Shown here one piece after another: positions 1-64,000 of a DNA stretch of 64,000 nt. The stretch is from the IMG/VR virus record IMGVR_UViG_3300028146_000008, positions 1 to 64,000 of that record; one strand, written 5' to 3'. This stretch comes from a virus. The translations under genes were made by a program, and so were the position numbers. Position 1 is the stretch's first letter. Each line of letters opens with the position of its first letter. Below the pieces are notes generated by a model. It was not told the DNA's origin, did no database searches, and was given only the letters and a program-made list of their open reading frames with translations.

Positions 1-260
1 TCCGGCGGCAGGGCGAGATTGGTTTGGGTAAGGGAGTCTATCTGAGCCTTGGTTTGTTGCTGGAGGGTTTGGTTCTGCTGGGCAATTTGTTGAGCGATAG
101 ATTGGAGTTCTATCGCTCGCTCGTGGTCATGGTCAGCGATGACTTTTTCTATGAAGTAGACGCTTCCCACGGCCAAGATAATTACCACGGCCAGGAGAGC
201 TAGATGCGTTTTGATCCAGGTCCAGTCCTTGGAGATGACTGTATCCGTTGGCAGGCTCAT
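1..260 (-). CDS. Partial membrane-anchored coiled-coil protein, possibly i-spanin-like
   Basis: Manual translation from ATG 260: MSLPTDTVISKDWTWIKTHLALLAVVIILAVGSVYFIEK..., a TM segment followed by a Gln-rich coiled coil; runs off the window edge. Confidence 0.45.
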   Translation of the reverse strand, partial: MSLPTDTVISKDWTWIKTHLALLAVVIILAVGSVYFIEKVIADHDHERAIELQSIAQQIAQQNQTLQQQTKAQIDSLTQTNLALPP

Positions 261-565
261 TGCTTCACATCCGGAGTGCTGCCGTACAGAAACATTTTGT
301 GCCCGAGTTGCCGACTTAAATCTTCAAGTTGTTCGGGCGTAAACATAGCCACGGTAGGCTGTTTTTTCAGTGCGTCAAAAAACTCCTTGGCTTTGTTGAA
401 ACCTTCTTCGGCAGCTTCCTTAGCGTCCATGCATTGTTTGGCTAAAACCCATGCTTCCGCCGCGTCTTTTTCTGCCGCTTTCACCCGCGCCATGTAGTAG
501 ATAGCGACCAGCGCCAGAAGGGTGAACGCAACTCCTACTAAGCCTGCTAGAAATGAGTGGATCAC
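257..565 (-). CDS. Hypothetical membrane protein
   Basis: N-terminal TM helix; stop overlaps the next start (ATGA). Confidence 0.55.
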   Translation of the reverse strand: MIHSFLAGLVGVAFTLLALVAIYYMARVKAAEKDAAEAWVLAKQCMDAKEAAEEGFNKAKEFFDALKKQPTVAMFTPEQLEDLSRQLGHKMFLYGSTPDVKQ

Positions 566-632
566 TTAATTATGAGCCTCCAATAAAGTACTATACCACA
601 GTTCTTTATTTAGTTCAACTAATTACTTCACT

Positions 633-1112
633 TTACTGCGTTATTTTAATCTCTTGGCTATCAGGAGCAACCCGATCCCGCAGAGGAACGACCCGCTCAT
701 CTCCATCACTTTCAGTGCTACGTAAAGATACGTCAGTAGAGGGCTGATTTCGATCATATATGCCTGCTTTCAACATCTTTTTGTAGAGTTTTCGCTGTTT
801 TTTGGTTCCCACCCTCCCTGGTAGCCCGAACCTTGGTGCTCCCAGAGCCTGCGTAGCGGGTGGATTTTTCAAATATTCCAAAATCTTTTCGACCAAAACG
901 ATGGTCAGTGCCCCGACCATTACGTTGCATCGGAAGCAGAGAAGCCCCCGGATTAGTCCATCGGCGTGGTTGTGGTCCACGGCCAGCCGTAGCGGTTTTC
1001 CCTGTTCACTTAGTGAATGACCGCAGAGAGCGCACACGCCTTTTTGGTGCGTCAGAATCGTTTTGTGGTCCTCTTCGGTGAGGTTGAAATTCCAGTATTT
1101 AGATCGTGCCAT
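633..1112 (-). CDS. Endonuclease VII-like (His-Me finger) nuclease
   Basis: QKGVCALC...LAVDHNH..GLIRGLLCFRCN motif. Confidence 0.85.
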   Translation of the reverse strand: MARSKYWNFNLTEEDHKTILTHQKGVCALCGHSLSEQGKPLRLAVDHNHADGLIRGLLCFRCNVMVGALTIVLVEKILEYLKNPPATQALGAPRFGLPGRVGTKKQRKLYKKMLKAGIYDRNQPSTDVSLRSTESDGDERVVPLRDRVAPDSQEIKITQ

Positions 1113-1582
1113 TAGCTGAAGAAAGTCAGGGTGCCGACCTGGGCAGAGCGCGGGTGAATGTCGGGTCTGCGTGAGATTTGTTCCAGAAAATCCTCGTCAT
1201 CAATTTCGTTCAGTCTCGCCCAGTACAAAACCGGAGATGCTGGCCGCGCTAAGACGCTTTCTTTAGGAACCGTTACGTCATCTTTTCTGGTTCCGTCAAA
1301 AATCCCGTCTACTTCCTGCAAGATTTGTTGGAATGAGTAAATCCGGGGGTCGGGTATTTCTATTCGTTCATCTCGGCTATACGCTCGCGGGTAAATGTCC
1401 CGGTAGTGGTTCAAAATGGAGGCCCAGTCACCGTTCCACCAGCCTGCGTCAAATCGGTTCCGGAGGGCGAAACAGACAGCCCGCATACCGTCGATCCCGT
1501 CCCGGAAGCCCTCTACATGGGCAATAGTAGCAATATGTGCTTTTAAAAAGTTCGATCCATCCATATACAAATATGGTAGCAC
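1112..1582 (-). CDS. SleB/Hydrolase_2-like cell wall hydrolase (divergent)
   Basis: IAHVEG...MRAVCFALRNR pattern and C-terminal VGTLTFF; true start may be ATG 1564. Confidence 0.45.
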   Translation of the reverse strand: MLPYLYMDGSNFLKAHIATIAHVEGFRDGIDGMRAVCFALRNRFDAGWWNGDWASILNHYRDIYPRAYSRDERIEIPDPRIYSFQQILQEVDGIFDGTRKDDVTVPKESVLARPASPVLYWARLNEIDDEDFLEQISRRPDIHPRSAQVGTLTFFS

Positions 1583-1624
1583 AAATGCTGAATTAAATCA
1601 AGGACTACTTCATGTATTTAATGC

Positions 1625-1653
1625 TTGACACAATTCCTGTAATTTGTTAGGGT
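1625..1653 (+). promoter_or_regulatory. Sigma70-type promoter of the methyltransferase gene, probably leaderless
   Basis: TTGACA (1625-1630), 17-nt spacer, TAGGGT (1648-1653), ATG at 1661 with no SD. Confidence 0.5.
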
Positions 1654-1660
1654 ATTGTGT

Positions 1661-2119
1661 ATGAGTTTCACGGACAACACTACTGGGCGCTACGAGTGGG
1701 AGACCCCGCCCGAGTTCTTTGAATCGGTAAATAGCGAGTTCAACTTCACTTGTGATGTATGCGCCACGCCGGATAAGACTAAGGTTCCCGAGAATTTTTA
1801 CACGCCCGAGCAAAACGGGTTGCTTCAGAAATGGAACGGCGTCTGCTGGATGAATCCGCCGTATGGGAGGGATATTTCCAAATGGGTTGCGAAAGCCAAA
1901 CGAGAGAGAGAGAACGGGACTACCACGGTCTGCCTTCTACCGAGCCGTACAGACAATGCTTGGTGGCATCAGCACGTTATGGAGGCGGACGAGATCAGAT
2001 TTCTGCGAGGTCGGCTGAAATTCGTCGGAGCCCGCGATTCAGCGAAATTCGCTTCCTGTCTCGTGATATTTCGTGGGATTAAGTCGTGTGAACCGGTTCT
2101 TTCGCCCCGGCCTTCTTAG
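1661..2119 (+). CDS. Phage DNA N6-adenine methyltransferase (Dam-like family)
   Basis: EWETP, FTCDVCA, WMNPPY catalytic motif, LLPSRTD, IRFLRGRLKF. Confidence 0.9.
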   Translation: MSFTDNTTGRYEWETPPEFFESVNSEFNFTCDVCATPDKTKVPENFYTPEQNGLLQKWNGVCWMNPPYGRDISKWVAKAKRERENGTTTVCLLPSRTDNAWWHQHVMEADEIRFLRGRLKFVGARDSAKFASCLVIFRGIKSCEPVLSPRPS

Positions 2120-3395
2120 AGTAGTTTGGTGCCCACGGATCATACGTATTTTTATCGTATGAGTTTTCGTCTGTAACCTTTGGTGGCCAGTTCTTCTGGG
2201 CTGGTCGGTCGCTTGCTCTCTTGGCGGGTGCTTTCTGACCTTTCTTGGGTTCGTCCACACCTTCGATTACCATGCGGCTATTGTTCTTAGGCTCGTCCCC
2301 GAAAGCGATGTTTTTACCTAGCCCTGCGGTTCCTTTTTTAAGGATATTTCCTTCGATCTGTTTCAAGGTATCCAGTTGATGCTGGGCGATACCCTTCTCT
2401 TCCGCAGTGGCTTGGGGGTTTCGGGTGATATCTCGTAAGCGGCTAACTTCGTAATCTACGTTTTGTTTTGTCCACGCGGCTTTGTTTGGACCTTCTTTGA
2501 TTTGTTGGGATTCGATTTTTTCGGCTTTTCCTGCGGTTTTGGGAGCGGCGTTTTCTGCTTTCATCCGCGCGTTCAGTTCGTCCGTAGTAGGCGCGGATTT
2601 CAGACCTTCTAGTTTCTGGTCCGCAATGGCTTTCATGGCTTCCGGAGAACTCATCTCCGATTCGCGAATCGCGAATGTTTTTCCAGGTAAGTCAGGGTGC
2701 TCCACTTGGTGAACTCCCGTACCGGGTACTACTTCACCTTTATGGACCATGCCTATGTGTTCGATTTTACCCTTGGCATCTTTGCCTGCGAATTCTGCCG
2801 CTGATTGCTCACCTAATTGCTTCACGGTATTTGCGGATTCTTCTAGTGCATTTAATGGTTTTAATTCCGCAGAAATCATAGGTGGCGCGATAGCCATTTG
2901 CGCGGTCTGACCCACTGTGTGGCCAACTGGAACCGCGTCCAGAGCGTGTCCTGCCGCAGTTGCGAGCCCCTGAGTAACTGGATTCATCGGAGCGCCCGTT
3001 TGGGTGTGCCCGGTCGAACCCGCTTGTTTCAAATCCGCAGCCATGTTGTCCAGACCTTGGCGGAATGGGCTCAAAACCGTTTCATCTAAGTGATGGGCGT
3101 GCTCGTCTACGGCGCGTTTGATTTTTCCGTAGAATTGTTCAACCGGAGAACCGAAGTTTTCTTTGTACTGTTGCTCACCCTCGGCTTGCGGGGAATTTGA
3201 ATCCCACTCGTGGCCAGGGCCAAGAGCCTTACGGGACGTGTCCGTTTCCGGAGTGACGTTGCGTTTTACAGTTTGAGCTGTGGATTCCGGCTGAACCTCG
3301 CGCACCCTGATTCCTTCATACGGGTTTTGCGAGACCTGCTGTTCACTTTGTGAAGTAGTGTCTACTCCATCCGGCATGGTTTCTAGTTCGGCCAT
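2079..3395 (-). CDS. Putative internal virion/ejection protein
   Basis: 438 aa, last gene of the coupled block after the tail genes; positional inference. Confidence 0.45.
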   Translation of the reverse strand: MAELETMPDGVDTTSQSEQQVSQNPYEGIRVREVQPESTAQTVKRNVTPETDTSRKALGPGHEWDSNSPQAEGEQQYKENFGSPVEQFYGKIKRAVDEHAHHLDETVLSPFRQGLDNMAADLKQAGSTGHTQTGAPMNPVTQGLATAAGHALDAVPVGHTVGQTAQMAIAPPMISAELKPLNALEESANTVKQLGEQSAAEFAGKDAKGKIEHIGMVHKGEVVPGTGVHQVEHPDLPGKTFAIRESEMSSPEAMKAIADQKLEGLKSAPTTDELNARMKAENAAPKTAGKAEKIESQQIKEGPNKAAWTKQNVDYEVSRLRDITRNPQATAEEKGIAQHQLDTLKQIEGNILKKGTAGLGKNIAFGDEPKNNSRMVIEGVDEPKKGQKAPAKRASDRPAQKNWPPKVTDENSYDKNTYDPWAPNYSKKAGAKEPVHTT

Positions 3396-5218
3396 TATTT
3401 TTTACCCCCGCCCGCAGGCAAAGGTCTATTCTTCTGGGCGTCCTGCCATAGCTGGCTGATTTCTGTGACTTCTTCGGGACTCATATTTTCCATCACAGCT
3501 TTAGCGTCGGGATCCTGTTGCAGCAGTTTAGGAACATCTTCCATGTGGACTTCGCGTTCTTTACCATCTCCACCTTGGAAACGAATCCACCGCAGGGGTT
3601 GCTCTCCGACAACGGGGGCACCTTTTTCGGCCAAGGCTTTGACAGATGTTGCCGCGCCTTTGCTGAAATCTCTGCCCATCTCTTCGAGGGCGCTGCTAGA
3701 TACACTGTCTTGGCCGACTTTTTTGACCGCGCGATTTAACAGTTCGGTGGGGCTGTTGTAGATTTTATCTATAATAGGCAACGCAGCGGCTGCCGCCCCT
3801 AGCGGTCCACCGTGTGCTAGCCCTACAGTTGCACCAATCGCTTGTTTCAAACTGATGGGTTGTTGGCGACCAGAGACATTGGCGCGTCCGCGCATGTACT
3901 CTTCCATGCTTTTCAGAGCGCCGTATGTGGCTTTCGTGTTTTTTAAATCATCGCCGCCATTTTGTTCAGCATATTGATACAGTCGGTCGCGCAGAGCTTT
4001 TGTTCCAGCGACTCGCGATGCGGTAAACCCGTCTACCTTCTCCCACGCCGCTCGTTCGGAAGGACTCAGCTTGTAGTAGCCAGCTTTTTGTAATTCCGCG
4101 TTCATGGTTTCCAACATCGTCTCAGCTTGGCCAACCGTTCTGACACTCTCAAGAAGTTTGGCTTTTCCCTCAACTTCTTTGGAGAATTTCTTCATGTTGG
4201 CTTGTTGCAGTTCATCCTTCGGAATCCGATCTCGCACCGCTTCGGCGATTGGATTGTTCGGCATTGGTCCCGTGAACCCTTGTGGATGCGGAAATAGATC
4301 GTCGCTCGCGTGCTGTTTCAAGAAGGGGGAAATTTCGTTATCCCAAACACCCTGCTTTACGGTGCGGACGCGATCCGCAGCGTCGAACATATCCTTGAAC
4401 TTATCGTTTTCGCCGACTTCTTTAACCATTCGATCTTTCGATAGTTCCCAGTTTTTCAAGAAGTTGTAGTCATTTTTGCGTGATTGGAGCGCCCGCATTA
4501 CATCTTCTTCGGCAGAAGTTAGAACACCAGCCGCTTCTCCAAATTTCTGAATTGTCGGGCCAACTACTTTTTCACCAATAGCCCCACCAACTCCCGCACC
4601 TATTGCGCCTCCTACTCCGCTTTGGGTAGTAGAGTTTCCTTCCGCAGTTCCCTTCACGGCTCCTTGCACCCCACCGACCGGTACTTGGCTCAGAAGAATT
4701 TTTGAAGCTTTAGGGTATTTTTCCAGAAGTGCTAGAAGTTTCGGACTCTTTGCAGCTATTTTTTCTACGAAACCTAATCCTTTTAGCGCAGCCTCGCCGC
4801 CAGCAAACTCCAAAACATCTTCGCCAAATGCACCGATCCTCTCTCCTGTATTTCTTGGTTCCGTGTACTCGGCTGGGATTGGGGCGAGCGGCTGTCCTGT
4901 TAGGGCTTGATTGAGCCCACCAGGAACTGTGCTGTCCAGAATCTTTGCCCCGCCTTGTACAGTCTTCAACGCGCTTCCGCCAAATCCCGAGGCTACATCG
5001 CCCACAAATTGAGCGGTGTTTTTCAAAGAATCGAGTGTGGTTCCACCTTTTCCAGCCGGTGGGCGACTTGCAGCCGGAGCGGGAGGGGTAACCGGGGAAA
5101 ATCCCGCAGGTGGGGGAGGAGTGTTGGCATCTGCTGGCTGAACCGGGGAGAATCCCGGAGGCGGTGGGGGGTCTCCTGCCGGAGCCTGTGGTGCTCCTAC
5201 CTGGGGTTCATCGAACAT
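3395..5218 (-). CDS. Putative DNA ejection (internal virion) protein
   Basis: 607 aa; N-terminal PPPPGFSPV repeats and Gly/Ala-rich hydrophobic segments as in podoviral ejection proteins. Confidence 0.55.
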   Translation of the reverse strand: MFDEPQVGAPQAPAGDPPPPPGFSPVQPADANTPPPPAGFSPVTPPAPAASRPPAGKGGTTLDSLKNTAQFVGDVASGFGGSALKTVQGGAKILDSTVPGGLNQALTGQPLAPIPAEYTEPRNTGERIGAFGEDVLEFAGGEAALKGLGFVEKIAAKSPKLLALLEKYPKASKILLSQVPVGGVQGAVKGTAEGNSTTQSGVGGAIGAGVGGAIGEKVVGPTIQKFGEAAGVLTSAEEDVMRALQSRKNDYNFLKNWELSKDRMVKEVGENDKFKDMFDAADRVRTVKQGVWDNEISPFLKQHASDDLFPHPQGFTGPMPNNPIAEAVRDRIPKDELQQANMKKFSKEVEGKAKLLESVRTVGQAETMLETMNAELQKAGYYKLSPSERAAWEKVDGFTASRVAGTKALRDRLYQYAEQNGGDDLKNTKATYGALKSMEEYMRGRANVSGRQQPISLKQAIGATVGLAHGGPLGAAAAALPIIDKIYNSPTELLNRAVKKVGQDSVSSSALEEMGRDFSKGAATSVKALAEKGAPVVGEQPLRWIRFQGGDGKEREVHMEDVPKLLQQDPDAKAVMENMSPEEVTEISQLWQDAQKNRPLPAGGGKK

Positions 5219-7488
5219 TATTGAACTCCTGCGGGCGGGGTCTGTTGATACGGTTTACCAGTGTAGGCATCCACCCACGTTTTGCTTTGCGGGTCCCAAC
5301 CGATAAACATTCGCCCATCGGTATGGATTTTGGCTTTGTCCACGTTCGGGGCGACTTTATTCCAATCCGGTTGCAGAGGCTGATTCTGTTGTGGATTTCC
5401 AATAGGTGCAGCCGTTCCCTGTGTTGGAGCGGGGCCGACTTGCATTTGATTTCCGGGGCCGAACTCTTTCAGTCTGTCTCCGAGTCCTAAACGAATCGCA
5501 GCATCGCGAGCGCCCGTTGAAAGTATTCCGCCATAGTGAGTTCCAGTTAGAGAAACATACGGTTGGTCAAGTTCAGACAAACGATCCAAACCTTGGTGGC
5601 CCATTTGGTACAGAGCGGCGGCAGCCATTCCCACAGTGATATCCGGATTCACCAATGCGTCTTTAGCGTGGTTCTCGTCAGCGGTTCCGGCATGTCCGCT
5701 CTTGACTACGTTCTGCCACTCTTCACGAGCAGCGGTTAGACCGATGATTACTTGTTCCAGCAGCGGGGCGTCTTCGGCTCCGACCTTTAAACGTGCTTGG
5801 TTGATAGGCATGTTCAAGAGCGGAGAGTTAGTACGGGTCAGACGGTCGGACAGTTCCTTCGCATCCGCAGCGTGGCGAAGCAGTTGACCGTTAGCCATCA
5901 AGCCTGCGCCGAGTTTGTTGCTCGGATTTTGGTAGTTTTCTTCGACTTTTTTAACTTCTTCGTACCCAGATTCTTTCCATTCCGGCAAAATCGCGCGAAC
6001 CAAAGATTCGTATTGCGCCCGGTTCATTCCCGGCACGCCCTTACGGAGCTGGGTGGCAATAGCTTTCGGATCCATTCGTTTGGTCAATAGGCCAAGCACT
6101 ACGTTCTGATCCTGCGGAGTGAGATTCATTAGAACACCCCGCGCGGCAGGGGGCAGACCTTGGTAGGCTTTCATTAGTTTGTCAACCGCAGCCGCTTTAT
6201 CATCGGGCGTTAAATTTCCACCATTTAGAGCATTTAATTGTTGCCGTAAGACTGCCGCATTTGCGAGAGATTCCTGAGTTTTTGCGACATCTAAGTTTGC
6301 TTGGCCTTTTCGCTGTTCAGCTTGTGCTTCTTTGTCGCCACGATCAGCCTCGGCTTTCAGCGCAGCTTCCGGGGTCACGCCTGCGGGATAGCCATGCTGA
6401 ATGTCTTCGTGAGTTACGGAATTCAGTAGACGGGGTTTGTCTCCCTCCCACACCAGTTCCGGAGTGTTTTCGCCCTTCAGCCATTCTTTATATCCAGCCG
6501 CTTTTTGGAGCAAAAGCGCAGACAAATCTTGTGGAGAAACTTCAAGCCCTGCGGTAAGACGGTCCACGTCATTCTTCGTGGTCTTGCCACCGAGAGGTGC
6601 GTATTTTTGAATATCGGCAACCAAAGATGGCGGCAGTGCGATTTTTCCATCCACGCCGTGAATCGGGAGCATGATGACTTGCCCTTCTCCCGGTTTCGTG
6701 GTCTGGTTTTCTTCGTCTATGGTTGGGGCAGAGAAACCGCCCGGTAAAAAGATATGTTTCGCAGCCGATGGGTCGTTATTGCCCTTCTCAGCAGCCGCCA
6801 TTTGCTCGGCTTGAGTTGCGCTTATAATCTGGGCGTCTAACCCTGCATCCTTAGCGGCGCGATACAGTTCCATGTTTCCTTGGCGCTGGGGGTCCATGTC
6901 CAGCCCGAGCTTCTGAGCCTCGACTATGTTTCGATACGTCAGGGCGTTTGTCGCAGCGACTTGATGTTTCTGGAGAATTGCTTTTTGCTGGGTTTCAAAT
7001 TCTTCTTTACTTTGCTCCCGTTTCAGAAGGTCTTCCTGCTTGGCGTTTTGCCGAACCGCTCCTGCACCGGCACCTAGTCCAGCTAGAGCATTCGCTAATC
7101 CGCTTTTTTGATCCGGAGCCTGGGAACCTGCTTGCAGCCCCATCAATGCTTTATTTGCGATAGCGCGGATTTTCTGAGACGGAGACATCGGCGGCGCTTC
7201 AGTTGTGATGAGCCGACCTTGGGCGTCGTAGGAATACGTGGGCGTGGATTTCCCGGCTAGTACTCCGGACACGTCCGAAAGTGCGCGGGTCGCCATATTT
7301 ACAAAACTGTGCAGCATTCGGTTGTTGCTCGGAGCGGCGGGCGCGGTTGGCTGAACTGCTGTGCTTACCGCAGTGGATGGATCGCCTGTTCCGCCCGGAA
7401 TTCCTGACGCAGCGTCCATTGGAACGGGAGCCGCAACGGGTTGCTCCGTTCCTGTTGCACCAGCAGATGGGGTATCTTCAAAAGCCAT
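5218..7488 (-). CDS. Putative DNA ejection (internal virion) protein
   Basis: 756 aa, Ala/Gln-rich, LAGLGAGAGA segment followed by a coiled coil; position in operon. Confidence 0.55.
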   Translation of the reverse strand: MAFEDTPSAGATGTEQPVAAPVPMDAASGIPGGTGDPSTAVSTAVQPTAPAAPSNNRMLHSFVNMATRALSDVSGVLAGKSTPTYSYDAQGRLITTEAPPMSPSQKIRAIANKALMGLQAGSQAPDQKSGLANALAGLGAGAGAVRQNAKQEDLLKREQSKEEFETQQKAILQKHQVAATNALTYRNIVEAQKLGLDMDPQRQGNMELYRAAKDAGLDAQIISATQAEQMAAAEKGNNDPSAAKHIFLPGGFSAPTIDEENQTTKPGEGQVIMLPIHGVDGKIALPPSLVADIQKYAPLGGKTTKNDVDRLTAGLEVSPQDLSALLLQKAAGYKEWLKGENTPELVWEGDKPRLLNSVTHEDIQHGYPAGVTPEAALKAEADRGDKEAQAEQRKGQANLDVAKTQESLANAAVLRQQLNALNGGNLTPDDKAAAVDKLMKAYQGLPPAARGVLMNLTPQDQNVVLGLLTKRMDPKAIATQLRKGVPGMNRAQYESLVRAILPEWKESGYEEVKKVEENYQNPSNKLGAGLMANGQLLRHAADAKELSDRLTRTNSPLLNMPINQARLKVGAEDAPLLEQVIIGLTAAREEWQNVVKSGHAGTADENHAKDALVNPDITVGMAAAALYQMGHQGLDRLSELDQPYVSLTGTHYGGILSTGARDAAIRLGLGDRLKEFGPGNQMQVGPAPTQGTAAPIGNPQQNQPLQPDWNKVAPNVDKAKIHTDGRMFIGWDPQSKTWVDAYTGKPYQQTPPAGVQ

Positions 7489-7890
7489 TTAATTCTCCTG
7501 TACAGGCGCTTCTATCGCTTCGAGCAGCCAACCGATTGGTGTAGTTAGTGAAACGGATTCATCACTAAGTGAACGGCGCAGAAACAAAATCAGTTTGCGA
7601 GCCGTGGATTCGTTGCTGAAACCGTAGATAGAAAACAAATCTTTCAGAGTGTTCTCGGGCATCAGGCGATTATTCTTACCGCTGCATTTCGCCTGCACAT
7701 CGGCGATGCCCGCTTTAAATCCACCCATTACGGAACTGAAAATCCTGTAGTGTTCGCTGTCACACTTTTTTTCCGGACGATAGGTTTTCAGCAACAACGG
7801 ATTACAAAGTTTGAAGGCTTTAGCGTCGGGATCGTCCCATGCACCGTTGTACTTCCCGACACTCAAAACGAAGGCTTCGATTTTCAACAT
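7489..7890 (-). CDS. Hypothetical protein, possibly a degenerate lysozyme-like virion protein
   Basis: Weak resemblance (LCNPLLL...IFSSVMGGFKA..TLKDLFSIY) to NNPGNL-type phage proteins. Confidence 0.3.
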   Translation of the reverse strand: MLKIEAFVLSVGKYNGAWDDPDAKAFKLCNPLLLKTYRPEKKCDSEHYRIFSSVMGGFKAGIADVQAKCSGKNNRLMPENTLKDLFSIYGFSNESTARKLILFLRRSLSDESVSLTTPIGWLLEAIEAPVQEN

Positions 7891-7907
7891 GATATTTTTC
7901 TATTTCC

Positions 7908-8573
7908 TTATCCGGGTTGTCCTGTGCCCGAGTCTTGAAATGCCCCACCACCACCGCCGCTGTGTTTGCCAAATGGCAATAAACCGCCAATGATTCCACC
8001 GGCTAATCCTGCGACGGGTTTCATCCATGCCTGATTAGCTTCGGTGATCGAGTCAGCACCTTTTTGCTGGAGTCCTGCGCCGCTCACCGCTTCGCCACCG
8101 GCTGCCGTAACTGGATTTTCTAGTTCGCCAGGGGCTTTGCTGAGTCCGGATGTAGCAAATTCCCAGTTCTGTCGGCCAATGTCATACCCGCGTTGCGTGA
8201 TTTGCGACTGTGCGAGGGCTTCTTTTACTGCGGTGTCTTGTGCGAGTGAACCAAGAATCGCATCTTCGGACCCGCTTGGTAGATACGAAGTACCGCCACC
8301 GCGCGATGCGACCGCACCACGCACGGCATTTGCAGTCTGACCTGCCGCAGAATTAAGTTGTTCCGCAGTCATGGTGCGTTCAGCCGCTTCCTCGGCGGGT
8401 GACATTCCGAATTGGCTGGGTCCCGCATCCGAAATTGGCTGAAGATGACCTGTGAGATCACTCAGAATTTCTTGATTTTGTCCCGCGAAGTCTTGGAACT
8501 GAGATGTCAGAAGATTTGACACCTTTTGTTCATTGGCATACGCGGCTTTCTGCTGTGAACTGGCTCCGCACAT
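7908..8573 (-). CDS. Putative small ejection/pilot protein
   Basis: Starts MCG, Ala/Gly/Gln-rich, C-terminal GLAGGIIGGL; follows the GNAT-like genes. Confidence 0.5.
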   Translation of the reverse strand: MCGASSQQKAAYANEQKVSNLLTSQFQDFAGQNQEILSDLTGHLQPISDAGPSQFGMSPAEEAAERTMTAEQLNSAAGQTANAVRGAVASRGGGTSYLPSGSEDAILGSLAQDTAVKEALAQSQITQRGYDIGRQNWEFATSGLSKAPGELENPVTAAGGEAVSGAGLQQKGADSITEANQAWMKPVAGLAGGIIGGLLPFGKHSGGGGGAFQDSGTGQPG

Positions 8574-8574
8574 C

Positions 8575-8970
8575 TTATGTCCTCACAAATTTGCCGTCGA
8601 ACGGCTCGAAACCTAACTTCTCAGTGAATTTTTTGGCTTTTCCGCCCGGTTTCACAATTACTTCAGTACAGCCGCTTTTGCGGCCAATCTCTTTGAACCA
8701 ATCCCGGACTTCCGCGCCGACTTTCGCGTTTCTTAGTGGCGTTTTTGGGTTGAATTGAACGGCGACTCGCAACGCTTTCTGAAATCTGGCGGCCATTACT
8801 GGGCCGTTTTCGTCGTAAATGAGAGCGACTTCGCTATTCGGTTCCCAAATCTGGTCTTCGGTGATGCCAACTTGTTGGTGAAAAGCATCATTTTTGAGCC
8901 ATTCGGCAACTAAGTCAGCTTCTGGATCGGTTTTATAAATCTTTTTAACTAAGATCATGCACGAACTCAC
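8575..8970 (-). CDS. GNAT-like tail assembly protein, paralogue 1
   Basis: LRVAVQFNP ... KFTEKLGF; position between tail and ejection genes. Confidence 0.45.
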   Translation of the reverse strand: MSSCMILVKKIYKTDPEADLVAEWLKNDAFHQQVGITEDQIWEPNSEVALIYDENGPVMAARFQKALRVAVQFNPKTPLRNAKVGAEVRDWFKEIGRKSGCTEVIVKPGGKAKKFTEKLGFEPFDGKFVRT

Positions 8971-9346
8971 TGGGGCTGGAACGAAAGCCGCGTTTTTCTA
9001 GGAATCTAATCAGGGGTGCGAATACCGAATCGAAAATGACTTGTTTATATCCGGTTTTTTTTGCCCCGAGAATAATGTTATGAGAGAACTCGGAAATCGC
9101 CCGAGCGAGACGTTTCTTTTCATTTGGTGGGGCAAACTGAATGTGTAGACGCAACACATTTTCTTGGCGGACGAAGAAGATGTCGCCATGTTCATCCTGA
9201 ACTGCGTAGGTTTGAACGTGGGAATCGTTTTGCGGTAGCCAAAAATCTACTGTTTGCCCTTTGTGGTCGGGATCCTGCTGAATCCACTCTTCTAACCTGT
9301 TGCGATCTGCTTCCGAGGTCTTTCTGAACTTCAGCAAGTTATACAA
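8945..9346 (-). CDS. GNAT-like tail assembly protein, paralogue 2
   Basis: LRLHIQFAP ... RFLEKRGF; visibly similar to 8575-8970. Confidence 0.45.
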   Translation of the reverse strand: MYNLLKFRKTSEADRNRLEEWIQQDPDHKGQTVDFWLPQNDSHVQTYAVQDEHGDIFFVRQENVLRLHIQFAPPNEKKRLARAISEFSHNIILGAKKTGYKQVIFDSVFAPLIRFLEKRGFRSSPSEFVHDLS

Positions 9347-9668
9347 CCCCTTTTCCGCGATCCACTAAGACAGCGATTCCACGATCAATGCTGGTCAGAA
9401 GCGTCGTGTGCCGGTCGTAGATATCATGTATCTCTCGAATGTCTTGAGTTAAGTGAGCGAGATGGTTGTTTTGAATGACAGCCAACCCACGTTTGAGTTC
9501 TTCACCTGTATCTGCTGCAGCCGTGGCTTTTTTTCTCACATCATCGAGATTGTTAAAATAAGTATCGAAAGCGCCTTTAAATTTCCAGCATATTTTTAAC
9601 AGAATAGGCCATCCGATCAGATTTAAATGATCCGCTGCCCACGCTGCCACTAGTGTTGCGTCTGCCAT
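9339..9668 (-). CDS. Small membrane protein with coiled coil (holin-like?)
   Basis: N-terminal hydrophobic segment, NNHLAHL motif. Confidence 0.4.
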   Translation of the reverse strand: MADATLVAAWAADHLNLIGWPILLKICWKFKGAFDTYFNNLDDVRKKATAAADTGEELKRGLAVIQNNHLAHLTQDIREIHDIYDRHTTLLTSIDRGIAVLVDRGKGVV

Positions 9669-9722
9669 GAGGTCCCCTGAAGTTGTTCACTAAGTGAACG
9701 GTTAAATGACTAAATTGTGAAA

Positions 9723-10016
9723 TTATGAAACGACTAACTGTATTGTGATTCCGTGTGGTGTAACGGTGCCGCCCGCAGTGTTTCCCGGCACGCTTTCCAC
9801 AGTGCCTTCAACGTGCGTTCCGTAGTAGCAATACTGCCCGCCAACTTTAACGTTCGCATCCGTGTAGGTGAGAGCGGAAGTGTTCGCAATCTTGCTGAAG
9901 GCAAGACTGCCGAGACCGCTTGCTGGGCACAAACCGCTTGCTCGATAAACGTTGTACGTCGCAGTCAAACTCGCGTCGTCCGGTGCTGCCCATGTTAGGA
10001 TTGCTTGATGTGCCAT
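9723..10016 (-). CDS. Fibronectin type III-like small virion protein
   Basis: LTW...YNVYR...YTD...YCY...VES..SN pattern (GN here). Confidence 0.7.
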   Translation of the reverse strand: MAHQAILTWAAPDDASLTATYNVYRASGLCPASGLGSLAFSKIANTSALTYTDANVKVGGQYCYYGTHVEGTVESVPGNTAGGTVTPHGITIQLVVS

Positions 10017-10026
10017 AGTTAAACTC

Positions 10027-11817
10027 CTAGCTTAAAACTATTGTGAAATTTCCCGGTGGCGAGAGTAGTCCACCCGTGCCACTTGCTGCAGTCTGTACTG
10101 CACCTAAATCCCAACTGCCGCTAGAAGGGCGTGCCGTGCCAGCTACAGGCTTGCCCCCGCTAAATCCAATTCCCGTACAAATCTGTGCGTGTGTACTGCA
10201 CAGCGACGTGAGGTTTGTTCCTGCGCCTTGCACGTTCGCGCCTGTTGGAGCGAATGGAATTACCGTCTGAATTTGCGGGGCGACTGTGCCGGAAGATGTT
10301 GAATGCGTGTCGGGCGTACCCGTGACAGCTTGCCAAGTAGCGAAGGAGACGATTCCGCCGCCACCGCTGTAGTTCATCTGTCCGTTGTGTTTGTAGTAGT
10401 AATTGAAATCAATCGTAGTCCAGTTGTTCGCGGCCTGGTTGGTGTTGATGCCATACCCTACTAACTCGAAGATGTTGTTCTCGATGGTTTCATTCAAACC
10501 CGCACTGCCGATGAAAACTCCGGCGTTCGAGACGCCCTGGCTGGAGCTGGAACCGATCACCGTGTTGTTGACGAACTTCTCGTTTTGCCCACCGGATGAA
10601 ATGTACCCACTGGCCGGGATGTCCGCAGCGTTGCTGGCTACCAAAACGTTGTTTGAAACCACACAGCCATCGTAGTAGCTGCTACGGCTCTGGTCGGATT
10701 CTAGGTTGATGTACGCCGTTCCGCCTCCTGCATCACCGTAGAAATAGTTCTTGTCAATCACCACGTTAGTCATACGGGCGCTTGTGTTCGCGCCCCCGCC
10801 CGCCCAGATGTGGTAGTAGTCGAGGTGAAAGCAGAAGTTCGGATTCGAGGAATCCGTTCCGCAAAGTGCTCGCCAGTTCTGAAAATCGTGGAAGGTGTTG
10901 AACTGGACTAAGAAGTTGTCCAGCGTGGCGCTGTTCGCATTCGAGCCGCCCCCTGCGCCGTGATCTCCGTTGTAGAACTCGTTTCCAGTGAGAGTCCAGG
11001 TTGAGAGACCTGCACTAGCGTAGATACCGAATGTCTGCCAGCGAATGTCGTGGAACACGTTGTTCGTAATAGCGAGATTGCTGCCACCACCGTAGATGAT
11101 CCCGTAACTATTTCCGCCTTTTGTATCAGAAAGAGTCAGATTGCTTCCAGAGCCTGTTGCAGCACTCGCGTAGCTGGCGGTGTTTCCGCTAACTCCCGTA
11201 ATGGTTATGTTTGTACCGTCGAAAGCACTGGACCCACCAGGGTCAGAAACTGTAATACCGGATTCACCGACCGCTAGGCCGCAGTTCGCAATCGCACAGG
11301 TCAGTGTGGCGGTAGTGCCGGTGCCCGTTGCGGTCACCCCCGTTTGCATAATTTGATGCACGTATGCATTTGCGAGGGTTAGATTCTTAACAGTGTTATT
11401 CGACCCGCCTTGCATGTTGATAAAGCAAGTGTCGCTTTGGTTCGCCAGCCCCGTACCATTAGCGGTGTTCTGGATGATGCCGTTCGTCCCGCCATCAAAT
11501 GTCCAGAAACTTTTCCCATTTACGGTTAAGCCACAAGTCGGTGTAGTGCCGCTTCCTTGGAAGAAGGGCGCTTGCAGGATTGCTCCCGTCTCCCACTTGA
11601 GCGTGATGGGGTTGCCGCTTGTGCCGCTATTCGTCGCCGTCAGTATCGTGCTGTTTGTCCCTCCGGTTATCGTCCCGCAGACGTGCAAGACGTTACCGGC
11701 GACTTGTTTGCCAGAGGTGTTCCAACCGTTCGTTACGTCGTTGTAAGCGAACGCGTTTGCACACGAACTTCCGTCATTCGCTCCAGCAGAAACATTCGCA
11801 AAATAAATGTCAGCCAT
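10027..11817 (-). CDS. Right-handed beta-helix (pectin lyase-like) protein, putative tailspike/depolymerase
   Basis: Repeated ITNNVFHD/VQFNTFHD/IDKNYFY/VSNNVL/FVNNTV/IENNIF strands; C-terminal RP..GSWDLGA. Confidence 0.75.
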   Translation of the reverse strand: MADIYFANVSAGANDGSSCANAFAYNDVTNGWNTSGKQVAGNVLHVCGTITGGTNSTILTATNSGTSGNPITLKWETGAILQAPFFQGSGTTPTCGLTVNGKSFWTFDGGTNGIIQNTANGTGLANQSDTCFINMQGGSNNTVKNLTLANAYVHQIMQTGVTATGTGTTATLTCAIANCGLAVGESGITVSDPGGSSAFDGTNITITGVSGNTASYASAATGSGSNLTLSDTKGGNSYGIIYGGGSNLAITNNVFHDIRWQTFGIYASAGLSTWTLTGNEFYNGDHGAGGGSNANSATLDNFLVQFNTFHDFQNWRALCGTDSSNPNFCFHLDYYHIWAGGGANTSARMTNVVIDKNYFYGDAGGGTAYINLESDQSRSSYYDGCVVSNNVLVASNAADIPASGYISSGGQNEKFVNNTVIGSSSSQGVSNAGVFIGSAGLNETIENNIFELVGYGINTNQAANNWTTIDFNYYYKHNGQMNYSGGGGIVSFATWQAVTGTPDTHSTSSGTVAPQIQTVIPFAPTGANVQGAGTNLTSLCSTHAQICTGIGFSGGKPVAGTARPSSGSWDLGAVQTAASGTGGLLSPPGNFTIVLS

Positions 11818-14800
11818 TATCGGGCCACCCGCCAGTTCAGAGTTGCTGCACCGGGAGTAATCGAGCCCGCAGTGTTATTGCAAACGTTGAAGTTCACGTT
11901 ATTTGAGGTTGGATAGGATTGGATGAACAACGAACCGCTCGCCGAGGGTCCGTATCCGGTAATCACGCTCGGATCGGAGTTGAAGGTTGCAGTGATAACG
12001 TCAGTCGTAGCGACTCCCGTTGCCGCGACTGTAACCACTGTCGCGCACGTACCGGAGCTGATAGCCGAAGTACCGAGTGATGCGGTTCCGGTTGCGACCG
12101 TGTGCGCCACGCCCGTCGCCGATTGCGTGCTGTTGACGACGTTGCCGTTCGCATCGAAACTAGCGAGGTTGCCGCTGGTCAGAGTGCCGCTCGATTGCGC
12201 GACTCGTCCGCTGTTACCACTGGCTGAGTTCAGTGAGTTCGACTGCGCTCCGACGTTGCCGATTACTAAAGCGCGAGTGTAGGTCGTACCGCTCGTCAGT
12301 GCGGTGCCGGTTGTTGTGCTTGGAAATGCTCCGACAACTAACGCGCCGTTGATGAGTTGGTTGTTGAAAAACTCTTGGTCCGTGCTAATGCTGTCAGCCG
12401 CAAAAGCTGCGTTCTTGGGCAAGCTGTAGCCTGTCCAGTTAACGAGACCACCGTTGTTCCGAGCGTTGAAAATGCCCGGTGCGCCGCTGGAGAACGTGGG
12501 GTCTGTACCCGACGTGCTGGTTACCGTTCCCGAAGCGGTCGTGTTTGTACAGGTCAGGGTCGTGCCAATCGCCGTAAACTTCACGCGGTCGCCGACCGCA
12601 CTCGTCATCGCGGTGTTACTAACGTTTGCGATGCCGCCGTTTGTGACCTTCCGAATCGTGATTGCGGCAGTGCCTACGTCGCAGATGTAACCGTTCGTGG
12701 TTGCGGTAGTCGTGCCGGTATTTCGCAGCGAGCAACCTTGCTGGTTGGCAGTGGTCGCTGCAATCGAAACTTCGCACGCTTGGTCGTTCAGGAAACCCCA
12801 TGCTGTCCAGTAGCTGTTCGTGTTGGCCGAGGCGCTTCCACCAATTACAGTATTACCTGAGATTGCTTCGGTACCGTTTGTGCTGTAGTTGCTTGTCCAG
12901 TTGGAGCCGAGGCCGCCGTTTGCACGGTTGAAGTTATCGAACGCGACCGGGGCAAGTCCCGCAGCAGATGTCGCGGTCGAATCCAACAGGAACGTCCCAC
13001 TTGCATCTGGCAGCGTCTGCGTGCGATTCGCAGTCAGCGTGGTTGGAGCAACTGTCGCCTGAAGGCCATTTGTAAATACATGCTGCGGCGACCAAACTTG
13101 ATTAGCGGAGACTCCCGCTGGTCCAGTTCCGGCCATTGTGGACATACTTTGTCCGCAAGGAGATGCAGACGACCAAACATACGAAGTTGACGCTCCACCC
13201 ACTACCCACGGCGACGCGCACTGAAAACTAGCGCAAGACCCGGCGAGGCAGCGATAAAGGTTATAGCCAATCGCCCCAGGCACTGTAGCCCAAGTGATGG
13301 TAACTGTCTGGTTGCCACTCGAAGTCGTGCAACTCGTAGATTGCGGCGACATTACACCTTCCGCAGATCCACCAGCAGCCCCGCTCGGAAACACCGGTGC
13401 AGTTGTAAAAGTATAAGTATTGGCCAGGACCGAACCGCCCGCACTTACCGCACAACTAGGTGCAGCTTGCGGTTGAGAATTTGCAAACAGTTGAAAAAGA
13501 TTCCCAATCGCCACACCAGTATTGAACTGGTTTTCTGCGTACAGCGAACCACTATTATTACTGAGTTGTCCGTCGATGGCGGTTCCGGTTACTTGAGCAG
13601 TTTGAAAGGTTGAATTACTATTCCCTGCGTTAGTACCGCTTGTAACGGAAACTTGGAAGGCTACTCCCGCAGGTCCGTTGAACAACGGTTGCTGCAATCC
13701 TGGAATAGCTCCTGGAATCTTAATCACTCCGGACGGCGTTCCGTACCAGGTATAGAGTGGCGCAGACATCGTATCCAGCACCACGTTTGTAATCTCCAGA
13801 CCCGTACCGATAACGCTACCGGAGGCGAACGTCGAAAACATGGGCATGATGCCGCCCTGTTCATAGATCAGATTAACCTTGGTTGTGCCACCGAGAGTAC
13901 TAGGCCGGAGAAATACGCCACGCCGATTCAAGAAGGTATCATTGAAATCAAACGGCCCACCGACTCCATCCATGTAGACGAAAGGGGTTGCAGTCAGACC
14001 TAAGACGTTCGATAGCCCTCCGATGAACGCGCACTGGTCGAATCGGTAGTTGGTTCCACCAGTTTCGTCCGCACGCAGGACAAAATGCATCGCCATGTAG
14101 TCGCTACTGTTGGAGGTTTGAAAGTTTACGTTGTGGATGTATCCACCAGGAATTTGTCCCTGGTCATTGCAGATGATGACGCCAAAATATGCGTTATGCA
14201 CGAGCGTCAAATAGCTCATGTTCAAAACGGTATTCGGTCCATAAAACATCGGCACCGCAGTACTGGATACAACTGCAGGAAATGCCATACGGGTAAACGA
14301 GGGCGCATTGCTAGGCAGGACCGGCTGACCTGACCAAATTGAAGTCCCGAGAATCACCGTATCATTTAAGGTGATTGTCCCTGCCTGCATCACACTGAGT
14401 TGGCGGGGGGTCTGTCGGAGGTCGAGAACCGAGTTCGTAACGTAGGTTGCATTAGTCCCGGTAGAGGGGAAGAAGATAACGCCTACTGCACCGGTTTTGT
14501 TCGCGGTGGAGGCGAGTGCCGCAGCGAGAATAGTGGGTGCGTTATCGAATTTGGTCGTAGCAGCCGCAACGGTGTTGATTGCATTTGCAGCCAGTACCAG
14601 ATTAACCGTACCCGCACCGCTAGAAATTGTAGTTACTAAGTCGCCGTTCTTCCCTGAAACCGGGGGCGTCAACGAGTAGTAATCCGGCACGTTACTGGAA
14701 CTGATATTCGCAGTCATCGTGCTGCCGAAGTCATCCCAGCTATTCGCCAACGGATCGTTGTTGATTGCAGTTATAAATGTTGACGACTGCGGCAGTGTGA

Positions 14801-16304
14801 CTCCAAGCAAAACCATCGAGCCACTGGTGCGTCCATAAATTAGATATCGAAATGCTCCCGTAACTGGCGTCCATGTGATGTGATTGCACATGAACCAAGT
14901 TACAGTACCGGCAGCTCCTCCACTTGCAGGCGCACCTAGTCTGGTATCGTCTGAGGTTGAAAATGTAAAGTGTGTGTTATCCGGAGCTGTTGCAACCTGC
15001 CACCAGCCGTTCGCATTCCCCGCGCCCGCGATCAGCACCATCGCACCGACAACCAAATTGTGGGCACTAGAAGTCGTAACTGTAACCGTAGTTTGGCTCT
15101 GGGTCCAACCGGAGATACTTACGTTTTGCGAGCCGAGTGTCGCAGGTCCGTTTGCGATTGAAGTAACCGACGATGCAGGGGTGAAGCTGCCGTCTATCCC
15201 AACCGCTACAATCTGATATTGATAAGTAGTGGCCCCGGACGCATTGGCGATTGTTAGGCCAGTTCCTGTTCCGCCACGCGCGTTCGATGCAACCACCGTG
15301 GGGGCTGCTGGAGTCGTAAGCGTAAGTGTCGTACCTGCGCCTCTAACCACAATTCCATCGCCATTTTGAAATGTGCTCGCCGCAGCCAACGTCAGTGCAT
15401 TAGATGTTGCGTTGATAGAACCGGTCGTAGCGGGCACCGAGACGACCCCACGCACCCCAAACTGCCTTACATCCATGTAAGGGTTCGGGCCGCCGAATAA
15501 AGAGTCCACTACAGTTGTGAACAACCCACCGATAGTCGCGGTAGATGCAGTGGTCAGCGCCCCGGAGATCGCAGCCGTCGAGTTTGCCGTGAGAGCGCCG
15601 GTTATGGTCGCCGTTGAGTTTGCTGCGAGAGCGCCGGTTACGGTAGCCGTCGAGGAAAAAGTTGTCGCGTTTCCGACAGTAACCGTGGTGCCGTTGTCCG
15701 AGATTGAGCTGGCTCCGAATGCCCCACCCTGATTCTTTTGCAGAATGTTATTCGGGTTCGCAGGGCTGGCACCGCTGCCACCTCCCGCGTTGGAGACAAG
15801 GTTCCAGTTCGTTCCGTCAAATTTGAAAGTCAGCGCGTTCGTGTGATTCGCGGCTGTGTCGAAGGTGTATCCGGCAGGCAATATGAAGTTGGCAGGAAAC
15901 GCAAAAGTCCACGTACCGGTTCCATCTTCGATCAGCGTCAGACTGAGCAGGTTACCGTTCTTCGGGGTTCCGGTCGTGCTGGAAGATGTGACGGTTCCGG
16001 TCAACGTCATCGTATAAGACGCGCTCTGAGCTACGTTGAAAACAGGTGTCGCGGAGAAGGGCAAAACGGTGTTCGGAAGCAACGCGCCGTTCGCAAACGA
16101 AATGCTTCCTGGGCCGCGCATGTCGAACACGGGAACGTTGTTCGGATTGACGTAGGTATCGTCACCGGCATAACTAGCAGGGATCCAAACCGCAGCGCGG
16201 GGTTGGCCTAAACCTGGAATATTCGCAGCTTTGTCAATCGCAGCCTGTAGTCGAGGCCCAACAAAGGCGTCAGGTACAACTATATTCTGAAAGGGAATTT
16301 CCAT
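11817..16304 (-). CDS. Large tail fibre/tailspike protein
   Basis: 1495 aa, Thr/Ser/Gly-rich; YMDVRQFGV and DNAPTILAAA beta-helix entry motifs; lectin-like DNFNRANG domain. Confidence 0.75.
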   Translation of the reverse strand: MEIPFQNIVVPDAFVGPRLQAAIDKAANIPGLGQPRAAVWIPASYAGDDTYVNPNNVPVFDMRGPGSISFANGALLPNTVLPFSATPVFNVAQSASYTMTLTGTVTSSSTTGTPKNGNLLSLTLIEDGTGTWTFAFPANFILPAGYTFDTAANHTNALTFKFDGTNWNLVSNAGGGSGASPANPNNILQKNQGGAFGASSISDNGTTVTVGNATTFSSTATVTGALAANSTATITGALTANSTAAISGALTTASTATIGGLFTTVVDSLFGGPNPYMDVRQFGVRGVVSVPATTGSINATSNALTLAAASTFQNGDGIVVRGAGTTLTLTTPAAPTVVASNARGGTGTGLTIANASGATTYQYQIVAVGIDGSFTPASSVTSIANGPATLGSQNVSISGWTQSQTTVTVTTSSAHNLVVGAMVLIAGAGNANGWWQVATAPDNTHFTFSTSDDTRLGAPASGGAAGTVTWFMCNHITWTPVTGAFRYLIYGRTSGSMVLLGVTLPQSSTFITAINNDPLANSWDDFGSTMTANISSSNVPDYYSLTPPVSGKNGDLVTTISSGAGTVNLVLAANAINTVAAATTKFDNAPTILAAALASTANKTGAVGVIFFPSTGTNATYVTNSVLDLRQTPRQLSVMQAGTITLNDTVILGTSIWSGQPVLPSNAPSFTRMAFPAVVSSTAVPMFYGPNTVLNMSYLTLVHNAYFGVIICNDQGQIPGGYIHNVNFQTSNSSDYMAMHFVLRADETGGTNYRFDQCAFIGGLSNVLGLTATPFVYMDGVGGPFDFNDTFLNRRGVFLRPSTLGGTTKVNLIYEQGGIMPMFSTFASGSVIGTGLEITNVVLDTMSAPLYTWYGTPSGVIKIPGAIPGLQQPLFNGPAGVAFQVSVTSGTNAGNSNSTFQTAQVTGTAIDGQLSNNSGSLYAENQFNTGVAIGNLFQLFANSQPQAAPSCAVSAGGSVLANTYTFTTAPVFPSGAAGGSAEGVMSPQSTSCTTSSGNQTVTITWATVPGAIGYNLYRCLAGSCASFQCASPWVVGGASTSYVWSSASPCGQSMSTMAGTGPAGVSANQVWSPQHVFTNGLQATVAPTTLTANRTQTLPDASGTFLLDSTATSAAGLAPVAFDNFNRANGGLGSNWTSNYSTNGTEAISGNTVIGGSASANTNSYWTAWGFLNDQACEVSIAATTANQQGCSLRNTGTTTATTNGYICDVGTAAITIRKVTNGGIANVSNTAMTSAVGDRVKFTAIGTTLTCTNTTASGTVTSTSGTDPTFSSGAPGIFNARNNGGLVNWTGYSLPKNAAFAADSISTDQEFFNNQLINGALVVGAFPSTTTGTALTSGTTYTRALVIGNVGAQSNSLNSASGNSGRVAQSSGTLTSGNLASFDANGNVVNSTQSATGVAHTVATGTASLGTSAISSGTCATVVTVAATGVATTDVITATFNSDPSVITGYGPSASGSLFIQSYPTSNNVNFNVCNNTAGSITPGAATLNWRVAR

Positions 16305-16313
16305 GTTTTACCT

Positions 16314-17549
16314 TTAAACGTGAATACCGATGCAATCTATTTCGTTCCAACTCACGGCGGACGCGCCGGTGGTGACCGTGATGACGGTTACGGAAGTAGC
16401 GGATTTAGAATTTACTTGTAAATACGTGCGGCCATTATTTGGAGCGTTGCTCGCGTCGTTCGGCCCGACACCGCTGCAACTAACTGTGTAGCTGGCGCTG
16501 GCAAAAGAGGATGGCCATGCGATTGTGTTGCTGCACTGGTTGTAACTGACGTTTCCGGTGGTGCAGGGGGTTCCGGTCACATCGCAACCGGACGGACAAT
16601 ACGTCATATATTGAATCGTTGGGCCACTGCCACCTGAACATCCGCTGGTGGTTGCGCCACCGTTTGCGTCTGTGCAGAGTGTTGCTCCGGTTCCGGAAAT
16701 CGTTCCGGCTGTGAGTAGCTTGCTGTCCGTACCTTGGAGCGCGGAACCAGTCACAGTTCCATTTAGGACTGGACTCGTCAGGGTCTTGTTCGTGAGCGTG
16801 TCCGTCGTGTCTCTGCCCACTAAAGTTGTGGGGCCAGCGGGCAGTGTCAGCAATCCGCCCGATCCGTTAATGGTGGGGGTATTGATGACAGGGCTGGTCA
16901 GAGTTTTGTTCGTCAGCGTGTCGGTCGTGTTCTGACCAACTAGAGTGTCCGTGGCTGCGGGTAGCGTGAGGATGCCCGAAGCGACGGCAGACGCCTGGAG
17001 CGTTGTCGAACCGCTCGTCGCACCTTCAAATTCCAGAGGTGTTGTGGACGCCAAAATCAGGGGCGCTCCAGAAATCGTCTGGGGCGAGCTAGGATTCAGC
17101 ACAACGAATCCCGTCGCACCGATAGTTACTCCACCGAGTGAATCAGACGCCAGTGTGATTCCGCCGCTGGAGATCAGGTTCAACGTGCTCTGAATCGTAT
17201 TCTTAACACCATTCGTTAATAGAACGGTTCCGCCGCCTCCACCCCCACCTTGAACAATCGTGATGGTTTGGGAAACCGACTGGGAGCCTGATACCGCGTT
17301 GGCTGTTCCTGAAATCGGAGGAATACGAGTTTGAGAAACGGACGGGTTCTGCCATTGCCGCTGCATGTCCGGTTGCTGAACATACGTGGCGGGTAACGGC
17401 CCCCGAAGATTCGGGTTCGGAGCTGATGGGTAAGTTCCGACTGAAACCGGAATCGGCAGAATCGGCGTGTTGGAGGTAGACGCAGGAACTAGTTTCCCGT
17501 CGTCAATCATCTCCTGCGCGGTTTGCTGATTCTGCTTGATAGTCGGCAT
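16314..17549 (-). CDS. Tail fibre protein
   Basis: Tandem repeat LTLPA..TLVG..TTDTLTNKTLTSPV.N (twice); C-terminal H-type-lectin-like region. Confidence 0.7.
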   Translation of the reverse strand: MPTIKQNQQTAQEMIDDGKLVPASTSNTPILPIPVSVGTYPSAPNPNLRGPLPATYVQQPDMQRQWQNPSVSQTRIPPISGTANAVSGSQSVSQTITIVQGGGGGGGTVLLTNGVKNTIQSTLNLISSGGITLASDSLGGVTIGATGFVVLNPSSPQTISGAPLILASTTPLEFEGATSGSTTLQASAVASGILTLPAATDTLVGQNTTDTLTNKTLTSPVINTPTINGSGGLLTLPAGPTTLVGRDTTDTLTNKTLTSPVLNGTVTGSALQGTDSKLLTAGTISGTGATLCTDANGGATTSGCSGGSGPTIQYMTYCPSGCDVTGTPCTTGNVSYNQCSNTIAWPSSFASASYTVSCSGVGPNDASNAPNNGRTYLQVNSKSATSVTVITVTTGASAVSWNEIDCIGIHV

Positions 17550-17557
17550 TTTTTATC

Positions 17558-20500
17558 TTACTTTTCATTCCAGTGACTTCCGTACACGGTCTGTGAAAGC
17601 ATTTCATTCTGGATCGTGTCTGTACTGCCGAAGTCCACCTTCACTTGCATGTGTCGGCAGAACGTCCCCTGTGGGGGAGCAATACCGCCAACGCTTTGAG
17701 CAAGGTAGTAGCGATTCGTGTACAGGCTCGATCCTTGTCGGGTCGCACCGTATCGCCACGGAGAATCTTGCGGCGGCAGTCCGGTGGGCAGAACGTAAGC
17801 AGACAAATCTTCAAAACTCGTGCTGGAACCGCTCTGAAGTGTTGCGTTAACTCCGCTGGAGTTGATGACGGTGAAAGTGTTTCCACCAATCCCTGTGATG
17901 ATAAACGTTCCGTTGTTTCCGGAATTTGCCATACCTGTGATGGTCACGCCTTGGCCTACTACCGGAGCAAAACCTGAAACCAGTGTGTAGGTGTAAGTTG
18001 TGTTGCTTCCGCTTTGGGCAGCCGCAGTGATGGTCATCACCGAGTCAACTACTTCGTCCAGAAGAACCGCGAGTCGGGGAGATGTTCCTTTTTTAAAGAA
18101 CTCACAAGTGATGAATCCGACTTCGGCCAGTTGACCAGGGTTGGCAAGAACCATCGAACCGAAAGTGAAGTTCGCTGGGTACGCGCTGCCGTTGTCACTG
18201 AATGTCGTGTAGGTCGAATCCCGCACAAGCACGGGTTGATTTGAAGTAGTAGACCCCATCAGAAGTGCGTGCTGGCCGGGAGCTACTTCGAGCGAGGCGA
18301 TAGCTTTAACTCCACCGACGATATTCGCTTTTGGACTCCACAGTGGACCACTGATCGCAGAGTCGGGAGCCGGGGTGGTCACACATCGGAACCAACCGGT
18401 TGAACCGTCCGCTACGAACAGAGCTGCGTCGTTGTGTCCTTGGGAGTGGAACGAAACGTAAGCCGATGACGGGGAAAATGTCGTGCTGCGGCCATTGTAA
18501 ACACTGAGTTGGTCTGCGATGCTTTTCCCTGTTCCCGCTACGCCTTGGTTCGGGTCCAGTGTCACTACTTGGCTGTCCGCAGTGAATAGATCAATCAGTC
18601 CGCCGCGCACGGTCAAAGCGTTGTACGACGTTAGCCCAAGTCCTGGAATGTAAATGTTCGGGTACATTGCACTTATGAGAGGGCCGCCCGACACAATTCC
18701 TAGATCAGACGTGGTGAAAATCAATAGCCCGATGTTAGTCGGTACTTCGCGCGTGACTGTGGACGGAAACGTAAAAAACTGGCCGGGGTTGAACGCAGTG
18801 TAGCCATTTCCCGGAGGCTGGCTTGAGCCGCCAACGTTTGGCCCCTGAGACGCATAAACTGTCGCACCTACGCTGTAAAAAATACGCCCGAAATATTGGG
18901 TCATATTTATCGCACCTGGAAGCGGTGGATCGTTGGAGTGGTTGATGGGCGCAACGACCAGTGTGTTCAGACCTGCGAACAGGTTATTCGCCACGTCAGG
19001 CAAGAAATCCTGGAACTGCCACGGTTGGGCAACACCGTTGATTGGCGATGGATTTTTAATGTCCGTCAGCCAGAAATATGTCGCACCGCCATCGAAAGTC
19101 CGAAAGATCGAAATCGTGTCTACCTGGGGATCGGTGCTTCCAATTCCGGATACGTACACAACGGAACCGGCGTTCGCTCCCGCCGCCATCTGAACGGAGG
19201 GGGACGCGGTTGAAACGCTGCCATCTGCGGAACCGGTTGGAAACGTGCCTTGGTCTACCGCAGGGCTTGGAGTAGATGCTGAACTCCCGAGCAGAACCCC
19301 GCCGCCACCGATGGACTGTGGTGAATACAAATCTACTGCAGACCGAGCTTTGAAGGCATACACATATCCGTAGCCTTTAGTCCAAGAAATCGAGTTCGCT
19401 GCTTGCGCTGCAACGTTCCGCCAAGTGATTTGGGTGTTGGAAGTGCTTGGGTCGAGAACAAAATTCTGAGAAATAACTGACCACGTTGGCTGGACGAGTC
19501 CGGATTTTCCTGACGTGATTGCAGCTTGGACGAATCCACTGCCGATCACTTGTGAACCACCGTAAGGTGATGTAGCCGATGGCGGAATGAATCCCGCGCT
19601 GGGCAGATGCCAAATCGTGTTCACAGCCCAAGTGACAGGCGGACCTACGCAGGTCCAGACTACAGACCCATCCGCAGTGTGGTCGCCGTAAGCGAACCCC
19701 CACGCTGTGGGTCGGCCCCCGGAATTTTCCAAACCTTGGTTGGTCCAGGTGACCGTTCCGTCTGTTGTGGTTCCGCCTACGGTTTGGTTCCAAGTCGGAC
19801 CAGCCTTCGCAGTTCCAGTGTCCGCTCCCGCTCCGATGTCGTCGTGGGAGATGTTGACGGTAAAAGTGGTTCCAGACGGAGTGCTGGTAATAATTGCGTT
19901 TACAACGTTGAATGTCGCGTTATGCGTACTGCCTGTGACAGTAACTTGCTGCCCGCTCGTATAGCCGTGAGCCGCAGACGCAGTGTAGGTTGCAACTCCA
20001 GCAGTCAGAACCGTGTTCGTCAGAGTTTTCGTGACGCCGGAGGTGCCACCCGTGGTTACTTTCTGAACGTAGCCGTTCGGGTCCCCGATGGTTGCGTTAA
20101 GCGGGTAAACATGGCCCGCTTGCCACTGTGCGACCGGCTGAGTGCTTCCCGTAGCGCCAGTCTGAGTGCAAACCTGCATGTTGCCGTTGGAATCTTTTAC
20201 AACCCCAAACGTAGCTTGTGTTCCCGACCAAGCGGAGTAATTCGTCAGCGCGGTCCAAGTATCCGAACCTTGAGAAATCCAAATAAGCTGATTATCGGTT
20301 ACCTGGGATCCTGCAGCAGCTTGGAACGCAGGCGCGTACCCTGAACCCGACGTTCCGCCGCCTGAGATTTGCAAGAAAACAGTTTGCGTGTTTCCGTTGG
20401 AGGGCAGAATCGGTTCAGCGATAGCATGAGACGCCAACGTTGGATTGTTGTTGGCAAAAGCCGGATAGCTGTGGCTTGGCTGCCATCTACCGACCGGCCC

Positions 20501-21763
20501 GAGGTCGTACCATTTAACCGTTCCATCCCAAACGTTGCTGCCGATAACTCCGGTAAAGTTCGGATAAGAACCATCTGTGGTTCCTTGAGCAAACCCTGGT
20601 GCGCCGTTTCCCTGGAGGTGGCCAGTTTTCGGATCGTAGATGATTGCAGGGTTGGCTAGGGTGCCTCCGACCGCGTTGTTATTAAAAACTTTTCCCGCAC
20701 CCCAACTTGCGATTGGACCCCAGTTCGTCCAAGTGATGGTTCCACCGCCTGTGGTGTCCAGCGTGGTTCCACCGGGGTTTTGATTCCACGGAGGCTCACC
20801 GTTGCCCGACGTACCGTACTGCGAATTCGGATTTGAACCGTCCGCATTAACGGAAATTAGTTGCTGCGCGGTGCCGGTTACGTTGTCGTGGATCAACCCC
20901 ATCGTGGAGTAAACGGTGCTGGCTTGCCAAACTACGGCTGCAGCACCTGACGCGACGATATTTAAAGTCGGGGCAACTCCGGGAGCCGTGATTCCCCAAT
21001 TCCAAGTAGCATTCGCGAAACCTGTATCCGCTGCGCTTGCGATGTCCGCATGAGTAAGGCTGAACTGGAACTGAGTAGTGTTCGCTTGCGTGATCGTGAA
21101 TGTGCCGTTAAAAGCGCCGCCACCGTTTGTGGTTTGAGAAATGACTACGGTTTGGCCAACCGCGAAGTTATTCTGAGACGTAATCGTTGCAACATTGGCG
21201 GTCAGCGAGGTATTCGTGATCGTGGTGAAACTGTTGCCGGGATTTCCGATTCCGAAGTCCAGCCATTTTTGCTGTTCGACCGTATCGCTGAAATAAAGGG
21301 ACTGGCCTACGCCTTGAAAAAAAGTTTGTGTGACGGTTCCCGTTTTCGTGAAGATCGGAATCACACCCTGGGACGCGGTTCCGTTTCCGTTCGTGTAACC
21401 ACCGACTAAATAAATCGCAGTCGGTGTGTCGGCAAAAACGCGGATTGTTCCACCTAGTTCGTGGAAGGAATAAAATGAATCAATGACTCCGGGTACAACG
21501 GAGGAAGAAATGTATGGTGTAAGACCCGCCGTATTTCCCGGACGGCGGCAGATCGTCAGTCTTTCCGAGACTTCTACGTTCTGGCCATCAATCAGTGCGT
21601 CCGTGCCACCGAGCTGGTAATATTTTTCATAAATTACTCCGGTTGGTGAACGCAGCGGATTACGATTTGTGACAATTCCGAGGAAGAACCGATTTGTAAA
21701 GATCGGACTCCAACGACTATCTTTTTCGTCTTTTGCGCCAGCGGCCTGGAGTACGGTAGTCAT
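17558..21763 (-). CDS. Tail nozzle/stabilisation protein (P22 gp10 / T7 tail tubular B-like) with inserted domains
   Basis: 1401 aa directly after the adaptor gene; N-terminal NVE..ICRRPG; YFGRIF beta-propeller-like segments. Confidence 0.6.
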   Translation of the reverse strand: MTTVLQAAGAKDEKDSRWSPIFTNRFFLGIVTNRNPLRSPTGVIYEKYYQLGGTDALIDGQNVEVSERLTICRRPGNTAGLTPYISSSVVPGVIDSFYSFHELGGTIRVFADTPTAIYLVGGYTNGNGTASQGVIPIFTKTGTVTQTFFQGVGQSLYFSDTVEQQKWLDFGIGNPGNSFTTITNTSLTANVATITSQNNFAVGQTVVISQTTNGGGAFNGTFTITQANTTQFQFSLTHADIASAADTGFANATWNWGITAPGVAPTLNIVASGAAAVVWQASTVYSTMGLIHDNVTGTAQQLISVNADGSNPNSQYGTSGNGEPPWNQNPGGTTLDTTGGGTITWTNWGPIASWGAGKVFNNNAVGGTLANPAIIYDPKTGHLQGNGAPGFAQGTTDGSYPNFTGVIGSNVWDGTVKWYDLGPVGRWQPSHSYPAFANNNPTLASHAIAEPILPSNGNTQTVFLQISGGGTSGSGYAPAFQAAAGSQVTDNQLIWISQGSDTWTALTNYSAWSGTQATFGVVKDSNGNMQVCTQTGATGSTQPVAQWQAGHVYPLNATIGDPNGYVQKVTTGGTSGVTKTLTNTVLTAGVATYTASAAHGYTSGQQVTVTGSTHNATFNVVNAIITSTPSGTTFTVNISHDDIGAGADTGTAKAGPTWNQTVGGTTTDGTVTWTNQGLENSGGRPTAWGFAYGDHTADGSVVWTCVGPPVTWAVNTIWHLPSAGFIPPSATSPYGGSQVIGSGFVQAAITSGKSGLVQPTWSVISQNFVLDPSTSNTQITWRNVAAQAANSISWTKGYGYVYAFKARSAVDLYSPQSIGGGGVLLGSSASTPSPAVDQGTFPTGSADGSVSTASPSVQMAAGANAGSVVYVSGIGSTDPQVDTISIFRTFDGGATYFWLTDIKNPSPINGVAQPWQFQDFLPDVANNLFAGLNTLVVAPINHSNDPPLPGAINMTQYFGRIFYSVGATVYASQGPNVGGSSQPPGNGYTAFNPGQFFTFPSTVTREVPTNIGLLIFTTSDLGIVSGGPLISAMYPNIYIPGLGLTSYNALTVRGGLIDLFTADSQVVTLDPNQGVAGTGKSIADQLSVYNGRSTTFSPSSAYVSFHSQGHNDAALFVADGSTGWFRCVTTPAPDSAISGPLWSPKANIVGGVKAIASLEVAPGQHALLMGSTTSNQPVLVRDSTYTTFSDNGSAYPANFTFGSMVLANPGQLAEVGFITCEFFKKGTSPRLAVLLDEVVDSVMTITAAAQSGSNTTYTYTLVSGFAPVVGQGVTITGMANSGNNGTFIITGIGGNTFTVINSSGVNATLQSGSSTSFEDLSAYVLPTGLPPQDSPWRYGATRQGSSLYTNRYYLAQSVGGIAPPQGTFCRHMQVKVDFGSTDTIQNEMLSQTVYGSHWNEK

Positions 21764-22698
21764 TACAGTGCTTGCCGTTCCTGTACACCTTGGGAGGTTT
21801 TAAGATTTACGGATTGTTGCTCCGTCATGGTGTTGAGCCACGCGGCCTGGAATATGTTCTTCTCGGATTCTTCAAGTCCTTCAGCCACTCCGAGTAGTGC
21901 GGAAACAAACTTCTGACTGGCGGCTTGCCAACGGCTGTCGTTGTTGTAGGCCATCATCAGCGCGACAAATCCCCACTGATAAATGTAGGAATAGTGGTCA
22001 GGGATCGGTGCCCATGTTTGGGCTGTAGTGGTGATAAGCGCGGGCACCCGTTTTTGGAAAATAACTTCGACGGTGTAGCTGCGATCCGGAATCGGGAGTA
22101 GGCGGAACGTGATGTTTCCAGCGTTGTCGTCAATCTGGGCGGAAATCTTCGCAGGCGAGCCAAGCTCACTGCCGGTGCCGATGACGCTCAAAACTTCGGA
22201 GATTTCTGTAGTCGTGCCTACTACTGCAGTGCCTGTATCGACTGCGCTGCCAACGGTTTGATTCAAGAGAACGGTGAACTGAGAACCTGTAGCTGAGTTG
22301 ACGGGCTGGTTAGTGATGTTAAAAACGCCGCCACCGTTTGTGGTTCCGACTACCGAAACTAAGTCGCCTGGACGGAAAGTGTTCGTGGACGTGTAAGTTG
22401 CAACTCCACCGGTAGCCACTGTGTTGGTGATTGTCGCGGCGGGAATTTTGTAACTGGCTTTTTCAATGAACCCAAAGGTTGCGGCAGAGGTCGCGTAATC
22501 TTGCGCTCCCGCAGTCGCATTAAGAGTTACCGAGCCCCTGTTCCAGTTGAAAATGAACGGAGGGCCGATAATCGTTTGCAACACGATATTCGCAGCCGTG
22601 ATAGCTGGATCGCTGTTTGTTCCTACGGTCAGAGGGCGATACCCGCCAAACGTTTGGGCATAGCCTACTGACTGAGCTACCGTGACTGTGGTTGCCAC
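21763..22698 (-). CDS. Head-tail adaptor (tail tubular A-like), paralogue A
   Basis: PFIFNWNR, GAQDYA, LLPIPD..Y.V, PIPDHY motifs. Confidence 0.6.
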   Translation of the reverse strand: MATTVTVAQSVGYAQTFGGYRPLTVGTNSDPAITAANIVLQTIIGPPFIFNWNRGSVTLNATAGAQDYATSAATFGFIEKASYKIPAATITNTVATGGVATYTSTNTFRPGDLVSVVGTTNGGGVFNITNQPVNSATGSQFTVLLNQTVGSAVDTGTAVVGTTTEISEVLSVIGTGSELGSPAKISAQIDDNAGNITFRLLPIPDRSYTVEVIFQKRVPALITTTAQTWAPIPDHYSYIYQWGFVALMMAYNNDSRWQAASQKFVSALLGVAEGLEESEKNIFQAAWLNTMTEQQSVNLKTSQGVQERQAL

Positions 22699-23541
22699 TT
22701 ATTCTTCCTTTTTATCTTTGTGCCAGTCGAACCAGTCTGAGCAGTATTCGTCTATCGGAGCGGGAATCAGTTCAGAGCCATTCCACTTAATGAAGTACTC
22801 GTTTGTGCAGGTCTTTTTATCGTCGCCGAGATATTCACACTTCGCGCAACTTGATCCGCCCTTTGGAACTACCATCCCCGGTACATGATCTTCTGGGTAT
22901 CTCGGGCGTTCGGCGTCTTTTTTGTCGCGCTTTTTGAAAATCGGCTCGATCCCGGACTTTGTGAAAGTCAGGATTCCGCCCGGTTCGGTCATTCCTTCGT
23001 AGCCAACTTCTTTCCCACCTTTGTTTACATGGTGGTATAGGAATGAGGTGTTGGAACCGTGACCAATCACGATGAAAGATACGGGCCGTTTAAGCTGTTT
23101 ACTAACTGAAGTGACTGCTTCCGTGATGTCCGCAAAAACCTTGGCTTGGCGTTTGTTGAAAGTGTTTAGAGATTCGCCGCCCGGAATCTTCTTCTCGGGG
23201 TGCTCCATGAACTCATCAAGCGGATGTGCGGTTTTGCTTTTCCCTGTGAAGTCGCCAACATCTACTGGACGGAGCCGTTTGTCGGTGATGATTTCTTTGA
23301 CGCCTAAAATGTCGGCTATAATCTTGGCAGTTTCTTGAATACGCGAGAGATCGTCTGCGATGATGACGGGCGAATCGACTCCCAGACCTTTCAGATAGAT
23401 TCCGGCGTCTTTAGCGTCCTGTTTTCCGTTTTCATCCAGTTGAGCGAACTCTTCATTCGACCAGCCACGGTAGATATTTTTTTCGTTGCCTCGGGTTCGG
23501 CCATGTCTGACCATGTGAAAAATAGGTTGACTTAATGCCAT
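22699..23541 (-). CDS. Histidine phosphatase (PGM family) with a C-terminal 4-Cys domain
   Basis: VRHGRT, PGGES and IGHG motifs. Confidence 0.85.
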   Translation of the reverse strand: MALSQPIFHMVRHGRTRGNEKNIYRGWSNEEFAQLDENGKQDAKDAGIYLKGLGVDSPVIIADDLSRIQETAKIIADILGVKEIITDKRLRPVDVGDFTGKSKTAHPLDEFMEHPEKKIPGGESLNTFNKRQAKVFADITEAVTSVSKQLKRPVSFIVIGHGSNTSFLYHHVNKGGKEVGYEGMTEPGGILTFTKSGIEPIFKKRDKKDAERPRYPEDHVPGMVVPKGGSSCAKCEYLGDDKKTCTNEYFIKWNGSELIPAPIDEYCSDWFDWHKDKKEE

Positions 23542-23561
23542 TCTTGTGGTATCCTATAAAT

Positions 23562-23777
23562 ATGCTGAAATGGTTCCGCTTTAAACTGTGGCAAATAAAC
23601 AACTGGCTAAACAGCAGACCGTGCTTTCACGGTAAAGGCTGGCTTGTGGCGGAAGAGTATAAGAAATACCGGAGTTTCGTTTCTGCCCCAGAGCGAGGTA
23701 TAAGGCTTACTTGTCGCCGTTGCAACAAGATGTGGCCTACAGCGCCCCGAGAAGTCCTTGACGAACTTTCCCGTTAG
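23562..23777 (+). CDS. Small antisense-oriented hypothetical protein with its own promoter
   Basis: TTGACT (23527), 17 nt, TATCCT (23550), ATG 23562; CxxC near the C-terminus. Confidence 0.5.
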   Translation: MLKWFRFKLWQINNWLNSRPCFHGKGWLVAEEYKKYRSFVSAPERGIRLTCRRCNKMWPTAPREVLDELSR

Positions 23778-24102
23778 TATCGAACCCCTGGTAATCACTT
23801 CCCTCAACAGCTGGTGCTTCTAACGGGCTGTTTAGGTTTGGTGGATTCGACCCGTTCGGGTTTTTAATTGCGAACATCGGAGTGCCGCCATTTGTTCCGA
23901 CATAAGTTGCCGCTGGATCGGCGGTTGTTCCGTCCGTGACGCTCACGGATTGATCTTGATAAATCTGGGATGTTGTAACCGTCTGCAATTGTGTAACTGA
24001 ATCGCCTTCTGAGAAAACTTGAGCGGTTGGGCCAGTCGTGGGTAACGGAACTAAATTCTCGGCGCTTTGCAGGGTTTTTTGAGTTCCAGTTAAAACGATC
24101 AT
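23737..24102 (-). CDS. Small Pro/Thr/Asn-rich hypothetical protein
   Basis: MIVLTGTQK... start coupled to the upstream stop (ATGA). Confidence 0.5.
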   Translation of the reverse strand: MIVLTGTQKTLQSAENLVPLPTTGPTAQVFSEGDSVTQLQTVTTSQIYQDQSVSVTDGTTADPAATYVGTNGGTPMFAIKNPNGSNPPNLNSPLEAPAVEGSDYQGFDTNGKVRQGLLGAL

Positions 24103-24482
24103 CTTTGTGCTACCGCTGGATTGAACGGGCTGGATTGATTCGTTCCGGGATTGTTCACTGAACCAAATCCGCCTGCGTTCTGGTAAAGCGGCCCGGTTCC
24201 GTAAGCTAGATTTTCTGAGGTTAAATCCACGGGATACGGTCGCCATGAACCATCCGGCCATTGGTAAGTTGCTCGCGCGTCCGCTGTCGTGATGATTAGC
24301 GCCGGATCCTGAGTGCTCGGGGCGACGTTTGGTGAACTTGTCGGCCCTGCGGGGTTGACTCCTGGATTATCCAGAACCGAAGATTCAACGAACGGAGCAG
24401 TCGAGACCCCGTTGGCCGGAATAACCGGTGTCGGGTTCGGCTGCGGATTTAATTGCTGGGCGTCTATTTCTACGTGGATCAT
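24099..24482 (-). CDS. Small Pro/Asn-rich hypothetical protein
   Basis: MIHVEIDAQQLNPQPNP..., ATGA coupling. Confidence 0.5.
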   Translation of the reverse strand: MIHVEIDAQQLNPQPNPTPVIPANGVSTAPFVESSVLDNPGVNPAGPTSSPNVAPSTQDPALIITTADARATYQWPDGSWRPYPVDLTSENLAYGTGPLYQNAGGFGSVNNPGTNQSSPFNPAVAQR

Positions 24483-24609
24483 CGTTGGTAGTAAGCGATA
24501 ATTCTTTGTTCGTATAACCGCATCCGCTCGATGTAAGCGGCCCATCCTGGTTTCCACTTCGGAGGCCAGTGATCTTTTTTATGACTTTTGCGTGTCTTCA
24601 CAAAATCTC

Positions 24610-24783
24610 CTAGCTCAGTGGCGGATACGGACTTGGGTTCGGGTTCTCAATTTGTGAACTGACCACCGGTTGCGTGATTGCGGGCACTCCATAGAATTCA
24701 TCCCAAGCGTAAAGTTCTCCAGGGGCAGGGCTTTGCGGGGCGACGGCCACGGTTGAGTTGATTGTTACGGTTAGTTCGCTCAT
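24610..24783 (-). CDS. 57-aa Pro-rich hypothetical protein (below the ORF-track cutoff)
   Basis: MSELTVTINSTVAVAPQSPAPGELYAWDEFYGVPAITQPVVSSQIENPNPSPYPPLS; ATGA-coupled to the upstream ORF. Confidence 0.5.
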   Translation of the reverse strand: MSELTVTINSTVAVAPQSPAPGELYAWDEFYGVPAITQPVVSSQIENPNPSPYPPLS

Positions 24784-25025
24784 GGGGTTGGCGGTGCATT
24801 TACTGGGAACGCCTGGGTCAGTTTCTGGTTCACTAAGTAAACGTCTTGGACTCCGTATGGAAAAGAGTCCGAAACCGCTGGTGGAATAGTTCCGGGATTG
24901 TCCAACTCTGAAGAAACCACAAACACCACGTTTTGCAATGCTTGGTTCGGGATGATTTCTTGAACCGATCCCGCTGGTGGCGGCTGAATGTAAGTGACCT
25001 GTTCAGTTGTGAACGTCGCGTTCAT
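24780..25025 (-). CDS. Small Pro-rich hypothetical protein
   Basis: MNATFTTEQVTYIQPPP..., TAATG coupling with the upstream gene. Confidence 0.5.
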   Translation of the reverse strand: MNATFTTEQVTYIQPPPAGSVQEIIPNQALQNVVFVVSSELDNPGTIPPAVSDSFPYGVQDVYLVNQKLTQAFPVNAPPTP

Positions 25026-26119
25026 TAGTAGCCAAACGGGTATGCAGGCCCGACATAATTCCATGAGTTGTCGGACATGATCGTGGAACCTGGATAGAAT
25101 CCGGCGTTCTCCCGCTCGCGGTCGGCTTGCTGGCGAGCATTGACGAGAGATTTCTGCCAGTTTGAGTACATATCCTGGTACTTCGCTCGTTTGCGCGGAT
25201 CGGCGGCGTGCGCGTAGGTAAGAGCTACGAACCCGTCGCGGAAATATTTCGCGAAGTCATCCGGAATAGGCTCGATGGTCTGGTTGAAATTAGTGAACGG
25301 CCCGCCTTGTGCTCCGTTCTGATTCGTGAATGAAAAAGCCCGCCACTGCCCGGTGAGGGAGAACTGATAAACAATCCCAGTTTGAGGCGGGGTTGGGTAG
25401 CAGCGAATCCCCATGCCTTTGGGATTTACCGCAGTCCATACTACGGAGCCGTCAGTAACTGTGGTTGCGGTTTGGTTGGGATTTTGAGAGGTAGGATAGA
25501 CCGGGTTGAGGTTGGACGCGAATGGGTTGACTGCGCCCGTAGTTCCGAAGGTGGTCACGACCCAGAAGTTTCCAAAAGCATCCTGAACTTGCAGAATCGG
25601 ATTGATCGGTGCAGCGTACACGCCGAGCAGGGGGCCAATCACCATGTTCGGACCAGGGTTCAGACCGATGGTAGCGTTGCCTGTGTTGGCCGCGCCCCAT
25701 GTTGCGTAATAAAGTTGGTCATTCGGAAACCAGCAAATCTGTCCCGGACGCCCGTATTGGGTGGACGTTCTCGGGAGGTCGCGGACTACTTCAAGAGGCC
25801 ACACCGGTTTAGGAATCGCGGTGTTGTTGATGTCAACCAGCTCGCCGTGCTCGATCCAGCCAAGGTTTACGAGTCCTGGAATCGCGTAGTCCTGTTGGAA
25901 ACCGTTTGTGTAGAAATACGGAAACTGGTTTCCGGGGTTCATTCTGTTGAATTTCCAGTTGAACGCCTGGGAAATCATTTCAGTCATAACATCACAAGCT
26001 ATGACCAGGGCGGGCTGCAATGAATTTCCCGCAGATGTGCTCTGGACAACATCCGCTATATCGGGAAACGTTTTTGTATATGAAACAACTGAACCAATTG
26101 TAGTAGTGCTATTCGGCAT
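25025..26119 (-). CDS. Head-tail adaptor-like protein, paralogue B
   Basis: FNWKFNR, FQQDYA, GWIEHG and PIPDDF shared with 21763-22698. Confidence 0.55.
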   Translation of the reverse strand: MPNSTTTIGSVVSYTKTFPDIADVVQSTSAGNSLQPALVIACDVMTEMISQAFNWKFNRMNPGNQFPYFYTNGFQQDYAIPGLVNLGWIEHGELVDINNTAIPKPVWPLEVVRDLPRTSTQYGRPGQICWFPNDQLYYATWGAANTGNATIGLNPGPNMVIGPLLGVYAAPINPILQVQDAFGNFWVVTTFGTTGAVNPFASNLNPVYPTSQNPNQTATTVTDGSVVWTAVNPKGMGIRCYPTPPQTGIVYQFSLTGQWRAFSFTNQNGAQGGPFTNFNQTIEPIPDDFAKYFRDGFVALTYAHAADPRKRAKYQDMYSNWQKSLVNARQQADRERENAGFYPGSTIMSDNSWNYVGPAYPFGY

Positions 26120-27380
26120 TCAGAAACTCAATAAGCTTGTTCACGGAATTCTCAAATCCAAATCCGTGATTCTTAAACAGGCGAGCCGTGGGATACCAAG
26201 CGGTTCGTGTATCTTCTAAACCAAACTTCCAGTCCAGGGCACCACTCAAAGCAACGTAGGTGGGCTTGCCCATCGAGGCTGCGAGGTGCATCACAGCGGT
26301 ATCGACGCTCACTACAGCATCAAGTTGAGAAATCAGGGCGCATGTATCTTCCCAGTTCTCAATAGTTGGCCGCGCCATCGGGAGAAGATCGTCGGGTTCG
26401 GTCTGTAACTTTACGAGCCGGTACTTCCCTATCGTGCTGGCAATGATTTTATCGGCCTGCTGATTCGTAAGGGCTCGATAAATCCCTGCCGCGACGAGAG
26501 GTGTTTCTTGTTGTTTTGCGTACCAGCACATGCCCAATTGCGGGAGGCCGTTGTCTTTCAGATCGGCGTATTTCTTTACTCGCTCGGGATCCGGTTCAAA
26601 CGTGAGCGGTTCCGGAATATCGTCCGGTTGCACATTGAACACGGCGGGCAAATCAAAGAATCCGACTGCGGGGACTTTCTGCGGTACTTCAGTTAGTAAA
26701 CGGATTTCCGGGCACCAAGATTGCCTTTTGAAAAGATCAACAAACCCCGACTCGAAAAAGTATGGCGGCAAGTAGATGGTTAACTTGTCTACCATTTTTG
26801 TCAGTTCCGGTATCCAGCGACCGCAATGAATCAAGTCACCGAACCCGCCTTCTGAGATTAACGACAGTTCCTTACAAGGCTGCCGATTCCACTCGGGCAA
26901 ATAGGCGGCATAGACCATCCGCTTTTTGAGTTTCAGGGTTTCTTTGTGTGCCTCGGTCCACCGACCTTGGAACAACAAAGCTTGGGTGTAGGCTAGGTCG
27001 ATACTGAATCCGGCCTCGTGGGGGTAGGCGTGGGCTTTGTAGTAAAAATCACACGCTTTAGGGATATCCCCGAGGTGATGGTAGGCAACGGCCATCAGAT
27101 GCGCTGTGATTGCGGTTTTAGTGCAATCCCAGGCTTCCACAGCAGCTTTTAACATGTCAGGGGTACCTAGAGCCTCAAAAATCATGGCACGGGCTATTAA
27201 TAGCTCTGCGCGACGATTTTTAGAAATCCCAGGTGTTAGTGCCTTTTCCAGTGCCTTTATTTGGGAATGGGCAGCTTCCGCATTTGGTATCAGGATTTCG
27301 TTCTTATCCGGATTGATCCACTTAGCGGCTCGGGTTCCTGCTTGGGCTCGGTTTGGGGGTATGCGGTATGCTAATTGCAT
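26109..27380 (-). CDS. TPR-containing GT9-like glycosyltransferase
   Basis: EGGFGD; WEDTCALISQLDAVVSVDTAVMHLAASMGKP; WYPTARLF. Confidence 0.85.
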   Translation of the reverse strand: MQLAYRIPPNRAQAGTRAAKWINPDKNEILIPNAEAAHSQIKALEKALTPGISKNRRAELLIARAMIFEALGTPDMLKAAVEAWDCTKTAITAHLMAVAYHHLGDIPKACDFYYKAHAYPHEAGFSIDLAYTQALLFQGRWTEAHKETLKLKKRMVYAAYLPEWNRQPCKELSLISEGGFGDLIHCGRWIPELTKMVDKLTIYLPPYFFESGFVDLFKRQSWCPEIRLLTEVPQKVPAVGFFDLPAVFNVQPDDIPEPLTFEPDPERVKKYADLKDNGLPQLGMCWYAKQQETPLVAAGIYRALTNQQADKIIASTIGKYRLVKLQTEPDDLLPMARPTIENWEDTCALISQLDAVVSVDTAVMHLAASMGKPTYVALSGALDWKFGLEDTRTAWYPTARLFKNHGFGFENSVNKLIEFLNAE

Positions 27381-27411
27381 TTTCGCTCTATTTGTGCTAC
27401 TCTATTGTTCT

Positions 27412-27729
27412 ATGTTTGGCTGGTTCAAACGCACCCGAATCACTAACGATCAAATCTTAGCCCAGGTCTCAGCTCTCGACGCGCGGGTTGCGTCTTTTGA
27501 GCAAAAACTGACCAGACTTCAGCAGACCTTAGACGCCCTGCTAAAGAAGTACAAATGCATCATCTGTGGAAAAGAGTTCGCCCGCCTTCCGCATGAGAGT
27601 GACAAGCGATGCCCTGCCTGCCAATCACAAATTAAAGCGATCTCTTCACCGTCTTTATCGAACGGAAATAGCGGACACCGAGGAGCGGGGCACAACACGC
27701 GGGGGATTCACAAGAAAGCGGGCGTGTAG
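27412..27729 (+). CDS. Antisense-oriented coiled-coil plus zinc-ribbon protein
   Basis: CIICGKEF...CPAC; extended -10-like TGCTACTCT just upstream of ATG 27412. Confidence 0.5.
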   Translation: MFGWFKRTRITNDQILAQVSALDARVASFEQKLTRLQQTLDALLKKYKCIICGKEFARLPHESDKRCPACQSQIKAISSPSLSNGNSGHRGAGHNTRGIHKKAGV

Positions 27730-27915
27730 TACTTCACAAGTGAACTACTTTCTATTCTTTCGGCTCCAAGTTAACCCACACACCGTTTCGCCAAAGTCCC
27801 GAAGGGGTGGCTACCTTCGGGGCATGGGCTTCGTCTAGTTTCTTTGCTTCTTCGGGATTGTTTAGCAGCCACTCTTTGTACTCCGAAGCGGTCATTTGTT
27901 TGACGGATTTAGTCA

Positions 27916-28458
27916 TTACGCGCTCCGTTCTGCAAGTGCATCGGTACGTTCAAACAGAAATGTTGACGAACCGGACGGAGAGTTGTCCGTAGGATAGTTG
28001 ATGGCTTCCTGGTAACCAGGGGTTTCTTTTTGCCCCAGAAGAGGAAAGCCGGGGTGCCACTCATGGCCGCACCGCATACAAAGAACGAAATAGCGACCGT
28101 TCGGGAGTTTATGCTTGGCTACCGCGAACATCGCGTCAGTTCCCTGCCCGCGCATTACGGATTCGGCACCGATCCCGCCCTTGCGGTGGTTGCAATTCTT
28201 GAAGATAGCCTCTCGCTGGGCCAAGAACTGCAGAACGGCTAGATTCTTGGAGCGGGCTTCTTCCAACTTAGCGGAACGAGCCGCTTTGATCTTGGCTACC
28301 TGCTCGCGCTTGATTTCCAAATCAAGTTCTTTCATTTCGCGGTCTGTAGCAAGCAAGTCTTCGGCCAACTGAGCGTTGGTCTTGGTTTCGAGATTTTTAG
28401 AAAATGCGTCTAGCGTCTCGGTATTGTCGAATTCTGATTTGGGTGTATCTTTAGCCAT
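27916..28458 (-). CDS. Hypothetical protein (coiled coil plus Zn-binding CxH/CxxC)
   Basis: CNHRKGG...CMRCGHEW. Confidence 0.6.
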   Translation of the reverse strand: MAKDTPKSEFDNTETLDAFSKNLETKTNAQLAEDLLATDREMKELDLEIKREQVAKIKAARSAKLEEARSKNLAVLQFLAQREAIFKNCNHRKGGIGAESVMRGQGTDAMFAVAKHKLPNGRYFVLCMRCGHEWHPGFPLLGQKETPGYQEAINYPTDNSPSGSSTFLFERTDALAERSA

Positions 28459-28459
28459 T

Positions 28460-29266
28460 CTATTTTCCTTTTCCCGTTAATTGCGGGGTAGTGTTTGTGG
28501 TATCTACTTGTTGTACTTCTGTGGGTCGAGTTCTTATGAACTTCAAGTACTCGTAATAACGTCTACTGAATGCGTTTGGTTCCGGCGCTCCGAATGCGGC
28601 GTGCGCTGCGCTCTCGGTCAAGATTCCTGACTCGATGAGTTTCAGCAAAACCGTTCGCCACCCCCGGCGTTTGGAACCGAGCGGAACGTTGTAGCGGTCA
28701 AAGTGAAGTTCCTCGAACTCCTGCATTAAAGGAACCTGGACAAATCCAACGTAATGCGGGGTGCCGCGCTCATGGGTGCAAGCGGGAAAAAACCCCGGAT
28801 GGTTCACATATAAACCAAGTGTGTTCGCCATCCCACCTTTGTCCGTATACCAAGCTCGGGATCCGGACGGCAGCGCCGATTGAAGTAGGCGCATAAAGTC
28901 GTTCATAGGAAGGATTCGGCCTTCACGTTTAGTTTGTAACTCTTCCTGGTTCGCCCACCGAAACTGCTTTCGGGATTCTACGTTCTGTTCGTAGAGGCGA
29001 AGAAACTCTTCCTTCGCTTTTTGCGAAGATTGGCTGAGACTTCTTTCTTCAGCCTGATTCATTATTTGTGCTACTTCAGGTTCAATCGTGTCTTGGTCGT
29101 AGCTGAACTCGCGGTCGTAATCTTTTATAGCGTTACCTGACCGAGTGTACTGATGGCCTTTTTGAGCGACCTGAATTGCGTCGCATTTAGCGCACCGCAG
29201 ACCGATATCGGACGGGATTCCAGTACCGCAATAAATGCATCTATTTGTGTATTTGAGGCTTGACAA
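28460..29266 (-). CDS. Hypothetical protein with an N-terminal zinc finger
   Basis: CIYC..CAKC; 268-aa ORF downstream of the MCP. Confidence 0.6.
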   Translation of the reverse strand: MSSLKYTNRCIYCGTGIPSDIGLRCAKCDAIQVAQKGHQYTRSGNAIKDYDREFSYDQDTIEPEVAQIMNQAEERSLSQSSQKAKEEFLRLYEQNVESRKQFRWANQEELQTKREGRILPMNDFMRLLQSALPSGSRAWYTDKGGMANTLGLYVNHPGFFPACTHERGTPHYVGFVQVPLMQEFEELHFDRYNVPLGSKRRGWRTVLLKLIESGILTESAAHAAFGAPEPNAFSRRYYEYLKFIRTRPTEVQQVDTTNTTPQLTGKGK

Positions 29267-29298
29267 TTCAAGGCTCCATTTGGTATACTATCTATGAG

Positions 29299-29502
29299 GT
29301 GAACAAAGTGGCCGTAAGAACTAGCATCATTGAAGCACTAGCTCGGGACATGGCATGGGACGGAAGTGAATCAGGAACCGAAGAGTTCCTTGTAAAATTG
29401 CTAAGAGCTAGTGAAGACGTGTACCGTCAAATGAAACAGTCACACAAAGAAGGTTTGTGCTACGACTGTATTAACGCCCTCTCCGATAAACTAAATGCAT
29501 AA
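29299..29502 (+). CDS. Small hypothetical protein upstream of the HNH gene
   Basis: TTGACA (29260) and TGGTATACT (29281-29289) promoter, GTG 29299; stop overlaps the HNH start. Confidence 0.45.
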   Translation: MNKVAVRTSIIEALARDMAWDGSESGTEEFLVKLLRASEDVYRQMKQSHKEGLCYDCINALSDKLNA

Positions 29503-30118
29503 GAAATTACAACTGGATGGCCTTGTATCGGGTCGGCTTACTGTAGTCCAACGGGCGTGTGTGATCGCCAAGAACACCTTTTGGATATGCCAGTGCTCGT
29601 GCGATGGTTTGTACTCCATCATCCGAGGAAAGAGCATCACGGGCAAGAGAATACAAAGTTGTGGTTGCATACGCCGAGAGATGAATAAAAAGAAAGCAGC
29701 GCGACTTGCTATCTTAAACACCTTGGCACCCGGCGAAGCTGCGTTGAACCAGCTATACGCTTCTTATGAGTGGCACGCGGTGATGGATAGAAGTCTTACG
29801 TTCAACCTAACTGTTGATGAGTTCAGGGCGCTGACAAAAGGAAATTGTTTCTATTGCGGGGTTGAACCAAAACAAGTCTCGCGGAACGTTAGCTGCAAAG
29901 GTTCTTACACTTACAACGGAATAGATCGGAAAGATAGCTCTTTGGGCTACAGTCCTGAAAACTGCGTCTCTTGCTGCGGGTCTTGCAACAAAGCTAAAGG
30001 AAAGAAATCTGTTGAAGATTTTCTGGTCATGTGTAGGAAAGTTTCAGAAAAAGCCATGTCAGGGGCGGCCCTAGAAACCGCCCCCTCGATGGGTTGTTTA
30101 AACAATAACGTTAGCTAA
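29495..30118 (+). CDS. Free-standing HNH-type homing endonuclease
   Basis: GRLTV..WICQCSC..SCGC N-terminal domain; CFYCG...NGIDRKDSSLGYSPENCVSCCGSCNKAK. Confidence 0.85.
   Translation: MHKKLQLDGLVSGRLTVVQRACVIAKNTFWICQCSCDGLYSIIRGKSITGKRIQSCGCIRREMNKKKAARLAILNTLAPGEAALNQLYASYEWHAVMDRSLTFNLTVDEFRALTKGNCFYCGVEPKQVSRNVSCKGSYTYNGIDRKDSSLGYSPENCVSCCGSCNKAKGKKSVEDFLVMCRKVSEKAMSGAALETAPSMGCLNNNVS
30062..30084 (-). terminator. GC-rich hairpin downstream of the MCP stop (possible terminator or stabiliser)
   Basis: GGGGCGG...CCGCCCC inverted repeat about 26 nt after the MCP stop; no clear U-tract. Confidence 0.35.
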
Positions 30119-31988
30119 TTGCCGACGTAGCGTCGATGTATCGAAGCCTCATCGTAGTGTCGGGAGGGAGGCTCGCCGTGTAGTGTACACGATACGAGGT
30201 CCAGCCCGGAATTAGTCCGGATGGGTCCGCCACGCTCAGAGGAGCATTTTGGACAATGTTACATTCGCCTGCTGTTAACTTGTTCTAAGAAAGAACAATG
30301 CTAAATCATTTCTGTTTAGCTCATACAGTTTTTATTCCTGTATGTTCGGACTATTGCATCGCCTTGCGGCGTCTTCTCGCTTAGTCTCTCACGCTGCGAT
30401 TTCTCGCTTGCGCCTCGTTGCCATTTCAGGGTTCGAGTCAATCAGAGAAGATTTTAGGAACACCGAGTTTTAATGTTCCGCCAGTTACCGTCTTCGATTG
30501 CATTGTCACCACGTCCGCCTAGGCGAATCGCTATGACTCCGTCTTTACCGAAGATGTAGGTACGGTACGCAACCACCGAAGCCGCCGAACCCTGATACGC
30601 CGTTGTGAGCGTAACCAAGTTCGACTGGAAGAACGCGACACCAGATGCTGGGAACTCCAGCGTGTCCGCGAGGTCAACCGAGACCAAATCATCCATGCGC
30701 TGGAGTCCAGGCACGGTGTGCTTCAGTACGTCGATTGCTGAGTTGTTGCTGGAATCGTTCAAGAGGTCGCCAACGGCGAACGGGTGAATGACGCCTGCGA
30801 AAAGTGCTTCCGCTTCGTTGAAGGGCTGCACTGCGCGGCCAGCCAGAGACTGGACCTGAGCGCGAATGTTGGCGAGAGCCAACGAAGTACCACCAGTGAT
30901 CTTGACCGACACGGAGCTGTCAACGCTGGAAGCGCCGTCAGCAACCGCACGGGTGATCGCGGACAGAGACTGTCCAAGGCGATACGAAAGTTCGCGACCG
31001 ACGTTTTCAACAACCGGGTCGATTGCGGTAGCGAGGGAAAGGCTGGAGAAGTTCGCGTAGTCCGCGTACTCACCTATCGTGGCAGTCGTAGTTCCGACTG
31101 ACGCGCTGATGCCCGTGGGCACCGTGCCTTCGGACACTTGGGCGGTGTTCGCGCCAAATGTGTTATTAGTTGTGTTTAGGGTTTAAAGCGAGGCTTCCTG
31201 TGTCACCACAGGATCACTCTTACGGTCACCCGTAAGCTCGGACTCTATCTTCTCTTCGGTTTCCCGAAGGTCTTGCGTATTAGTCTCTACGGAGTTATCT
31301 TGTCGATTCAGTAGGCGAATTTTATTGGCCAGTTCTTGGCGTTTCTGAGGACTACCATAAGGTAGCCGCAAAAACTCTAACGCAAGAATGGCTTGTTCTC
31401 TTTTCATTAGCAGGTATGGAACAATTGCGAGTAGAAAATTCTCTCGGTTCTTCTTGCCTGCGGGCATCCACATATACTGGGTACGCCCCGGTTTTCCGCC
31501 GTATCCGATTAGGGATCGAACGTAAAACCGCCCCCCGACATTTTTAACCAACCACTTCATCAGGAAGAGAGATGTATTGTAAATCGCTACTTGGAGTTGA
31601 AAGTCTCCTTGCGCTCTTTTGTTAGCGCAAATAGTTCCTTCTCCATCGACTATCCCGGCCAGATACGACCATAAATGTTTTTCCATTTTAGATATTTCCT
31701 CGGTATTGTCTGATAATGATTGTATCAGAGATCCACCGATATAGCAAGATTTTTAATTCATGCATAACTGTAGGTCTACATGAATAGTTCCAACTGATTA
31801 CCGGAATTGAGAGGGAGTTCCCGACGTTCTGCACAACGAACGAAAGGAGTCTGCGCTTTCAAATTCTCAATAAAACGCTTCTTCTTTCAGTTGGTTTGAT
31901 CTACGACAAGCGTTGTTTAATCGTAGTAAATTACTCGCGATTGCGGTAAGTTGGAAGTAGTGTTTGAAGCTGGATTAAATCCGGCCAT
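30111..31988 (-). CDS. Major capsid protein (N4 gp56-like family), four exons: 31988-31920, 31880-31778, 31166-30473, 30267-30111; 340 aa spliced
   Basis: Joined exons (69+103+694+157=1023 nt) give one open frame: MAGFNPASNTTSNLPQSRVIYYD|KRFIENLK...SGNQLELFMY|NTFGANTAQVSEGTVP...GVIHPF...YRTYIFGKDG...NWRNI|ECNIVQ...ADPSGLIPGWTSY...SAIS*. Lies directly after the scaffold gene. Confidence 0.9.
30268..30472 (-). ncRNA. Group I intron 3 of the MCP gene (205 nt, ORF-less)
   Basis: P1 GGAACAU/GUGUUCC with U.G; P10 UCG/CGA; P3 UCUUCUC/GAGAAGA; P7 GAGACUA/UAGUCC; P8 CGCCGCAAGGCG; P9 hairpins; terminal G at 30268. Confidence 0.9.
31167..31777 (-). ncRNA. Group I intron 2 of the MCP gene (611 nt) carrying a LAGLIDADG ORF
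   Basis: P1 UUCAUGU/GCAUGAA with U.G; P10 GUUAU/AUAAC; P3 UCUUGC/GCAAGA; P7 GAGACU/AGUCC preceded by AAGAUAG; P9 hairpins CUUACGG-GUGA-CCGUAAG and UCCUGUG-GUGA-CACAGGA. Confidence 0.88.
31183..31686 (-). CDS. Intron-encoded single-motif LAGLIDADG homing endonuclease
   Basis: YLAGIVDGEGTI motif, IVPYLLMKREQA; ORF lies within intron 2. Confidence 0.9.
   Translation of the reverse strand: MEKHLWSYLAGIVDGEGTICANKRAQGDFQLQVAIYNTSLFLMKWLVKNVGGRFYVRSLIGYGGKPGRTQYMWMPAGKKNRENFLLAIVPYLLMKREQAILALEFLRLPYGSPQKRQELANKIRLLNRQDNSVETNTQDLRETEEKIESELTGDRKSDPVVTQEASL
31881..31919 (-). other. 39-nt core-less group I-like mini-intron (intron 1 of the MCP gene)
   Basis: UAAACAACGCUUGUCGUAGAUCAAACCAACUGAAAGAAG: two in-frame stops, a 14-nt guide complementary to the spliced junction, terminal G. 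Confidence 0.75.
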
Positions 31989-32031
31989 TGTACTACCTTT
32001 TAATTCTGTTTATTTGTACGATCCGAGATAT

Positions 32032-32952
32032 CTATTTTTTCTTCGCGTAGAGTTCTTCAACTGCTTTGCGGAAGTCAGGGTCTTTCAACTTCGCTTCGTA
32101 CTCTGCCGCGCTCATTTTGTTGATATCTCTGTGAGTAATCCCAGCGGTCTTGGGCGCGGTCGCTCCAGGTACTGCGCTGGAATTACCTCGTCCCAATCCG
32201 GATGACGATTGCTGTGGTCGCACTTCTGTAGGCTCGCTCGGGATCGCCGGGGCCGAATTTGTCGCCGGTTCCGAGATCGTCGGAACCGTAGCAGGTGCGG
32301 CGGCAGCGGGTGCTGCCGGTGATACTGGTGTTTCCGCTTTTGGAGCCTGTAGCACTAACAAATCGTCAGCGGCTAAGTCTTCAAAAGCTAATCTCAAGTT
32401 TTGTGCGGTCCAGCGCCGATTGTTTTTCTCCATCCATTTCTGGATGTGATCTCGGTTGGACTCGCATTCCACATACTGTGGGGTGGCGGCGATGAATTCT
32501 CTAACCGCCTGTTGGATCTTTCCTACACGCTTATCAATATCAATGTCCCGGAGTTTTCCGCGAACTACGTCTAGCGGGGCTCCGAGCTGGGCTTCGAGAA
32601 GGAGTTTTTGTCCTTCTGCCACCGTAGCGGGGTCTCTCAAGAGTTTTTCTATCTTGATCCGCTCATCGGCGGTAAGTGGCCGCTCCTCGTAGGAATAAAG
32701 CGGTTCTTCTTCCGGTTCGGGTTCCAGCATTTCGCCGAGCTTGGCTGCCCTGCGGGTTTCGTAAAGCTTCACTGCCGCGTTTCGGTGGGCAGCATCTTTC
32801 TTTTCCAGCAAGTCTTCGAGTGTGTCAGCTTCAAAGTACTGCAGAGGGCCGACTGGGAGGCCGTTGTTGTCGGTCAACTGAGTCTGGATTACAAACTTCT
32901 TTTTATCTTCATTCCAATACTTGGATTTAGGCGTAGCTACTGCTTCGGACAT
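32032..32952 (-). CDS. Capsid scaffolding protein
   Basis: Acidic helical protein with an Ala/Pro linker and C-terminal INKMSAAEYEAKLKDPDFRK helix; immediately upstream of the MCP. Confidence 0.7.
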   Translation of the reverse strand: MSEAVATPKSKYWNEDKKKFVIQTQLTDNNGLPVGPLQYFEADTLEDLLEKKDAAHRNAAVKLYETRRAAKLGEMLEPEPEEEPLYSYEERPLTADERIKIEKLLRDPATVAEGQKLLLEAQLGAPLDVVRGKLRDIDIDKRVGKIQQAVREFIAATPQYVECESNRDHIQKWMEKNNRRWTAQNLRLAFEDLAADDLLVLQAPKAETPVSPAAPAAAAPATVPTISEPATNSAPAIPSEPTEVRPQQSSSGLGRGNSSAVPGATAPKTAGITHRDINKMSAAEYEAKLKDPDFRKAVEELYAKKK

Positions 32953-33054
32953 ACTTGCTCCTTGCGCTTAATCGGCGCGTGGTTCGATACAAGTGGCCTG
33001 TTCAGTACAAAGAGTGTTTGTAGTGAGCGGTTTACTTGTAGTGTTTGATTTGTG

Positions 33055-33435
33055 TTATCTTTGATCGAGAATGATTGCTTCGATCACTTCTTGATCTTGT
33101 AATTCTTCTTGTGCGACTTTCAAACGGACATCGGCAAGATGATTCTGTTTTTCAAAAGTGACTTGGCCGCGAAGACTTTTGTAGAACTCGTTCATCGCAT
33201 GGGCGATAGTCATGGATGTGGTTTGTTTCTTCTCTTCCGTGGGGTCGCACTCCATAGCGGCGTTTCGAGCTTTGACGATTTCAAGCTTCATCAGCTTGTC
33301 TAAAGCGCGTGCGTAGGGGGACTGATCCCCTGCCATCAAATCCATCTTCTCGGAGTCGGTTAGCTCACTCGGAGGGCTGAACATTAGGCGTGGGTCGGTT
33401 TGTTGGGGTCGGGCGAATGCCTCGGATCCATTCAC
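33055..33435 (-). CDS. Hypothetical protein between portal and scaffold
   Basis: 126-aa helical ORF in the head operon. Confidence 0.55.
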   Translation of the reverse strand: MNGSEAFARPQQTDPRLMFSPPSELTDSEKMDLMAGDQSPYARALDKLMKLEIVKARNAAMECDPTEEKKQTTSMTIAHAMNEFYKSLRGQVTFEKQNHLADVRLKVAQEELQDQEVIEAIILDQR

Positions 33436-33450
33436 TTTGTGAAGTACTCC

Positions 33451-35577
33451 TTATCCAACCATCTGGCCGGAACCGAGGCCCATCGTTGGCGCGTTAGCAC
33501 CTAGAAGGGCTTCTGGTTCGGCGGATTTTTCTGCGATGACTCGGAAGATGTCTCGAACCGCTCTGGCTTCGTTTTCCTGGTCAATTAGCTGTTGGCTCTC
33601 TTGCATCTTGCGGGCGTCCGCTTGCTGGTCTATTTGCGCCTTCATTTGCATTTGAGCGGCAGGCGAGTTAGCTTGCAGACGCTGAATTTCTTCCGCACTC
33701 ATATCTTCAATAATGCTGTAGTAGTTCTTCCAGCCTGAGATGTCGTGAACCATGTGGAAGAGTTCTTCCACGTTCACTTTCTTCTGGTTCACTTCGTTCA
33801 ACTGTTTCATCAGCGGTTGATTCTCGAATAGCTGCAGCATCATAAAGAGTGACTGCGCCATCTGAGATTTCGCGGCTAGGTGGGACCCGGCCAATACTTC
33901 AAATTCCGCAGGCGAATTCAGGAAATCGCCGGAATCAAAAGTCGCCCATTCTTTTCCAAAATGCTCGCCGAGAAGTTGCTTGATATACGCCATCGGCATC
34001 TTCTCTTTGTTGAGAGTATGCATTTTGTAAATCAAGGGCTCGTAGACTTGGCGCACAAACGCTTCGGCGAATCCACCGATGCGGTTCATCGTGGCTTGGA
34101 TGACGCCCGCTGCGCCCGTGCCGGTACGCATTGCGCCGCCACGAGTGGTGGAAGCGCCCATCGTAAGTTGCTGGTTTGCGCCCGAGGTCATTTCGACCCG
34201 GCTCTGGGAGAGAGCGATTTGCTGTACGACTTCCGCAGGAATGTTCGGCTGCTGCATTAAGGTCAGAGCCTTAGTGGTGTCGCCGTCTACCGCGATAATC
34301 CCGCCGATTCGTTGTCTGATTTGTTGTTCCTGAACGTTAGCCCCGCGAGAGCGAACGAACATAGGATTGACAATGAGATCAGCCAAATCCAGGCAGGCGT
34401 TGATGAGACCGGCTTGAACACGTTGTTCGACCCCGATAACGCGACCAAGACCCAGACCCCAAAAAGCGTTAGGTATGTTCCACCAGTTGACACTAAGGAA
34501 TGGAATACATCCGAACTCGTTTGGCTCATTACGGATTACCTTGACGCGCTGGAGAACGGTGATTACTTTGTCGTTGTCCCAGCGTTCCAGAACTTCCAGC
34601 GGTTCATCGAGTGGATCCGCAGTAGATGCTTCAAACTGAGGCTTCGCGTGATGGACCTGGGTGGTTCCCTGGCTCCCCATCATTTCGGTGCTTCCACCGA
34701 CCGTCGCAGCTTCCTTGGGCCTCTCGAACCAAGATTTAATCGTGGCTTCGCTCGGGAGGTCGTACCGCTTTTTCAGTACCTGTTTGCCGTTTTCGGTGGT
34801 GACGTACTCTTCATCCTTCAACTTAATGAGGTCTTTGTACGTCAGATACATTTTGTCGATAACAAACTTCGCTTTGCGAATGTCAGGGACTTTTAGTCCC
34901 GGATCGACGAGTGTGAACCGGATATCTTTTGCTTCAAATGTGGTGCGATGAACCTGTTTGTCTTTTTCTACTTTTTTGTACGTTTGGGAGTCTTTGGTTT
35001 CGATAACCGTGGGTTCGGCTCCGGGGACTGGGAGGGCGGCAATCTTAACCCCCTTCTCCAACGGTTCATATTTCGTTTCTTTTTTGACAAAGCTTTCAAA
35101 GCCCCACTTCCAAATACCAGTGCCAAAGTTCAGGGCCGAGAAAAGGCCCCAATCGGTTTCTTGGCGGAAACCCATCTCATCTTGTTCGATTGAAATCAGC
35201 GACCGGATCGCTCGGGTTATGTTTTCGCTTCTGGACGGGCGTGGTCGCAGAATGAAGGCCGGTGTTTCGTAAAACAGACCGTTCATCACCTGGGGGTGGA
35301 TGGAGTTAACTGTTTCGGCGACTACGAACCGGTTCACATTGGAACGGGGGACCGTAGTTTGCTCCCACATCCGGATAGACGGTGGGGATTGATACAGCCC
35401 ATCGGCTTCGCGCCACCGCAGCGTCCAATAATTTGTTTGCAGCCAAGCCTCTGTGTTGATCGTATCGTTCACGCAGAGTTGAAGTGCGCCGTCCTTAGTT
35501 ACTTCGCTAGGACTTTTAAATTGGCTTACTTCCGGCTGCTGATTAGGATTTGCTGGATCGGGCGTGACGTGGGCCAT
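33451..35577 (-). CDS. Portal protein (podovirus type)
   Basis: 708 aa; ALNFGTGIWK, GCIPF..FWGLGL, RTGTGA motifs; Gln-rich C-terminal barrel; follows the terminase. Confidence 0.85.
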   Translation of the reverse strand: MAHVTPDPANPNQQPEVSQFKSPSEVTKDGALQLCVNDTINTEAWLQTNYWTLRWREADGLYQSPPSIRMWEQTTVPRSNVNRFVVAETVNSIHPQVMNGLFYETPAFILRPRPSRSENITRAIRSLISIEQDEMGFRQETDWGLFSALNFGTGIWKWGFESFVKKETKYEPLEKGVKIAALPVPGAEPTVIETKDSQTYKKVEKDKQVHRTTFEAKDIRFTLVDPGLKVPDIRKAKFVIDKMYLTYKDLIKLKDEEYVTTENGKQVLKKRYDLPSEATIKSWFERPKEAATVGGSTEMMGSQGTTQVHHAKPQFEASTADPLDEPLEVLERWDNDKVITVLQRVKVIRNEPNEFGCIPFLSVNWWNIPNAFWGLGLGRVIGVEQRVQAGLINACLDLADLIVNPMFVRSRGANVQEQQIRQRIGGIIAVDGDTTKALTLMQQPNIPAEVVQQIALSQSRVEMTSGANQQLTMGASTTRGGAMRTGTGAAGVIQATMNRIGGFAEAFVRQVYEPLIYKMHTLNKEKMPMAYIKQLLGEHFGKEWATFDSGDFLNSPAEFEVLAGSHLAAKSQMAQSLFMMLQLFENQPLMKQLNEVNQKKVNVEELFHMVHDISGWKNYYSIIEDMSAEEIQRLQANSPAAQMQMKAQIDQQADARKMQESQQLIDQENEARAVRDIFRVIAEKSAEPEALLGANAPTMGLGSGQMVG

Positions 35578-35909
35578 TATCGAGTGATCTTTATTCCTGA
35601 GAAATCCGCTTTATTTGTGCATTGTTCACAAGGTGCGTATTTCTTCTTCAATTCGTAAAAGACGCTGCCTAGAAAACCTACGGCCAACGTTTGATAGATG
35701 TCGCCCTTACAAAGAATGAGCGAAATCCAAAATCCCGTGCATACGGGGCAATCCCACAACTCTTTAAGAAGATTTGGTAGCTTCGGCAGGCGGGACTTGA
35801 GCTTGTGGGCTAGGCTGCTGTCCACCGCCAAATAGACCGCTTGAGTTTGCGCCAACGAGATCAAAATGATTTTTAGCAAGTCGTTCATACGCTTCCTGAT
35901 TGAATCCAA
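35577..35909 (-). CDS. Small membrane protein (DUF1360-like)
   Basis: LWDCPVCTGFWIS motif with TM segments. Confidence 0.55.
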   Translation of the reverse strand: MDSIRKRMNDLLKIILISLAQTQAVYLAVDSSLAHKLKSRLPKLPNLLKELWDCPVCTGFWISLILCKGDIYQTLAVGFLGSVFYELKKKYAPCEQCTNKADFSGIKITR

Positions 35910-36129
35910 TCACTATCTCGTTGCTGGCTCGGTGCCAAAGTACGGGATAGTTTTCTTGGCCGGTGACTTCCTTAATTCCTTTAATGATGATCGGATCGTT
36001 GTTGGCAATTACTAGAAGGGCGGGAATATTTCGGGCTCGCAAGAATGTCTCCGCTTGGGAGCAGTGCGGGCACCCGAGTAATCCGTAAAGCGTGAACTGC
36101 GGTATAGTGACTTGCTGTGTTTGTTCCAT
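35764..36129 (-). CDS. Glutaredoxin/NrdH-like redoxin
   Basis: TLYG..GCPHC, TGQENYPVL, IVIGFN. Confidence 0.8.
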   Translation of the reverse strand: MEQTQQVTIPQFTLYGLLGCPHCSQAETFLRARNIPALLVIANNDPIIIKGIKEVTGQENYPVLWHRASNEIVIGFNQEAYERLAKNHFDLVGANSSGLFGGGQQPSPQAQVPPAEATKSS

Positions 36130-36151
36130 TGTTCCTCTTGGGAGCGTGTAA

Positions 36152-38008
36152 TCACGTTCCTAGTAACTGCTCGTCGTAATTTTTTATAATCGGCATCCCT
36201 TCCCAGTGAGTGGGAGGCGGGACCACGACTTCTTTCGGAAGATCGTAGCCGTCTGTTTTCCAGTGCTGGCCAGTCTCGTTTAGCGGATTCTCGCGGTGCC
36301 CGAACTGGCGCTCGCTTCTTTGCTTTTGCGCCAACACGTCCCAAGCCGCCGTGACTTTTTCTTGTTCCGTTTGCGGAATAGTTATGTCTTTCGGCAAGAA
36401 TCGGCGAAGATGGCCAATCATGTCCACCGAATCATCTTTACGGTTGGTTCCGGCTTTGAACTGAACGAACTCCCGAATGACTTGATTCATTACTTCTTTC
36501 GGAATCTGATCCGAGAAGAAGATTTGGTTATTCAGAAAGAGATTTTCAGTTCCTTCCGCGCGGGCGTTCTTAGCGCCTTTTTGGTTATCGACGGGGAACC
36601 ATTCGATAGGCGGACAGTCGTGGTATCCGACCTTGGCCAATGCTCGGAGAATATCGTTCTCTAAGAAATCAGCTCCTGGAGATTTTTCGACGCTTAATTT
36701 TTCTAGCGGACGCCACTGAACCGCTAAACCTGCAAACTGGTGGGGCAGATCGGACTTGCTGTACCGACCGAGTTTAATCGCGGCTATGTACATCCGACCG
36801 GCGTATGGTCCTTTGTCTGTAAAGAACGCTACGCCGCCCGATGAACGGTCACTGTCCGGATTATCGGTTTTTGCGAAGTCCCATGCCATTCCGACAAAAT
36901 AGGTTCCAGGTTGTGGGAACTGCTCGTGCGGAATAATCACCGCTTCGATCATTTCCTTAGTGAACTTCACGACCTTGGTTAGAGTCGGGTTGATGAGGTA
37001 CTGGCAACTGAAAATGTAGGCATCTACGTTGAGTTCGGTTTTTAGGTTCTTAAAAGACAACCGTTCAACGCCGTCGCCATCTTTCTCAAACAAAAGGCTC
37101 GCGATATCGTCTTGCGTGATCTGGTCGAGCTGCTTATTCCATGCGGATTTCTTTAGAACCCAGGCGGCTGCTTTCAGCACCTTCAGGTCTACGATTGTTT
37201 CTTCCAGCGATGAGTAAGCATCCGAAATGTCATACGGAGTACCCACATAATCACGGTAGCCGTACAGATCGACAATTGGACGAGCAAGCTTAATTTCAGC
37301 AGTAACTTTCTTGCGCGACTCTTCGTTGGCTTTAGGACCGGAGTTCGTGTTACTGACGCAATCATCGAACTTACCTACGTCGGCGTGTTTACCTGCGGTG
37401 CTCATTCCCAGGGACAGGGCCAGCAGAGTAGGTTGGGGTTGCTGTTCTTTGCGAGACCGAGACATGAATTCAAACTCGGACTCTTTTTTCTTCGCCGGTA
37501 CACAATGGGCGAAGTACAACATTTGAAATCGAGTGAGTTGTTTGTCGTCTTCGACTTGGAAGTGGGACTTGGTTTGCCGAACGAAATCGGCAGCCAATCC
37601 TTCTTCCGCCGTCATGTAGAAAACGCGAATGTTCGGAAAGCAGATGATCCACTGAATCGCATCCGCCATGTCAATGGAGGATTTGAATGTGCCGCGCGGA
37701 TAAAGAAGTAGGCGGTTCTTGATTGTGCTCTGCTTCGCTACCGCGTCTTTCCAGTTCTTCGCTTCGATGTATGGGTTCTTTTTTACGAAAAAATCATCCG
37801 TGATTGGCCGGTGGGTTTCGTCAACGAGAGATAACCCGAGAAGGTCCGTACATAGCCAGTAAAGGTCTTGCTGGCCTCGGCGGAACTCCTCTTCCCAAAC
37901 TTTCGGATCGTTGTAGCCGTATTTGAGCCAGTCCGTAGAACCCGTCTTTTCGGCAGCGCCTTTTGCTTCCTGGTAGAGCTTGTCGAAATCAAACGGGTTG
38001 TACGCCAT
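36152..38008 (-). CDS. terL: Terminase large subunit
   Basis: Walker A-like LLLYPRGTFKSS; GKHAD..FDD; VGTPY; FSCQYLINP; nuclease AWDFA and KDDSVD. Confidence 0.9.
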   Translation of the reverse strand: MAYNPFDFDKLYQEAKGAAEKTGSTDWLKYGYNDPKVWEEEFRRGQQDLYWLCTDLLGLSLVDETHRPITDDFFVKKNPYIEAKNWKDAVAKQSTIKNRLLLYPRGTFKSSIDMADAIQWIICFPNIRVFYMTAEEGLAADFVRQTKSHFQVEDDKQLTRFQMLYFAHCVPAKKKESEFEFMSRSRKEQQPQPTLLALSLGMSTAGKHADVGKFDDCVSNTNSGPKANEESRKKVTAEIKLARPIVDLYGYRDYVGTPYDISDAYSSLEETIVDLKVLKAAAWVLKKSAWNKQLDQITQDDIASLLFEKDGDGVERLSFKNLKTELNVDAYIFSCQYLINPTLTKVVKFTKEMIEAVIIPHEQFPQPGTYFVGMAWDFAKTDNPDSDRSSGGVAFFTDKGPYAGRMYIAAIKLGRYSKSDLPHQFAGLAVQWRPLEKLSVEKSPGADFLENDILRALAKVGYHDCPPIEWFPVDNQKGAKNARAEGTENLFLNNQIFFSDQIPKEVMNQVIREFVQFKAGTNRKDDSVDMIGHLRRFLPKDITIPQTEQEKVTAAWDVLAQKQRSERQFGHRENPLNETGQHWKTDGYDLPKEVVVPPPTHWEGMPIIKNYDEQLLGT

Positions 38009-38016
38009 GTCTCCTC

Positions 38017-38664
38017 TTAGGGCATTGAAGGTGCGGCGGCTGCGGGGGCCGGTGCTGCGCTTGACGGGGCCGGGGCTGCTGGAGCCGCTTCGCCCGCGCC
38101 GAGCATCTGCTTTAGTTTCTCAACCAGATCGCCGCCATCTTTCACAGCGTAACTGTTTTCGTTATCGTCCATTCCGACCTTATCCGGACGGGTGTGCATC
38201 TGGTGCTTCACAGTGTGTGAACCATCGGAGTGGTGCTCGATGTGTGTATGCTTGATTCCGTGCTTCGGCTTCTTGCTGCCACCCAGACCGGAGGTTGCTT
38301 TGTCCATCACGGCTTTCTTCATTTCTGGCTTGGCTTCGGACTTCATCGCGGGCTTTGCTTCTTTGTTATCTTTTGCGGGAATCACTTTTTCATCCTTATG
38401 TAATTCATATAAACCTGTTTTTGGAACCGTTCCGCCCTTTTTGAAACTTCCAAGGGCTTTCGCCTGTTCGCCGCGATACTTGATTCCAGCGGCGGCATCG
38501 CTTGCTTCTTTTCCGATTCCATTTGATGGAGCGGGAGAAGCAGGAGCGGCAGGTTTAGGAGACGGTCTTTCGGGTCCACGAACGGACGCTTGAAATCTGT
38601 TGGCATCAGCCAGTGTGTTCTTAGCAGAAGCTAAGGCGCGTTTGACAAAATCGTTATCCGGCAT
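38017..38664 (-). CDS. Hypothetical protein
   Basis: MPDNDFVKR...; SFKKGGTVPKTGLYELHKDEKVIP motif. Confidence 0.55.
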   Translation of the reverse strand: MPDNDFVKRALASAKNTLADANRFQASVRGPERPSPKPAAPASPAPSNGIGKEASDAAAGIKYRGEQAKALGSFKKGGTVPKTGLYELHKDEKVIPAKDNKEAKPAMKSEAKPEMKKAVMDKATSGLGGSKKPKHGIKHTHIEHHSDGSHTVKHQMHTRPDKVGMDDNENSYAVKDGGDLVEKLKQMLGAGEAAPAAPAPSSAAPAPAAAAPSMP

Positions 38665-38665
38665 G

Positions 38666-38845
38666 TTAGGTCTTCTTCGATCTGGCTCTAAAATCGGCTT
38701 CACGAAGAACGCGGCCGGGTGTTGCTTTCTCAGGCAAGTTTTTACCCTTGGCTTCTTGATCCCACTCTTTTACTTTTTCTTTTCCGAGTGCTTTGACTCC
38801 AGATGGAGAGTTCGCCCACCGAAGTTGTTTTTTACTTAGTGGCAC
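38666..38845 (-). CDS. 59-aa basic hypothetical protein (below the ORF-track cutoff)
   Basis: AAGGAGG SD, then GTG: MPLSKKQLRWANSPSGVKALGKEKVKEWDQEAKGKNLPEK... Confidence 0.6.
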   Translation of the reverse strand: MPLSKKQLRWANSPSGVKALGKEKVKEWDQEAKGKNLPEKATPGRVLREADFRARSKKT

Positions 38846-38934
38846 GGTTCCTCCTTAGACCGAAACGGGGCGGGGTGAGCCGCCCCTTCGGGTTACGTTG
38901 TGGGGATTTCACCCACACTCTTTTAATTGGTTGA

Positions 38935-39531
38935 TTAGGCTTCGAGAAGGAACTGAGTCAGAGTTACGGTCGCACCGCTAAGGTTGTTGGCGGCTGCCGA
39001 AACAACACCGACTGCAAACTGAACCGGGGGTTCAGCCGCGTAGTTGGCTGTGGTGAGCGGGTTAGTGATGATGGCGCGGGCCACTGGAACGTTGGTTCCG
39101 CCGTTGGGTCCCAAACCTTCGTACCCTTGGAACACGCCCGTAAGAGCTTTGGATACGTTATCGCCTGAAAGTTCCGCTTCGATTTCCCACGGAATAGAAG
39201 CCGCAACAGCCGCTGCGTAGGTGAACACAGGCACGGCAGTTAACGCGCCGATCTGGTTACCAGCAGCCGCTGCGAAAGACGCGGTGTTGGACGCATACAG
39301 ACCGATCTGAACCGGCGTGGCCGCGCTGGTATAAGTGCCCGCGCCGAACGTGATGTAGCCTGCGGCGCGAACAGTAAACGGTTGGCCGTTCAGTTTGTTT
39401 GAACCAGGGGCGTTGAGGTTAAGCTGCGTACCGGCTCCGGGTTCTCCGGCGATAACGGTAAAAGCGGTAGTAGCTGCACCTGCGGGAACTGTCAGAGAGG
39501 CAGCAGCCGGTGCTTGAGCAATAGTATACAT
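38935..39531 (-). CDS. Ala/Thr/Gly-rich putative virion protein
   Basis: Beta-rich composition, AAGGA SD, followed by a GC-rich hairpin (~38861-38890). Confidence 0.5.
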   Translation of the reverse strand: MYTIAQAPAAASLTVPAGAATTAFTVIAGEPGAGTQLNLNAPGSNKLNGQPFTVRAAGYITFGAGTYTSAATPVQIGLYASNTASFAAAAGNQIGALTAVPVFTYAAAVAASIPWEIEAELSGDNVSKALTGVFQGYEGLGPNGGTNVPVARAIITNPLTTANYAAEPPVQFAVGVVSAAANNLSGATVTLTQFLLEA

Positions 39532-39617
39532 TGAGATTTTTTCCTTATTTGTTACTGATGTTTATTGGTGTTACGGAGACGTGCGCGAACGCGGACGTTT
39601 AAAACTGAGGAACTAAA

Positions 39618-40805
39618 CTACCAAGCCGATCCGTTGCGGATGGCCGAAATCAATTCAGAAATTGCGCCTTCAAAGCCGCGCGTTTCATTTCTGTAAAAAG
39701 TAGCGGACGGATACCACTTCAATTTTTTTCCCGTTCTTAGATACTTCCAGCAACTGTTTCCAGCGAGCAAGCAGGCAACGGGTTTTCCCATAGCCCCGGC
39801 TAAATGCAAAATGCTGGTATCAACGGTTACCACCGCGTCAAGATTCGCAATCAATCCTGCGGTGTCATCCCATGTGTGAAACGGGAGATTTGAAACAGGA
39901 TATGGAAGGTTTTCGCCGTGCTGTAGATTGACCCATTGTATTTTGTCGCCCGTCATGCAAACCAAACGCATGGCCTGCCCTTCGCTCAGAGAGCGAAACT
40001 TTCTTCCTCCCTGGTGATCCTCTCGGGCGGCATAACACAACCCGACAATAGGTAAACCTATGCGGGTCATTTTATATTTTTCTACGGACTCCGGTTTGGC
40101 TGTAATCGGAAGCGGATCGGGAACTTCGTGCGGCCCGATATCTAATTTAGCGGGCAAGGAAAAAGCCGTACACCAGTGGGTGGCGTTTATCTGCTCCCCA
40201 TCGGCGACCAACTTCTCTCTGGGAAACACTCTTTCAAAAAAAGAAAACAATTCGGCGTATGGATAGAATTTCCAGTTGACGCCTTTCTTGTCTAGCTCGG
40301 GAAGCCACCGGGGATAGGATAGTCGGTCCCCCGCTCCACCTTCATTGATAACCAAAAGTTCGTGGCCATCCGGCAGGGGTTCTCCATTCCATTCTTGGAC
40401 AGCTCTCGGAAGGAGAAGGTGATGAGCTGCGCCTTGCTGAGACGGGCGGCAGTTATCATAGATCGACCATGCTTGCTTCCATAGACCGGCTTTCAAAAGA
40501 GCTTCGCCGTACCCCATTCGGACATACATATCGCCGGGGTCAAGCCAGTAAGCCTGTTCGACTACCTGGGTAGATTCTTTATGTCGTCCTAGCTCCTTTA
40601 AAACCAAGGCCAGATTCATTCCGATGTCCGCTTGCTTATTCTTTCGCCAAGCTGCTTCGGCTAGAGGAAGAGATTTCTCTACGTCACCGAGGGTAAAATA
40701 GCAAGCAGACAGGTCTTTTAGTAATTCGGCGGTAGGCCGAACTTGGCAAATCGCGTCGAGACCTCGGATTACTTGTTTAGCGGTTTCTACAGAAAGCGGC
40801 TGCAT
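39618..40805 (-). CDS. TPR-containing GT9-like glycosyltransferase (paralogue of 26109-27380)
   Basis: EGGAGD; WDDTAGLIANLDAVVTVDTSILHLAGAMGKP; WYPSATFYRN. Confidence 0.85.
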   Translation of the reverse strand: MQPLSVETAKQVIRGLDAICQVRPTAELLKDLSACYFTLGDVEKSLPLAEAAWRKNKQADIGMNLALVLKELGRHKESTQVVEQAYWLDPGDMYVRMGYGEALLKAGLWKQAWSIYDNCRPSQQGAAHHLLLPRAVQEWNGEPLPDGHELLVINEGGAGDRLSYPRWLPELDKKGVNWKFYPYAELFSFFERVFPREKLVADGEQINATHWCTAFSLPAKLDIGPHEVPDPLPITAKPESVEKYKMTRIGLPIVGLCYAAREDHQGGRKFRSLSEGQAMRLVCMTGDKIQWVNLQHGENLPYPVSNLPFHTWDDTAGLIANLDAVVTVDTSILHLAGAMGKPVACLLAGNSCWKYLRTGKKLKWYPSATFYRNETRGFEGAISELISAIRNGSAW

Positions 40806-41395
40806 TATACTTTCTTAATGAACTTCATGTTTGGCGAGGTTTCATACCCGCCGAGTTCAATAAAATCTTCTTTCGGGATTACTTCGTTCACCGCTGCCTG
40901 AACTCCTGGAAAAGCCCAATCGTGGAATACCACGATCCCGTCATGCGACAGCATCGGCCAAAAATGAGTGAGCGCTACTTGGTGAGAACTGTAGTGGTCC
41001 GAATCCATGAAAATCAGGGATAGCGGACGTGGAGGGAAAGTCGGAATCGTGTCTTCGTGCTTTCCGCGAACTAAAACAATTTCAAAAGGTTTAACGGTTT
41101 CCTTTATTTCTTCCCAATCCGTGTTCGCGAAGTTCTCAAACCCGACTCCTTCGCCATAAGGCAAGCCGCCAAAAGTATCGAAGGCGTAAACTCTTTTTTC
41201 GACTCGGGGTGTTCTCTGATATTCGAGAACCGTCGCCGCCATCGCAATGGATGCTCCGCATTTGTAACTTCCGACCTCAACGATATCCCCTGGGATATGC
41301 GTAACGTGGGAGACCGCCTTGGTTAGATCAATTATGTTATTTGGGTGGCAATCCGAACGGGACTTAGCGAGTTCTATGGCTTCTTGAAAATTCAC
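40805..41395 (-). CDS. TylF/MycF-like O-methyltransferase
   Basis: IPGDIVEVGSYKCG, YAFDTFGGLP, FMDSDHYSS, GIVVFHDW. Confidence 0.85.
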   Translation of the reverse strand: MNFQEAIELAKSRSDCHPNNIIDLTKAVSHVTHIPGDIVEVGSYKCGASIAMAATVLEYQRTPRVEKRVYAFDTFGGLPYGEGVGFENFANTDWEEIKETVKPFEIVLVRGKHEDTIPTFPPRPLSLIFMDSDHYSSHQVALTHFWPMLSHDGIVVFHDWAFPGVQAAVNEVIPKEDFIELGGYETSPNMKFIKKV

Positions 41396-41856
41396 TCCGG
41401 TCTCCGAAGAATGTTAAAGTCTGAACGAAACCCGACGTATTTCCATCCGAGGTCTTTCGCTCGCTTGATGGCTTGTGCGGATTTGGTTTGATAGTCTGAC
41501 ATCGCTATTACCTTAGCGCCTGTGGAACTAGCGATTAGAAATTCCGTAAGGCCTGTCTGCAGGTCCGGTGGGTCCAAGAAAACAGCGTCTACCCACGTTC
41601 TGGTGCTCAAGTACCGGATGTGGTCTTGAGTCAGGAAGCGGCAATACTTCGCTGTGTCTTCCCTTTCCAGTTCGCGGTGAGTGCGAAGTTGATTCTGGAA
41701 GTCCAGGTCCACTGAAATGAATTCACTTGTGAACTGCTGCTGTGCGACCCATTTTGCGATTGGCTGCGTAAACGCACTGCCAGTTTCTACAATCTGTAAA
41801 CTCTTCTTATCGAACCCGTCTAGGAGTTCGGAGATTTCTGTTTGCAAGGGGTGCAT
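41392..41856 (-). CDS. Class I SAM methyltransferase-like protein (divergent)
   Basis: IVETGS, FISVDLD, VDAVFLD. Confidence 0.55.
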   Translation of the reverse strand: MHPLQTEISELLDGFDKKSLQIVETGSAFTQPIAKWVAQQQFTSEFISVDLDFQNQLRTHRELEREDTAKYCRFLTQDHIRYLSTRTWVDAVFLDPPDLQTGLTEFLIASSTGAKVIAMSDYQTKSAQAIKRAKDLGWKYVGFRSDFNILRRPE

Positions 41857-42227
41857 TCGATTGGCCCCGATTCCGTGATCCGAAAAACATCTGATTCCCG
41901 ATGAGTTGTTGATATTTCGAGAATCACTGCCCCCTCTTTGCTAGAAAATCTGTGCAAAGTGTTTGGCTCGATGGTGCGCTTATCTCCGATACTTAAAAAC
42001 TCTTCAAACGGGTTTCCGCGAACATCGCGTTGTTCCAGAGTCAGAGCCCCGCTAAGAATCAGAAAATCTTCCTTCTTTTGTTCGTGCCGATGCAGGGATG
42101 ATTGAAACCCGGCGTTCAAAAACAAAATCTTGGCGCAATACGAATCCGTATTCGTCAGCCACCATTCTTCCCCGTAAACTTTCGGAACTCGGTGGATTGG
42201 CCGAAGATGATCTAGTTCGATCTTCAC
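41820..42227 (-). CDS. Cupin-domain protein (sugar isomerase-like)
   Basis: VPKVYGEE, YCAKIL, SSLHRHEQKKEDF, HRF, ILEISTTH. Confidence 0.8.
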   Translation of the reverse strand: MKIELDHLRPIHRVPKVYGEEWWLTNTDSYCAKILFLNAGFQSSLHRHEQKKEDFLILSGALTLEQRDVRGNPFEEFLSIGDKRTIEPNTLHRFSSKEGAVILEISTTHRESDVFRITESGPIECTPCKQKSPNS

Positions 42228-42604
42228 AGAGTTATTCCAGAAATCGCGCTTACTTCGACTTCGAGGTGATGAATCGTGGTGAGCGGGTAGATGTGAACCT
42301 TGCCGTTTGCATCGCGAAACGTCATTCCGCCATTGTTAGCGATCAAACTCCACGCTTGGGCCACGCTCATTCTGTCAGCTTCGAGAGTGGGTAAACCTTT
42401 AGGCCGGTCCATCGGAACGATCTGTGGGGCGAGCGCGTAATAGCTGCCATCAGATGCTTTTTCGTTTAGAACCGCTGAGATCGTGATGTTGACGGTTTCT
42501 TTCGGGGTTGCCAGTCCGCTGGACCCTTGCGCTACTTTGGCAGCACTCGCTTCAGCCACTACTTGTGCTGCGATCTGTTCTTCCTGGGTTTTTGCTTTGC
42601 TCAT
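42224..42604 (-). CDS. Hypothetical protein
   Basis: MSKAKTQEEQ... with AAGGA SD. Confidence 0.5.
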   Translation of the reverse strand: MSKAKTQEEQIAAQVVAEASAAKVAQGSSGLATPKETVNITISAVLNEKASDGSYYALAPQIVPMDRPKGLPTLEADRMSVAQAWSLIANNGGMTFRDANGKVHIYPLTTIHHLEVEVSAISGITL

Positions 42605-43001
42605 GTTTTGATTATTTCCTTGACGCCGTTGTGCGGGGTCTAATCTTGGAGAAGCTTTTAACTTCTCCATGCGTTTGCCTTTGCGCCACACGCTCTACTT
42701 CCTTACGGTCATTGCACGACCTGTTGCACCAAATCGCGCTACGTAAGTTTTCATGCATGGTGGGAATCGAACCCACAGTTCTCTTTACGAATACCTAAAA
42801 TCTACTGGCCTTTCGTTCACAAACTGATCTATTCGGGACTTCATCGTATCTGCCCACAATTGTTCATCCGTGGAAAAAGCGTGACCGGATAAAAGCCCCT
42901 GGCCGCGACGGTCGTAAACGTCGAAGAGGATTTGCCCATTTGGTTGAGCGTTCACTTCAATTTTAAACGACCGATAAAATGTGACCATGATTCTCCGTTT
43001 T

Positions 43002-43030
43002 TAAAAGGCCGCCCCGGTTAAGAAGCGGCC
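43002..43030 (-). terminator. Rho-independent terminator
   Basis: Minus strand GGCCGCTTC-TTAACC-GGGGCGGCC followed by TTTT. Confidence 0.55.
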
Positions 43031-43236
43031 CCAAGGAGGTGACTGCTATGCTGAACTACTAAGACAGAGTATCACTACTCCATCTTATTGTCAACCATTT
43101 ACTTCAATTTATACTTTCTTTACGGCATTCACGACTGCGGAGGCTTTCTTTTCAACAGAAGCGCCCCAGCGGTAGCCACCATATCCACCGGCACAAACGC
43201 CGATTACAAAAGCAATGAAAGTGACCATTTATTCTC

Positions 43237-43443
43237 CTATGCGGGATTGTTTACCACAACTGATGTGCCAGAAACTTGTCCGCTTACAGAACCGTTCGGC
43301 TGGCCGACTGTTTTGGTTGTGGCCGCAACTGGTTGGCCTGCGCCCTTCGGGAGCGGGTGTACTGCGGGATTTGAAAAAAGCACTTGACTGCCGGATTTGT
43401 TGAGGGTGATGGTAGCCATTGTTTGATTGGGTCCCTGTGCCAT
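43237..43443 (-). CDS. Small NP[AS]-tail family protein
   Basis: GAGG SD; ends VVVNNPA*; internal LFSNPA. Confidence 0.6.
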   Translation of the reverse strand: MAQGPNQTMATITLNKSGSQVLFSNPAVHPLPKGAGQPVAATTKTVGQPNGSVSGQVSGTSVVVNNPA

Positions 43444-43453
43444 TTGTTACCTC

Positions 43454-43765
43454 TTAGGCGGGGTTGGCGAAGCGAACTTGAACCCCTGGGGCGTTGTTAA
43501 ACGAGAAGTTGGTCCGGATCGGTACTAGAGCATTTCCGGAAATTGACGTTGGTGCGATGTTCGGATCGGAGAAGGGAGCATCAACCGGGGGAAGTGGGTT
43601 CACGCCGGTAGCGTAATCCCCTGCGCTAAAACTCGGGGGGTTGCCGGTGTGAATTTCCAGACCTGTAACGACCGGGCCTCCGGGTAGTGAAAAAACTGTT
43701 TGGGGCTGGCCAGTGGCCGCTCCTGAATCGAAAGCCATAATGTTACTCTCCTGCCCTTCCGCCAT
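43454..43765 (-). CDS. Small NP[AS]-tail family protein
   Basis: Ends VRFANPA*; true start may be the later MAFDSG (GGAG SD). Confidence 0.6.
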   Translation of the reverse strand: MAEGQESNIMAFDSGAATGQPQTVFSLPGGPVVTGLEIHTGNPPSFSAGDYATGVNPLPPVDAPFSDPNIAPTSISGNALVPIRTNFSFNNAPGVQVRFANPA

Positions 43766-43952
43766 CTAGCGGACGGACGTTCCCGCCTCTGCGGGATTTA
43801 GTGGTTGCTTTTTCCCGAGCGGCATCGAGTCCTGCTTCTTTGGCGCTCAACATCTGTTTCTTTTTTGTCTGCATCGGGGTTGCGGTTGTAATGTAATCCG
43901 CGTCGTCTCGACTGGTTCCGAGAACCCGACAATTCGTTGGTTTGAGTTTCAT
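43743..43952 (-). CDS. Small basic hypothetical protein
   Basis: GAGGA SD, 69 aa. Confidence 0.5.
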   Translation of the reverse strand: MKLKPTNCRVLGTSRDDADYITTATPMQTKKKQMLSAKEAGLDAAREKATTKSRRGGNVRPLDGGRAGE

Positions 43953-43960
43953 ATTTCCTC

Positions 43961-44362
43961 TTAGGCTGGGTTCTTCCAGTTCACTGTCGCCGATAGCGCG
44001 TTTGTGAGTACCTTCGTTACCGTGGCGTATGTGGGTTGAACGTTGGAGACCGGATTCCCTTTTACTGTGGCCACTGCTGGGTCTGCGTAAACCGTGTCGT
44101 TTCCGGATGCGTCCACAAGGACCGAACCGGTATCTGCAAAAGGATTGGTTCCTTGGGATTGCGTTCCACCTGATGTCAGATCGAACCCGCCCGAGGTTGC
44201 ACCTGGGCCGGTCCAGTTTCCCGATCCGCCACCTGTTGGGGGTCCGCCCGAACCGGGGGAGTATGCCGCCCCGTTGGTCGAAGTGACTCCCGGAGTTCCA
44301 TTGTCGATTACAATGAATCCGTTGTCAGGGAGAGTGAATTTTACTTGTTGCGCTTGAGCCAT
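43961..44362 (-). CDS. Small NP[AS]-tail family protein
   Basis: Gly/Thr-rich, ends VNWKNPA*. Confidence 0.6.
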   Translation of the reverse strand: MAQAQQVKFTLPDNGFIVIDNGTPGVTSTNGAAYSPGSGGPPTGGGSGNWTGPGATSGGFDLTSGGTQSQGTNPFADTGSVLVDASGNDTVYADPAVATVKGNPVSNVQPTYATVTKVLTNALSATVNWKNPA

Positions 44363-44444
44363 GTTGCTTTCCTAATTTCCTAATTTCCTGATTCCCTATT
44401 CACTTTGTGAACTACTGAGGGCAGGCAACGCTGGCCTTAGATGT

Positions 44445-44966
44445 TTATGCTGTTGCTTTGTATTCTTGCCGGATGCGGACACACGAAAAATAAAAACGAT
44501 AAGCAACCCAAGCAAACGTTTCTCGGATGGGAGAGGTTGCAAGTGGCGGGTTGGTTGCGGCTAGCAAATTCAGATTTCGCTTGCCTTCCCGCATTTCAAA
44601 GATGTCGGTGACGATTGTGTTCTTTGTGTCTCTGGGATCAGTCGAGTCGCGCTCTTTGGCGTTTTCTTTGCGGATCAGACCATCTACAAACGTTCCTGCG
44701 TCTCTCGCGAGCTTCTTTGTATATTCCAGAAATATCGAGTCCACGCCCATTTTGTTTAGCACTGCTTCGGACTCAGAGATCACTTTGTAATCTGAAATCA
44801 GTTCAACGATGTTTCCACACTCTTGAAGGCTGCCGCGATACATCACGAACTCGACCTTGGGTCGCAAGTCTTCCGAACCGAGTTGAATTTTTTTCGACGC
44901 CACGTAAAGAGGTGCGTTGTCAAGAAACTCGTTCTTGAAAACCGCCTCTAGGTATTCAACATCCAT
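44445..44966 (-). CDS. Hypothetical protein
   Basis: GGAGG SD, 173 aa. Confidence 0.55.
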   Translation of the reverse strand: MDVEYLEAVFKNEFLDNAPLYVASKKIQLGSEDLRPKVEFVMYRGSLQECGNIVELISDYKVISESEAVLNKMGVDSIFLEYTKKLARDAGTFVDGLIRKENAKERDSTDPRDTKNTIVTDIFEMREGKRNLNLLAATNPPLATSPIRETFAWVAYRFYFSCVRIRQEYKATA

Positions 44967-44985
44967 TGGGGTGCCTCCGCACGCC

Positions 44986-45300
44986 TTACAGTTCTCTTAG
45001 TTTGTGGAGCCTCCCATCTTTATCCAATCGGTAGATCGGCTTCGATGGGTCGGCAGAACGGTTGACTGCTTTTACTGCTTCCGCGACTGCGGGTTCGGGC
45101 GTAGGTATGCTTGTACGCTTCTGTGCATTTTGTAGAAATTGTACGGGATCATGCACCGGGCGCGGATCTTCGGAAACCTTGACTAACTTACCCGCGCGGT
45201 TAAGAGTGCAATCCACCCCATCATCGTCTTGGAAGATGAGGTGGCTGCTCAAGGAATTGCTTCCTTCGGAAAAGGTTATGGTTCGGTCTGTTGGTTTCAT
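44986..45300 (-). CDS. Hypothetical protein
   Basis: MKPTDRT..., ATGA-coupled to the upstream ORF. Confidence 0.5.
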   Translation of the reverse strand: MKPTDRTITFSEGSNSLSSHLIFQDDDGVDCTLNRAGKLVKVSEDPRPVHDPVQFLQNAQKRTSIPTPEPAVAEAVKAVNRSADPSKPIYRLDKDGRLHKLREL

Positions 45301-46175
45301 AAAATAGTTAGCGACGTGCCGCACTGCGAGCAGAACTTCGCGTTTGCTTTATTCGTCTTGCTGCAGGTGACGCATTTGTTTTTTACGTCCACGGTTTTCG
45401 GCTGCTTGACTTCAACCTTTCCGTGTCGGCCAACGAGTTTGAGCACGATGACTTCGGTTTGGTTCTCGGTCTCAAATCCAGCAACGTTCTGAAATTGCTG
45501 GTTACTAACCGAACCCGGAACCGTGATGCCCGCGTCGTTCATGTTCTGCGGTGCCCAATCCATCGTTACCGAGCCTTCGGATTTAGGCTGCGCCGAGCGC
45601 AACAGAGACTGGGCTTTCATTTGGCCACTGGATGTATTAACCGCGTTGGCGGAAATAGATCCTGAAGTTGAACTGTTTACGGTGTAGCTCGAATTCTGCA
45701 AGCCACCCGTCAGGGTCCAGGTCGTTTTCGGATACTTCGGCCAGTATGGATACCAATATCCATGTTGCCAGTCATAGTGATAGTGGTCGTAATGATGGGT
45801 TTCCGTGACCGTAACAATCGGCTGTTTCTTTTCAAATCTGTACTCGACGCGGATCAGACCGTCTTCGGCTTCGATGCCGCGCGTCTCTTCGATCTCGGAT
45901 GTCCGCTCGATAAACTTAAACCGGTTGCCTTGGCTCAGGTTTCCGTTCTTCAGAAACCGCTCGATCTCCACACTCTGGTTCGGACCAACCACAAACCAAG
46001 TGCCGGAAGTATCTTTGCCGTCTATTTGAATCCGGAATTCGGCGCGGACTGAGTTCAGGTTCTTGACCAGAACCGAGTACTCCGAACCGAACGGTAATTC
46101 TACTCGGTCATTGGACTCGCGGAGAACCTTTCCATTCACTTTTAAACACACTACTAGATTCTTCTTGAACATCAT
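45297..46175 (-). CDS. Hypothetical phage protein with a C-terminal zinc ribbon
   Basis: AAGGAG SD; LPFGSEYS..KNL...IDG; CVTC...FCSQCG. Confidence 0.65.
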   Translation of the reverse strand: MMFKKNLVVCLKVNGKVLRESNDRVELPFGSEYSVLVKNLNSVRAEFRIQIDGKDTSGTWFVVGPNQSVEIERFLKNGNLSQGNRFKFIERTSEIEETRGIEAEDGLIRVEYRFEKKQPIVTVTETHHYDHYHYDWQHGYWYPYWPKYPKTTWTLTGGLQNSSYTVNSSTSGSISANAVNTSSGQMKAQSLLRSAQPKSEGSVTMDWAPQNMNDAGITVPGSVSNQQFQNVAGFETENQTEVIVLKLVGRHGKVEVKQPKTVDVKNKCVTCSKTNKANAKFCSQCGTSLTIL

Positions 46176-46248
46176 ACTATCTCCTTTTAACGACTCACCG
46201 ACTAGGAGTCCATTGTTTAAAGTCGGTTGGTTTTTTACTTCTACAACA

Positions 46249-46323
46249 TGGGGCCCAGTGATGGATTTGAACCACCGACCCGCTGTTTACAAAACAGCCG
46301 CTCTGCCTCTGAGCTAACCGGGC
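46249..46323 (-). tRNA. tRNA-Thr(TGT)
   Basis: Cloverleaf GCCCGGT/ACTGGGC, anticodon loop TT-TGT-AA, GTTCAAATC, encoded CCA. Confidence 0.92.
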
Positions 46324-46329
46324 AAAACT

Positions 46330-46403
46330 TGGCGGGGTCGAAGGGAATCAAACCCTCGTTTTTCGAGCGACAGTCGAGCGTCTTGTCACTAGACGACGAC
46401 CCC
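46330..46403 (-). tRNA. tRNA-Asp(GTC)
   Basis: GGGGTCG/CGACCCC acceptor, loop CT-GTC-GC, encoded CCA; T-loop TTTGATT is slightly atypical. Confidence 0.85.
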
Positions 46404-46409
46404 TAAATT

Positions 46410-46483
46410 TGGAGCGAGACGTGAGAATCGAACTCACTTCTTCAGTTTGGAAGACTGAGGCACTGCCAATATGCCAGTCCCGC
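46410..46483 (-). tRNA. tRNA-Gly(TCC)
   Basis: GCGGGAC/GTCTCGC acceptor, loop CT-TCC-AA, GTTCGATTC, encoded CCA. Confidence 0.92.
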
Positions 46484-46489
46484 GAACTC

Positions 46490-47170
46490 TTAAAATTCTT
46501 CGTAAGTCAGTTTCAATTCCAGCGGGTGATGTCTACGGTGTTCGCGAACCATCGCAAGTCCGGGGTACTCCCAGGAGGCTATCCGAGGTTCGTGCTGAAC
46601 CGCGCGGCTACTGATACCAGGAACGTTGTTGGACTTAATCCCGGCGTTCTTCATTACCGTGGCGATCCACCAGTCTTCCTGCATCAGCCTCCACCCTGGA
46701 TTCGGGTTGCTGTGGAAGTACTTGTAGTGAAGTTTCTTGTCAGAGGTGACCACGGCTTTCAGAGCCCTGCGGGACAGCCAGTATCCACCACCGGAACAAA
46801 TCTTGGATCCGAGCCCGTCGAACTCCCGAGCCTCCCCTGCGTAGTCGAACCGCTTCAGAGCGGCCAACCTTTCGGGGAACAGGTAGGTGTCATCGTCGCA
46901 CTTGAACACCGCGTCGAAACCTTCCTGGTACGCCCAGGTGAGCATCGCCCGAATCTTCAGAGCCAGATTGTCGTAATCATCCGGAACATCCAATTGGACT
47001 TCATCAGGGTAGTTGAAGGGGTGTGACCCGGCACCGTAAAAGAAACGATGCTTATAGGGTCCCCCAATTTTGGTAACCCAGGCTCCGCGCTGGTAGTTGC
47101 AATAGTCGGCCCGCTTATGGCAGGCGGTGATGGCGATTAGGATTTTCAAGGTTAGTGCTGGATGACGCAA
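46490..47170 (-). CDS. GT-A glycosyltransferase (galactosyltransferase/Fringe, GT31-like)
   Basis: DDYDNLALK, FKCDDDTY (DxD), CSGGGYWLSRRA, EDWW. Confidence 0.8.
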   Translation of the reverse strand: MRHPALTLKILIAITACHKRADYCNYQRGAWVTKIGGPYKHRFFYGAGSHPFNYPDEVQLDVPDDYDNLALKIRAMLTWAYQEGFDAVFKCDDDTYLFPERLAALKRFDYAGEAREFDGLGSKICSGGGYWLSRRALKAVVTSDKKLHYKYFHSNPNPGWRLMQEDWWIATVMKNAGIKSNNVPGISSRAVQHEPRIASWEYPGLAMVREHRRHHPLELKLTYEEF

Positions 47171-47613
47171 ATATGAGGAATGTGGCCTTCGGGTGTGACT
47201 TTAAAAAACACACCCTCGGCTAAGAGCTGCCGGATCGCTTCGTCCTGGTCAAACCCTTGCTTCATGCGGGTGTCAAGTTTGAAAAAACACTCGGGAGCAA
47301 TCCGCCACGCTATTCCGTCAATGATGGTTTCCATAGAAGGGTTCAGACCCCATTGTTCAGCAAATCGACGGCGGGCAGAGAGTCCCAACTGTTACAAATC
47401 ACGGTCGCCATTTCGGTGGGTTCGAGAAACCATTTCTGTTTGCCGTATACGATACGGGCCAGCTTCGGGGACATATTTCTAAAAGTCCAAGACAAGCCCG
47501 AGGGATCCATCGGACTCAATTGCTCGAACACTTCCACGCCATCTGGCAGAATTAATCTTCGGTGCGCCATGTCTCTCTTTCATTTAGTTGTTCACTCAGC
47601 GGAGTACTGTACT

Positions 47614-47880
47614 TCACTGTGCGGAGTGACTTAGTTCTCGGCGGACAAGTTCCTGTGCTTCTTCGGTGTAATCGAACCACTCGTTGTGGCAGCGGATATG
47701 TTCTAGTTCACTGTGTAAACAACGTTCGTCTTCTATTTCTCCCGAAATGCGCCCGATCAAATCCAAGTCATCTGCGTTCTCTCGGAGAAGGAAGTTAAAG
47801 CGCCGGTCTACTTCGCTGGCTGATTTCGAGTAACCAATTTTCAAGCGGTTTGTTTTCTGGGCTAGGATGAAATAGATCAC
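47614..47880 (-). CDS. GIY-YIG / T5orf172-like protein
   Basis: MIYFI...LKIGYS...ERCLH...NEWF. Confidence 0.75.
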   Translation of the reverse strand: MIYFILAQKTNRLKIGYSKSASEVDRRFNFLLRENADDLDLIGRISGEIEDERCLHSELEHIRCHNEWFDYTEEAQELVRRELSHSAQ

Positions 47881-48329
47881 TAGTTCACTCAGTGAAGTGC
47901 TAGGGGACTTGATAATGAGAATTTTCCTTAAAGGTACTCGGGGGGCTCCACCCGGCTAGGCGTACTGGTACGAATAGGGTCCCCTATCTAATAGTACTAG
48001 AACTCTCAGTAGCTATATAACCGTCTGTAACTTACTGATTCAATTGAGCATACCTCGTCAGACGCGCGGGGAGTATGCAAGGGGTTTCGGATCTATGCGG
48101 GGGATTCGAGACATTGCGGCCATGCGAAGAGAATGCGATAAAATACACATAGAGTCGTATGGTAAGTTATTGAAAACATTGGCCGATTGTTTTTGAAACC
48201 CGCTAACTAACTGATTCGGCGCAAGATGCGTTTATTCGCATGTTAAGTTATTGATAAGATTCGACTTAAAACTGCAAAAACCCGGCAATATGCGGTTACT
48301 TTTAGTAACTAGCTTACTTTGGCCGCGCC

Positions 48330-48725
48330 TTAAAAGCATTCGCCGCCTGGTTGCTCTGCCGTCTCTGATTCCATTAGACTTATATCGCTAGTTCCCTGCC
48401 CTATTGTCTTCGGATCAAACACTTGCTCAAAAGCACGGTTTACAGCCTCGCTGACCTCTTCCTGTGTCGGGTTAGCTCGTTTCCTTAATCTCTCGTCCGA
48501 TAACTCTCTATCAGTCACGTATTGCACGTCTACGGGTATTCCTGCTTTCCTCAGCATCTCGTGACATTCTGACTGGTGCGGTCGAACTGTATCAGGTCCG
48601 TATTTAACTTCTACGGCGATTACTCTGCCGTTCAATTCTACCAGTAGATCCGGCCATCCTTTATTCACTACTCGGCAACCTGCCCGGATTAGGCGATTAT
48701 AGACTACTTCCTCTGCAGGTGTCAT
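48330..48725 (-). CDS. VRR-NUC-like PD-(D/E)XK nuclease
   Basis: KGWPDLL...AVEVK...RPHQ. Confidence 0.75.
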   Translation of the reverse strand: MTPAEEVVYNRLIRAGCRVVNKGWPDLLVELNGRVIAVEVKYGPDTVRPHQSECHEMLRKAGIPVDVQYVTDRELSDERLRKRANPTQEEVSEAVNRAFEQVFDPKTIGQGTSDISLMESETAEQPGGECF

Positions 48726-48991
48726 TCTGAGAATAGTCCTGTTTTCGCCTTAGCTCTTTTTGGCCGGGTTGCCTTAATGCTCGTTAGCTTTTCGAGTGTG
48801 GCCAAGAGCTTAATCCTATCTCCCATGCCTAGCGTGTCGGTTTCGAGCAATTCCATAATCTGCCGCGCGGCGTCCATCCTCATATCCTGCCGTTTGTAGC
48901 CTCTGCCGTCCTTGCCGGGTTTCGGGTTTGGTTCGACTACTTCACTAAGCGGAGTGCTTATCTCTTCCTTTATTTGTTCTATTTCGTCCAT
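48722..48991 (-). CDS. Hypothetical protein
   Basis: 89 aa; extended -10-like TGGTAGACT just upstream of the ATG. Confidence 0.45.
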   Translation of the reverse strand: MDEIEQIKEEISTPLSEVVEPNPKPGKDGRGYKRQDMRMDAARQIMELLETDTLGMGDRIKLLATLEKLTSIKATRPKRAKAKTGLFSE

Positions 48992-49059
48992 GCAATTAGT
49001 CTACCATACTTCGCTTTATTCTGCCATCCATATTTTTAGTACTATCTGTATTTTGGTAC

Positions 49060-49087
49060 TTGACATTATTTCTCTATGCTTTATAGT
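49060..49087 (+). promoter_or_regulatory. Sigma70-type promoter of the plus-strand gene island
   Basis: TTGACA, 16-nt spacer, TATAGT. Confidence 0.6.
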
Positions 49088-49130
49088 TGTCTACTGTAAG
49101 GCAGTTCACTAAGCGGAGTGAGGGATATAA

Positions 49131-51449
49131 ATGCAAAATGAATGGATTCGTACTAACCCGGCAATCCCCCGCGATTGTCTGACGCGCGGTTGCTTGATTA
49201 CATATCTGGACGAAAATAAGGAATTTTGGCGTGCAGAAGTAGACGCGGTTTTGTCTGACCGCGTTCTGACCGTTTATGGTCTCGAAATTCCGTTTTCCAT
49301 GATTACTTTGGTTCAATCGTAAGACGAGAAGACTAAACCAGTTCACTCACTAAACAGGAGAATAGATAATATGACTTGGAAACCGTTTATCGTAATTTGG
49401 GCCGTCGAGAAGGATTCTCCCGCGATAACCCGCCGATTGATCTTCTCTCTGCAGGATTTTGACTTCGCCTATGCCGCGTACAACTCATTCCGTGGCGACG
49501 TGGCTATCGGATCTAAGCTCGCTTGCGGGTTTTATCGTACACACCAATTGGTGACGAAAGGAAACTAAAATGCCCTCTATGCAACTATCATTCTGGCAGT
49601 GGTATCAGGTTCTAAGGTCTCATGGGCACTGGAGTATGCTTGAGTCTGTTTGGTACGCTTTGTACCTGAAAGGGTTAGTTCGATGATCACGAAACACACG
49701 CCCGGACCTTGGGAAACCGTATTTGAAGGGCATCGTCTATCCGTTTGGTCTGAAGGATACGGTTTCGTACACTCGCATGAAGTACCGCAAGTAAACATAG
49801 GTGCCACACAAACCGCGAACGCTAACGCGCGTCTTATCTCTGCTGCGCCTGAATTGCTGCAGGCATTGCGCGACTTGCAAAAAGAGCTTCGCGACGCCAT
49901 AAAACTAGACGTTAAAAAACACTATTCCTTAATGGTTGCCGATGCTTGTGCGAGTAAGGCAATCGCCAAAGCAGAAGGGAAAGACTAATGAAACGAACTG
50001 TTTGTATCACACTCCCCGACCTAGCATGGCCAGTTACACTCGAACAAACGGGAATAGACCGCTTTACCGTGACTTACGGGAAACAAGTCAAAAGCGGATT
50101 GCGGTATGGGCAAGCGGCAACAGAACTAGGTGCATGTATCATGCACGCTCTTGCTTGTGACGGAAAATTAGACAATCGTGAGAAAGGCGAGAAGTAATGT
50201 CTAACCCCTATACCGTCGAATCCTTGCGCCAGTATGTAGGGTTAACTGGTTTGTTGTCTTCGGACAAACTACAGTTTAACGTTTTGATTCTAGACGCGAA
50301 AGTCAGTTACGGGAATTCTAGGTTTCTTGTAATACCTGTAAGCGGATCCGGGGAAGTCTGGGTAGATTCTAGTCGGGTTTCGGTTTCGAGTACTTCACTT
50401 AGTGAACGGCTGTAAAATGTTTTCAATTCGTGCGGCCAGCACGTTAAACACGGAGGAAGTTATGTATACGACTCAAAAGCAGGTTAGGGAAGCATTCTGG
50501 GATGCATGGCGCGATGGGCAGTTTAAGGGTATGAACGTCACACCTCGACTCATTACCGATTACAGCGGCAAAGGCAAAATGCACAACACAGACACGCGCA
50601 CGGCATTTTGTGATTTCGTGGATATGCTTTTCAAGTCTGGCCAATTGGCTGAAGGTCTGGCGGAAAGAGTGACGCTATGAGCACGCGAAAAGAACGTCAC
50701 GAATTCATTGCAATGCTTTATGAGCACTCACCGCACAAGTGGCAGGAATCTGACCCGCCGATGTTCATTCAACGGCAAGCGGAATTGCTCATGCGCTACA
50801 GCGCGACGTTGCACCGTCTCGCGGAAGAACTGTGCAATGGCTATCAGGATTACAAAGGCAACTGGGACGAAAAACGTACAACTTTGGCCGAAAAGAAGCA
50901 AGCTCGAATCGAACAACGTGCGGCAGAGGTAGCAGCGGCCATCGGCGGAAAAGTTATCACTGGCGGGGATCCGCGCGGCTGTGTGCTCAAAGTTGTGTTC
51001 CCAGACGGCTATACAAATGACTGGGGGAGAGAAGGAATCTGCGTACCAGCCTAAGTATTCCACACTCTTACCCTATAGTGACAGGTAGGGTAAGTACGGG
51101 GAGTATTCAGTTCCCTTGTAAAATCAAACTGGAGGAAACGCTAATGGGCACTCAGAAACTAGGACGTAGCAGAGCGGCGAAGCGAGCAAAAGACATACAC
51201 TTTCATAGTGACAATATGCTAGGTACTGACGGGCACCCGGCTATAAAGGTTAAGTACTATGGTTCAGCTCCGAGCGAATACGCTTGGGATGCAACCGTAG
51301 AGGATTTTTGGTTTAGCGCAAAGATGATCGCGCACGAACATGGATACTCAGGCGTTTTTAGCGAGGGCCGCTCCGGTGGCTGGCTTGTTCCCTTCTCTCA
51401 ATATCAAAACGGCAAGCTCAAAACACGCGGCCAAAGGACAGGTACCTAA
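49131..51449 (+). other. Island of about 9 small co-oriented hypothetical genes (49131, 49371, 49570, 49683, 49988, 50197, 50462, 50677, 51144)
   Basis: Tightly coupled ORFs with SD sites; 49683 has the KHTPGPW...ANARLISAAPELL phage motif. Confidence 0.6.
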
Positions 51450-51827
51450 GTATCTCTGGCGCTATGCCCGCTGAATTGATCCGTGCCCGCTTACCTGGAG
51501 GTGTCTAACGCTGGCCGATAGCACAATTCGCGTGTACTCGCACGGCGGAATATGCTTGTGTTCGCGCGTGTCAGAATACGTGTAAGTATTACCGTGTCAA
51601 ATATACACGTCCTATGCGTACTGGTGTACTAGAACTAAGAAATACCCTCGGCCATCGTCTGGAAAAATTCCAAATCCTGAAAAACCTGGGCGCTCAAAAA
51701 CACTTGCGCGATTGAATTCGGGGGAGCAAAAAGTCTTGCGCTTTGTTTTTAAGCCTACTTTATTAGGTTTTATATGCGAAAGTATATCTAATACCTAATA
51801 TGATAGGTCTTAACATATCACGCGCGG

Positions 51828-53627
51828 CTATTCGGATTGCTCTTTGGAAACTCGGCGGGGCTTTGGGACTTTGCGGCGTTGCCGCTTAAATCTTGTGATC
51901 TCATCCACCAGATAACCCAAGTGATACGCCACTACCTCGTTTTGCTTTTTCACGTCCATTACGTCGAACATGCGTTTGATTGCGTGGTAGCTCTCATGCG
52001 CGATAGTTCCCGCGCTTGCGTTGGGTTTTAGAAATATGAAACTGCAATCTTCGTCGCTGTGTACGGTCAACGCTTCTGTGTATTCGAGACCATCTATGCA
52101 CGCGGTCGGGGGGTATTTTTTCGTTGCCGCTGCGATGTCTGATGCGAACTCGACATGCACCCAGTAATTCGAGAAAACGGGAAATTCAATTATTGTGAAC
52201 CGGCTCCTCGGTTTTGACCTCAATTGGAATCCCCTGGGCTATGCCGTTCTTTTCTACGATTGTTACTTTAACCGTTTTAAAACTGTATTTGTTCTCGTAC
52301 CCGCGCAAACACAGACGTTGCTTCACTAAGTGAATAGCTTGCTCGGGATCGTCCGTGATGACGGTCCAAGTTATGAAATTCGTGGAGAATCGTTTACCGA
52401 GTGAAGTGATTGTGACCAGGTAGCCAGTTTCAGGATCTACCGGCCTAACAAGTTCGTTACTGACAGGTATCGGAACAACGCGGCCCCTCCGGTTAGAATC
52501 ACGAGCACTAACACCGCGAGCAGCCATGATTTCCCCTCGGATTTGGGTTCTGAAATTACTGGAACCGATTTCGGTTTATACAGAACATCTACCGCTTTGC
52601 GATTCGCCGGATCTTGAATGAAGTCCTCGAACTCTTTTGCGGTCATTGCTTGAATCGAAGAGAACGTTACGGTCGGTGCTTTCGCGTCCGCGAAAAGGGG
52701 ATACTCTGATTTCCAGCCAGTCAGTTTGACGAAATCTTCTACAAATTGAACCGCGTTAGATTGTGGCAGTCCATTCCATTGGAGTTCGGCAGCTCGGGCG
52801 GGCGGAACATCTAAACTCTTTTTGAGATCGTTTAGTTCTTTTTCTGTGTTCCAGAGTTTGCCGCGCAATTCTTCAATAATATTGTTCTGGTTCAGTACGG
52901 ATTGGAACAGACTCCCCCCGAGATCAAACAACATGCGGCCATTCGCGTCTCTGACTTCCGCAATTTGCTTCCAGTTATCGCTCGTAACCTTATACGTCGC
53001 TGCTTCATTCTCCGCGCGGGCAAGGTTTACATGAACTACTTCGAGCGTGTTCTTTAGGGATTCTACGTCTTTGCGTAGTTGCTCGACTTCGCGGCGCGTG
53101 ATTGTGCGACCTGCGATTGTAGCGTCAACGAGTTCTGTCGCTTTTGCTACGATCCCCTCATCCGTGAGAATTTGTGAGGCGTCGAAACCCTGCAAAGCGG
53201 CGACGATCTCTTTAGCTATCTTGCTCATTGCTTTCCTTCTGTTGCTCGTTAATACGAGGAACGTATTCGATATGCTTCATTACAGTCAGGTCCGGGCAAT
53301 TGTGCGTTTCGTCTTTGTAGAAAATCGTTTCGCACACTGGACAAATCAAATAATCCTTCAACTCAATCATGCCCGACTGATCTCCTCTTGCCTGACTTGT
53401 TCTATTTCGTTCACTGAACAAAATGGCAAGAATTTGCGTCCGCCTTCGTAGACCAGCATCCCTGCTACTAAATCCCCACCCTCGGGCTCCGGGACTTGTT
53501 CGAGGAATAGTGTTACCCGATTGTCCTCGAATAAATGTTTTTGAAGATTCCACTTCAATCCTGCAGAGCGAAGCGAGTGCTTAACTTTTAGCCACGCTTC
53601 ACTCTCTGATTGGATCTCAATTATCAT
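51828..53627 (-). other. Block of minus-strand hypothetical genes (including 51828-52223, 52437-53228, 53367-53627)
   Basis: HESYH (HExxH) motif in 51828-52223; coiled coil plus C-terminal TM in 52437-53228. Confidence 0.5.
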
Positions 53628-54063
53628 TTTTGAATCGTAGCACAATTCGTGAACTAATTCAAGAACTAATTAGCTCGGAGATGTCATCGCGTAACCCCTG
53701 GAGGTCCACTTGCGCGGATTCTTCGGGACTTTGGGCATAGACTTAGGGATCGCACCCATTCCAGTCTTGGGCGATTCCTCGCTGCGCGTGCCGTTGTGCT
53801 TTAGCTGGCCTTCGCCTGTGCGGGATTTGCCGATTACTTCAAAGTACGTTGCGGGTGTTTGCCGCCAACTCTTGTTTACGCCTTTGGGATTGCCACTTCC
53901 GGTTTTCGACTTCGGTACTGGTTTCATTGTGTTTCTCGTTTGTTTCTGTAATTTCGTTGCGTGGCACTTCACTTGTGAAGTGGCTTGTGGAATGACCTAT
54001 TTCAGTAAATTGGCCAATTTCAGCAACTGTTGAAATGGCATGTTTTAGTGAAATTCATTGTAT

Positions 54064-54393
54064 CTAGCTTGGGTTTTTGAAACGGAACAGTTGCAAATTC
54101 GCCGTACCTTCTGGATTGGTCGGACCCGCTGCGCTCGTTCCACCTAGATTGAACTGAGGCGTGACCGCGCTGCCATCTGGTTTGGATCCGTATGCGCCTG
54201 GGTCGTAGCCAGAAAAATCGGTAGGCCCGAGATTGTTCAAACCTGCGGCTTGCCCTGCTAAACCACCGGGAACGCCCGTAGTAAGCGGCGTAGAAATGCT
54301 GTTCGCTGTGTGAACTTCTAAAAATACTGGAGCTGTAGCGTTCGCGCCTACTTGAAGTTCTGGTGTATTGCTTGCCGGTCCAAAGTCTGCCAT
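54064..54393 (-). CDS. Small NP[AS]-tail family protein with an MCP-like N-terminus
   Basis: GAGG SD; MADFGPASNT...FRFKNPS*. Confidence 0.6.
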   Translation of the reverse strand: MADFGPASNTPELQVGANATAPVFLEVHTANSISTPLTTGVPGGLAGQAAGLNNLGPTDFSGYDPGAYGSKPDGSAVTPQFNLGGTSAAGPTNPEGTANLQLFRFKNPS

Positions 54394-54469
54394 TTGAATA
54401 CCTCGGTGGTACTAATTAGGTGTACTATACGGCTGCTCCGAGGCAGGCGGAAATGATGCAAACTAATAC

Positions 54470-54498
54470 TTGACAAATGCGAATAAACGTTTTACAGT
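54470..54498 (+). promoter_or_regulatory. Sigma70-type promoter of the operon ending in the recombinase
   Basis: TTGACA, 17-nt spacer, TACAGT. Confidence 0.55.
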
Positions 54499-55298
54499 TC
54501 GCGTATGGAGGTGGTCAGTGCAACCGATCACAAAAGAACAAGGACTGGTTATCACGGGCTTTACGGGTGTTACGGCTGCGAACTTCGGAGATTTTCAACT
54601 CGATGTTGAAAAGAGACTTGGACGCCCCGTATTCACTCACGAACTGGCCGATAAAAATCTTTGGGAAGAAATTAAGGAACTTTACCGTGCGGACTTTCTC
54701 GATATGGTACGAGAAGCATGAACTCCCGAGAATCAGCATCACTAGACCGATACATCACTGGAAACTACGGTGAAGATCAGTTCCATAATGAAGATGAAGT
54801 TATCTGTCAAGATTGCGGTTGCCCGCGCTCGATGCAACAGCGAAGAGACGCCCTACGATTGCTACGAAGACAATTGCGAGTGCAAAGGTTTTTCTTACAT
54901 CCCGAGGAAACAAGCATGAGCTGGCAAACTCTACTAAACCAAACCGCTGATACTCTCTCCACTCGGGAAGAGTTGTTGCGGTCTTGCCGTGAGTTATTGG
55001 CGGTGGTTAAAACTATGCCACATCATGCTAAGACTCAAACCGCGCGTGAACTGATAGTATTGCGGGCACAACAAAATATTGCCAAAGCTGCTCAAGAGAG
55101 CGGTTTAGAGATTGACTTCGGACATTTGGTGCGATGATGCGATTTATAGATTTGAATCCGGATTTGCAAGACGCGCCGCTGTTTCCAGAAATTTGGTATT
55201 ACGTTCGGCGTTTTCAAAAATGGTATGCACTAAAACGCTACGGCGTTATGGTGCTGTACCCCGAGACTGATCGGATCGGTCGGCTGGGAGGCTAGCCT

Positions 55299-55880
55299 GT
55301 GCAATTCCTAACCACATCTGAACTGTTGGCCGTTCTTAAAGTTGCTCGCGACCGTTCGCTTCGAGATTGGCTGCTTATGGTCGTTCAGTTCAACCACGCT
55401 CTGCGGCCATCCGAGGTTTGTGCAATCAAGATGGACGATATCAAAAACGGTTCGCTTACTGTTCAACGTCGAAAGGGATCGAAGCTAACTTGTCAGCCGC
55501 TCCGGAAACATAAGGGCCAAACACTTCTGGACGAAGTTCGCGGATTGTCCGAGTGGGTTAAGGTTCGGCCCCGAGACTGTGGTTCAGCGTTGTTCTGTAG
55601 TGCAAAAGGTGGACCGATCACTGCGAAGCACTACAACTTTCTGTTTAAGAAGTACGCGCTGTTGGCGGGATTGCCACAATCTAAAGCTCATCCTCATGCC
55701 ATACGCCACACGAGCGCCACGTTAATGGCTCGCCAGGGTATGGACATCGGATGGATTCAAACACATTTAGGCCATACCTCAATTACGAGTACGGCCATCT
55801 ACACACATTTGAACTCAGAAGAAGTTTCTGCAAAAGCCCATGAAGCTTTCATGGACGCGTTTAAAGATCCGACCACGTAA
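55299..55880 (+). CDS. Tyrosine recombinase (short, catalytic domain only, FimB/FimE-like size)
   Basis: ALRPSE (R), RRKGS (K), HAIRH, LGH, TAIY catalytic residues; GGAGG SD. Confidence 0.9.
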   Translation: MQFLTTSELLAVLKVARDRSLRDWLLMVVQFNHALRPSEVCAIKMDDIKNGSLTVQRRKGSKLTCQPLRKHKGQTLLDEVRGLSEWVKVRPRDCGSALFCSAKGGPITAKHYNFLFKKYALLAGLPQSKAHPHAIRHTSATLMARQGMDIGWIQTHLGHTSITSTAIYTHLNSEEVSAKAHEAFMDAFKDPTT

Positions 55881-55884
55881 ACTG

Positions 55885-55969
55885 CTGGGGCAGCAGGAGT
55901 CGAACCTGCAATGTCCTTTCGGACTGTCGCCTTAACGGGGCGATGCTGTGCCAGTTGAGCCACACCCCA
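55885..55969 (-). tRNA. Atypical tRNA-Asn(GTT) with a long variable arm
   Basis: TGGGGTG/TGCCCCA+G; anticodon stem TCGCC/GGCGA with loop CC-GTT-AA; extra arm GTCC-GAAA-GGAC; T-arm GCAGG-TTCGACT-CCTGC; no encoded CCA. Confidence 0.75.
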
Positions 55970-56138
55970 GCACTTGACGCGGTGTGTTATAATCCCGCCA
56001 TGATTCTAATATGCGAACACTGTGCCTGTGGTTTGAATATTTCTGAACCTGCTGGATCACCGTTCGGCCAAGTTCAGCGCGGGGTTTGTCAGGTTTGCAG
56101 AGAAACGTGCGAGTGCTGGGAAGTAGAATTTGAACTGT

Positions 56139-56381
56139 CTAAGCTGGGTTCTTCAGATGCAGGCCCCCGCCTGCTGTAATTTTCACGTCCACTGGTTTAG
56201 CTGGCGGCGCGTTGAGAAATACTTCTTCCCTTCCTTCGGGTTCTGGTTCGCTAAAATCCTGTTCACTTAGTGAACGGTCGGGCGTCATGGGTGTTGCACC
56301 CGGACCCAGCGGACCCATAGGTGTGGATGTCTTCAAAACTTCTTTGTCAGACAATGCGCCGATTGCTCTGTTGAACATCAT
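56139..56381 (-). CDS. Small NP[AS]-tail family protein
   Basis: Ends GLHLKNPA*. Confidence 0.55.
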   Translation of the reverse strand: MMFNRAIGALSDKEVLKTSTPMGPLGPGATPMTPDRSLSEQDFSEPEPEGREEVFLNAPPAKPVDVKITAGGGLHLKNPA

Positions 56382-56805
56382 TTCCCCATTTCATACCGGA
56401 CAAATTTAATTTTTGGCGGGTTCTTTCTCTGCGGGCACTTCTTTAGTGCTTCGATCAATACGTCAAGAAAATTCATTGCTGCTTGTTTAGATGTCAATTG
56501 AAGTACTCGCCACCGGGTTTGAGCCGGTTCATTTTCTTGTGTAAATCTTTCCACTCTTGGTGCGCTTGCCTTAGTCCTGGTTGCTGTTTAGCCGCGTCTT
56601 CCAGTGTGTGGCAGGCATCGCAAATCCGCGCTTCGGCGTATACGGAGTAAAAACCCCCACCTTCAAGTGCAGAAATTGGATACCCACAGTTCTTACACTT
56701 GTTCGAGCAATGCCTGAAATCGGCCATGTAGCTGCGAAGATTAGCGGCGCAAAGTATTTTTTCGCTGTGCAGGAGTGTCCGGGTGTCCACGATTACGCTT
56801 TCGAT

Positions 56806-57672
56806 TTAAGCTTTCAGTTTCTGGTCTTCGATCTCCTGCCATTCCATAGTCAAACGCCGCATTCTTTTACGGTTTCCGTTTGCGCGGGAGTACCGTGTTG
56901 CTAGGCGGTTGTTGTCACCTGGATTGGTTTGGTTATCCCAGAGTCGTTTGTTCCAGGTCACCCATGATTTCATTCCGGTTTTATGCCCCTCTTTACCCAT
57001 CATTGGGTGCCAAAGATGGAGGATCTGACCGGGCAAGGTTTTATGCGGAGCGTACAAAGTATCCATTGCACGCATCGCTGAGTGGTCTTCGCCACCCCAA
57101 CCCCGGAATCTTGTGTCCCAGCCGCCGACAATATCAAATGCTACGCGCGGGAAGATTTGCATCATCGCGCCGTACCAGTGTCCGCGTCCGGATCCTAGAC
57201 GATTTTGAATATCGCAAGGATTAGGCGGCTCGGGAAAAACGTATGGGTCGCACGGTTTGGAATCTAGTACGCGCTGCGAGGCTTCGTCTGTTAGCCGGTA
57301 GAATTGGCGATACGGAACGAACCACAGTTTGTGGCCACGTCTGATAGCTTTGCGGATTCGCTTCGCACACAGGAGTACTGCTTCTATTTCGATGTATCCG
57401 TCCGCGTCGGCCACTACGATAATATCGCCGTGGGATTTCTTCACGCCTGCATTCACCGCAGCGGACTTGGAGAATGGCAGCTTCTTATCCGGATCGGTGC
57501 CTACGATTATTTCCGCGCCCGGTAGCTGGCACTCCCAGTATTTCTGAACCCACTTGAAATTCTTAGCTTGCCGTTTGTAGTGCTTGGACGGCTTGAACGG
57601 AATTACGATGCTGATTCCTTCGCCCTTTTTGTGCTTCTTTCTCAGCTTCTTCAGAAGTTTGAGTGATTTCAT
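56806..57672 (-). CDS. GT2/GT7-like glycosyltransferase
   Basis: ISIVIP, FSKSAAVNAG, VADAD, VGGWDTRFRGWGGED, HLWH. Confidence 0.85.
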   Translation of the reverse strand: MKSLKLLKKLRKKHKKGEGISIVIPFKPSKHYKRQAKNFKWVQKYWECQLPGAEIIVGTDPDKKLPFSKSAAVNAGVKKSHGDIIVVADADGYIEIEAVLLCAKRIRKAIRRGHKLWFVPYRQFYRLTDEASQRVLDSKPCDPYVFPEPPNPCDIQNRLGSGRGHWYGAMMQIFPRVAFDIVGGWDTRFRGWGGEDHSAMRAMDTLYAPHKTLPGQILHLWHPMMGKEGHKTGMKSWVTWNKRLWDNQTNPGDNNRLATRYSRANGNRKRMRRLTMEWQEIEDQKLKA

Positions 57673-58427
57673 CGGGCAGGCTCCAGAATGATATTTTCAA
57701 GAGCCTGATACGCATCGTAGATTTCAAACTTAGCGTCTTCGACATGGCCGCGAACTGGGTGAACCATTATTCCTGGTTCAAATGGTGTGTGGATCGACGC
57801 GCTGTAATCGCGAAACTTGAAATCGCCGCCTTCAGTGCGGTTATCCAACGCTTTTGCTAGTTCCACGCGGCGTGGCAGTCCGAATGCGTCGGCCACGATC
57901 ATGCCATGCAGCGATGATGTAACAATCCTCTCGCACGCGCCGATTTGCCGGATTACGGTGATCGGATCTTCTTGCGGGTCGATAACCCGTAGCTTTGCTT
58001 TACTCTTTTTGAACAGTTCTAAAAATCTAGGCGCGAGTTCTTTGTCTTTCCAGTGCGGAACGATGCCGAGGTCCCACTGTTTATCTTGTGGACCAACCAG
58101 CTCGTCGGCCAATAGTCCGGGATCGCCGAGTGCGTAATCTCCCTTGATTCCCTTTGCGGAGAGTGGGCCGCGTAATGCTAAAATTGTTGCGTCGGGCAAA
58201 TTGATTGTGCTCGACTCGCGGATTTTCCCGGAACCGAGTATGTAGCCACTGTAATCGGACGGGATGTGTTCAAGAACTGAACCGACCGAAACTACTTCGG
58301 CTTCTGCAGCGGGTGTCCATTCAACTTTGGCATTCGCAAATCTTTCCAGCAGAAACGGGGCAAGGGCATCGCCAAAATTAGAAACTCCCCGCCACCAGTA
58401 GCCCTTTACTTCGCCCATTTCTTCCAT
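57669..58427 (-). CDS. Polysaccharide pyruvyl transferase family protein
   Basis: NFGDAL, VGSVL, ALRGPLS, GDPGLL, GIVPH, TSSLHGMIVADAFGLP, FKFRDY. Confidence 0.9.
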   Translation of the reverse strand: MEEMGEVKGYWWRGVSNFGDALAPFLLERFANAKVEWTPAAEAEVVSVGSVLEHIPSDYSGYILGSGKIRESSTINLPDATILALRGPLSAKGIKGDYALGDPGLLADELVGPQDKQWDLGIVPHWKDKELAPRFLELFKKSKAKLRVIDPQEDPITVIRQIGACERIVTSSLHGMIVADAFGLPRRVELAKALDNRTEGGDFKFRDYSASIHTPFEPGIMVHPVRGHVEDAKFEIYDAYQALENIILEPAR

Positions 58428-58450
58428 TGGCCCGGATCCTCAGTTAGTCT

Positions 58451-58747
58451 TTACTGTCCTCCAGAATGCGAATCGTCGCTCTGGTTGTTTCTCTCGTGGT
58501 AGTCCTGCCCGAGCGAGTGCGCTAAAATTATGGCTTGGAGCGCGGTGATTACTTCTGCGTATGCGCTTGTCAATTTTCCGAACCACGCTAAAATGGTCGC
58601 GGACAAACTAAAGAACACGGCGAACGCTACGGTGCGCCCGCTTAATTCATCGGTGAGTAGAGTTAGTAGCGGTTTTTCTGGAAACTTTTTTCTTAGTTTT
58701 TTTAGGAGTCGAAACATCGCGGGGTCCGAACGCGCGATCCCAAACAT
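58451..58747 (-). CDS. Small membrane protein (holin-like)
   Basis: Two hydrophobic segments and a charged C-terminus. Confidence 0.45.
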   Translation of the reverse strand: MFGIARSDPAMFRLLKKLRKKFPEKPLLTLLTDELSGRTVAFAVFFSLSATILAWFGKLTSAYAEVITALQAIILAHSLGQDYHERNNQSDDSHSGGQ

Positions 58748-59156
58748 CCTGCGCGATATGACTGTTTGATGGAAATGTTACCGAGCGGGCTCCTCTTGCG
58801 AGCGCGTCATTGGCTGCCATATCTATACCTTCCAGTATTTCTTTGCTTCTTCTGTTGCGGGAACACTTGGGTCTTGAATGTAGCTTTTACCGTCGATATT
58901 GTAGATATCTGTAGAGGCGGCCCTGTCAACCAGGTTCTCGCTAAATACTTTTTCTAGAGGCATCCTGGTAAGCAGCATCCCGAAGTCGTATGGGTGAATT
59001 TTAATTGGATCGGTCATGCGATCTTCCTAATTACTTTAGTTGGTCCACACTTCTGGCACCGCCAGCCGTGGAGACCAGCTTTAACTTTTCCTTCGGTGGA
59101 TCCTGTGGGTGGTTTACGAACGCCTTGTCCGCATGTGGCGCACTGGTAGGAATAGT

Positions 59157-59402
59157 TCACTTCTGGTTCTCCGGCAAAATAGCCATTGCTTTTTTGGAGA
59201 AGAACGAGGCAATTTCTAAATGCGTGCGGACAATGGCTAGTTCCCGGCCATTGGTCCCGCCAGGGAGCAGAATGTCCCCTCTTGGCCGCGCGGTTAGTGT
59301 TTCGATCTCAGTCAAAGCGCGGTCGAAAACTTCGGCCAGCTTCTTAGCCTTCTCGATGCCGCCTTCGTTCAATATATGAACTGCAAACTCTTTGTGGCTC
59401 AT
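59157..59402 (-). CDS. Acb2/Tad1-like helical hairpin protein (possible nucleotide-signal sponge)
   Basis: GRELAIVRTHLEIASFFSKKAMA pattern. Confidence 0.4.
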   Translation of the reverse strand: MSHKEFAVHILNEGGIEKAKKLAEVFDRALTEIETLTARPRGDILLPGGTNGRELAIVRTHLEIASFFSKKAMAILPENQK

Positions 59403-59598
59403 ACCGCGTGCTTACTCTGAAACACGATTGCCTTGGCCGGATCCGAATCTTGCACTCGGATAGTGGCTTGGATATTCAGGTTTACGAACCCCCGAATCTT
59501 ACGGAGATTAGCCACTTGTGTTTGGAACGCTTTTTCTACTTGTTCGCGGGTGAGCAATTTCTCAGTCGCTTTCTTCATTTTCCACCTTAAAATTTCTA

Positions 59599-59850
59599 GA
59601 TAGGGACGGGGTTTTCGAGGCCCCGTCCAGTCATATCAATTCGCTTCGGACTTAGCACGTCGCCCGATCCCGTCATAAAAGCACTTTTTCAAATGCGCTT
59701 ATGACCGTGATCGGGAGATATGAAAGACCCCATCTAGCCTATAGGACTTCGTTTGTTCACTAAGTGAACGGAATATTTGCCGGATCTCTCTCACGAGCCC
59801 ACCGGCTGGGGTCCATTGGCATCGCTGTAGCTACGAGCGATACCCCTATC
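59599..59850. ncRNA. Candidate structured ncRNA
   Basis: Intergenic, with multiple nested inverted repeats (see findings). Confidence 0.45.
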
Positions 59851-60298
59851 ACGGACAAGTGAACTTTCTAAAATTTGGGGTTACTTATTTGCTGCGGCTA
59901 TCATTGACCGTTGCGCGAACCCCGCGCCCAAGACTCTCTAAACTTTAATCATCCGGCCCAGCGCCATTTGGCTGAACCTTGCCCGTTTCTCGGGTGTACT
60001 CTAATTCTTCGATAATTACTAACTCTTTGACTCCACCGCGTAAACTTGCCTTAGTGGACTCCCCTTTTCGCATTCCAAGTCCATGACTTAAAAGGACTTT
60101 TTCCCAATACTCAGCAGACTCATTTTGTACATCCGGATCGGTAATAGGCTTCACTCTATTTCTTAGCCCGAAATGGGTATCCCCTGAGACGCGCCAAAAT
60201 GTTACATCGGTACTAGTATTTTCTTCCAACTGCTTGAAAACACACCTACTTACTCCGAGAAAAGGTAACTATAACAAAATAAAGCACTTAGAAAAACC

Positions 60299-60763
60299 CT
60301 AATTGTTATTCCCAAAATACTGATTGTGTATACTTAAAACTTTCTCCGCTCGGGTCGGATCAGTGGACCATGTGGCACTCACTTCTGTCACGTAAATACT
60401 TCCATTTAAAGCGTTTAGAGCTAATCCATAATGCGGGTAGGCGTGCTGTAGCCGTTGGAGTGTAGCCATCCGGTCCTTGAAGCAGGTAGCCACATCCGGA
60501 TATGCGATCCAGTGCGCTGTGATTGTTACCCACTGGCCGTTCAAGAACTCTTGTGTGGGTAGGTCTAGTTCACCATACGGGCACCCCTGGCGATACTTCT
60601 GGCCGAATAGGTTGTTTGCCTCACGCGCGAGCTTGGACTGGCCCCAATTGCTCTCTAATGCGGCTTCGCTGGCCGCGTATTCTGGGAAGATGTGGCCCCC
60701 CGCTCGGGCTTGGTTTGCTATATCCTGGATCCAACTTTGCCGTTCACTTTGTGAAGTACTCAT
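60299..60763 (-). CDS. Endolysin, GH73 glucosaminidase family
   Basis: AALESNWGQS, ANNLFGQK, TQE, WSTDP. Confidence 0.85.
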   Translation of the reverse strand: MSTSQSERQSWIQDIANQARAGGHIFPEYAASEAALESNWGQSKLAREANNLFGQKYRQGCPYGELDLPTQEFLNGQWVTITAHWIAYPDVATCFKDRMATLQRLQHAYPHYGLALNALNGSIYVTEVSATWSTDPTRAEKVLSIHNQYFGNNN

Positions 60764-60930
60764 GCTTCTTTACTGGTCCCCTTTTCCGGTTCAACCCAAC
60801 TGCGGGGGATCAAAAACGGGGAGATCAAAACCACCCCCAGGGTTAAATAATTAACCCCAAACCCCGAAACTAAGACAATCAACAAACAAAAAGCAGCAAA
60901 CGCTAGTCTAACGATCCATAAACGATTCAT
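60760..60930 (-). CDS. Two-TM small protein, holin candidate
   Basis: MNRLWIVRLAFAAFCLLIVLV...; ATGA-coupled to the endolysin. Confidence 0.45.
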   Translation of the reverse strand: MNRLWIVRLAFAAFCLLIVLVSGFGVNYLTLGVVLISPFLIPRSWVEPEKGTSKEA

Positions 60931-60992
60931 CGTCAGTCCTTTCCAGGTAAAGTGGAAATTTAAGGGGGTGCTTTCACACCCCCTGGTTGGTG

Positions 60993-61688
60993 TTACTGGA
61001 CGGGTGGAGTTTTCGTACACGCGAATCGAGTGTTATCAGTTACGACGACTGCCGGTCCTGGGGAACAATGCCATCCGTAAGGCAAGAAATTTGCGCTAAC
61101 ACAGATCGCATCACCCAGAGTGTAGGACGGAGACGGTTCGCGGCCAAAGTAGACGACCGGTTGGAAGTTTGGCGGCGTCGTTGTGGGAGTACAAAACGGC
61201 GTAAGTACCCACGATCCGACGCTACCACCCACAACTTGGCTTTTAGTGACGGACAAACTTATGTCAATTTCCGCGTTTGGCCAGCTAAAGAACAGACCGG
61301 CCACGCTGCACGAAACCTGTGAACCAACCGTCGCTTCGATTGCCGTAGAGACGAAAGGTTGCACGGGCAGGGACAGGGTGTTCGTCACGGAGATATTGCA
61401 ACTAGGGCAACCCGGCGTGCCGCTGTAGTACTGCCCACCGACCGCCGCGCCGGTTCCCATGTTCTTCATGTAGTTATACGCTTTTGGCGTGTGCGTAACG
61501 TTTGGTGGGCAACTCCCCATCATGGTTGCATAGCCGGAAGTCTGCACGGTGCTGTAAACGGTCGTTCCGTCTATGCTTAGGGTTTGCGAGTTGTAATTTG
61601 CGTAGTGCAGACCTGTCGGAACGCACTGCGCCCACGCTCCTCCTGCGAATAGCGCCAGGACTGCGAGAATTAAGAGTGCTCTTTTCAC
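60993..61688 (-). CDS. Secreted Cys-rich hypothetical protein
   Basis: Sec signal peptide MKRALLILAVLALFAGGAWA. Confidence 0.6.
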   Translation of the reverse strand: MKRALLILAVLALFAGGAWAQCVPTGLHYANYNSQTLSIDGTTVYSTVQTSGYATMMGSCPPNVTHTPKAYNYMKNMGTGAAVGGQYYSGTPGCPSCNISVTNTLSLPVQPFVSTAIEATVGSQVSCSVAGLFFSWPNAEIDISLSVTKSQVVGGSVGSWVLTPFCTPTTTPPNFQPVVYFGREPSPSYTLGDAICVSANFLPYGWHCSPGPAVVVTDNTRFACTKTPPVQ

Positions 61689-62218
61689 AGATCACCCCCG
61701 ATTTCAAGAGTCATGCCTTTCTTCTCGCTCTTGACGTATGCAGCGAGGAGACTAGCACCGTCCTCGGAAACACTCGCTTCAATCGCGCTCCACGCCGTTT
61801 CCACTAGTTTGTTAAGCCGCTTTTCAAACGCGTTCCGGTCGTAATACGCGCCTTCAAAGTCATGCTTTGCGGCAGCCTCGTGTTGGTCGCGATTGTACGC
61901 AGCATAACCGGCCCCGAAGTAATCCACGCCATTCAGAAAAATGCGCGAATCTTGTTCATTGAGACCGATCTTGTGTAAAAATGCAGCACGGCGATCTGAA
62001 TCAGCTACGTCCTTTGGGTTGCGCTGAAACTGCTCAAGGATTAGCTGCTTCGCCAAAACATCGGGGATGTTGTCGGGGTTATTGGACCCCTTCAACTCCC
62101 TGGTGTTGTTTAGCTGGTGTTGATGACCCTGTGGCCCCTGTTGCGCCATACACGGCGTGATGCACGCCAGCATGAGCAACAGTTGTAACATTAGTGTTGC
62201 TTTTATTACTTTCCTCAT
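61685..62218 (-). CDS. Secreted hypothetical protein
   Basis: Signal peptide-like N-terminus, AAGGA SD. Confidence 0.55.
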   Translation of the reverse strand: MRKVIKATLMLQLLLMLACITPCMAQQGPQGHQHQLNNTRELKGSNNPDNIPDVLAKQLILEQFQRNPKDVADSDRRAAFLHKIGLNEQDSRIFLNGVDYFGAGYAAYNRDQHEAAAKHDFEGAYYDRNAFEKRLNKLVETAWSAIEASVSEDGASLLAAYVKSEKKGMTLEIGGDL

Positions 62219-63486
62219 TGTTGCTTTCCTTTCGTTGTTAGACTTTGGCCTAAAAACCTAAAACTCGTTGCTTTTGCCCGGTTCGAGTGGTACGTTAGAT
62301 ACGGGGTGACTTATGGACGAAGCGGAAAATTCCGACCGGGCTGTAGCCGCGAAACTGCGTGCGAGCTGGACGCCTGAAATGTTCGACAATTTCGAGGCGG
62401 ATGTGCGATGGCTGTTAGAGAATAGCTCTGACTTCCGCGATCTACCGGAAGCGCGTGAAGAGATAGTCAACGCACTCAAAGCGAAGGCGATTCTTGCCAT
62501 GAACGCAGGCAGCGTTCTGTAATAACATTTCCCGCTCATGTCCCTTCCTTCCTCTCTTGGCTGGCCAGCCCGCGCAAGTCCCCACACGGCGCATACACAT
62601 TCTCTAGGCTCGGCTGAACCCTATGCTTCGTTCCATCTACTCCTGTTACTTCTAGTTCAAACGGCTGACCTTCTTGCTCGACCATTACTTTGGCTTTCAG
62701 CAGAACATATTTGCTCGTGTCACTCACTTGCCTCCACCTCCAGCTTCGCGCTGCTCCATGCGCTCAAGCAAACGACTCATCCAACCTGCAATGACATGTG
62801 CTGCGATACCAAGCAGCGACACCGCAATAACTAGAATCCAAAGTTGTCTCACGTCCGCTCCTTTTCTGCTGGTGGCTGGGAGGGGCGCAGGAAATTGATG
62901 GACAGCTCTACCACGCACAACGCTCCGAATGCGTTGGCCAAGCAGCGCATTTTGTTGCTTCCTTCGACAGGAGAAGGCTCTCCGATTAGCACCACACCAG
63001 GCTTAATCTCGCGCCCGTCCATCTTCGGCATGTTGACGATTCCTTCGATCATTGCGTCTCCTCCCTCCCCGGCTGCACGCGCACGGGCTGTTCGACTGAA
63101 AGCACTAAGTGATAATTTACGCTCTCGTTTTCTGCTACTTTGCAGCACTCCAAATACTCAGTGCGAAGCCGCTCGATTGCTTCAAAGAACGCGCCATAGT
63201 CCGTACGGTTCTTTCGGCAGACTGGCGTGATAATCGCGTGCTTTGCGGTAATTCCAGGTATTTGGCTCATCGCGGTTCCTCCACCATGTACCCGCCGCAA
63301 TCCGGCTCAGGACAGCCGAAGCCAGTTCCTTCGCTGCCATCAGGCGCAATGCACGGTTCGCAATCGCCTAAGCGGTTCACTTTTCCGCAGCGCAGGCAGA
63401 GCATCAACGCATCAAAAATACTTTGCTTCATGCGACTTCACAAGAAGTATTTGACATAAACAGCACCATTGGTGTATAAAGCCTGT

Positions 63487-63627
63487 ATGCCTACCAAAAA
63501 GCGCCTCGTCTGTGTCTGCTCCCGTTGCGGCCATGAATGGCTCCCTGAATCCCCCAAAGTACTGCCTAAGCGGTGCGGCAGGTGCAAAAGCCCTTACTGG
63601 AACACTCCAAGGCGCAAAAAGAGTTAA
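63487..63627 (+). CDS. 46-aa zinc-ribbon protein (below the ORF-track cutoff)
   Basis: MPTKKRLVCVCSRCGHEWLPESPKVLPKRCGRCKSPYWNTPRRKKS; TTGACA (63451) and TATAAA (63475) directly upstream. Confidence 0.65.
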   Translation: MPTKKRLVCVCSRCGHEWLPESPKVLPKRCGRCKSPYWNTPRRKKS

Positions 63628-64000
63628 ACCGCGCTCCTTTTTGCCCCACAAAGCCGAGAATCAGCCACTTCACTTGTGAAGTAGTTTATCTCAGCTTCCT
63701 TTTCTCTTCGGCCAGTTGTTCGACCAGTTGTCCGTGTAGTCTTATTAGCTGGCCTATATTACCTATCAGGTTGTTTCGATCATCACCATAGTATTCTTGT
63801 ATGATTTTGTCAAGCTCTAAATCTATGGCTTCGAGTTGATTTTCTAACTGGAGGATTCTTTTTAAAGTGAGCGCCATTTAGTTCTCTTGTTCACCATGTC
63901 GGATTCGGATCGGTCGGGTTGTGCAGGTTGTTCACTGAGTGAAGTACTGTGGGGTCGTGTTCTGGGATCATGTCCAAGTTTAAGGCTACCCTGTTTATGG

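What the first reader, a model, noticed from the sequence alone, without database searches (positions are those of the whole stretch)
30111..31988. Major capsid gene split into four exons by three group I-type insertions
Seen: ORF calling recovers only a 227-aa fragment, but manual splicing gives a complete 340-aa capsid protein. Established: classical phage group I introns lie mostly in DNA-metabolism genes. Inference: three splicing events on the most highly expressed late mRNA could gate capsid timing. The set (endonuclease-bearing, ORF-less, core-less) looks like three stages of intron reduction within one gene.
Basis: partly seen in the sequence, partly recalled or inferred. Interest (0 to 1): 0.7.

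Follow-up and report, generated by a model that had tools for sequence, protein, structure and literature searches.

The report
Capsid gene with three introns
A soil phage's major capsid gene is cut into four pieces by two complete self-splicing-type (group I) introns and a 39-base remnant that keeps only the intron's exon-aligning guide, and relatives suggest such remnants may borrow the ribozyme of the next intron.

Summary
Observation confirmed. On the minus strand, 31988-30111, four coding pieces join into a 1023-nt frame. It encodes 340 aa, 331/340 identical and gapless to uninterrupted capsid genes of close relatives whose DNA is only about 80% identical.

The protein is an HK97-fold capsid; the best structural match is phage N4.

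- **Intron C** (205 nt, no ORF) is a group I intron. It has P1 with U.G, a terminal G and a covariation-supported core including the P7 pseudoknot.
- **Intron B** (611 nt) has a group I core of a second, related family and an I-CreI-type LAGLIDADG gene. Its last base is A, not the canonical G.
- **Insertion A** (39 nt, two in-frame stops) has no catalytic core. It keeps 14 contiguous bases complementary to the ligated exon junction (P1 plus P10, U.G at the 5' splice site) and a terminal G. Its 5' part aligns with full-length family-1 introns at the same site in relatives.

Such 33-98-nt guide-only minis recur at about 10 sites in this capsid family. Each lies 26-123 nt upstream of a full-length intron, and none stands alone. 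This supports, but does not prove, splicing by a neighbouring ribozyme.

Rfam's group I model fails. The capsid-timing idea has no evidence.

The parts
31920..31988 (-). Exon 1 of the major capsid gene (codons 1-23, ATG at 31988)
   Evidence: Colinear with the N-terminus of Tunturi_3 gp6 and of the intron-less alleles. 8 synonymous and 1 non-synonymous codon differences to L007.
31881..31919 (-). Insertion A: 39-nt core-less mini-intron (guide-only group I remnant). In-frame stops at 31919-31917 and 31889-31887. P1: 31926-31920 pairs with 31907-31901, with U.G at the splice site. P10: 31914-31908 pairs with 31880-31874. The last base is G.
   Evidence: 14 contiguous pairs centred on the ligated junction; 0 of 20000 shuffles reach this. 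Its 5' 30 nt aligns with the 5' ends of full-length family-1 introns at the same site in L057, L079 and L197. No P3-P9 core; nhmmer finds no core here.
31778..31880 (-). Exon 2 (103 nt)
   Evidence: 23 synonymous and 0 non-synonymous codon differences to L007.
31167..31777 (-). Intron B: 611-nt group I intron of family 2. P1: 31785-31778 pairs with 31763-31756 (U.G). P10: 31768-31764 pairs with 31166-31162. The core (P3-P9.1) overlaps the 3' part of the ORF. The last base is A.
   Evidence: P1; P10 read by eye from the junction sequences. Composite alignment of 7 family-2 introns: 45 pairs, 91.9% paired, 27 with compensatory change. RF00028 match at 31219-31433 of 20.2 bits, E 3e-4, below the cut-off.
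31183..31686 (-). Intron-encoded homing endonuclease gene, 167 aa, one LAGLIDADG motif, I-CreI family
   Evidence: phmmer against PDB: I-CreI chains at E about 2e-5, an engineered I-CreI derivative at 3.9e-14. PHROG 5046 at E 1.3e-15. No Pfam hit at E <= 0.1.
30473..31166 (-). Exon 3 (694 nt; holds the 227-aa ORF fragment)
   Evidence: PHROG 1357 major head protein.
30268..30472 (-). Intron C: 205-nt ORF-less group I intron of family 1. P1: 30479-30473 pairs with 30463-30457 (U.G). P10: 30466-30464 pairs with 30267-30265. The last base is G.
   Evidence: Alignment A2 of 8 family-1 introns: 46 pairs including the P7 pseudoknot, 95.9% paired, 28 pairs with compensatory change, 0/500 shuffles, slid controls 32-42% paired. 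It is the only family-1 core in the 94-kb genome.
30111..30267 (-). Exon 4 (154 nt plus stop codon 30113-30111)
   Evidence: 76% identical to the C-terminus of Tunturi_3 gp6..

Best explanation
**Shown**
- The gene at 31988-30111(-) is the phage's only major capsid gene. It encodes an HK97-fold, N4-like protein of 340 aa.
- Three insertions derived from group I introns interrupt it.
- C is a complete, ORF-less group I ribozyme.
- B is a complete group I ribozyme of a second, related family. It carries an I-CreI-type LAGLIDADG homing endonuclease gene, so it is presumably mobile by homing.
- A is an internal-deletion derivative of a family-1 intron. It has lost the whole catalytic core. It keeps the internal guide sequence, which pairs with the last 7 nt of exon 1 (P1, U.G at the splice site) and the first 7 nt of exon 2 (P10), and it keeps a terminal G.

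**Inferred**
- B and C excise themselves by the usual two transesterifications.
- A cannot do so. It is removed at the RNA level by the same chemistry, with its P1 helix and terminal G docked into the catalytic core of another intron.
- That core is most likely intron B, which starts 103 nt downstream on the same transcript. A would thus be a non-autonomous 'guide-only' mini-intron sharing a neighbour's ribozyme.
For: - **Colinearity and selection on all exons:**
- **Capsid identity:** PHROG 1357 at E 4e-17 for the intron-less allele. AF2 model with pLDDT 89.5. Foldseek top hits are the N4 capsid at E about 1e-12.
- **Group I fold of C and B:**
- **Endonuclease:**
- **A as a guide-only remnant:**
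- **Minis recur and are maintained:**
  - Minis of 33-98 nt occur at about 10 sites of this capsid family.
  - Those whose guide was measured have 11-17 contiguous guide pairs centred on the junction and a terminal G; shuffle p <= 0.007 each.
  - Further in-frame minis were found by extra length and stop codons.
  - Exon and guide covary: L023 versus L059, and window A versus L040.
  - L023 and L059 share the same mini although their capsid genes differ at 138 synonymous and 27 non-synonymous codons.
- **Dependence on a neighbour:**
  - Every mini is followed 26-123 nt downstream by a full-length intron.
  - Only 4 of 29 full-length introns have such a downstream neighbour (Fisher p = 4e-6).
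  - No solo mini was seen in about 190 capsid loci screened.
- **No protein route in the contig:** no RtcB or RNA-ligase gene was found.
Against: - No RNA data exist; splicing of none of the three is shown.
- Rfam RF00028 does not reach its threshold for any of them.
- B lacks the canonical terminal G although its P7 G-binding pair is unchanged. Its own splicing, and hence its role as helper, may be unusual or impaired.
- The helper would belong to another family (family 2) than the remnant (family 1).
- Mini A itself was seen in no other viral contig, so this copy could be recent.
- The record is a metagenome contig (CheckV 85%), not a cultured phage.
- Neighbourhood of minis and full introns could partly reflect clustering of insertion sites at the gene's two ends.
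Confidence: 0.55

Rival explanations
1. A is spliced by group I chemistry, but by free, excised intron RNAs acting in trans (C, B or both), not specifically by the adjacent intron. On this reading the neighbourhood rule is an evolutionary by-product.
For: The core of C belongs to the same family as the ancestor of A. Every gene with a mini checked in the first locus set also holds a family-1 intron. Established knowledge: group I cores can act on P1 duplexes supplied in trans in vitro.
Against: It does not explain why all minis have a full-length intron within 26-123 nt downstream, and never only upstream or far away.
Confidence: 0.15
2. A makes this allele defective. The insertion stays in the mRNA, translation stops at the UAA after codon 23, and the contig represents a dead or very recent variant, or a capsid protein started downstream.
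For: Two in-frame stops. No catalytic core. This exact mini is unique in IMG/VR. The source is a metagenome contig.
Against: Exons 1 and 2 show 31 synonymous and 1 non-synonymous codon differences to relatives. Minis of the same build occur in many independent contigs and persist across deep synonymous divergence with compensatory guide changes. There is no second capsid gene in the genome. I saw no in-frame ATG and no convincing ribosome site after A.
Confidence: 0.12
3. A is a minimal self-splicing element on its own or with a protein cofactor, as claimed for the 56-81-nt degenerate group I introns of fungal SSU rDNA.
For: It has the same retained elements, P1 and P10 (PMC3160393). That paper reports in vitro splicing of a 67-nt intron.
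Against: In 39 nt, after P1, P10 and the guide, only 20 unstructured nt remain. There is no P7 or G-binding helix. The fold is not more stable than shuffles (z = 0.06). Self-sufficiency would not predict the strict neighbourhood to a full intron.
Confidence: 0.08
4. A is skipped by the ribosome (programmed translational bypass, as in T4 gene 60).
For: A stop codon directly follows the last sense codon (GAU UAA). The gap length of 39 nt is in the range of known bypass gaps. A stem can form at the take-off site.
Against: There is no matching landing codon: the only GAU in the gap is followed in frame by UGA, and the codon before the resumed frame is AAG. Other minis split codons in phases 1 and 2 and lack an immediate stop. 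The U at -1, the terminal G and the P1/P10 guide are not features of bypass.
Confidence: 0.05

Closest known systems
Group I introns in phage structural genes (mycobacteriophage LittleE capsid gene, lactococcal phage Tuc2009; PMC3706429). From my own knowledge: multi-intron phage genes such as Staphylococcus phage Twort orf142, which has three introns.
   Same: Group I-type introns, some with homing endonuclease genes, interrupt a highly expressed late gene. The exon ends in U and the intron in G (C here). Intron-less alleles exist in close relatives.
   Different: There are three insertions from two ribozyme families in one capsid gene. One has no core and one ends in A. The capsid family as a whole has at least 16 insertion sites and up to five insertions per gene (L238).
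Degenerate small group I introns (56-81 nt) of fungal SSU rDNA: Phialophora, Arthonia, Porpidia (PMC3160393)
   Same: Tiny derivatives of group I introns that keep P1 and P10 but lack most of the core. They sit in genes under strong selection, so they are presumed to be removed.
   Different: Those are in nuclear rRNA genes, are said to keep a P7 and to self-splice, and are not reported to depend on a neighbour. Here they are 33-98 nt, lie in a phage protein-coding gene where the reading frame must be restored exactly, have no P7, and always lie just upstream of a complete intron.
Group III and other degenerate group II introns of organelles (my own knowledge)
   Same: They show the same logic: streamlined introns that lost catalytic domains and are thought to rely on factors supplied in trans.
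   Different: The ribozyme class and chemistry differ. No sequence or structural relation exists.
T4 gene 60 translational bypass (50-nt gap)
   Same: A short, stop-containing gap in an essential phage gene in a homing-endonuclease-rich context.
   Different: No matched take-off and landing codons. Group I splice-site signatures are present instead.
I-CreI family LAGLIDADG homing endonucleases
   Same: The ORF in B has 167 aa and a single motif, with full-length similarity to I-CreI, I-MsoI and I-CvuI. It is located inside a group I intron.
   Different: No Pfam model reaches E 0.1. The ORF's 3' third is co-linear with the ribozyme core P7-P9.1. Target site and activity are untested.

Membership tests
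Group I intron (intron C) | P1 helix with U.G wobble at the 5' splice site, formed with an internal guide sequence | tested here: met
   7 bp, 30479-30473 with 30463-30457, U.G terminal
Group I intron (intron C) | Terminal G (omega-G) before the 3' exon | tested here: met
   G at 30268. The junction restores the same residues as the intron-less alleles.
Group I intron (intron C) | Conserved core P3-P4-P5-P6 and P7-P3'-P8 with the P3/P7 pseudoknot and a bulged P7 holding the G-binding G-C pair | tested here: met
   46 pairs, 95.9% paired, 28 compensatory, 0/500 shuffles. The first pair of P7 covaries (G-C to A-U) next to a bulge.
Group I intron (intron C) | Match to the curated Rfam model RF00028 | tested here: not met
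   No match at E <= 10, even on 231 nt alone
Group I intron (intron C) | Self-splicing with guanosine cofactor | not testable with these tools
   Needs in vitro transcription and a splicing assay
Group I intron (intron B) | P1 with U.G, and P10, on one contiguous guide | tested here: met
   8-bp P1. The 5-bp P10, contiguous on the guide and giving 13 pairs with the ligated junction, was read by eye from the junction sequences.
Group I intron (intron B) | Core helices with covariation | tested here: met
   45 pairs, 91.9% paired, 27 compensatory in 7 family-2 introns. P3 covaries across the ORF insertion.
Group I intron (intron B) | Terminal G | tested here: not met
   The last base, 31167, is A under either possible junction. 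The same holds in the family-2 introns at site q31/32 of L021, L048 and L054. Their P7 sequence is the same as in members that end in G.
Group I intron (intron B) | Match to Rfam RF00028 | tested here: inconclusive
   20.2 bits at 31219-31433(-), E 3e-4 for this genome, gathering score 50. Not listed by cmscan.
Group I intron (insertion A) | P1 (U.G), P10 and terminal G | tested here: met
   7 + 7 contiguous pairs; G at 31881; shuffle p < 5e-5
Group I intron (insertion A) | Catalytic core P3-P9 with a G-binding site | tested here: not met
   Only 39 nt. No profile match. Alignment to full-length introns shows that everything after the 5' strand of P3 is deleted. A is therefore not filed as an autonomous group I intron.
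HK97-fold major capsid protein, N4 gp56-like | Family profile match and HK97 fold | tested here: met
   Tested on the intron-less L007 protein, 97% identical to the spliced product. PHROG 1357 at E 4e-17. AF2 pLDDT 89.5. Foldseek top hits are N4 capsid 9lbz and 9e99 at E about 1e-12, probability 1.0. The gene follows portal and scaffold-like genes.
LAGLIDADG homing endonuclease | LAGLIDADG motif and fold-level similarity to I-CreI | tested here: met
   Motif near the N-terminus. I-CreI at E 2e-5 over residues 3-151. Pfam gave no hit.
Programmed translational bypass (T4 gene 60 type) | Matched take-off and landing codons flanking the gap | tested here: not met
   Take-off would be GAU. The codon before the resumed frame is AAG. 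The internal GAU leads to UGA.

The most novel reading that the evidence does not exclude
Guide-only mini-introns are a class of non-autonomous group I introns. They have lost their ribozyme and survive because the catalytic core of the next intron downstream on the same transcript splices them. One ribozyme would then serve two tandem sets of splice sites. A subset of family-2 introns, B included, would also splice with a terminal A instead of G.
Probability: 0.45. Interest if true: 0.9.

Novelty: new variant of a known kind. Interest (0 to 1): 0.78.

Why it matters
Group I introns are defined as self-sufficient ribozymes. The accepted life cycle runs from invasion, through loss of the endonuclease, to precise loss of the intron.

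Here a phage capsid gene family shows a further, repeatedly reached state. The ribozyme is deleted, yet the exon-aligning guide and terminal G are kept and co-evolve with the exons. This happens only where a complete intron follows within about 120 nt.

If the neighbour's core does the splicing, this would be the first natural ribozyme sharing among group I introns. It would be an RNA-level analogue of non-autonomous transposons.

The idea can be tested directly with a few in vitro transcripts.

The finding also matters for annotation. In this phage group, gene callers will report fragments or a 'broken' capsid gene, and Rfam does not flag these introns.

Tried and rejected
- **Rfam cmscan** found no group I hit on the whole window, on 3 kb, or on intron C alone. 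A direct RF00028 search gave only a sub-threshold match in B.
- **Megablast** of the locus against GenBank phages found nothing.
- **Distant blastn** of intron C found only two unannotated phage stretches.
- **First AF2 run** on a shallow alignment of 23 sequences failed (pLDDT 28). It worked after a representative-library search supplied diverse homologues.
- **PDB sequence searches** for the capsid gave only a weak N-terminal hit.
- **Exact 15-mer of mini A in IMG/VR** gave 45 chance matches, none extending beyond the 15-mer.
- **Spliced E1-E2 junction 26-mer** was absent from metagenome contigs.
- **Thermodynamic folding** of E1-A-E2 is no better than shuffles.
- **Alternative 3' splice sites for B:** only one candidate ending in G, 12 nt downstream, is in frame. 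It would remove four conserved residues whose codons differ from those of relative L010 only synonymously. It also lacks P10 support. I rejected it.
- **Altered G-binding site** as an explanation of the terminal A: the P7 strands are the same as in members that end in G.
- **Literature searches** for natural non-G termini or non-autonomous group I introns found no precedent in the held library.
Full report
**1. The observation**

The window belongs to a 94,368-nt IMG/VR viral contig. On the minus strand, a portal gene (35577-33451) and a scaffold-like gene (32952-32032) are followed by the region in question. ORF calling returns only a 227-aa fragment (31137-30454). It also returns a 167-aa ORF with a LAGLIDADG motif (31686-31183).

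The nearest named relative is Tunturiibacter phage Tunturi_3, a 97.6-kb podovirus of Acidobacteriota (PMC11924767). Its uninterrupted 343-aa major head protein aligns colinearly with four segments of the window.

Eighty related IMG/VR loci were fetched. Most carry uninterrupted genes, including the closest relatives.

DNA alignment to those alleles fixes three insertions. Applying the group I splice-site rule gives the exact parts listed in the report. The joined exons give 1023 nt and 340 aa. The product is 331/340 identical and gapless to the 340-aa ORF of L007 and L008.

Codon differences are overwhelmingly synonymous in each exon.

**2. What the protein is**

The intron-less allele matches PHROG 1357 'major head protein' at E 4e-17, across the first two junction positions. 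An AF2 model built on 49 diverse homologues has pLDDT 89.5. Foldseek ranks the phage N4 capsid protein first (E about 1e-12), followed by other HK97-fold capsids.

**3. Intron C**

Insertions of 200-230 nt at several sites of the capsid family are clearly homologous to C.

RNAalifold on eight of them predicts P3, P4, P5, P6/6a, P8, P9 and P9.1. I added the P7 pseudoknot by hand. Of the 46 pairs, 95.9% of cells pair and 28 pairs show compensatory change. No shuffle out of 500 reaches this. Sliding the partners by one to three columns drops pairing to 32-42%.

P7 has the classical bulge next to an invariant G-C pair, and its outer pair covaries. P1 (7 bp, U.G at the splice site), a short P10 and a terminal G are present.

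This is a group I ribozyme by architecture. However, Rfam RF00028 does not detect it. I did not determine the subgroup.

**4. Intron B**

B belongs to a second family, which carries LAGLIDADG genes.

I made a composite alignment of seven members with the ORF replaced by a linker. It gives 45 pairs, 91.9% paired, 27 of them with compensatory change. These include P3, which spans the ORF insertion. The ORF begins in the P6 loop and reads through P7-P9.1.

RF00028 run directly on the genome gives one sub-threshold match inside B (20.2 bits, E 3e-4). The ORF is an I-CreI-family enzyme.

An 8-bp P1 and a 5-bp P10 read by eye lie contiguously on the guide. They fix the junction at 31778|31166.

The oddity is that the intron's last base is then A. 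The only in-frame alternative ending in G would delete four conserved residues. The codons of those residues differ from those of relative L010 only synonymously.

Three family-2 introns at another site (L021, L048, L054) also end in A. Their P7 sequence is the same as in members that end in G. I cannot explain this, and it lowers confidence that B splices canonically.

**5. Insertion A**

A is 39 nt, in frame, with stops at its first and eleventh codons. Fourteen contiguous internal bases are complementary to the ligated exon junction. Seven pair with the end of exon 1, with U.G exactly at the splice site. Seven pair with the start of exon 2. The last base is G. No shuffle out of 20,000 reaches this.

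Its first 30 nt comprise the P1 loop, the guide, J1/3 and the 5' strand of P3. They align with the 5' ends of full-length family-1 introns that carry an HNH gene at the identical site in L057, L079 and L197. Everything from P3 onward is missing.

A is therefore a core-deleted group I remnant. Its P10 strand matches this lineage's own exon-2 codons.

**6. The wider pattern**

The capsid family has at least 16 insertion sites.

- **Recurrence.** Besides full-length introns there are many minis of 33-98 nt, at about ten sites.
- **Guide.** Those measured have 11-17 contiguous guide pairs centred on the junction and a terminal G. L010 has a 16-nt guide with two mismatches (read by eye; the contiguous count was not significant, p = 0.17). 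The guides of the in-frame minis in L053, L264 and L276 were read by eye or not measured.
- **Covariation.** Guide and exon covary between L023 and L059, and between window A and L040.
- **Persistence.** L023 and L059 share the same mini although their capsid genes differ at 138 synonymous and 27 non-synonymous codons. The minis are thus compatible with a functional gene over long divergence or repeated transfer.
- **Neighbour rule.** Every mini is followed by a short exon of 26-123 nt and then a full-length intron of either family. Only 4 of 29 full-length introns have such a neighbour (Fisher p = 4e-6; 4e-5 with seven site-lineages).
- **No solo minis.** A screen of about 190 capsid loci for extra length or in-frame stops found none.

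**7. Mechanism**

Shown:
- the anatomy of the locus;
- the selection on all four exons;
- the neighbourhood rule.

Inferred: A is removed by group I chemistry in a borrowed active site, most likely that of B, which starts 103 nt downstream. Established knowledge makes this plausible: P1 docking and terminal-G binding are largely independent of sequence, and group I cores accept P1 duplexes supplied in trans in vitro.

Rivals and my weights:
- trans action of free excised introns, 0.15;
- a defective allele, 0.12;
- minimal self-splicing, as claimed for fungal rDNA mini-introns (PMC3160393), 0.08;
- ribosomal bypass, 0.05 (no matched codons; other minis split codons).

The contig encodes no RtcB or RNA ligase.

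**8. Comparison and novelty**

Introns in phage capsid genes are known (PMC3706429). From my own knowledge, three introns in one phage gene are also known (Twort). Tiny degenerate group I introns are known in fungal rDNA (PMC3160393).

New here:
- guide-only remnants in a protein-coding phage gene;
- their recurrence, and their strict position just upstream of a complete intron;
- introns that end in A.

The 'three stages' reading is right as a typology, but B and C are different families.

My analysis reached the same readings from the tools and adds the comparative evidence.

Noticed in passing
window 29495-30118 (+): Free-standing HNH / endonuclease VII-like gene (207 aa; PHROG 1035 at E 3e-16, Pfam HNH weak). 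It is convergent with the capsid gene and overlaps its last 8 nt including the stop codon. It may be a further homing element at the edge of the intron-rich gene.
   Followed up: partly
L021:1694-2895, L048:999-2008, L054 around 1240-2230: Family-2 introns at capsid site q31/32 carry double-motif LAGLIDADG ORFs of about 310 aa. The coding sequence runs through the ribozyme's P7 5' strand and P3' in mid-ORF. All three end in A instead of G. A 33-nt mini at the same site in L053 ends in G.
   Followed up: partly
L053:2759-2961: A 203-nt ORF-less intron whose 5' half (P3-P6) looks like family 2 and whose 3' half (P7-P9) looks like family 1. This suggests recombination between the two intron families.
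   Followed up: no
L238:934-3370: A related capsid gene carries five insertions: one 46-nt mini and four full-length introns. It is the most fragmented allele seen. The family as a whole has at least 16 distinct insertion sites, clustered at residues 20-93 and 289-331.
   Followed up: partly
L005:3783-3980: The closest relative of the window (99% identity in exon 3) lacks A, B and C. It has a 198-nt family-1 intron, partly 86% identical to C, at a different site (residue about 331). The same ribozyme family therefore sits at different sites in near-identical genes.
   Followed up: partly
window 46252-46483 and 55885-55969 (-): Four tRNA genes: a cluster of three and a single one (Rfam gathering hits).
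   Followed up: no
window 32257-32324 (+): Sub-threshold Rfam match to CcsR1 (27.6 bits versus 65.3), antisense within the scaffold-like gene. Probably chance.
   Followed up: no
MW202674.1 16877-16997 and OR420741.1 35073-35184: Stretches about 75% identical to the core of intron C in two unrelated phage records (a Caudoviricetes sp. and Roseobacter phage CRP-118). They are not annotated as introns, so this ribozyme family is more widespread.
   Followed up: no

What the first reader, a model, noticed from the sequence alone, without database searches (positions are those of the whole stretch)
31881..31919. 39-nt core-less mini-intron in the major capsid gene: candidate non-autonomous group I intron spliced by a neighbouring ribozyme
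Seen: after codon 23 (…UAC UAC GAU) the MCP frame contains UAAACAACGCUUGUCGUAGAUCAAACCAACUGAAAGAAG, with two in-frame stops (UAA, UGA), then resumes AAG CGU UUU. Fourteen contiguous insert nucleotides (AACGCUU-GUCGUAG) are complementary to the spliced junction CUACGAU|AAGCGUU. They form a 7-bp P1 with a U.G pair exactly at the 5' splice site and a 7-bp P10 with the 3' exon, and the insert ends in G. Removal gives YYD-KRFIENLK. There is no room for P3-P9. Established: P1, P10, U.G and terminal G are the splice-site determinants of group I introns, and group I cores can act on P1 substrates in trans in vitro. Inference: capsid protein is essential, so a viable phage must remove this insert, most simply using the core of intron 2 (103 nt downstream) or intron 3 on the same transcript. 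That would be a helper/dependent intron pair, which I do not know to be described in phages.
Basis: partly seen in the sequence, partly recalled or inferred. Interest (0 to 1): 0.95.

Follow-up and report, generated by a model that had tools for sequence, protein, structure and literature searches.

The report
Ribozyme-less mini-intron in capsid gene
A 39-base insert that breaks this phage's only major capsid gene has the splice-site pairings of a self-splicing group I intron but no ribozyme; compensating base changes in a relative show it is kept by selection, and an 8-base-pair helix ties it to the exon next to the following full intron, whose ribozyme most likely removes it, an arrangement I did not find in the literature.

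Summary
The insert (31881-31919, minus strand) lies exactly between D23 and K24 of an N4-gp56-type capsid protein that is continuous in relatives. It carries two in-frame stops and a 14-nt guide that pairs with both exon ends, with U.G at the 5' site and a terminal G. It is not an assembly error: a diverged 42-nt version sits at the same site in an independent metagenome contig (L051) and in contigs of a third sample.

Between the window and L051, every varying column inside four proposed helices is compensated. The flanking exons are under strong purifying selection.

New here: 8 nt of the insert's tail pair with exon 2 just before the P1 helix of intron 2. One pair of this tether covaries. 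About nine further mini-intron families (33-98 nt) occur in this capsid family. Each is directly followed by a full group I intron, and in seven of the nine family representatives the tail has a helix of at least 7 bp with the exon just upstream of it.

Best reading (about 0.6): a core-less group I mini-intron excised in cis by intron 2's ribozyme. No RNA data could be obtained.

This scan has reported the same phenomenon on other phage DNA. I found no published natural precedent.

The parts
31920..31988 (-). Capsid gene exon 1 (M1-D23). Its last 7 nt (31926-31920) are the exon strand of the mini-intron's P1.
   Evidence: Identical to the N-terminus of P0004. dN/dS 0.095 against L051.
31881..31919 (-). 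39-nt core-less mini-intron: 5-nt leader with UAA, 14-nt guide, 6-nt linker, 8-nt tether strand, 6-nt tail ending in G.
31908..31914 (-). Guide, P10 strand. Pairs with the first 7 nt of exon 2 (31880-31874).
   Evidence: helix 2: 7 bp, one pair compensated between the window and L051 (A-U to C-G).
31901..31907 (-). Guide, P1 strand. Pairs with the last 7 nt of exon 1, with U.G at the 5' splice site.
   Evidence: helix 1: 7 bp, invariant in both copies. Present in the MFE fold.
31887..31894 (-). Tether strand in the mini-intron tail.
   Evidence: Pairs over 8 bp with exon 2 at 31797-31790. One compensated pair, A-U to G-C (helix 3). p=0.002 by tail shuffles. Present in the MFE and centroid folds.
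31881..31881 (-). Terminal G of the mini-intron (omega-G position).
   Evidence: The last base is G in 18 of the 18 mini-introns parsed in related loci.
31778..31880 (-). Exon 2 (103 nt, K24 to the first base of Y58).
   Evidence: L051 has the same 103-nt length.
31790..31797 (-). Exon-2 strand of the tether helix. It ends 12 nt before intron 2's 5' splice site and 4 nt before intron 2's P1.
31167..31777 (-). Intron 2, the proposed helper: a 611-nt group I-type intron. IGS at 31763-31756 (P1) and 31768-31764 (P10). Its last base is A.
   Evidence: helix 4. Weak RF00028 match (20 bits, E 0.03). Both ends are nearly identical in L051 while the ORF region has diverged.
31183..31686 (-). Endonuclease-type ORF inside intron 2, with a LAGLIDADG-like motif near its N-terminus.
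   Evidence: PHROG 5046 at E 1e-15, labelled HNH endonuclease. No Pfam hit.
30473..31166 (-). Exon 3.
30268..30472 (-). Intron 3, a 205-nt compact group I intron with no ORF. Its last base is G.
   Evidence: In this intron family 24 of 41 predicted pairs show compensatory changes.
30114..30267 (-). Exon 4, including the stop codon.

Best explanation
The 39 nt are a group I-type intron that has lost its whole catalytic core (P3-P9). It keeps three short functional parts. The first is a 14-nt internal guide that pairs with the last 7 nt of exon 1 (P1, with U.G at the splice site) and the first 7 nt of exon 2 (P10). The second is an 8-nt tether that pairs with exon 2 four nucleotides upstream of intron 2's own P1. 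The third is a short tail ending in G. Shown: the insert is real and conserved under selection, and all three pairings are kept by compensatory changes. Inferred: on the capsid pre-mRNA the tether holds the mini-intron's P1/P10 helix beside the folded core of intron 2. That core docks the foreign P1 and uses guanosine to cut at the U.G site. It then binds the mini-intron's terminal G and joins exon 1 to exon 2. Only afterwards does it splice itself out, since its own excision would break the physical link. The mini-intron probably arose from a full intron by deletion of the core. It persists because it is still removed from the RNA.
For: 1) Real and independent. A 42-nt version lies at the same D23|K24 site in metagenome contig L051, with the same 103-nt exon 2 and a homologous intron 2. 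Contigs of a third sample carry the L051-type variant (places 31897/31898).
2) Selection. Against L051 the exons have dN/dS 0.04-0.10 with dS about 1, exon 1 included. The insert differs at only 5 of 39 bases plus one 3-nt indel.
3) Covariation. In four helices (30 pairs) all cells pair in both copies. All 6 varying columns form 3 compensated pairs, one each in the mini-intron's P10, the tether and intron 2's P1. Structures slid by 1-3 columns give none.
4) Tether. The 8-bp helix has p=0.002 by tail shuffling against the 22 nt before the helper's P1, and it appears in the MFE and centroid folds. The same exon position (third base of an Asn codon, U or C) covaries with the tail base (A or G) in a second family at another site, L024 against L045.
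5) Generality. I parsed 18 mini-introns (33-98 nt) in about nine families or sub-families of this capsid family. All have U at -1, G as the last base and a contiguous guide. Each is directly followed, 41-112 nt downstream, by a full intron. The order test gives 4e-4 and the combined tether test p=6e-5.
6) The tether tracks the helper. Mini-introns at one site (residue 315) have helpers at three different positions, and the best tail helix (6-10 bp, G.U allowed) lies in the exon just before that helper in each. L131 and L147 are identical over their first 59 nt and differ only in the tether end.
7) The smallest case (33 nt) is almost fully accounted for by 4 leader nt, 13 guide nt, 9 tether nt and a 5-nt tail.
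8) Chemistry is feasible. Engineered group I 'spliceozymes' and trans-excision-splicing ribozymes remove core-less segments from other RNAs (PMC4094466, PMC2532722).
9) U.G wobbles at the splice site are pairs only in RNA of the sense strand.
Against: The family at this site has only two sequenced copies, so each covarying pair rests on one event. For the long-tailed mini-introns (62-98 nt) the tether is not significant on its own (p 0.14-0.5). In some families the best helix is only 5-6 bp (L040, L132, L134, L142). One P10 change is not compensated (L142). Intron 2 scores below Rfam's threshold and ends in A rather than G, so its own activity is unproven. Its own P1 would compete for the same active site. 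One 50-nt insert in L134 could not be parsed by these rules.
Confidence: 0.6

Rival explanations
1. The mini-intron is removed by group I chemistry, but in trans. The enzyme would be any free ribozyme in the infected cell: excised intron 2, intron 3, or introns of other phage genes. The tether helix would serve another role, such as folding, ordering of splicing or preventing exon skipping.
For: Engineered group I ribozymes work in trans (PMC4094466, PMC2532722). Late capsid mRNA and its excised introns should be abundant. Intron 3 belongs to a well-conserved compact ribozyme family.
Against: Every parsed mini-intron is directly followed by a full intron within 41-112 nt (order test 4e-4). The tail pairing tracks the position of that particular intron. 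Neither is expected if any ribozyme would do.
Confidence: 0.12
2. The insert is cut out by proteins, not by a ribozyme. An endonuclease would cut both junctions of the guide-splinted structure and an RNA ligase would seal the nick.
For: The guide holds both exon ends side by side like a splint, a substrate that nick-sealing RNA ligases accept (my knowledge of T4 Rnl2 and RtcB).
Against: U.G at the 5' site, a terminal G and P1/P10 order identical to group I introns are found in all parsed mini-introns. A protein pathway does not require these features. It also does not explain the strict pairing with a downstream full intron. I did not look for an RNA ligase gene.
Confidence: 0.06
3. The mRNA keeps the 39 nt and ribosomes hop over them, as in T4 gene 60 translational bypassing.
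For: A stop codon (UAA) directly follows the last exon-1 codon. That codon lies in a hairpin (P1). The gap of 39 nt is similar to gene 60's 50 nt (my knowledge).
Against: There is no matching landing codon: the take-off codon is GAU and the codon before the resume point is AAG. Sister mini-introns split codons, with lengths of 34, 43, 46, 47, 50 and 62 nt, so only an exact RNA joint restores the conserved residues. Bypassing does not need U.G, a terminal G, P10 or a neighbouring intron.
Confidence: 0.03
4. The insert is a dead remnant, or an assembly artefact, in a defective genome. The capsid protein would either not be made or start downstream.
For: The window comes from an uncultured, 85%-complete viral contig. 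No expression data exist.
Against: Three independent assemblies carry it. Exon 1 and exon 2 have evolved under strong purifying selection since the two insert-bearing lineages split. Changes in the guide and tether are compensated. Similar inserts recur in many long viral contigs from different samples; for example, one 62-nt form is identical in seven samples.
Confidence: 0.04

Closest known systems
Self-splicing group I introns of phages (T4 td and nrdB; the three introns of Staphylococcus phage Twort orf142; Rfam RF00028)
   Same: P1 with U.G at the 5' splice site. P10 formed by the guide bases directly 5' of the P1 strand. A terminal G. An in-frame stop right after the 5' splice site. Location in an essential phage gene, next to endonuclease-bearing introns.
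   Different: There is no P3-P9 core, no guanosine-binding site and no possibility of self-splicing. It carries an extra helix to a downstream exon, which canonical introns lack.
Engineered group I 'spliceozymes' and trans-excision-splicing ribozymes (PMC4094466, PMC2532722)
   Same: A group I core removes an internal segment that has no core of its own from an RNA and joins the flanks. The removed segment is constrained only near its ends.
   Different: Those are laboratory constructs in which the ribozyme carries the guide sequences and acts on a separate RNA. Here the excised segment carries the guide. The ribozyme is a natural intron on the same transcript, held by a tether.
Degenerate group I introns of lichen-fungus rDNA (PMC8527467, citing DePriest and Been 1992 and Haugen 2004)
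   Same: Group I-derived introns that have lost sequences needed for catalysis, cannot self-splice, and are still removed in vivo by something else.
   Different: Those are about 200-300 nt and keep most of the fold. They sit in eukaryotic rRNA, and the helper is unknown and presumed to be dedicated machinery. Here only 33-98 nt remain and a specific neighbouring ribozyme is indicated.
Euglena chloroplast group III introns and mini group II introns (my knowledge)
   Same: Extreme reduction of a self-splicing intron to about 100 nt that keeps splice-site determinants and is thought to need trans-acting help.
   Different: A different intron class and chemistry (lariat). No tether to a neighbouring complete intron has been described.
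T4 gene 60 50-nt translational bypass element (my knowledge; T4 mobile elements reviewed in PMC2988022)
   Same: A short stop-containing gap inside an essential phage gene, probably left by mobile-intron or endonuclease traffic.
   Different: Gene 60 is bypassed by the ribosome using matched take-off and landing codons and a nascent-peptide signal. Those codons are absent here, and sister elements split codons.

Membership tests
Group I intron (the mini-intron itself) | P1 helix between the 5' exon end and an internal guide, with U.G at the splice site | tested here: met
   7 bp, 31926-31920 with 31907-31901, U.G at the last pair. Invariant in the window and L051. U at -1 in all 18 parsed mini-introns.
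Group I intron (the mini-intron itself) | P10 between the guide (5' of the P1 strand) and the start of the 3' exon | tested here: met
   7 bp, 31914-31908 with 31880-31874. One compensatory change against L051.
Group I intron (the mini-intron itself) | Terminal guanosine (omega-G) | tested here: met
   G at 31881. G in all 18 parsed mini-introns.
Group I intron (the mini-intron itself) | Catalytic core P3-P9 with a guanosine-binding site in P7 | tested here: not met
   Only 20 nt follow the guide. Rfam gives no match even at E up to 10. It is therefore not a group I ribozyme, although it has group I splice-site anatomy.
Group I intron (the mini-intron itself) | Removal from RNA by two transesterifications started by guanosine | not testable with these tools
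   No RNA run holds the locus as RNA.
Group I intron (intron 2, the proposed helper) | Match to the group I covariance model, with P3/P7/P8/P9 core | tested here: inconclusive
   RF00028 scores 20 bits, E 0.03, below the gathering score of 50. The match covers P7-P3'-P8-P7'-P9. The 5' half is separated from it by the ORF. Core segments are nearly identical in L051 while the ORF has diverged.
Group I intron (intron 2, the proposed helper) | P1 with U.G, and P10, that follow exon changes | tested here: met
   P1 has one compensated pair (helix 4). P10 follows two synonymous exon-3 changes in L051 (read by eye).
Group I intron (intron 2, the proposed helper) | Terminal guanosine | tested here: not met
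   The last base is A in the window and in L051. The junction is fixed by the protein alignment and by P10.
Translational bypass element of the T4 gene 60 type | Identical take-off and landing codons flanking the gap | tested here: not met
   GAU against AAG. Sister elements split codons.
Translational bypass element of the T4 gene 60 type | Stop codon directly after the take-off codon | tested here: met
   UAA at 31919-31917. This is also usual for phage group I introns.
Archaeal or tRNA-type bulge-helix-bulge intron | Two 3-nt bulges separated by a 4-bp helix at the splice sites | tested here: not met
   The folds and pairings found put both splice sites on one continuous guide. No bulge-helix-bulge can be drawn. 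The nearest cultured relative infects a bacterium.

The most novel reading that the evidence does not exclude
This would be a natural two-part splicing system. A family of ribozyme-less group I mini-introns, as small as 33 nt, carry their own guide plus a tether and are excised by the catalytic core of the next intron on the same transcript. One ribozyme would then serve two introns. That is a natural counterpart of engineered spliceozymes, and a living example of the step from self-splicing introns towards introns that depend on shared catalytic RNA.
Probability: 0.6. Interest if true: 0.92.

Novelty: new variant of a known kind. Interest (0 to 1): 0.85.

Why it matters
Group I introns are defined by carrying their own ribozyme. 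A natural intron class that keeps only the substrate parts (guide, terminal G) and borrows a neighbour's core would be a new kind of genetic parasite-on-a-parasite, a non-autonomous intron analogous to non-autonomous transposons. It would show that a natural group I core can accept a foreign P1/P10 helix. It would also give an experimentally simple model for how trans-acting splicing machinery could evolve from self-splicing introns. In practice such 30-100-nt inserts break gene calls in essential phage genes: here ORF listing recovers only fragments of the capsid gene. Standard RNA models miss both them and their helper introns. The tether rule gives a sequence-level way to predict which intron serves which mini-intron. 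All of it can be tested with one minigene and a few point mutations.

Tried and rejected
RNA evidence: the look-up of sequencing runs listed no RNA holder. The one run listed (X1, labelled RNA-Seq but probably DNA, kept as contigs) was laid. Its joints that skip the insert or intron 2 have different flanking letters, so they come from relatives that lack those elements. They say nothing on splicing.

Three exact or degenerate DNA patterns for this site's mini-intron found nothing in viral contigs. The single metagenome scan gave one locus, L051.

Rfam gave no hit for the insert or for intron 3, and only a sub-threshold hit for intron 2. Pfam gave no hit for the intron ORF or for exon 3.

A whole-exon tether test with G.U allowed was too permissive (p 0.02-0.7). 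I replaced it with a test on the 22 nt before the helper's P1.

The P0055-based locus scan returned almost only uninterrupted genes.

Translational bypass, a bulge-helix-bulge intron, a DNA-level palindrome, a downstream start and an assembly error were each considered and rejected, for the reasons given under rivals and membership.

A 50-nt insert in L134 near residue 20 is flanked by an imperfect direct repeat. It could not be fitted to the U/G rule and is left unexplained.

Literature searches for a natural core-less or helper-dependent group I intron found none.

It was rewritten with coordinates.
Full report
**What is there.** The window is part of a 94-kb uncultured viral record. On the minus strand, downstream of a portal gene (SU10-type portal) and a 311-codon ORF, lies a major capsid gene of the N4-gp56 family (names given by sources; PHROG 1357).

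The gene is in four pieces:
- exon 1, 31988-31920
- a 39-nt insert, 31919-31881
- exon 2, 31880-31778
- intron 2, 31777-31167 (611 nt, with an endonuclease-type ORF)
- exon 3, 31166-30473
- intron 3, 30472-30268 (205 nt)
- exon 4, 30267-30114

Joining the exons gives 339 codons plus a stop, collinear with uninterrupted homologues. The closest of these is 97% identical over exon 3.

**Check of the observation.** The insert carries two in-frame stops. Fourteen contiguous bases (31914-31901) are complementary to the joined exon ends. The pair at the 5' splice site is U.G and the last base is G. Only 4 of 200,000 shuffles of the insert give 14 contiguous pairs spanning the junction. The homologues read straight through D23-K24. 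After the guide only 20 nt remain, and Rfam sees nothing there.

**Not an artefact and not dead.**
- A degenerate pattern scan of metagenome contigs found one further copy, L051.
- L051 has the same start codon context, the same D23|K24 site, a 42-nt insert, the same 103-nt exon 2 and a homologous intron 2 with a diverged endonuclease ORF.
- Contigs of a third sample carry the L051-type variant of the insert (places 31897 and 31898). Other contigs in that sample lack the insert.
- Against L051 the exons differ mostly at synonymous sites. dN/dS is 0.095 for exon 1 alone and 0.04 for exons 1+2, with dS about 1. Exon 1 is therefore translated and the gene has stayed functional in both insert-bearing lineages.
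- The insert differs at only 5 of 39 bases plus a 3-nt indel, far fewer than neutral sites in the flanks.

**Covariation.** I aligned exon 1's end through the start of intron 2 for the two copies. I then counted four helices: the mini-intron's P1, its P10, a new long-range helix (the tether) and intron 2's P1. All 60 cells pair. Six columns inside the helices vary, and they form exactly three compensated pairs:
- P10: a synonymous Arg-codon change at exon position +6 is matched by A to C in the guide.
- Tether: a synonymous Asn-codon change in exon 2 is matched by A to G in the tail.
- Intron 2's P1: a synonymous Leu-codon change is matched by U to C in its guide.

Sliding the partners by 1-3 columns gives no compensated pair and 30-39% pairing. 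With only two sequences each pair is a single event. Even so, all six changes falling into complementary partners is very unlikely by chance.

**The tether.** Eight bases of the insert's tail (31894-31887) pair with exon 2 at 31797-31790. This helix ends 12 nt before intron 2's 5' splice site and 4 nt before the exon strand of intron 2's P1.
- Tail shuffles reach 8 bp in that 22-nt exon window in 0.2% of trials.
- The minimum-energy and centroid folds of the region contain both the P1 hairpin and this helix. The overall energy is not unusual (z = -0.8).
I tested the idea here on independent sequences.

**A family of such elements.** Related capsid genes in IMG/VR hold many inserts. Protein-guided mapping of the junctions and reading of the sequences gave 18 parsed short inserts of 33-98 nt. 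They occupy at least seven sites: about residues 20, 23, 30, 33, 52, 54 and 315.
- All have U before the 5' junction, G as the last base, and a contiguous guide that pairs with both exon ends.
- Their lengths (33, 34, 36, 39, 42, 43, 46, 47, 50, 60, 62, 71, 83, 94-98) are mostly not multiples of three, and several split codons. They therefore cannot be read through or hopped over.
- Every one is directly followed, 41-112 nt downstream, by a full-size intron. Full introns without a mini-intron upstream are common. A simple ordering test over seven genes gives 4e-4.
- In each family the tail's best helix with the exon just upstream of that next intron's P1 is 5-10 bp (G.U allowed) and ends 6-18 nt before its 5' splice site. 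The Fisher combination over nine family representatives gives p = 6e-5. Individual long-tailed cases are not significant.

**The tether tracks the helper.**
- Mini-introns at residue 315 share one guide but are followed by helpers at three different positions. In each case the tail's best helix lies in the exon just before its own helper.
- L131 and L147 are identical over their first 59 nt and differ only in the last 25-35 nt, which carry the two different tethers.
- Within sub-families the tether covaries: L029 against L132, and L024 against L045. The L024/L045 pair repeats the same U/C with A/G switch seen between the window and L051.
- The smallest element (33 nt, in L142, L144 and L147) consists of a 4-nt leader, a 13-nt guide, 2 nt, a 9-bp perfect tether and a 5-nt tail. 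Guide, tether and terminal G seem to be all that is needed.

**Origin.** A full 663-nt intron in L134 sits at the same site as the 42-50-nt inserts of L024, L045 and L048. Its 5' end is similar to theirs, both in the guide and in the following A-rich segment. This fits an origin by internal deletion of the core. I found no full intron at D23|K24 itself.

**The helpers.** The compact introns of about 200 nt, which include the window's intron 3 and the helpers of several mini-introns, form a well-conserved family. In it 24 of 41 predicted pairs show compensatory changes, in the order expected for P3, P4-P6, P8 and P9, with the conserved P7 strands between them. Rfam's RF00028 misses them. Intron 2 belongs to a longer, ORF-bearing type. 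Its 3' half gives a weak RF00028 match, and both ends are almost unchanged in L051 while the ORF has diverged.

**Mechanism proposed (inferred).** The tether places the mini-intron's P1/P10 helix next to intron 2's core. The core cuts at the U.G site with guanosine, binds the mini-intron's terminal G and joins exons 1 and 2. It then removes itself. Engineered spliceozymes and trans-excision-splicing ribozymes show that group I cores can do this to core-less segments (PMC4094466 and PMC2532722).

**What was ruled down.** Ribosomal bypass, protein-only splicing, a free trans-acting ribozyme and a dead remnant are each less consistent with the data; the reasons are given under the rival explanations.

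**What is missing.** There is no RNA evidence: no run holds this locus as RNA. Notes from this scan on other genomes report the same kind of element (e1-5964965, e1-5899605, e1-5973860, e1-3634092, e1-3497567). Two of them (e1-3409714 and e1-5997226) state that such inserts were seen removed from RNA. I could not check those claims and do not count them as evidence.

**Novelty.** Searches of the held literature found no natural core-less or helper-dependent group I intron. The nearest natural case is the degenerate, non-self-splicing group I introns of lichen rDNA, whose helper is unknown (PMC8527467).

**Verdict.** I put about 0.9 on a real, selected, RNA-level intron and about 0.6 on excision by intron 2's core in cis.

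Noticed in passing
window 31167-31777 (minus); also L026, L028-L034, L042, L043, L047, L051: Intron 2 ends in A, not the near-universal terminal G. L051 has the same A, and its P10 follows two synonymous exon-3 changes, which fixes the junction. At least five other full introns of this capsid family also end in A by protein-guided junction mapping. Their 3' tails are otherwise like those of the G-ending introns.
   Followed up: partly
window 30268-30472 (minus) and 12 related loci (alignment A3): A family of compact group I introns of about 200 nt with no ORF. 24 of 41 predicted pairs covary, yet it gives no RF00028 match even at E up to 10, so standard annotation misses it. This capsid family carries introns at a dozen or more positions.
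   Followed up: partly
window 31183-31686 (minus): The intron-2 ORF has a LAGLIDADG-like motif near its N-terminus. It has no Pfam hit, and its only PHROG match is labelled HNH endonuclease. The ORF runs through the P7-P9 part of the ribozyme and ends 17 nt before the 3' splice site, in the same frame as exon 3.
   Followed up: no
L134:5730-5830: A 50-nt insert near capsid residue 20 lies about 40 nt upstream of a full 663-nt intron. It is flanked by an imperfect 10-nt direct repeat, so every possible junction has the same base at -1 and at the last position. It does not fit the U/G rule and remains unexplained.
   Followed up: partly
L134 (whole capsid gene, about 5690-8436): One capsid gene appears to hold three short-insert plus full-intron pairs in a row (50+663, 43+659, 97+206 nt). 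This is the densest case seen.
   Followed up: partly
L131:3941-4034 (minus) and L147:2477-2559: Two mini-introns at the same site are identical for 59 nt and then differ completely in their 3' ends. Each 3' end matches a different helper position, which suggests modular exchange of the tether segment.
   Followed up: partly
GenBank PP885686.1 (hit H1): The nearest cultured relative is Tunturiibacter phage Tunturi_3, a 97.6-kb phage of an acidobacterial host. Its capsid protein is 63% identical and uninterrupted. The window's phage may therefore infect Acidobacteriota.
   Followed up: no
L036:1256-1268: The capsid match changes frame at about residue 236 with no insert (net -1 nt). This is probably an assembly or sequencing error, or a real frameshift.
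   Followed up: no
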